Assembly (NCBI RefSeq): GCF_004345675.1
Contig: NZ_SLWU01000018.1
Location: 28,345-52,344 of the forward strand
Direction of reading: 5' to 3'
DNA length: 24,000 bases
Source: Caldanaerobacter subterraneus
GTDB taxonomy: Bacteria; Bacillota; Thermoanaerobacteria; Thermoanaerobacterales; Thermoanaerobacteraceae
Part shown: one piece after another, positions 1 through 24,000 of the stretch
Layout: every line of letters starts with the position of its first letter
How positions within the stretch are numbered: position 1 is the first letter of the stretch
Made by a program: the position numbers and the translations under genes
Notes under the pieces: model-generated
Database searches by the model: none
What the model saw: only the letters and a program-made list of their open reading frames with translations
Told to the model about the DNA's origin: nothing

Positions 1-402
1 GATTTGATAGCTATTTTGGGGGATAAGCATGGCAAGAGGATAGACACAATGGTGAGGGATGTCATTTATAACAGCATGGGGAAACCAGAGGTTTCCATGA
101 GCAAGGAGATATATGAGGCGACATATCAGTTAAGGGCTTTTCTGTTCGAAAAGGTATATATTGGCTCGAAAGCCAAAAGAGATGAAGAAAAAGCCAAAAG
201 AGTTGTTGAGCAGCTTTTTTATTATTTCTATGACAATGTAGATAAAATGCCTAAAGAGTTTGTAAGACTTGCCGAAATTTATGGAAGAGAGAGGGCTGTA
301 GCTGACTATATTGCGGGAATGACAGATAAATACGCTCTTTTAAAGTACAAGGAAATTTTTCTGCCTAGCCCGTGGTTTGAGCAAAATATTTTTGACTTAT
401 AA
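1..402 (+). CDS. dgt: dGTP triphosphohydrolase-like HD-domain protein, C-terminal part (5' end outside window)
   Basis: The open frame enters from the left edge and stops at TAA 400-402. The C-terminal motif RAVADYIAGMTDKYALLKY is typical of the dGTPase family. The position directly upstream of dnaG fits. Confidence 0.7.
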   Translation, partial: DLIAILGDKHGKRIDTMVRDVIYNSMGKPEVSMSKEIYEATYQLRAFLFEKVYIGSKAKRDEEKAKRVVEQLFYYFYDNVDKMPKEFVRLAEIYGRERAVADYIAGMTDKYALLKYKEIFLPSPWFEQNIFDL

Positions 403-498
403 AAGAAGGATTTTTTAATTTTTTGTCGAATATATATTGGACGTCATAAAAAGAGGAATTTAACAATTTCTGTCGAATAGAATAATTAGGTGATATTG

Positions 499-2301
499 AT
501 GGCTTATACGAGAGAGTCCATTGAAAAGGTGATAGAGGCCAATGACATTGTAGATGTGATTTCTGACTATGTAGAGCTCAAAAGAGCTGGAAAGGAATTT
601 CGGGGACTCTGCCCTTTTCACAGGGAGAAGACGCCATCTTTTATGGTAAGCCCTACTAAACAGGTATACCATTGTTTTGGTTGCAATGCCAGTGGCAATG
701 TAGTGACCTTTATAATGGATATTGAAAATTTAAGCTTTAAAGAGGCTATTGAATTTTTGGCTGAAAGAGCAGGGATTCCTCTAGAAGAAGTAGATTTAAG
801 TGAAGAAGAGGCCAAGAGGAAGAAGATAATTGAGGAAATATACAGAGTAAATAAAATAGCTGCTTTGTTTTTTCATCGGAAACTCTTTTCAGAAGAAGGA
901 GTCAAAGCTTTAGAATACTTAAAGAGTAGAGGACTTAGCAGCACTACAATAAAAAAATTTGGCATAGGGTATGCTCCCTCAAATGATGACCTCCTTAATT
1001 TCTTAAAAGGAAAAGGATATAAAGAAAATTTTTTAAGCAAAGCAGGACTTGTGGTTTATAAAAGTGGCAAATACTATGACAGGTTTAAAGATAGGGTCAT
1101 GTTTCCTATCATCGATGTAAGGGGCAATGTAGTAGGATTTGGGGGACGAGCCCTGGATGATTCTTTGCCTAAATATCTTAATACACCTGAGACTGAAATC
1201 TTTAAAAAAGGCAAGACTCTTTTTGCTATAAACTTTGCGAAAAAAACCCAAGATGACAAGTTTATAATAGTGGAAGGATATATGGATGCAATTTCTCTGC
1301 ATCAGGCAGGTATTGACTGTGCTGTTGCGTCTTTGGGGACCGCTTTGACTGAAGATCAGGCAAGGCTTATAAAAAGATACAAGAAAAATGTCGTGATTGC
1401 TTATGATGCTGATGAAGCTGGGGTTAATGCTACGTTGAGGGGACTTGACATTCTAGAAAAATTGAATATAAATATAAAAGTGCTGAGCATACCTGAAGGG
1501 AAAGACCCTGACGAATTTATTAAAAAAGAAGGAAGTGAAGCCTTTAAAAGGCTTGTTGAAAATGCTGAAAGTTTGATAGAGTTTAAGTCGAAAATTTTCA
1601 AAAAAGGTCTTGACTTTGAAAAAGTTGAAGATAGAATAATATATGTTAAAAAAATTGCAAGTGAAATAGCAAAAATTTCTGACGAAGTGAAAAGAGAAGT
1701 TTATATTTCAGCTGCTGCTAAAACTGCTCAAATACCTGAAAATGCTGTTAGAACAGAGGTTGACCGATTTGTCAAGAGGGAAACCGAAAAAAAACAAAAA
1801 TTTATGTATAGGACTGGCAATATAAGGCATAATATATACAGTAGCAGTAAAATATCACCAGAAAAGTACTTAATTGCATTGCTTTTACACGATAATAATT
1901 TGTATCACAAGATAAAAGGTGTAATTAAACCGGATATGTTGGAGGACTCCAAGTTAAAACCTATCTTTGAGGAAATAGTATCGAGTTTAGAGGGAGGAAA
2001 ACAGGTTCAAATAAAAGATATAGTATACCTTATTCAGGAGGAAGATAACTTAATTTCAGATTTTAACGATATAGTAAAAGCCCTTTTTGAAGCGGAGGAC
2101 CTTTCGCAAATGGTGGATGACATCCTGCAGAAGATTTTGCTAAATAATCTTGCAAGAAAGAGAGAAGAGATAAGAAAAGAGATATTAAATGCTCATCTTC
2201 TGGGGGATGTAGAAAAAGAGAGAGAGCTTCTTATTAAACTTCAAAATTGTGAAAAGGAGATGCTTAAGATAAAAGATGGGCAGAAAGAGAGAAACCCATA
2301 G
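499..2301 (+). CDS. dnaG: DNA primase DnaG
   Basis: CHC2 zinc finger ([11 protein letters not shown]...YHCFGC) and TOPRIM motifs ([14 protein letters not shown]) are present, and the length is about 600 aa. The preferred start is ATG 499, behind AGGTGA at 488-493. The ORF-track start GTG 490 lies inside that SD. Confidence 0.95.
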
Positions 2302-2314
2302 GGAGGGGAAATCT

Positions 2315-3394
2315 ATGAGTAACAATGAAGAATTAGCAAGAGAAGCCATTAATGAACTTATAAATAAAGGGAAAAAAACCGGAATGCTCACTTACAATGA
2401 AATAATGGACTCCCTTGAGGATATAGATTTAAATCCTGACCAAATCGAAAAAGTATATGACACTTTTGAAGATATGGGAATAGAAATAGTAGGAGATGAA
2501 CCCCGACAGGAAGAAATATCAGAAGAGGACCTCAATTTGGACGACCTCTCTCTTCCTGAGGGAGTCAGCATAGATGACCCTGTGAGGATGTACCTCAAAG
2601 AAATCGGCAAGATACCTCTACTCACTCCAGAAGAAGAAATTGAATTGGCAAAAAGAATAGAGCAGGGAGATGAAGAAGCGAAAAAGCGCCTGATAGAAGC
2701 TAATTTGAGGTTGGTGGTAAGCATTGCAAAAAGGTACGTAGGGCGTGGCATGCTCTTTTTAGACTTGATACAAGAGGGTAATCTCGGGCTTTTGAAGGCC
2801 GTAGAAAAATTTGACTACAGAAAAGGGTATAAATTCAGCACCTATGCTACATGGTGGATCAGACAGGCTATAACTAGAGCTATAGCTGATCAAGCTAGGA
2901 CGATAAGAATTCCTGTGCACATGGTAGAAACTATAAACAAATTGATAAGGGTGCAAAGGCAATTGCTCCAGGAATTAGGCCGTGAACCTACCCCTGAAGA
3001 ATTGGCAAAAGAAATGGGAATGCCTGAAGAAAAAGTCAGAGAAATTCTCAAAATAGCTCAAGAACCAGTTTCTCTTGAGACTCCTATAGGTGAAGAGGAA
3101 GACAGTCACTTGGGAGATTTCATACCTGATGAAGATGCTCCGGCTCCTGCAGAAGCTGCAGCTTACACCATGCTGAAAGAGCAACTCATGGATGTTTTAG
3201 ATACGCTGACTCCTAGGGAGGAGAAGGTATTGCGGTTAAGGTTTGGACTTGACGATGGACGAGCTAGAACTCTTGAAGAAGTTGGCAAAGAATTTAACGT
3301 CACAAGAGAGAGAATAAGGCAGATTGAAGCAAAAGCTTTGAGAAAATTGAGGCATCCTTCAAGGTCCAAAAAATTAAAAGATTTTCTCGATTGA
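2315..3394 (+). CDS. sigA: primary RNA polymerase sigma factor (sigma-70/SigA)
   Basis: Region 2 ([27 protein letters not shown]) and region 4.2 ([30 protein letters not shown]) are recognisable. Start ATG 2315 follows GGGAGGGG at 2301-2308. dnaG-sigA synteny supports the call. Confidence 0.95.
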
Positions 3395-3404
3395 TGATGG
3401 CTTC

Positions 3405-3432
3405 TTGACAATCTCGCAAAAATCATTATAAT
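3405..3432 (+). promoter_or_regulatory. sigma-A type promoter for the tRNA-Asn/tRNA(CAU) pair
   Basis: -35 TTGACA at 3405-3410, a 16-bp spacer, and -10 TATAAT at 3427-3432, about 15 nt upstream of the tRNA. Confidence 0.7.
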
Positions 3433-3446
3433 TAATATTAGCGTAT

Positions 3447-3521
3447 TCCTCAGTAGCTCAAGGGTAGAGCAGCCGGCTGTTAACCGGCAGGTTGTAGGTT
3501 CGAATCCTACCTGAGGAGCCA
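3447..3521 (+). tRNA. tRNA-Asn (anticodon GTT), CCA encoded
   Basis: Cloverleaf read by hand. Acceptor TCCTCAG/CTGAGGA, anticodon arm GCCGG-CTGTTAA-CCGGC, T-loop GGTTCGAATCC. Confidence 0.93.
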
Positions 3522-3527
3522 CTTTTT

Positions 3528-3603
3528 GGGCCTTTAGCTCAGCTGGCAGAGCGGTCGGCTCATAACCGATTGGTCCGGGGTTCGAATCCCTGAAGGCCCA
3601 CCA
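3528..3603 (+). tRNA. tRNA with anticodon CAT (Met by sequence; probably the lysidine-modified tRNA-Ile2)
   Basis: Acceptor GGGCCTT/AAGGCCC and anticodon loop CTCATAA. It lacks initiator features (no 1:72 mismatch, no GGG/CCC anticodon stem). The variable loop TTGGTC and overall sequence resemble known tRNA-Ile2(CAU) genes from memory. Confidence 0.85.
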
Positions 3604-3617
3604 TCTCGATAAAAAAA

Positions 3618-3650
3618 GCATTTGAGGTTGTCAAATGCTTTTTATTTTTT
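3618..3650 (+). terminator. rho-independent terminator after the tRNA pair
   Basis: Stem GCATTTGA (3618-3625) / TCAAATGC (3631-3638), loop GGTTG, then TTTTTATTTTTTT. An A-run upstream makes it potentially bidirectional. Confidence 0.8.
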
Positions 3651-3666
3651 TGTTTTGGAGGATTGT

Positions 3667-4371
3667 ATGAGACTTCCAGAGCGTCTAAAAGCTATCACTA
3701 AATACATTCCGCCAGAGGTAAGAGTAGCTGATATTGGCACTGACCATGGGTTTATACCCATTTATCTTGTTGAGAATAAAATTGCTAAATACGTTATAGC
3801 AACTGATTTAAATTGCGGTTCCCTTCAGAAGGCGATTGACAATATAAAAAATAAAAACTTAGAGATGTTTATAGAGACCAGATTAGGGGACGGATTAAAG
3901 GTGCTCACACCTGGAGAGGTGGAAGTTGCGATTATTGCAGGTATGGGTGGGCTTTTGATAATAAAAATCCTCACAGAAGGGAAAGAGATAGCACAAACTA
4001 TAAAAAAATTCATTTTTCAGCCAATGAGGGATGCTGATAAATTAAGGAGATATCTAGTTCAGAACGGCTATAAAATTTCTGAGGAAGATTTAGTAAAAGA
4101 AAGAGGCAAGTTTTATGAGATTATAATAGCAGAACATGGTAGACAAAAGATTGAAAATGACGTATATTACGAAATAGGGCCAAAACTCGTAGAAAAAAAT
4201 CATCCCCTTCTTAAAGAGTTTTTGCTTTACAAGATACAAAAAATTCGAAGGATTTTGAATAAAATTCCACCTGGAGATCCAAAGAGAAAAGGCTTAGAAG
4301 AGAAAATAAAAAAGCTTGAGGTGTTGGGCGATGGCAGTGAAATGCCAAACAATAGTTTCTATAATGGATAG
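3667..4371 (+). CDS. trmK: tRNA (adenine22-N1)-methyltransferase TrmK (YqfN family)
   Basis: The N-terminus MRLPERLKAITKYIPPEVRVADIGTDHGFIPIYL is the TrmK family signature, and the length is about 234 aa. Start ATG 3667 follows GGAGG at 3656-3660. It lies upstream of a NIF3 gene, as in Bacillus (yqfN-yqfO). Confidence 0.85.
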   Translation: MRLPERLKAITKYIPPEVRVADIGTDHGFIPIYLVENKIAKYVIATDLNCGSLQKAIDNIKNKNLEMFIETRLGDGLKVLTPGEVEVAIIAGMGGLLIIKILTEGKEIAQTIKKFIFQPMRDADKLRRYLVQNGYKISEEDLVKERGKFYEIIIAEHGRQKIENDVYYEIGPKLVEKNHPLLKEFLLYKIQKIRRILNKIPPGDPKRKGLEEKIKKLEVLGDGSEMPNNSFYNG

Positions 4372-5446
4372 GCTTGCGCCGCGCAAATTTGCCCAGGATT
4401 GGGACAATGTGGGGTTAATTGTAGGAGACCCTTTACAGGATGTTTCGAAGATACTAGTAGCACTTGATGCCACTCATGAAGTTGTTGAAGAAGCTATAGA
4501 GAAAAAAGTAGATATGATTGTGACTCATCATCCGCTGATTTTTAAGTCTATAAAATCTGTCAGATCCGATACGCCAGTCGGCATGCTTGTCATGAAACTT
4601 ATCAAACATGAGATTTCCCTTTATGCAGCTCATACTTCTTTTGATATAGCACCAAATGGCATGAATGACATCTTGTGCAATATATTGGGGATTTACGAAA
4701 GAGAAGTTCTAGATGTCACATATTCAGAAGATTATAAAAAAGTCGTTGTGTACGTGCCCAAGGGATATGAAGATGTAGTGCGGAATGCCATGTGCAGCGC
4801 AGGAGCAGGTTTTATAGGAAATTACAGCGATTCCACTTTTCAGGTAGAAGGCACAGGCACTTTCAAACCTATGGAGGGAGCCGACCCATTTATTGGGGAA
4901 GTAGGGAAGTTAGAAAAGGTAGAAGAAATAAGACTGGAAACAGTAGTTCCACAAAAATATTTGGATAAAGTGATAAACGCCATGCTAAGAGTCCATCCCT
5001 ATGAAGAAGTTGCTTATGACGTTTATTCACTGGCAAATCTCAGGGAAGAGTACGGACTTGGAAGAATAGGAGTCATTGAAGAGACGACTTTGAAAGAATT
5101 AGCCTTAAAGGTCAAAGCAAAGCTTAAAGCTGAATCTCTCAAGGTGGTTGGCGATTTAGAAAGAAGAGTTAAAAAAGTTGCTGTATGCGGTGGAAGTGGT
5201 GCAAGCCTAATTCATAAGGCTGTTATGAAAGGAGCGGATGTTTTAATAACTGCCGATATAGGCTATCACGATGCGGTAGAAGCCCAGCACCTCGGTTTAG
5301 CTTTGATTGATGCTGGCCATTTTGCCACAGAAAACATAGCAGTGAGGTTTATCGCAGAATACTTGATTGATGAAACTCAAAAACAAGGGCATGAAATAGA
5401 GGTCTTTGTAAGTGAAGTTCAAAAAGACCCTTTTACATGCCTTTAA
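4331..5446 (+). CDS. NIF3-family protein (GTP cyclohydrolase 1 type 2 homologue, YqfO-like)
   Basis: NIF3 motifs are present (AQDWDNVGLIVGD, VTHHPLIF, DAGHFATE) with an inserted PII-like middle domain, about 371 aa. Start ATG 4331 follows GAGGTG at 4318-4323 and overlaps the end of trmK by 41 nt. Confidence 0.88.
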   Translation: MAVKCQTIVSIMDRLAPRKFAQDWDNVGLIVGDPLQDVSKILVALDATHEVVEEAIEKKVDMIVTHHPLIFKSIKSVRSDTPVGMLVMKLIKHEISLYAAHTSFDIAPNGMNDILCNILGIYEREVLDVTYSEDYKKVVVYVPKGYEDVVRNAMCSAGAGFIGNYSDSTFQVEGTGTFKPMEGADPFIGEVGKLEKVEEIRLETVVPQKYLDKVINAMLRVHPYEEVAYDVYSLANLREEYGLGRIGVIEETTLKELALKVKAKLKAESLKVVGDLERRVKKVAVCGGSGASLIHKAVMKGADVLITADIGYHDAVEAQHLGLALIDAGHFATENIAVRFIAEYLIDETQKQGHEIEVFVSEVQKDPFTCL

Positions 5447-5453
5447 GTAAGGC

Positions 5454-5482
5454 TTGACAATAGCAAAAGCCTGTGGTAATAT
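5454..5482 (+). promoter_or_regulatory. sigma-A type promoter for rnpB
   Basis: -35 TTGACA at 5454-5459, a 17-bp spacer, and extended -10 TGgTAATAT at 5474-5482. Confidence 0.7.
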
Positions 5483-5514
5483 ATCATTGTCTGATATAAA
5501 AAATGATATACAAT

Positions 5515-5875
5515 GCATGTGAGTAAGTCGGATGGCCGCGGGCGAGGCATTTGCCTCGCACGAGGAAAGTCCGAGCTCCACAGGGCAGGGTGCCGGGTAA
5601 CACCCGGTGGAGGCGACTCCAAGGAAAGTGCCACAGAAATGTAGACCGCCTGACGCTTTCAAAGGCGTCGGGTAAGGGTGCAACGGTGCGGTAAGAGCGC
5701 ACCAGCAGCCGGGCGACCGGCTGGCTAGGTAAACCCCACCCGGAGCAAGGCAAATAGGAGGGAGTAGGTGGCCCGCCATTTCCCTCGGGTTAAGCCGCTA
5801 GAGGTATCAGGCAACTGATACCCTAGATAGATGGCCATCTAAAACAGAACTCGGCTTACGGACTTGCTCACATGC
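5515..5875 (+). ncRNA. rnpB: RNase P RNA (bacterial type A-like)
   Basis: Universal motifs GAGGAAAGTCCGAGCTCCA (5563-5581) and ACAGAACTCGGCTTA (5844-5858) are present. The P1 helix pairs GCATGTGAGTAAGTC (5515-) with GACTTGCTCACATGC (-5875). This is a GC-rich island in AT-rich DNA. Confidence 0.93.
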
Positions 5876-5890
5876 TGAAAAATTCTGCTT

Positions 5891-5912
5891 TCCCGGGGAC
5901 GGGATTTTTTAT
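5891..5912 (+). terminator. rho-independent terminator after rnpB
   Basis: Stem TCCCG/CGGGA with loop GGGA, followed by TTTTTTATTT. Confidence 0.7.
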
Positions 5913-5985
5913 TTGCCACTATTTTGCCAGCACAAAAATTGTGAATAGTTTGTTAAAGGGGTTTTTGTCGTTTTTTACTTTTTGT

Positions 5986-6014
5986 TTGATTTAAAAACGT
6001 TTTTTTGTTAATAT
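5986..6014 (+). promoter_or_regulatory. candidate promoter for deoD
   Basis: -35 TTGATT at 5986-5991, a 17-bp spacer, and extended -10 TGtTAATAT at 6006-6014. Confidence 0.5.
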
Positions 6015-6049
6015 TATATTTAGCGAAACTCATAGAGAGGAGGAAATAC

Positions 6050-6748
6050 ATGAGCATACATATTGGAGCAAAAGAAGGAGACATTGCCGAAACAGTACTG
6101 CTTCCGGGAGACCCATTGAGGGCTAAATATATAGCAGAAAATTTACTGGAAGATGCAAAGTGCTACAATGAAGTCAGAGGTATGTACGGCTTCACCGGAT
6201 ATTACAAGGGGAAAAGAGTGTCAGTGCAAGGAACAGGAATGGGGGTGCCTTCTATATCCATTTATGTGAATGAACTTATAACAAGTTACGGCGTGAAAAA
6301 CTTGATAAGAATAGGTACATGCGGTTCATTACAGCCAGACATAAAGATAAGAGATATTGTGATTGCTATGAGCGCCTCAACTGACTCTGCTATAAATAAA
6401 ATACGTTTTAATGGAATGGATTACGCTCCTACGGCAAGTTTTAAGCTTTTGAAAAAAGCCTATGACAAGGCTGTTGAAATGGGGATAGAGCCAAAAGTTG
6501 GAAATATACTTACTACAGATACTTTCTACCATGACGACCCAGAGAGCTGGAGGCTTTGGGCAAAATTTGGAGTGTTGGCTGTAGAAATGGAGACAGCGGG
6601 GCTTTACACTTTGGCTGCCAAGTATGGGGTTGATGCTCTTACTATACTTACTGTAAGCGACAGTTTGGTTACAGGTGAAGCGACCTCAGCTGAGGAGAGG
6701 CAGAAAACTTTCATGGACATGGTTAAGATTGCTCTGGAGATTGCATAG
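6050..6748 (+). CDS. deoD: purine nucleoside phosphorylase, DeoD type
   Basis: [30 protein letters not shown]...[15 protein letters not shown]...VEMETAGLY is a DeoD-family sequence of about 232 aa. Start ATG 6050 follows GAGAGGAGG at 6035-6043. Confidence 0.93.
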
Positions 6749-6778
6749 TAAAGTGGCATTTGAAAATGCCACTTTACT
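6747..6778. repeat. perfect palindrome (15-bp arms, 2-nt centre) overlapping the deoD stop codon
   Basis: AGTAAAGTGGCATTT-GA-AAATGCCACTTTACT. It would form a long hairpin, but the sequence after it (ATTATCTATTT) is only a weak U-tract, so terminator function is uncertain. Confidence 0.75.
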
Positions 6779-6807
6779 ATTATCTATTTAGAAAGGAGAG
6801 ATATTTT

Positions 6808-7767
6808 ATGGAACCTCTTAAGTTTAAGCCAATATTTATGGAGAGAATATGGGGAGGAACTGCTTTAAAAGAGAGGTTTGGGTTTGATATTCCTGAAGGC
6901 AAAAAAATAGGGGAACTCTGGACAGTGTCTGACAATAGGACGGCAGTTAGTGTAATTGATGGAGGAGAATTTGACGGGAAAAAGATAAGCGATGTGGCGT
7001 TGGAATTTGCTGAAAGTCTCTATGGGAAGGGGAAAAAATACGAAAGGTTTCCTCTCCTCATAAAAATCATAGATGCGCAGGATAAACTCTCAGTTCAAGT
7101 TCACCCTGATGACGAATACGCCTACAAGTACGAAAATGGTGATTCGGGTAAGACAGAGATGTGGTACATAATAGATGCTAGGCCGGGTGCCAAATTGGTC
7201 TGTGGTCTAAAAGAAGGTACCACAAGAGAAGAATTTATAAAACTTTTAGAAGAGGAAAGACTAGAAGAATGTCTAAAAGAAGTAGAAGTCAAGGCGGGAG
7301 ATGTTGTCTACATTCCTGCTGGGATGGTACATGCGATAGGCGAAGGCATTTTGATATGCGAAATTCAGCAGAATTCCGATTTGACCTACAGGGTCTATGA
7401 CTACAACAGAGTGGACGAAAAAGGCAGAAAAAGAGAGCTCCATGTAGATAAAGCACTTGATGTAATAGATTTTGAACTCAAATCAGATAAGATAGTGCCT
7501 ATGTTTGAAGAAATAAAAGGAGGGCGTATTGCAAGAGCAGTTGAATCCCCATATTTTAACGTTGAGATAATTGAACTGGCTGAAAAAATGGAGTTTGAAA
7601 CTTATGACAGATTTGAAACTCTTACTTCTGTGGAAGGCATATTAGAGGTAGAGTGGGAAGAAGGGACAAAAGTAGTAAAGGCAGGAGAAACTATTGTCAT
7701 ACCCGCTTTTGTAGATAAATACAAAGTTAAAGGAAAAGCTAAATTTCTCAAAGCATATGTGCCGTGA
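6808..7767 (+). CDS. manA: mannose-6-phosphate isomerase, class I (Bacillus-type cupin PMI)
   Basis: KPIFMERIWGG, FPLLIKIIDAQDKLSVQVHPDD and GKTEMWYII motifs are present, about 319 aa. Start ATG 6808 follows AAAGGAGAG at 6792-6800. Confidence 0.88.
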   Translation: MEPLKFKPIFMERIWGGTALKERFGFDIPEGKKIGELWTVSDNRTAVSVIDGGEFDGKKISDVALEFAESLYGKGKKYERFPLLIKIIDAQDKLSVQVHPDDEYAYKYENGDSGKTEMWYIIDARPGAKLVCGLKEGTTREEFIKLLEEERLEECLKEVEVKAGDVVYIPAGMVHAIGEGILICEIQQNSDLTYRVYDYNRVDEKGRKRELHVDKALDVIDFELKSDKIVPMFEEIKGGRIARAVESPYFNVEIIELAEKMEFETYDRFETLTSVEGILEVEWEEGTKVVKAGETIVIPAFVDKYKVKGKAKFLKAYVP

Positions 7768-8488
7768 GTTTTATTAAAGTTTTGGCATTTTGAATTGCGC
7801 AGCCGTTGACGTCATTGTTGAAATACACGTAAATTTCATCGCAATTTTTTAAATATTCTTCTATGTCTTTTGCCAATTCCTCAAGTTCTTCTTCTGAATA
7901 GGAGGAACTGAACAAAGCTTCAGGCCCATGCATTCTAATGTAAGCAAAATCTGCTGTGACAACTTTTGCCTTAGGATACCGGGAGGAATCTGCTATTACC
8001 CAGGCGACTTTCAATTTCCTCATAAGGTCATAGACTTCTTCATCAAGCCAGCTTTTATGCCTGAATTCCAAGGCAAATTTGTAGTTTTCTTTCCCTCTTA
8101 AAAAGTTTATGATTTTTTCTACATTTTCTTGGTCTTTTTTAAAACTTGGAGGGAATTGCAGGAGAATAGGTCCTAACTTGTCCTTCAACAGGTCTATCCT
8201 TTTTTTGAAATTGTTCCACGCTTCTTCCACATCACAAAGTTTTTTTAAGTGAGTTATGTGGCGGGAGGCTTTTACAGAAAAGATGAAACCTTCAGGAGTA
8301 GAGGTATACCATTTCATCAAAGTTTTTTCTTGAGGTAAGTGGTAGAAAGAAGAATTTACTTCAGCGCTCAGAAAATGCTTTGAATAAAAGCTAAGCCTTT
8401 CTTCATAAGGAAGGTTAGAAGGATAAAAAATTTCTTTCCAGTGGGAGTATGCCCAACCGGATGTCCCTATGTAGAGCTTTTTCCCCAT
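7748..8488 (-). CDS. DUF72 (UPF0759, YecE-like) family protein
   Basis: The N-terminus MGKKLYIGTSGWAYSHWKEIFYP...FYSKHFLSAEVNSSFY is the DUF72 signature, 246 aa. An SD (AGGAGGAAAAAAG on the minus strand) precedes the ATG. Confidence 0.85.
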   Translation of the reverse strand: MGKKLYIGTSGWAYSHWKEIFYPSNLPYEERLSFYSKHFLSAEVNSSFYHLPQEKTLMKWYTSTPEGFIFSVKASRHITHLKKLCDVEEAWNNFKKRIDLLKDKLGPILLQFPPSFKKDQENVEKIINFLRGKENYKFALEFRHKSWLDEEVYDLMRKLKVAWVIADSSRYPKAKVVTADFAYIRMHGPEALFSSSYSEEELEELAKDIEEYLKNCDEIYVYFNNDVNGCAIQNAKTLIKLTAHML

Positions 8489-8576
8489 CTTTTTTCCTCC
8501 TTTCAGAATGTGTTGCTTTTAAGAGTATGATACAACACAAAAAATCTATATGACAATAGTTTTGTCAATTAGGGAG

Positions 8577-8605
8577 TTGCATATCTTAAGAGATTGTATT
8601 ATAAT
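8577..8605 (+). promoter_or_regulatory. promoter for tRNA-Val(GAC)
   Basis: -35 TTGCAT at 8577-8582, a 17-bp spacer, and -10 TATAAT at 8600-8605. The same TTGCAT...ATTGTATTATAATAAA arrangement is found at 12772-12800. Confidence 0.7.
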
Positions 8606-8622
8606 AAAAACAGACAGATGAT

Positions 8623-8699
8623 GGGGTCATAGCTCAGCTGGTTAGAGCGCTACGTTGACATCGTAGAGGCCACAGGTTCAAGTCCTGTTGACCCCACCA
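8623..8699 (+). tRNA. tRNA-Val (anticodon GAC), CCA encoded
   Basis: Acceptor GGGGTCA/TGACCCC, anticodon arm CTACG-TTGACAT-CGTAG, T-loop GGTTCAAGTCC. Confidence 0.93.
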
Positions 8700-8719
8700 T
8701 ATGAAAATGAAGGCTTTCA

Positions 8720-8747
8720 GGGCTCACGAGAGCCCGTTTTTTTTTTT
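8720..8747 (+). terminator. rho-independent terminator after tRNA-Val(GAC)
   Basis: Stem GGGCTC/GAGCCC with loop ACGA, then a T11 run. Confidence 0.85.
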
Positions 8748-8865
8748 ACTTTTTTTGCTGTTTTGATGCCATTTTGGTGCCAGAATTTTTTCAGCTTTAT
8801 TCTGGTGACTTGGTTTTTTTCATGCTTAATTTATGGAATTATAAGGCAATAATTCCTGGAGCTGT

Positions 8866-8894
8866 TTGGCGAATACTTTTCAATATGGTATAAT
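8866..8894 (+). promoter_or_regulatory. candidate promoter for speE
   Basis: -35 TTGGCG at 8866-8871, a 17-bp spacer, and extended -10 TGgTATAAT at 8886-8894. Confidence 0.6.
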
Positions 8895-8928
8895 ATTTTA
8901 AGGCGTGATATTAAAATTGGAGGTGGGA

Positions 8929-9798
8929 GTGGGGTTGAAAAATCTAAATGGAAAGTGGGGATTGGACTCATCTAAAGAGTTTTACTGGGAGCCAGATGTG
9001 GAAGGAGGCTATAGAGTTTACAAAGTAAAGTCTGTTATTATGGAACATCAGTCACCGTATCAGAAGATAGACATTGTAGAACTTGAAACTTGGGGAAAGA
9101 GTTTATTTTTAGACGGCAGCCTTCAGTCAACAGAATCAGATGAATTTATATACCATGAACTTTTGGTGCATCCAGCTATGCGTGTTCACCCTTCTCCTAA
9201 GAGAGTTTTGATATGCGGGGTAGGAGAGGGGAAGAGCGTAAGAGAAGTTTTAAAATACCCGACAGTAAAAGAGGTAATAGGTGTTGATATAGATAAAGAA
9301 GTAGTTGCCCTCTGTCAGAAACACTTGGGTAAAACACCTATTGATGACAAGCGTGTGAGACTTGTATATCAAGATGTAGCAGAATTTATAAAAAATTATA
9401 GAGGCGAACCCTTTGATGTAGCTATAGTAGATGTAACAGATGATTTAGATGGGCCTGCTAGGAGTGTTCACCAGTTAGACTTTTATAAAAGGCTTTATGA
9501 AATTTTAGGCGAAAAAGCTACTGTGGTAGTGCAGGGGACATCAGCTTTTTCGAAAGTTAAAAATGTCGGCTTTTGCCACATCTATGAGATTCTCAAAGAA
9601 GTATTTCCTTTTGTAATTCCCTATGCCGATTACATCCCCTCTTTTAGCGATTTGTGGACTTTTTTTGTGGCTCTGAAAGGAATTAAAGACTTAACCCCAA
9701 GGCATGAAATCCCCCGTGACCTTAAGTATTACGATGAATATACAAATGAAAGGATTTTTACTCTAGCTAAGCCTTTGAGAGAAAAACTAGGGGTATGA
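8929..9798 (+). CDS. speE: polyamine aminopropyltransferase (spermidine synthase family)
   Basis: SPYQKIDIVE...LFLDGSLQSTESDEFIYHELLVHP...GVGEGKSVREVLKYPTVKEVIGVDID are SpeE motifs. The start is uncertain: GTG 8929 lies 5 nt after GGAGG at 8919-8923, with alternatives TTG 8935 and the ORF-track GTG 8905. Confidence 0.85.
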   Translation: MGLKNLNGKWGLDSSKEFYWEPDVEGGYRVYKVKSVIMEHQSPYQKIDIVELETWGKSLFLDGSLQSTESDEFIYHELLVHPAMRVHPSPKRVLICGVGEGKSVREVLKYPTVKEVIGVDIDKEVVALCQKHLGKTPIDDKRVRLVYQDVAEFIKNYRGEPFDVAIVDVTDDLDGPARSVHQLDFYKRLYEILGEKATVVVQGTSAFSKVKNVGFCHIYEILKEVFPFVIPYADYIPSFSDLWTFFVALKGIKDLTPRHEIPRDLKYYDEYTNERIFTLAKPLREKLGV

Positions 9799-9809
9799 TA
9801 GTACCCCTT
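9788..9809 (+). repeat. direct repeat copy 1 (speE stop codon plus hairpin, no T-run)
   Basis: TAGGGGTATGATAGTACCCCTT is identical to 10061-10082. It has an internal stem AGGGGTA/TACCCCT and contains the speE stop TGA at 9796-9798. Confidence 0.9.
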
Positions 9810-10060
9810 CAGACTGTTGACAAAATAAAGAAGTGGCATTTTGTGTGTAAATGCGACTTGTTGTCAAAGCGGTAACTAAACTTGGCGAACTTGAGGAGCG
9901 AAGGCGGGGCGAGCAAAGCGAGCGGCCACCTGAGCCTGAAAGGCGAATTGGCCGGTACCCCGCCTGAGCCCGAAAAGTGAGCCTTAGTTTAGTCGCTTTG
10001 CAACTCTGGAGCATTAACACAAAATGCCACTTAAATAAGAAAGACTTTGTCAACAAACTG
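9810..10060 (+). mobile_element. 251-bp non-coding palindromic element with a GC-rich core (MITE-like / structured RNA candidate)
   Basis: Nested inverted repeats run the full length: 9810-9824 with 10046-10060 (13/15), 9831-9846 with 10017-10032 (16/16), and 9865-9881 with 9987-10000. The element is flanked by 22-bp perfect direct repeats. There is no credible ORF. Confidence 0.55.
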
Positions 10061-10087
10061 TAGGGGTATGATAGTACCCCTTTTTAA
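10061..10087 (+). terminator. direct repeat copy 2, the functional-looking rho-independent terminator
   Basis: It has the same 22-nt hairpin as 9788-9809, but here it is followed by TTTTTAATTT. Confidence 0.8.
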
Positions 10088-10212
10088 TTTAAGAAATTGC
10101 AAGATTAGATGAAACTTTGACGAAAGGTTATACTTAGTTTTTTATACATAAAATTTTCACTTCTTGCAAAATATATAACCGAATCACAAAAGTGAGGAGG
10201 TTATGCCTTTTT

Positions 10213-11298
10213 ATGAAGAGAAAAAATCTCATAATGACAATTTTGGTAATTTTTATAGTGGTCAGTTTGATTTTTTTAAATGGATGCAAGAGTGGGACAC
10301 AAAAACAGTTTTTTAAGCCTTTTGCTGGGGTTAAGGGTAAGAAATTGCAAGTTGTGGGATTTTACATGGATTCTCAAGGGTATGACAATTCTTATCAGTC
10401 TCTAGTGAGATATTCCAAATACATAGATACGCTTTCACCGCTTTGGCTAACAGTTGAGGGAGATGGGACAGTAAAGGACTCTACTAATCCGCAGGCCTTA
10501 AACTACGCCAAAAAACAGGGTATAAAAGTAGTTCCCCTGGTGAATGTTGCCAATAGCAAGGATGAAGTGCTTTTAGACCCCAATATTCGCGACAAAGTCA
10601 TCTCTCAATTGGTAGTTCTTCTAAAAAAGCACGATTTTGACGGGTACAACATAGACTTTGAGTTCATACCTCATGGAGAAAAGAATTATGTAAAGGACAA
10701 GGATTATCTGACGGCCTTTGTGGCTAAGTTAAAGCCTCTTGTCAAAAAAGAAGGAAAAATATTGGACATATCAGTTATACCTCACTATCAAGTGCCAAAA
10801 GAAATATCCGGAATATACGATTATAGAGAACTAGCGCATTTGGTGGACCACGTTACATTGATGACTTATGACAGGCATAATGCTTCTACTCCTCCTGGTC
10901 CTGTTTCACCGGAACAGTGGGTAGAGTATAATGTAAAGGATGCCCTCAATGAAGGGTTTAAGCCTGAGCAGATATGCCTTGGGGTTGCTACTTATGGCTA
11001 TGACTGGCCTGCAAGCAAAAGCGGAGGTTTCTCAAGGCCTACCAAAGAAATCATGACAAAGGCAAAACTTCAGGGGATTGAGATAAAATGGAGTGATAAG
11101 TACCAAGAACCCTACTATACTTACTATGACAAAATAACCGGTACCACAAGGGAGGTTTGGTTTGAGAATTCATATACATTGGCAGAAAAAATAGAAGTGG
11201 CAAAAAGGTATAATCTCCATGGAATATGTGTGTGGAGGATTGGTTTTGAAACCCCCTCTTTCTGGAAAGTAATTGACCAGAAAATAGGTGCGCGGTAA
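10213..11298 (+). CDS. glycoside hydrolase family 18 lipoprotein (YaaH/YdhD-like peptidoglycan or chitin hydrolase)
   Basis: A signal peptide with lipobox LNGC is present, along with the GH18 catalytic motif FDGYNIDFE (DxxDxDxE). Start ATG 10213 lies downstream of GAGGAGG at 10194-10200. Confidence 0.8.
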   Translation: MKRKNLIMTILVIFIVVSLIFLNGCKSGTQKQFFKPFAGVKGKKLQVVGFYMDSQGYDNSYQSLVRYSKYIDTLSPLWLTVEGDGTVKDSTNPQALNYAKKQGIKVVPLVNVANSKDEVLLDPNIRDKVISQLVVLLKKHDFDGYNIDFEFIPHGEKNYVKDKDYLTAFVAKLKPLVKKEGKILDISVIPHYQVPKEISGIYDYRELAHLVDHVTLMTYDRHNASTPPGPVSPEQWVEYNVKDALNEGFKPEQICLGVATYGYDWPASKSGGFSRPTKEIMTKAKLQGIEIKWSDKYQEPYYTYYDKITGTTREVWFENSYTLAEKIEVAKRYNLHGICVWRIGFETPSFWKVIDQKIGAR

Positions 11299-11304
11299 AA
11301 AATG

Positions 11305-11333
11305 TTGAAAACATTTAAGTTTGAGTATATAAT
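11305..11333 (+). promoter_or_regulatory. candidate promoter for pepV
   Basis: -35 TTGAAA at 11305-11310, a 17-bp spacer, and -10 TATAAT at 11328-11333. Confidence 0.6.
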
Positions 11334-11369
11334 AGATATGTAAATTACCAATTTGTTGGGGGGATTTTT

Positions 11370-12764
11370 ATGGATTTAAACTCTTACATAGACAGCATGA
11401 GGGATGAAATCATAAAATCCGTTCAGGAATTAGTCAGAATAAAAAGCGTGCAGGATGAACCGAAACCAGGTATGCCGTACGGAGAAGGCGTTGCAAGAGC
11501 GCTAGAGAAAGCGCTTGAAATTGCAGAAAGGTTGGGATTTAAAACTAAGAACCTGGACGGCTATATAGGGTATGCAGAGTACGGTGAAGGAGAAGAAATG
11601 ATTGCAGTGCTGGGGCACCTGGATGTAGTGCCTGAAGGGGATGGGTGGACATATCCGCCCTATGGAGCTGAGATACACGACGGAAAGATATATGGGAGAG
11701 GTACTGTGGACGACAAAGGGCCAATAATCGCTGCTTTATATGGCCTAAAAGCCATAAAAGATGCAGGCCTTAAGCTTTCGAAAAGAGTGAGGATTATTTT
11801 CGGGACTAATGAAGAAACAGGGTCCCATGAGATAAAATATTATCTGGAACACGATGAAGCTCCCACAATGGGCTTTACTCCTGATGCACAGTACCCGATT
11901 ATACATGCAGAAAAAGGAATAACAATGTTCAATGTGGTCAAAGATTTTAATAAAAAGCCAAGTAGAATAGTGGTAAAATACATCAAAGGTGGAGAAAGGC
12001 CCAATGTGGTCCCCGGTTACTGTGAGGCGAGGCTTAAGGTTGAAGAGGAAAATACCAAGAAAGAGATTTTGAATGAATTAGAAGCTTTTGTAAGAGAAAC
12101 GGGGTATGACCTTAAATTTGAGGAGAAGGAAGGCGATTTAGTAATAAAGTCTTTTGGGATACCTGCCCATGGAAGCCTTCCACATCTCGGGAAAAACGCA
12201 ATAATGCAACTATTCCTCTTTTTGGATAGAATAAATTTAGATGAAAGCGATGTGAAGGACTTTATACACTTCTTTGCGACGAATGTTGGCATGGAGACTA
12301 ATGGCAAAACTTTTGGAATATACCTAAAAGATGAGACAGGAGAGCTCACCTTTAATGTGGGAACTGTTTCGATAGATGAGGACAAGGGAGTATTGGGATT
12401 GAATATAAGATATCCTGTCAAGCACAAGTATGAAGACTGGATGAACATTTTTGAGGAGAAGATAAAAGGTCAGGGTATGAGAATAGAGGATATGCTGCAC
12501 CAGCCGCCTTTGTATTTCCCACCTGATCATCCCTTGATAAAGATTTTAAGTAAGGTTTATGAAGAGCAGACGGGACAGAAAGCAGAGCTTTTGGCTATAG
12601 GTGGTGGAACTTATGCCAAAGAAATGCCGAATACTGTAGCTTTTGGTCCTGTTTTCCCAGGAAAACCAGAGCTGGCTCATCAGGCTGATGAGTACATAGA
12701 AATTGAAGACCTGATATTAAACGCAAAAATTTACGCTCACGCAATATATGAACTTGCCAAATAA
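11370..12764 (+). CDS. pepV: M20-family dipeptidase (PepV/Sapep type)
   Basis: AVLGHLDVVPEGDGW...YGRGTVDDKGP...NEETG are M20 metal-site motifs, 464 aa. The SD GGGGGGA precedes the ATG. Confidence 0.88.
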   Translation: MDLNSYIDSMRDEIIKSVQELVRIKSVQDEPKPGMPYGEGVARALEKALEIAERLGFKTKNLDGYIGYAEYGEGEEMIAVLGHLDVVPEGDGWTYPPYGAEIHDGKIYGRGTVDDKGPIIAALYGLKAIKDAGLKLSKRVRIIFGTNEETGSHEIKYYLEHDEAPTMGFTPDAQYPIIHAEKGITMFNVVKDFNKKPSRIVVKYIKGGERPNVVPGYCEARLKVEEENTKKEILNELEAFVRETGYDLKFEEKEGDLVIKSFGIPAHGSLPHLGKNAIMQLFLFLDRINLDESDVKDFIHFFATNVGMETNGKTFGIYLKDETGELTFNVGTVSIDEDKGVLGLNIRYPVKHKYEDWMNIFEEKIKGQGMRIEDMLHQPPLYFPPDHPLIKILSKVYEEQTGQKAELLAIGGGTYAKEMPNTVAFGPVFPGKPELAHQADEYIEIEDLILNAKIYAHAIYELAK

Positions 12765-12771
12765 AATCTCC

Positions 12772-12800
12772 TTGCATGTGCTTTGAAATTGTATTATAAT
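12772..12800 (+). promoter_or_regulatory. promoter for tRNA-Val(CAC)
   Basis: -35 TTGCAT at 12772-12777, a 17-bp spacer, and -10 TATAAT at 12795-12800. It is a paralogue of the promoter at 8577-8605. Confidence 0.7.
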
Positions 12801-12815
12801 AAATAAAGAAGCGGT

Positions 12816-12892
12816 GGGGTCATAGCTCAGCTGGTCAGAGCGCTGCGCTCACATCGCAGAGGTCACAGGTTCGACTCCTGTTGACCCCACCA
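12816..12892 (+). tRNA. tRNA-Val (anticodon CAC), CCA encoded
   Basis: The acceptor (GGGGTCA/TGACCCC) is the same as in tRNA-Val(GAC). Anticodon arm CTGCG-CTCACAT-CGCAG. Confidence 0.93.
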
Positions 12893-12911
12893 TAGTAAAA
12901 TTAAGACTTTG

Positions 12912-12937
12912 ACGGTCCTATCAAAGGACCGTTTTTC
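12912..12937 (+). terminator. rho-independent terminator after tRNA-Val(CAC)
   Basis: Stem ACGGTCCT/AGGACCGT with loop ATCAA, then TTTTTCTATTTTTT. Confidence 0.8.
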
Positions 12938-12966
12938 TATTTTTTGCTGTTTTGGTGCCAAAGTTT

Positions 12967-15900
12967 TTAATTTTTTATTAGAATCTCGTTTAATTCTTCA
13001 TATAAGTTTTTTAAAACACTCTGGTAATCTTTTTCTCCTGTTTCGACTGATTCCATGAGCTTTTCCAATTGGCGGGTAGTTTCTTCGTTTATGTAGTTCA
13101 TATATCTTTCTGACAAGTACGAATAGACCTTTCTTCCCAAAGCAGTGGTTCTAAGCCTTTTATAAACGTCCTCAATTATATACTTCCTTTTGAAAAGTAT
13201 ATCTACTATTTTTGCATATGTGGAGGGCCTGCCTATATTTCTTTTTTGCATTTCTTCAATCAAAGAAGCTTGTGTGAAAAGGGGAACTGTGTGAGTAGTG
13301 TAAGTCCTCTTAGAAACTACTGAGTATTTTTTCTCTTCAAAGGGTGTATAGACTGTTATTGGGTTAAAAATATTCCATCCTTCTTCTTGTAATTTTACTG
13401 GCACCTCCCTTTCTACCTGAAAAGAACCATTCTTAATCAAAATTTTTTGATTTATCACGACAGGGGATGTCATTTGGCTTGCCATGAATCTATTGAATAT
13501 CAAAGAATACACTTTTATGTGCATGGGACTTAAATAGGCAGCTATTTTTTCTGTGATGAATTCAGATAATTCTTCTGGAGATATCGGTTTTACCGGTCTT
13601 ATGGCCTCATGAGCTCCTTCTTTACCCCATTCTCTTTCAGACAAAAGGGTAATTTTACCTATTTTCTCAAGGTATGACCGCGCTATTTTCTGTCCTGTAG
13701 AAGAAATTCTGGTGGAGTCTGTTCTGTGATAAGTTATAAAGCCTAGCTCAAAAAGCGTCTGGAGTATTTCCATTATCTGCTGCACAGGCAGTTTAAATTG
13801 CTGAGAAGCAGCTGTCAACAAAGAAGGAGTATTAAAAGGTGGTAAGGGAGAAAGCGCCTGTTCTTTTTCTTCTACTATCTCCACTTCTACCTCGTCTACA
13901 TCTATTTTTCCATCTACTTCAAATTTAAATCCATTATCCAGTGTGAACTGAGTTACAGTTTTTTTGCTTTTACTGTGTTCTATTTCTTTTTCTAAAATCC
14001 ACCCGAGAACGGTGCTTTGCACTCTTCCTGCAGATAAATTAGAGTTTTGAAAATTTTTCTGAAGCCGCAAGCTCAGTTCAAATCCTACCCATCTATCTTC
14101 GATTCTCCTCACAATTTGCGACTTTACAAGATTCACATCACAGTTTCTCCGATTTCTTATGGCCTTATCGAAGCCAAATTTTGTAATTTCGTGCATTTCA
14201 ATGCGCTGAACGTTTTTATTTACCGGTTTTATATATTGGGAGATATCCCACCCAATTTTTTCGCCTTCCACGTCTGGGTCTGTGGCAATTATCACTTCAT
14301 CTACTTCCATCGCGATGTCCCTTAAAGCTTCTAAAATTTTTTTCTTATCATCAATCTTGTCTGAATTGCAGTAGGGGCAACGGGGTAGTTCATCTGTAAA
14401 CTGAGCTCCGCAGGAACTACAACGCTTTATGGAGTTGTAGTAAGGAATGAATCTGCCATCATTTATCTCCACGCCGTGCAGCCCTGTTTTTGTCTCCAAA
14501 TCATACAAATGTCCTTTTGATGCAGTTAAAAGCAAAATACCTTCCTGTGTTATTGACTCGTGTACCATTAAAGACCCGTATCTTCTTGTAGAAGATTTTT
14601 CTAAAAATTTTGAAATAGTTTGGGCCTTTGTAGGAGATTCGACGATTATCATTCTAGATTTCATGTCTTTAGAAGAGCTGTCTGTTGAAATGGCTTTTCT
14701 AGTTTCTTCTGCTTCTTTCACTAAATGCTCAATTTCACCTTCTTCTGTCCACTCTTCCTCGGTGAGGTAGAGAAGTCTTGCCTTTAAAAGTTCAAATAAG
14801 GAATCGTCTTCCTCAAAGAGTATGGAAATTCCTTTGGTGAGAGATGTACCGAATATTCTCGAAGTCCTTCCAGAAGCCTGGATGTATGTGTACACATCAG
14901 GTATTACTATGAGATTTTTCTCTTTATCAAATTTTGTAGTGGGGAAGTTTTTCTGTATGAGTTTTTCCCAGGTTTCAGGTGATATGTATTTTTCTACAGA
15001 TTTTCTGAGCTTTTCTGTTGAAAGCCTCTGCAGGTCTTTGAAGTAGGCCTTCAATTTTGGGTTGTTTTCTAAATAATCCTGAAAATTTCTTTCTAGAATA
15101 AATCTGGGAGCATTTTCTAACTTTGTGCTGAATTTAAAAGAGGGAGTTCCCCAAAATACTGCAAATTTGATCCTTAAAGGCAAGTCAATTCCCCTTACTA
15201 ATTTTCCGTAGTAAGAGTATATGCCACATAGAAGCTGTAGGCTTCCCTCCTTAAATTTTTCAAAAGATTTCTCAAAATCTTCCCATGTTTTACCTAATTT
15301 TACTCCATGTTCTTCTAAATAGTTTGCAATTTCTTTCCCTTCTTCTTCTGTGGGTACAAAGAGCAGGATTCCGTCTTTTAAGAGGTTAATTATATAGAGC
15401 AATTTTTCTAGCGATTTTTCTTTTATTCTCACGTTTGTTATATTCCGTGCACTGGTAGTAAATCTTCCGATTTCAAAACCCAAAAGTTCTCTAAATAAAA
15501 GGGGTTTTATGCCTTTTGGTTTTGCGGTGGCAGAAGAGACGATTAACCTTCCTTTTGGAGCTTTTTCTTCAATTTGAATTTTATCGGAATTGTTACCTTT
15601 TTTTAGATTGTCTAAAGTTGAGTCTATCGCTTTTTGTGAGATTCCTATCATATTAAGAAGTGTGTCAATATTTTTCGATGATTTCAAAACTGCATCTACG
15701 TCATCCACAAATACGAGGTCAAAAACTTTTTGAGAAAGCTGCTCTTTTCTTTTGGATATGAACTGGGATGAGATTACCAGTATGTCGTAGTTTCCTTCAG
15801 AAAAGTTTTTTTCAAATTTTTCCCTTTCCTTTTTTTTCAGCGAAGACGTATAAAAGAGAATATTCACATCTTCATCTTCTTTAGAAAATTCAATCAACCT

Positions 15901-16320
15901 CTTTGCTGCCTGTTCTACCAGTGAGACCGTGGGGAAAACGAGAGCTACTTTACCGCCTTTTTTTGCAATCCAAAGAGCTGAAATTAGTCCAAATGTAGTT
16001 TTGCCGACTCCAGTTGGAGCAACGAGTGTAAAGCTTTTTGAGAGTAAAAGCCGCTTTGCCCAGAATCTTTGATACCCGGTGGGCTTTTTGTTTATTTTTG
16101 AAAAGAAAAATTCTTCAAATTCCTTGTATTGTTGATTTAAATTCCAGTATTTTTCATATCCTTTAAGACTGTTGTTGAGTTTCAAACCTTTTAGGATATC
16201 TCCATCTTCAAACGGCAAGCACACCTCACAAGGTAAGCCTTTTTCATTTCTTGTGTCCGTGTTTATTCCTCCGCAGTTTATGCAGGAGTGATAGTATTTT
16301 GCACCTGTTGCCAATGCCAT
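12967..16320 (-). CDS. rgy: reverse gyrase (helicase-like domain fused to a type IA topoisomerase)
   Basis: 1117 aa. It has an N-terminal Zn finger (CINCGG...CEVC), Walker A APTGVGKTTFG, a DDVD box, a TOPRIM start MIIVESPTKAQTISKF, an internal Zn finger CSSCG...CPYC, and the catalytic-Tyr motif ITYHRTDSTRIS. Confidence 0.95.
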   Translation of the reverse strand: MALATGAKYYHSCINCGGINTDTRNEKGLPCEVCLPFEDGDILKGLKLNNSLKGYEKYWNLNQQYKEFEEFFFSKINKKPTGYQRFWAKRLLLSKSFTLVAPTGVGKTTFGLISALWIAKKGGKVALVFPTVSLVEQAAKRLIEFSKEDEDVNILFYTSSLKKKEREKFEKNFSEGNYDILVISSQFISKRKEQLSQKVFDLVFVDDVDAVLKSSKNIDTLLNMIGISQKAIDSTLDNLKKGNNSDKIQIEEKAPKGRLIVSSATAKPKGIKPLLFRELLGFEIGRFTTSARNITNVRIKEKSLEKLLYIINLLKDGILLFVPTEEEGKEIANYLEEHGVKLGKTWEDFEKSFEKFKEGSLQLLCGIYSYYGKLVRGIDLPLRIKFAVFWGTPSFKFSTKLENAPRFILERNFQDYLENNPKLKAYFKDLQRLSTEKLRKSVEKYISPETWEKLIQKNFPTTKFDKEKNLIVIPDVYTYIQASGRTSRIFGTSLTKGISILFEEDDSLFELLKARLLYLTEEEWTEEGEIEHLVKEAEETRKAISTDSSSKDMKSRMIIVESPTKAQTISKFLEKSSTRRYGSLMVHESITQEGILLLTASKGHLYDLETKTGLHGVEINDGRFIPYYNSIKRCSSCGAQFTDELPRCPYCNSDKIDDKKKILEALRDIAMEVDEVIIATDPDVEGEKIGWDISQYIKPVNKNVQRIEMHEITKFGFDKAIRNRRNCDVNLVKSQIVRRIEDRWVGFELSLRLQKNFQNSNLSAGRVQSTVLGWILEKEIEHSKSKKTVTQFTLDNGFKFEVDGKIDVDEVEVEIVEEKEQALSPLPPFNTPSLLTAASQQFKLPVQQIMEILQTLFELGFITYHRTDSTRISSTGQKIARSYLEKIGKITLLSEREWGKEGAHEAIRPVKPISPEELSEFITEKIAAYLSPMHIKVYSLIFNRFMASQMTSPVVINQKILIKNGSFQVEREVPVKLQEEGWNIFNPITVYTPFEEKKYSVVSKRTYTTHTVPLFTQASLIEEMQKRNIGRPSTYAKIVDILFKRKYIIEDVYKRLRTTALGRKVYSYLSERYMNYINEETTRQLEKLMESVETGEKDYQSVLKNLYEELNEILIKN

Positions 16321-16361
16321 TGCCCCCTACTTTGAAATATTAGCTGTTTTTCTATTTTCCA

Positions 16362-16390
16362 AATATACTAGAAAACTTTGAAAAAATCAA
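16362..16390 (-). promoter_or_regulatory. candidate promoter for rgy (minus strand)
   Basis: On the minus strand: -35 TTGATT (16390-16385), a 17-bp spacer, and -10 TATATT (16367-16362). It sits back-to-back with the lgt promoter. Confidence 0.55.
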
Positions 16391-16395
16391 TCCTC

Positions 16396-16423
16396 TTGAC
16401 ATGCTGTTGAAATGCTGTAAAAT
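16396..16423 (+). promoter_or_regulatory. candidate promoter for lgt
   Basis: -35 TTGACA at 16396-16401, a 16-bp spacer, and -10 TAAAAT at 16418-16423. Confidence 0.6.
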
Positions 16424-16462
16424 GGTATTATACAATGAAAATCGAAGTTGGAGGTAGCGATA

Positions 16463-17236
16463 ATGGACATTCCTTCATTGAGCCCATATGCTTTTAAATT
16501 CGGACCTATTGCCGTTCACTGGTATGGAATTTTTATGGCTATTTCTATTGCGGTAGGAGGATACTACCTTTATAAGCAGGCGACGAAATTGAATTACGAT
16601 GAGGATTTTTTGTTAAACCTTTTAATGATAGTTGTGATATTTGGGGTTATTGGAGCAAGACTCATGTTTGTGCTTGCCAACTATCCTGAGTGGTTTGTTA
16701 AAGACCCTGTACAGGTTTTTAAAATTTACGAAGGTGGGCTTTCATGGCATGGTGCAGTACTTGGCGGCTTTTTGGCAGGTCTTTATTATTGCCGAAAAAA
16801 GGGAGTTAGAATAAATCCTCTGGAAGATTTCGCTGTAGTTGGGCTGGCTTTGGGAAATATGCTGGTGAGAGTGGGCAACATATTTAACCATGAGGTTTTG
16901 GGAAGGCCGACAGAGTTTTTCTTCGGCAGATGGCCAGCCCAGCTCGTTGGTGTAGCTATAGGAGCTTTTCTTCTCATAAGGTATTTTTACGTGCAGAAAA
17001 AGCACATGCCTGACGGTTATCAGTTTTGGTCTTTTATCTTTTATTACCAGCTTTTAAGAGGAGTGTTTGAGGAGACTGTAAAAGACGTACCTCTTGTGTG
17101 GCCTGTATATTTAAATGAAGAATGGGGTATTGGATTGTTTACTATGACGCAGGTGGCTACTCCATTTATATTAATACTGGCTTACTGGATGATTAAAAGA
17201 GTTTTGAATGACCCTAACAGGCAGTATTACGATTGA
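16463..17236 (+). CDS. lgt: prolipoprotein diacylglyceryl transferase
   Basis: FGPIAVHWYGIFMAISI...GARLMFVL...IYEGGLSWHGAVLGG are Lgt-family motifs in a polytopic membrane protein. Start ATG 16463 follows GGAGGT at 16449-16454. Confidence 0.9.
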   Translation: MDIPSLSPYAFKFGPIAVHWYGIFMAISIAVGGYYLYKQATKLNYDEDFLLNLLMIVVIFGVIGARLMFVLANYPEWFVKDPVQVFKIYEGGLSWHGAVLGGFLAGLYYCRKKGVRINPLEDFAVVGLALGNMLVRVGNIFNHEVLGRPTEFFFGRWPAQLVGVAIGAFLLIRYFYVQKKHMPDGYQFWSFIFYYQLLRGVFEETVKDVPLVWPVYLNEEWGIGLFTMTQVATPFILILAYWMIKRVLNDPNRQYYD

Positions 17237-17303
17237 GTTTTTGTTTTTGATAGGTTTTATGGTAAAATTATATTGACAAAATTTTTACAAGGGAGTTGTA
17301 GCT

Positions 17304-17774
17304 ATGGAAAAGCAAAAGGTTTTTGAAAGGTTGATTGACGAAATTAAGGCAAAAGCAAGAGACATAACTGATATGGATACATTTTACAAGGAAGTTGTGC
17401 GAATTTTATCCGAAAATGTGCCCTATTACAATTGGACGGGTTTTTATTTCATGAAAGACGGGGAATTAGTGATAGGACCTTATATTGGCAGGCCTACAGA
17501 GCATGTTAGAATAAAAGTGGGACAGGGAGTTTGTGGAAGGGCTGTAGCTGAGAAAAGCACTATAATAGTTGATGATGTGACTAAAGAAGATAATTATTTA
17601 GCCTGCAGCCTTGAGACAAAATCTGAAATAGTAGTTCCAATTTGGGCTAATGGAGAAATAATAGGAGAAATAGACATTGACAGTGATGACTTGGCTGCTT
17701 TTGATGATAAGGATAAAATATTTTTAGAGGAAGTGGCTAAAATTATTGGTAGAAAATTAGAAGGAAAGTTTTAA
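17304..17774 (+). CDS. GAF-domain protein (free methionine-R-sulfoxide reductase / YebR-like)
   Basis: 156 aa with WTGFYF...GPYIGRPTEHVRIKVGQGVCG...ACSLETKSEIVVPI...IGEIDIDS, the single-GAF fRMsr family pattern. Confidence 0.75.
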   Translation: MEKQKVFERLIDEIKAKARDITDMDTFYKEVVRILSENVPYYNWTGFYFMKDGELVIGPYIGRPTEHVRIKVGQGVCGRAVAEKSTIIVDDVTKEDNYLACSLETKSEIVVPIWANGEIIGEIDIDSDDLAAFDDKDKIFLEEVAKIIGRKLEGKF

Positions 17775-17787
17775 AGGAGGGATTTAG

Positions 17788-18009
17788 GTGAGAGAGAGAG
17801 TAGAAGAGATATTAAACCTTATAAAACCTTCACTTCAGGCAGATGGAGGAGATGTAGAGCTTGTAGATGTCACCGAAGACGGTGTTGTAAAAGTGAAATT
17901 GACTGGAGCCTGTGGAGGTTGCCCTTTTGCTACTTTGACGCTAAAAGAGGGTATTGAAAGAGCAATTAAAGAGGAAATTCCAGAAGTAAAAGAAGTTATA
18001 GCAGTTTAA
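17788..18009 (+). CDS. NifU-like (Nfu C-terminal domain) Fe-S cluster protein
   Basis: 73 aa with IKPSLQADGGDVELV...LTGACGGCPFATLTLKEGIE, containing the CxxC motif. The GTG start lies 7 nt after AGGAGG at 17775-17780. Confidence 0.85.
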   Translation: MRERVEEILNLIKPSLQADGGDVELVDVTEDGVVKVKLTGACGGCPFATLTLKEGIERAIKEEIPEVKEVIAV

Positions 18010-18032
18010 TCCGGGTCTTCCCGGATTTTTTA
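18009..18032 (+). terminator. rho-independent terminator after the nifU-like gene
   Basis: Stem ATCCGGG/CCCGGAT with loop TCTT, then TTTTTTATTTT. Confidence 0.85.
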
Positions 18033-18093
18033 TTTTACGTAAGTTTCGGGAAAGCTAATTAGAGGAGATTATCGACAAAGAAGGGGTGAAGGT

Positions 18094-18270
18094 ATGGAAG
18101 ATAGGTTTTTGTTTGAGCTTTTGAAGTGGGAAGCAGCAAAAGAGCTAGGACTTCTGGAAAAGGTGAGGGAAGTTGGATGGCCTAATCTCTCAGCTCAAGA
18201 AACAGGCAAAATAGGAGTTTTAGTGAAGAGAAAAATTAAAGAAAAAATGAAAAAGAACAATAAGATGTGA
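18094..18270 (+). CDS. small acid-soluble spore protein, alpha/beta-type-like (58 aa; absent from the ORF track)
   Basis: Hand translation gives MEDRFLFELLKWEAAKELGLLEKVREVGWPNLSAQETGKIGVLVKRKIKEKMKKNNKM. The two SASP signature blocks K-x-E-x-A-x-E-L-G and (T/S)-x-x-E-x-G-x-(I/V)-G are recognisable. The SD GGGGTGA at 18083-18089 precedes the ATG. Confidence 0.65.
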   Translation: MEDRFLFELLKWEAAKELGLLEKVREVGWPNLSAQETGKIGVLVKRKIKEKMKKNNKM

Positions 18271-18303
18271 TATACTGATACTTGAAAGGGGGGATTGTTT
18301 TTT

Positions 18304-19047
18304 ATGGACAGCAAGAATTTGTTTAAAAAAGCGGCGGAACTTATAAAATCCTCTCAAAAGACTATGGTCTTAACAGGTGCAGGAATTTCTACGGAAAGCG
18401 GAATTCCTGATTTTAGAAGTCCTGGTACAGGCTTATGGGAAAATATGGACCCTACAGAAGTTTTGTCCACAAAAGTTTTGTTCAATTCACCTGAGGAGTT
18501 TTACAGGGTGGGCTTTAAAATTTTGTCCTCTATGAGAAATGCAGAGCCAAATGAAGCTCATTATATATTGAGTGAAATGGAGAAGGAAGGAATAATTGCG
18601 GGGGTAATTACGCAGAATATAGATAACCTTCATCAAAAGGCGGGCTCAAAAAAAGTTTACGAAGTTCATGGAAATACGAGAGAAGGAAGTTGTTTAAGAT
18701 GCGGGGAGAAGGTGAGTTTTGAACTTTTGGAAGAAAAAGTGGCAAAAGAAGAGATACCTCCCCGTTGCGACCGCTGTGGAGGAATGCTAAGACCAGATGT
18801 GGTTCTTTTTGGGGACCCAATGCCTCATGCCTTTGATTTAGCTCTGAAAGAGGTGCAGGAAAGTGATCTTTTGATAGTCATAGGTTCTTCGCTGGTCGTC
18901 GCCCCTGTGAATTTTTTACCTGGGATGGTGGACGGCTTAATAATAATAAATGCTACAGAGACCCCTTATGACTATAAAGCTGACGTGGTGATAAGGGAGA
19001 AAGCTAGCTACGCACTTAGAAATATATGGAATTTAATAAAAAGTTGA
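18304..19047 (+). CDS. cobB: NAD-dependent protein deacylase, Sir2/CobB family
   Basis: GAGISTESGIPDFRSPGTGLW, TQNIDNLH and HG motifs are present, with Zn ribbon CLRCG...CDRCGG. Start ATG 18304 follows GGGGGGA. Confidence 0.9.
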   Translation: MDSKNLFKKAAELIKSSQKTMVLTGAGISTESGIPDFRSPGTGLWENMDPTEVLSTKVLFNSPEEFYRVGFKILSSMRNAEPNEAHYILSEMEKEGIIAGVITQNIDNLHQKAGSKKVYEVHGNTREGSCLRCGEKVSFELLEEKVAKEEIPPRCDRCGGMLRPDVVLFGDPMPHAFDLALKEVQESDLLIVIGSSLVVAPVNFLPGMVDGLIIINATETPYDYKADVVIREKASYALRNIWNLIKS

Positions 19048-19055
19048 AAAAAAGT

Positions 19056-19084
19056 TTGACTTTTTGAAGTTTTGGTGTTATGAT
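19056..19084 (+). promoter_or_regulatory. candidate promoter for csp
   Basis: -35 TTGACT at 19056-19061, a 17-bp spacer, and extended -10 TGtTATGAT at 19076-19084. Confidence 0.6.
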
Positions 19085-19123
19085 AAATAGGTAAATCATT
19101 TATTAGTTTGGAGGAAGATGTAA

Positions 19124-19324
19124 ATGGTAAGAGGTAAAGTTAAATGGTTTAATGCCGAGAAAGGCTATGGTTTTATTGAGAGAGAGGATGGCACAGACGT
19201 ATTTGTGCACTACTCCGCGATTGAAGGCGAGGGCTTTAAGACGTTAGAGGAAGGACAGGCGGTAGAATTTGAGGTAGTTCAGGCGGCTAAAGGCCCACAG
19301 GCTTCTAAGGTAAGAAAGCTGTAA
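19124..19324 (+). CDS. cold-shock protein (CspA family)
   Basis: 66 aa with RNP1 KGYGFI and RNP2 VFVHY motifs. Confidence 0.95.
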
Positions 19325-19336
19325 CTGCCGAATTTT

Positions 19337-19367
19337 AAACCCTAACATGTATATGTTAGGGTTTTTT
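19337..19367 (+). terminator. rho-independent terminator after csp
   Basis: 12-bp stem AAACCCTAACAT/ATGTTAGGGTTT with loop GTAT and a T-run. Confidence 0.9.
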
Positions 19368-19394
19368 GATATATAAAAGGTGGAGGTTTACAAA

Positions 19395-20279
19395 ATGGGT
19401 GACTATATCGTAAAAGCGACTGCTTATGAGGACAATGTGCTGGCTTTTGCAGCTCTCTCAAAAGATACAGTAAATAGGGCAAAAGAGATTCACAGTCTTA
19501 CGCCTACTGCCTGTGCAGCTTTGGGCAGAAGCCTTACAGCTGTTGCGATGATGAGGACTATGATGAAAGGAGAGAAGGATAAAGTCACTCTTGTCATAAA
19601 AGGGGATGGACCGATAGGCAGTATTGTGGTCGTATCCAATTTTCCAGGTATTGTAAAAGGATATGTGGGAAATCCTTTTGTCGATTTGCCTTTGAGTGAA
19701 AAAGGAAAGTTAGATGTGGGAAGGGCTGTTGGTAAAAAAGGTTATGTGACTGTGATAAAGGATATAGGTTTGAAAGAGCCTTACATAGGGACGGTGGAGA
19801 TCCAGACAGGAGAAATTGGAGATGACATAGCCTATTACTTTTACACTTCTGAGCAGATTCCCTCTGCTGTAGGATTAGGAGTTTTAGTGGGGAAGGAAGG
19901 GGATGTGCTGACAGCGGGAGGGTTTATACTTCAGCTCCTTCCCGATGTAAAAGAAGAGGTAATATTAAAGCTTGAAAAGGCTATTGGTCAAATTACCTCT
20001 GTAACAGACCTTTTGAGGCAGGGGAAGACTCCGGAAGATATTTTGACCTCTATTTTTGAAGAGGAAGAAGTAAAATTTTTAGAGAAAATACCGCTAAAAT
20101 ACGAGTGCGACTGTTCACAGGAAAGATTCGAGAGTGCTATTCTTGCCTTAGGGAAAGAAGAGATACAAAAACTTATTAAAGAAGAACAAGGTATTGAGAC
20201 TGTGTGCCATTTCTGCGGCAAAAAGTATTTTATAACTAGAGAAAGACTTGAGGAGCTTTTAAAAGAAGCGGAAAATTGA
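19395..20279 (+). CDS. hslO: redox-regulated chaperone Hsp33
   Basis: 294 aa. The C-terminal zinc centre CDCS...CHFCGKKY and an N-terminal Hsp33 fold sequence are present. Start ATG 19395 follows GGAGG at 19382-19386. Confidence 0.9.
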   Translation: MGDYIVKATAYEDNVLAFAALSKDTVNRAKEIHSLTPTACAALGRSLTAVAMMRTMMKGEKDKVTLVIKGDGPIGSIVVVSNFPGIVKGYVGNPFVDLPLSEKGKLDVGRAVGKKGYVTVIKDIGLKEPYIGTVEIQTGEIGDDIAYYFYTSEQIPSAVGLGVLVGKEGDVLTAGGFILQLLPDVKEEVILKLEKAIGQITSVTDLLRQGKTPEDILTSIFEEEEVKFLEKIPLKYECDCSQERFESAILALGKEEIQKLIKEEQGIETVCHFCGKKYFITRERLEELLKEAEN

Positions 20280-20301
20280 TGCTGATTTATGAAATTGGGT
20301 G

Positions 20302-20330
20302 TTGACTATTGAGAGTTTTTTATGTATACT
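20302..20330 (+). promoter_or_regulatory. promoter for the five-tRNA operon
   Basis: -35 TTGACT at 20302-20307, a 17-bp spacer, and -10 TATACT at 20325-20330. Confidence 0.65.
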
Positions 20331-20352
20331 ATTACTTGCATGGAGCAAAATT

Positions 20353-20428
20353 GGTCGTGTAGCTCAGCTGGGAGAGCACCTGCCTTACAAGCAGGGGGTC
20401 ATAGGTTCAAGTCCTATCGCGACCACCA
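20353..20428 (+). tRNA. tRNA-Val (anticodon TAC)
   Basis: Anticodon arm CCTGC-CTTACAA-GCAGG, T-loop GGTTCAAGTCC, CCA encoded. Confidence 0.92.
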
Positions 20429-20429
20429 T

Positions 20430-20506
20430 GGCCCAGTAGCTCAGCTGGTTAGAGCGCCAGCCTGTCACGCTGGAGGCCGAGGGTTCAAGTCCCTTCTGGG
20501 TCGCCA
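20430..20506 (+). tRNA. tRNA-Asp (anticodon GTC)
   Basis: Anticodon arm CCAGC-CTGTCAC-GCTGG, CCA encoded. Confidence 0.92.
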
Positions 20507-20510
20507 TCCT

Positions 20511-20586
20511 GCCCCGATAGCTCAGTAGGTAGAGCAAGGGACTGAAAATCCCTGTGTCAGTGGTTCGATTCCACTTCGGGGCACCA
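20511..20586 (+). tRNA. tRNA-Phe (anticodon GAA)
   Basis: Acceptor GCCCCGA/TCGGGGC, anticodon arm AGGGA-CTGAAAA-TCCCT, CCA encoded. Confidence 0.92.
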
Positions 20587-20591
20587 TCCAA

Positions 20592-20667
20592 GCGGGCATA
20601 GCTCAGTTGGCAGAGCATCACCTTGCCAAGGTGAGGGTCGCGAGTTCGAGTCTCGTTGCCCGCTCCA
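20592..20667 (+). tRNA. tRNA-Gly (anticodon GCC)
   Basis: Acceptor GCGGGCA/TGCCCGC, anticodon arm TCACC-TTGCCAA-GGTGA, CCA encoded. Confidence 0.92.
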
Positions 20668-20670
20668 TAA

Positions 20671-20745
20671 GGCGACATAGCCAAGCGGTAAGGCAGGGGT
20701 CTGCAAAACCCCGATTCCCCGGTTCGAATCCGGGTGTCGCCTCCA
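20671..20745 (+). tRNA. tRNA-Cys (anticodon GCA)
   Basis: Acceptor GGCGACA/TGTCGCC, anticodon arm GGGGT-CTGCAAA-ACCCC, CCA encoded. Confidence 0.92.
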
Positions 20746-20984
20746 TAAAATATAGTGGCTCTTTGTCAATAGTTGGGGTGGGTATTTTTCTGAATGCCTA
20801 CCTCTTAGTTTTTCATATATGATTTTGTTATTATAACCTTCTGTTACAGAGTTACTATAAGGAAATTGGACAAACGTGAGGCTTTTGCTTCATTTTGATG
20901 TGAAACTCTATTCTATCGTCATTTCCTATAATGTTTTCCCAAATTATATCTTCAGATTTTAAAAGATTTGTGATATAATTACTT

Positions 20985-21070
20985 TGCACTTATTCTGATG
21001 CTTCCTTTTGTTGGGTTGTTTTAACCACTTCTATTATAGCAGGCATTCAGAATAAGTGCGCTCTTTTTTT
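20985..21070 (+). ncRNA. candidate small RNA (promoter, long hairpin and T7); function unknown
   Basis: The extended -10 TGATATAAT at 20970-20978 sits 6 nt upstream. A 13-bp perfect stem pairs GCACTTATTCTGA (20985-20997) with TCAGAATAAGTGC (21046-21058), extendable by 3 bp. The apical region holds a GGTT/AACC hairpin and a CU-rich stretch, followed by GCTC and T7 (21063-21069). Confidence 0.35.
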
Positions 21071-21186
21071 GTAGGATGTTTTTCATCCACCCCAACATTT
21101 ATTATAGAACCATTTTTTAAAAAATTTTACCTGCGAAACCTTGACACGGACGTGGAAATTGTAGGAATTCAATTTTTTTAATCTTT

Positions 21187-21195
21187 ATGATATAA
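21187..21195 (+). promoter_or_regulatory. extended -10 promoter element for the thi operon leader
   Basis: TGATATAAT is identical to the 9-mer at 20970-20978. A weak -35-like TTCAAT lies at 21167-21172. It is about 35 nt upstream of the TPP aptamer. Confidence 0.55.
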
Positions 21196-21228
21196 TAAAA
21201 ATAAAGCTGTAATTGAAAAATTAAATAC

Positions 21229-21376
21229 TCAAGTGCTAGGGGAGCCAGAAATGGCTGAGAGGGGATTCGTTCCCGACCCTTAGAACTTGACCAGGGTAAT
21301 GCCTGCGAAGGGAAGCACGTTTTATTGAGTCTGTAAAAAGTGCTCACCTGAACAGGTGGGCTCATTTTATTATTTT
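21229..21376 (+). promoter_or_regulatory. TPP (THI-box) riboswitch with terminator expression platform
   Basis: The aptamer spans about 21229-21320: P1 AGTGCT...AGCACGT, then GGCTGAGAGG and ACCCTTAGAACTTGACCAGGGTAATGCCTGCGAAGGGAAGC. The terminator stem GCTCACCT/AGGTGGGC (21341-21360) is followed by a T-rich tract running into the SD. Confidence 0.9.
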
Positions 21377-21388
21377 GGAGGTGGTCAT

Positions 21389-21793
21389 ATGGAAGTTAGC
21401 TCTTACAATTGCCGGTTCTGACTCTGGGGGAGGAGCAGGAATTCAAGCAGATTTAAAGACTTTTTCAGCCCATGGAGTATACGGCATGAGTGTCATTACT
21501 TCAATAACAGCGCAAAATACCATGGGGGTTTTAGGAATTGAGGATATAAGTCCTGATATGGTGTATCTGCAAATGAGGGCAATTTTTGAGGATTTGTATC
21601 CCTGTGCAGTGAAGATAGGTATGGTGTCTAATGAAGACATAATTAAGATGATTGCAAAAGGATTAAAAGATTACAATGTAAAAAATGCTGTGCTGGACCC
21701 TGTCATGCAGGGGCTATAAAACATTCATTGGCCATAGGGCATGGAGTAGGTCCCACTAACCATTTTTGGAATATAGAAATAAGGAAGGTGTGA
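21389..21793 (+). pseudogene. thiD: thiD (HMP/HMP-P kinase) remnant: start-proximal frameshift plus large internal deletion
   Basis: The N-terminal roughly 105 codons (KLALTIAGSDSGGGAGIQADLKTF...VLDPVM) end at stop 21717-21719. The ThiD C-terminus GAIKHSLAIGHGVGPTNHF continues in a different frame (21710-21793). The total is about 400 bp, against the roughly 800 bp expected. The SD-proximal ATG 21389 is out of frame with ThiD. Confidence 0.8.
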
Positions 21794-21796
21794 GAT

Positions 21797-22438
21797 ATGG
21801 ACTTAACCCTTTATGCTATAACGGATAGGTCTTACATAAAGGATATGGATATTGCTGACGCAGTAGAACTAGCAATAAAAGGCGGTGCAACAATAATTCA
21901 ACTGAGAGAAAAAGATATATCAAGTAGGGAATTTTATGAAATTGCTCTTAAAGTTAAAGAAGTGACAAAAAGAAATAAAATTCCTCTCATTATTAACGAC
22001 AGAGTGGATATAGCTTTGGCAGTAGATGCAGATGGAGTTCACGTTGGACAGGAGGATTTGCCAGCAGATGTTGTAAGGAGAATGATAGGTCCTCATAAAA
22101 TAGTAGGGGTATCAGCGAGGACAGTGGAGGAAGCTTTAAAAGCACAAAGGGATGGAGCGGATTATTTAGGGGTAGGAGCAGTGTTTAAGACTCCTACAAA
22201 GCCGGAAGCGGAAGCCATTGGAATAGAAGGGCTGAAAAGGATAAAAGAGGCTGTTACTATTCCAGTCGTTGCAATAGGAGGTATAACGAAGGATAATGCT
22301 TATGAAGTCATGTTAAAGTCGGGAGTAGACGGGATATCTTCAGTTTCAGCTGTATTTTATGGGGATATAGAAAACAATACAAGAAAACTTTTGGAGGTTA
22401 TAGCAAAAGCGATAAACGATAGGAGGAATTTGAAATGA
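21797..22438 (+). CDS. thiE: thiamine-phosphate synthase
   Basis: 213 aa of full-length ThiE (LYAITDR...IIQLREKD...[24 protein letters not shown]...GVGAVF.T.TK...IGGI). Start ATG 21797 follows AAGGAAGGTG. Confidence 0.92.
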
Positions 22439-22676
22439 AAAAAGAATCACCGGCACAGGTTGTATGCTTACCTCTGTAGTAGCGAGCTTCTGCGGAGTAT
22501 GTGAAGATTATTTTGAAACCACAATAGAAGCTTTTGTAGCTTTTGGAATAGCAGGTGAAAGAGCCGCTCAAAGCAGCAATGTCAAAGGGCCCGGCAGTTT
22601 TAAAGTGACATTTTTTGATGAGATATATAATCTCACGCCGGAGATAATAGAAAAAGATAGGAAGGTGGAAGTATGA
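22435..22676 (+). pseudogene. thiM: thiM (hydroxyethylthiazole kinase) remnant: internal deletion leaves the start codon region and the C-terminal ~75 codons
   Basis: AGGAGG at 22421-22426 with ATG 22435 gives [14 protein letters not shown]-stop. In another frame, [18 protein letters not shown]...[17 protein letters not shown] is the ThiM C-terminus (ORF track 22464-22676). About 190 codons of the N-terminal and central part are absent. Confidence 0.8.
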
Positions 22677-23158
22677 ATAAAATACATCGTATGGTTTTTA
22701 TGGCACTTATTATTGCTATAGGCACCTTGACTTCTCAATATGTATGGTTTAGTGTAGGTGTTGCCAAAGTTACACCTGTTCAACATGCTATTAATGTTAT
22801 TTCAGCAGTTTTTTTGGGCCCTTGGGGAGCGTTAGAAGTAGCTTTTATTATAGGACTATTGAGGAACATCCTTGGCGTTGGATCGCTTTTGGCATTTCCA
22901 GGAGGAATGGTTGGTGCGTTCATTGCTGGATATCTTTATAGATTTACACGTAAGTTTTATTTTGCCTCTATAGGAGAAGTTATAGGTACAGGCATTATAG
23001 GGGCTTTGCTTTCTTATCCTATAGCTAAGTATATACTGGGAAGTTCCGGTGCGGTTTTTATGTTTGTCATTCCATTTTCCCTTTCAAGTACAATAGGCTC
23101 GGTGATAGGATATGTAGTAGTATTGGTTTTAGGAAAATATAAGAAGTTTATCTCATAA
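22673..23158 (+). CDS. thiW: ThiW-type membrane protein (predicted thiazole-moiety transporter / ECF S-component)
   Basis: 161 aa and strongly hydrophobic, with [10 protein letters not shown]...LGPWGA...[21 protein letters not shown], which matches my recollection of the ThiW family. It sits in a TPP-riboswitch operon. The ATGA overlap with the preceding frame suggests translational coupling. Confidence 0.7.
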
Positions 23159-23186
23159 ACTTACTTTAGAAAGGCGGGTGTGAATC

Positions 23187-24000
23187 ATGAAAATTAAAAA
23201 TTTTACCCTTTTTCTAATATGGGCAGGTGCAGCAATCTCAATTGCTGAAATCTATACAGGTTCGCTATTTGCACCTCTAGGTTTAACTAAAGGCTTGTTG
23301 GCTATTTTAATAGGCCATATCATTGGTACATTATTTTTCTCGCTTGGGGGGCTTATGTCATACATCCTTAAGTTGCCAGCAATAAAATCAACAAAAGTTG
23401 TTTTGGGCAATAAAGGTACAATTTTTTTAGGAGCACTAAACATTCTACAATTGATTGGATGGACAGCAGTCATGATTATACAATCAGCAAAAGCTTTTAA
23501 TGGTGCCATTGGTATGTCTGTTGGTGTAGGAATACTTTTTGCAGGCACATCTGTTTTATTATGGTCACTATTTTTTGAAAGTGAAGCATACTGGGTAAAT
23601 AACATTGCAGTAATATTGTTGTTTATATTGACTATTGGTGTTGTAGTATTTTTAAAGGGCGGGAAAATTTTAACACCAACAGGTAATATAAGTTTTGTAG
23701 ATGCAATCGAACTTGCCGTTGCTATGCCTGTATCATGGCTGCCTTTAGTAGGAGATTATACGATCAACAGTGAAAATAGAAAATCTAGCTTTATATATAC
23801 ATTTTTAGGTTATTTTATTGCAAGCTGTTTTATGTATTTTATAGGTCTTTTTGTTTCATTGAAAACGGAAGGAAAAGATATAATTTCATATTTTGCATCA
23901 ATAAAAACTGGGTTTGTACCATTGCTAATAATACTTTTATCAACAGTGACGACTACTTTTATGGATGTATACTCTGCTGCGATATCTACAATGGCAGTTA
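23187..24000 (+). CDS. cytX: CytX-type permease (predicted hydroxymethylpyrimidine transporter, NCS1 family), 3' end outside window
   Basis: Hand translation from ATG 23187 (SD AAAGGCGGGTG) stays open to the window edge: MKIKNFTLFLIWAGAAISIAEIYTGSLFAPLGLTKGLLAILIGHIIGTLFFSLGG... It is polytopic and lies in the thi operon. It is missing from the ORF track because it has no stop in the window. Confidence 0.7.
   Translation, partial: MKIKNFTLFLIWAGAAISIAEIYTGSLFAPLGLTKGLLAILIGHIIGTLFFSLGGLMSYILKLPAIKSTKVVLGNKGTIFLGALNILQLIGWTAVMIIQSAKAFNGAIGMSVGVGILFAGTSVLLWSLFFESEAYWVNNIAVILLFILTIGVVVFLKGGKILTPTGNISFVDAIELAVAMPVSWLPLVGDYTINSENRKSSFIYTFLGYFIASCFMYFIGLFVSLKTEGKDIISYFASIKTGFVPLLIILLSTVTTTFMDVYSAAISTMAV

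Follow-up and report, generated by a model that had tools for sequence, protein, structure and literature searches.

A 251-bp MITE with IS1182-family ends in the speE terminator of Caldanaerobacter subterraneus, and the hairpin-sized duplications that flank its family

[quoted passage not shown] The staphylococcal members IS1272 and TnSha1 insert, in both orientations and without specificity for primary sequence, at stem-loops that measure 22-30 bp and in many cases are confirmed terminators; they remove the hairpin in part or entirely and make no target duplication (PMC4923244, PMC5678879). [quoted passage not shown] 13 of PMC5678879. As far as it is cited in these two papers, Siguier et al. 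[quoted passage not shown] In the IS1202 family the duplication is fixed per subgroup at 5-6, 16-17 or 27-28 bp, the transposase is related to those of IS481/IS3, and no hairpin targeting is reported (bioRxiv 10.1101/2022.12.17.520857). ISPpu9 (IS110 family) and similar IS insert into REP, which are extragenic palindromes, as far as the accounts in PMC1525189 and PMC12288879 go. Classical bacterial MITEs such as Correia, RUP, ERIC, Chunjie and QMITE are small, multi-copy, intergenic elements with terminal inverted repeats that form one long stem-loop, and the pneumococcal SPRITE is a small repeat that carries its own rho-independent terminator-like motif near gene ends (PMC10969869, PMC3184786). 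Among the bacterial MITEs covered by these two reviews (PMC10969869 and PMC3184786), none is listed with a whole-hairpin duplication. In the literature searched, neither a MITE tied to the IS1182 family nor a terminator-targeting MITE with long duplications was found. To our knowledge, Correia, RUP, ERIC, Chunjie and QMITE make short duplications of fixed length and none of them has been described as duplicating a whole terminator hairpin; nor do we know of a whole-palindrome duplication described for the REP-inserting IS.

The DNA analyzed here, hereafter called the window, is a stretch of 24,000 nucleotides from Caldanaerobacter subterraneus. An earlier note, made from its letters alone, had pointed to two copies of the speE terminator hairpin with a palindrome between them, and had proposed that Rfam be searched, that empty sites (speE followed by a single hairpin) be sought, and that any further copies be aligned. 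The features of the locus are as follows.

8905 to 9798, plus strand: the speE open reading frame, spermidine synthase (Pfam Spermine_synth; homologues named spermidine synthase).
9788 to 9809, plus strand: left copy of the target-site duplication, the speE terminator hairpin with stem AGGGGTAT/GTACCCCT, now parted from its T-run.
9810 to 10060, no strand assigned: the MITE proper, a long imperfect palindrome of 251 bp, absent from the empty site L001 and 87-96% identical to 8 further complete copies.
9810 to 9827, plus strand: left terminus CAGACTGTTGACAAAATA, 18/18 identical to the IRL of a full-length IS (IS 1-18 = MITE 1-18).
9831 to 9846, plus strand: left arm of the subterminal repeat, AAGTGGCATTTTGTGT, kept throughout the family of MITEs and not present in the IS.
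9880 to 9990, no strand assigned: GC-rich core (61% G+C, with 39% in the window as a whole), missing from a short form of about 104 bp.
10017 to 10032, plus strand: right arm of the subterminal repeat, ACACAAAATGCCACTT, the 16/16 complement of 9831-9846.
10045 to 10060, plus strand: right terminus CTTTGTCAACAAACTG, 16/16 identical to the IRR of the IS (IS 1544-1559 = MITE 236-251).
10061 to 10085, plus strand: right copy of the duplicated target (10061-10082), which continues into the T-run TTTTT of the original site (10081-10085); the surviving speE intrinsic terminator.

Database gene calls start speE at 8929 (289 aa), and the final three codons and the TGA stop lie within the hairpin, with the TGA in its loop. 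An exact-match search placed the 22-mer TAGGGGTATGATAGTACCCCTT at exactly two positions in the window, 9788-9809 and 10061-10082, with an offset of 273 bp from start to start, and a result of two matches was obtained in 0 of 100 shuffles. The T-run stands after the second copy only, where the sole plus-strand terminator-like call at either repeat copy was also made. Both the perfect direct repeat and the one-sided T-run had been described in the earlier note, and the search and the terminator call agreed with it on each. Its account of the palindrome was likewise sound. The terminal inverted repeats at 9810-9824 and 10046-10060 (CAGACTGTTGACAAA and CAGTTTGTTGACAAA) match at 13/15 positions and are kept across copies, the subterminal arms match at 16/16, and pairing of the inner arms was present by inspection, with a 3-nt indel. 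The arm that usually ends in the IRL-like terminus lies on the left of the window's copy, and the arm that usually ends in the IRR-like terminus lies on the right.

A 308-nt stretch, taken whole, gave a predicted fold of -145 kcal/mol (z = -13.7 relative to shuffles), and the opposite strand was similar. The only open reading frame in the element is an 89-aa minus-strand frame that would be broken by the 1-2-nt indels seen between copies. A tblastn search with an IS1182 transposase gave no match in the MITE and no homologue anywhere in the window. The element is thus without coding capacity of its own, as the claim of non-autonomy in the earlier note implied, and the accompanying statement that the window holds neither transposase nor integrase stands for the IS1182 family, which is what the search covered.

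The insertion itself was demonstrated by an empty site. One contig of a Caldanaerobacter sp. MAG (L001) carries a speE homologue of 85% identity in the same gene order as the window. Here the hairpin is present as a single copy (3854-3875) and is followed directly by the sequence that stands after the second copy in the window, with identity over 97 bp. The window therefore contains a 273-bp insertion composed of the 251-bp element and a 22-bp duplication. This is the arrangement of speE and a single hairpin that had been proposed as a target for searching, and it upholds the suggestion that an element was inserted into the speE terminator and the target duplicated. At 99.9% identity, the window matches C. 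subterraneus subsp. tengcongensis MB4 (AE008691.1) and two further assemblies, each of which has the insertion as well. Three draft assemblies of C. subterraneus are interrupted at the element or within it, as is usual for repeats. The speE protein should be unaltered by the insertion. The left hairpin copy has lost its U-tract, and speE transcripts are therefore predicted to pass through the MITE and to terminate at the right copy; the transcript would gain a very stable 3' stem-loop of about 270 nt.

Copies of the element were sought by scanning species-representative genomes with a bipartite end motif. This returned 66 loci, of which about 62 were in the same Caldanaerobacter MAG as the empty site and four were chance matches; no C. 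subterraneus locus was returned from these representative genomes, though MB4 carries the exact pattern. Further copies of the family were found in one Thermoanaerobacter MAG and one Thermoanaerobacteraceae MAG. Element ends numbered 74 in total, most of them at contig ends, and the 68 that fall in the one Caldanaerobacter MAG bear out the expectation in the earlier note that a mobile element would be multi-copy. In a degenerate end search, a promoter-like look-alike in L025 was judged not to be an element end. Scans of viral contigs with both end patterns gave chance matches only (L069, L070), and blastn of the element against plasmid and phage collections gave no match.

Nearly every element end adjoined a different short palindrome. 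The 30 nt beside the ends folded at -6 kcal/mol or lower in 82% of cases, compared with 6% of nearby controls (Mann-Whitney p = 3e-30). From complete copies and from pairs of contig ends with a common flank, 19 insertions were reconstructed, in each of which the flanking direct repeat, 18-29 bp long, was the locus's own hairpin. The proposed alignment of copies thus revealed flanking duplications that are general to the family and specific to each copy. All 19 pair one arm of each type. By inspection, the boundary of the duplication lay 0-2 nt from the feet of the stem in 17 insertions, and an A-run or T-run was present on at least one side in 16, so most of the targets look like intrinsic terminators. 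The lengths of the duplications span 18-29 bp without a gap and follow the length of the hairpin. When the insertions were oriented alike, no orientation bias relative to the T-run was evident (T-rich downstream in 12/19, A-rich upstream in 11/19), and copies contained in single contigs (L008, L025, L043, L053, L058, L063) occurred in both orientations relative to the record strand. The short form of about 104 bp lacks the GC-rich core, and its hairpin duplications are more degenerate, so it looks older. Much of this evidence on copies comes from metagenome assemblies; the flanks of some copies (L035, L073) did not match, which is tentatively attributed to recombination between copies or to chimeric metagenome assembly.

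A partner IS was recognized from a MAG locus (L037) at which an end matched the MITE over the first 18 nt only and then diverged. Long repeats among the MAG loci yielded no full-length IS, as expected for a MAG. In a scan of metagenome contigs the end variant was met at 20 loci. A single contig of 3.02 Mb holds four of these and belongs to C. subterraneus, its ArgS being 100% identical to named C. subterraneus proteins. The full-length IS (for example L090, 8249-6691) is 1,559 bp long, with one open reading frame of 504 aa and 15-bp terminal repeats. Its left and right ends are the same sequences as the MITE termini listed above, and a promoter-like motif, TTGACA-N17-TATTAT, lies inside the IRL. 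With NF033551, the NCBIfam model for IS1182 family transposases, the encoded protein scored 496.2 bits (cutoff 270); it contains the Pfam domains DUF772, DDE_Tnp_1 and DDE_Tnp_1_6, while the best of the ISNCY-type models reached 75 bits with a cutoff of 325. Its homologues number thousands in the Firmicutes, and those with names are IS1182 family transposases at 60-70% identity. The IS is a member of the IS1182 family by this model score, by its single open reading frame and terminal repeats within the size range of about 1.3-2 kb, and by its insertion at hairpins; it may already have a name.

The flanks of the IS left ends were mostly hairpins, and two complete copies of the IS were bordered by whole-hairpin duplications of 18 bp and 24 bp. 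A second empty site was found for the IS, in strain MB4 downstream of argS, where one hairpin is present with its T-run. Another copy of the IS, L077, occupies a non-hairpin site and has a duplication of only about 5 bp.

The IS and the MITE are linked directly by two loci. One (L089) is a hybrid of about 280 bp that joins the left end of the IS (85% identity over the first ~120 bp) to the right arm of the MITE (82% over 79 bp) and has a hairpin duplication of its own. The other (L088) is a compound of a diverged MITE (66.5% identity to that of the window), a hairpin and a full IS, bordered as a whole by one hairpin duplication of 21 bp, and suggests that a MITE end and an IS end were used together in a single event. 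Based upon the identity of the ends and the co-occurrence in C. subterraneus, the transposase of the 1,559-bp IS probably mobilizes the MITE in trans. The window's MITE and the IS have in common the outermost 18 bp on the left and 16 bp on the right, with no further similarity detected between them, and the subterminal repeat is absent from the IS, so the true helper could be another, unsampled IS1182 relative.

Taken together, the 251-bp palindrome is very probably a MITE with IS1182-family ends for which an IS1182-family transposase acts in trans, with the hairpin both targeted and duplicated. The element is small and non-coding, has terminal inverted repeats that match those of an IS, is flanked by a duplication verified at an empty site, and occurs in many copies at unrelated loci. 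The earlier note had not recognized the element as belonging to any named repeat or RNA family. Rfam, with its riboswitches and terminator-targeting group II introns included, gave no match in the region when the whole window was searched at the gathering threshold, and a search of 9600-10300 at E <= 10 gave only chance-level matches outside 9788-10060. On this count the claim stands, and the MITE itself seems undescribed; its ends and its target behavior, however, are those of the IS1182 family.

Four other explanations were weighed. The earlier note had inclined to a miniature integrative element, in which a tyrosine or serine recombinase would use the 22 bp as its att core, duplicated as attL and attR. 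The duplication is indeed long (22 bp) and perfect, and the search with the IS1182 transposase found none in the window. The duplications that flank other copies, however, differ from one another in sequence and in length (18-29 bp), no integrase is associated with the element, and its termini match a DDE-transposase IS that makes similar duplications. These copy-specific flanks and the nature of the partner enzyme, a DDE transposase and not an integrase, refute the att-core proposal, which is left very improbable. About equally improbable is a 293-bp element that would include the hairpins as its own terminator-like structures within 36-bp terminal repeats, in the manner of SPRITE. The arms 9789-9824 and 10046-10081 do form a 36-nt inverted repeat with 81% complementarity, because the hairpin is itself palindromic; but the empty site already has one hairpin copy, and among the copies the hairpins are wholly different while the element is constant, by which this explanation is refuted. 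A local rearrangement or an assembly artefact, for example template switching at the terminator palindrome, has next to no probability. Palindromes are prone to events of this type, yet no fewer than three independent assemblies of C. subterraneus, that of the complete MB4 genome among them, have this insertion, its sequence is not of local origin, and the element recurs at dozens of loci; this explanation, too, is refuted.

Somewhat less improbable, though still unlikely, is that the element serves first of all as a structured RNA or as a regulatory module of 3'-UTRs, which has spread through the genome and for which mobility is a secondary property. Its fold is very stable on both strands, and a core of 61% G+C is found in a thermophile genome of 39% G+C. 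When the diverged L088 element was aligned with nine long copies, 16 of the 81 predicted pairs, six of them in the subterminal repeat, retained pairing between subfamilies despite changes on both sides, although almost all of these compensatory changes come from one divergent sequence, that of L088. The alignment shows that the symmetry of the arms has been maintained, which is compatible alike with protein binding at both ends, with DNA hairpin formation or with RNA. Against an RNA module stand the absence of an Rfam match, the short form, which has hairpin duplications even though it lacks the core, the occurrence of single-contig copies in both orientations, and the fact that symmetrical arms are equally to be expected of transposon ends.

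For a MITE with IS1182-family ends, the following course of insertion is proposed. An IS1182-family DDE transposase, supplied in trans, would have moved the MITE to targets chosen by shape and not by sequence, namely short palindromes that are mostly the hairpins of intrinsic terminators. The two 3' ends of the element would attack both strands of the target at the 5' feet of the stem, and repair of the two single-stranded gaps would copy the whole stem-loop, so that the element acquires its own target hairpin on each side. The favored form of the target is an extruded hairpin or cruciform, in which the two feet of the stem would be adjacent at any stem length; this adjacency would explain why the length of the duplication tracks that of the hairpin. 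Extrusion is favored because, in ordinary duplex DNA, a single transposase complex would have difficulty in reaching attack points at such long and variable distances. More tentatively, and with rather less than even confidence, IS1182-family transposases may in general capture an extruded hairpin or cruciform and attack the strands at its base with an ordinary short stagger, and the feet attacked would decide between duplication, as here, and deletion, as in IS1272. The core rich in G+C, which is unrelated to the IS and missing from the short form, might then serve some function of its own. Duplications of 18-29 bp that track the hairpin, taken with one of about 5 bp at L077, would mean a short stagger across the junction; the short duplications, of about 5 bp at L077 and 4 bp in ISPse1, are single observations.

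In comparison with the systems described previously, the locus resembles IS1272 and TnSha1 in transposase family and in the targeting of stem-loops, and differs in that the entire hairpin is duplicated and that the 251-bp element is a non-autonomous derivative. The duplication corresponds to pathway b of PMC5678879. Whole-hairpin duplications at most sites set the present elements apart from ISPse1 with its 4 bp, the duplication of about 5 bp at L077 being the nearest to it. Their unusual length recalls the IS1202 subgroup with 27-28 bp, whereas the lengths here form a continuous range of 18-29 bp that goes with the size of the hairpin, and the transposase belongs to the IS1182 family; an assignment to IS1202 was rejected on its fixed duplication lengths and its type of transposase. 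Size, terminal inverted repeats, copy number, intergenic location and a fold into a long stem-loop are shared with the classical MITEs. Terminator-like hairpins near gene ends are shared with SPRITE, but in the present family they are terminators of the host that the insertion has copied. An extragenic palindrome serves as the target for the REP-inserting IS also, although, as far as the accounts of those IS go, their target is one repeated sequence family and their transposases are of other types. Palindromic elements derived from IS200/IS605 and REP, which are defined by subterminal hairpins and by the lack of terminal inverted repeats and of a target duplication, were rejected since the element has both such repeats and such a duplication.

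Hairpin targeting has already been published for the IS1182 family, and the locus is a clear example of a known, little-documented behavior and not a new kind of element. What had appeared as an odd 22-bp duplication of a terminator is a clear case of terminator hairpins found by shape and copied by insertion. The two verified empty sites, some 20 insertions whose duplications match the hairpins in size, and a MITE paired with its matching IS form a natural dataset that supports structure-dependent target choice, which work on staphylococcal IS1272 had suggested for the IS1182 family without demonstrating it. For those who assemble and annotate genomes, the element explains breaks in Caldanaerobacter assemblies, and a duplicated terminator can flag a MITE. 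As a landing site the terminator is nearly harmless, the coding sequence being left intact and a working terminator regenerated, and such near-neutral insertion may explain the expansion of the family. If the target is indeed recognized as an extruded hairpin, the MITE family would be a natural record of structure-directed transposition, spreading terminators in the genome of a thermophile.

In one locus recovered by the database searches and end-motif scans (L088), a MITE and an IS1182-family element, separated by a hairpin of their own, lie between copies of one other hairpin, and in a second locus (L089, a C. subterraneus contig that also carries full IS copies) parts of the two elements are joined:

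L088 2708-4574: compound arrangement, in the order hairpin X, diverged MITE, hairpin Y, full IS, hairpin X again
L089 about 5726-6006, minus strand: hybrid element of ~280 bp

Hairpin X of the compound reads TGACAGGCATAATACCTGTCT. The diverged MITE (2729-2994) shares 66.5% identity with the MITE of the window, and the full IS occupies 3015-4553. It looks as if one MITE end and one IS end were used together in a single transposition. The hybrid consists of the IS left end, the IS 5' UTR and transposase codons 1 to ~25, joined to the MITE right arm, and the hairpin duplication around it is 21 bp long with two mismatches.

Several further IS copies and end-like sequences were observed. At L086 5600-6081 (minus strand), a second element splits an IS1182-family copy ~174 bp in from the left end of that copy; judged by eye, this second element encodes a putative IS21/IstA-like protein. 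Locus L071 carries two IS left ends, at 6421 and 9847, separated by 3,426 bp and with identical 45-bp flanks; homology to the IS at the first of these spans 642 bp only. The pair could have arisen by tandem duplication, or the structure could be composite. A look-alike of the IS left end and its promoter (TTGACAAAATTTCGGGATCC...TATTAT), found at L025 2796-2833 upstream of a gene that by eye appears thioesterase-like, lacks a hairpin flank; it could be the remnant of a solo end, or the resemblance could be due to chance.

The MITE copies themselves vary in the arrangement of their arms. Alignment of the copies in L043, L058 and L063 with those of the window and L025 showed that in some copies the two arms have exchanged their terminal heptamers, CAGACTG and CAGTTTG, and in the L063 copy the spacers adjoining the heptamers are exchanged as well, as if the interior had been inverted relative to the termini through recombination of the element's own inverted repeats. 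The L058 copy lies ~870 bp downstream of a tandem array (1-1220) with a period of ~66 bp and a CRISPR-like look. A short form was also found:

L037 3756-3859: MITE of ~104 bp without the GC-rich core; also in L010, L015, L024, L060 and L067

Both the termini and the hairpin duplications of the short form are more degenerate, suggesting that these insertions are of greater age. The scan of species-representative genomes for the MITE end motif reported zero C. subterraneus loci, though strain MB4 holds the exact pattern at its speE site; negatives of that scan should not be read as absence.

Other RNA genes in the window are as follows, with five of the nine tRNA genes forming one cluster:

5520-5874, 21228-21330, 20353-20742, 3447-3600, 8623-8696 and 12816-12889: RNase P RNA (324 bits), TPP riboswitch (79 bits) and nine tRNAs

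The region downstream of speE was also compared among relatives. In a third relative (L002, speE 88% identical), the terminator hairpin and ~38 bp beyond it are missing altogether at 1985-2000, and the speE terminus (...LGM*) is followed directly by the conserved downstream region. Between the hairpin and the GH18 gene, the intergenic stretch at 10083-10157 of the window is 100% identical to 3876-3950 of L001, a Caldanaerobacter sp. MAG contig from a different species, and the flanking, mostly coding DNA is only ~80-85% identical. This stretch, also recognisable in L002, holds a promoter-like TTGACG...TATACT and could function as a conserved promoter or leader.
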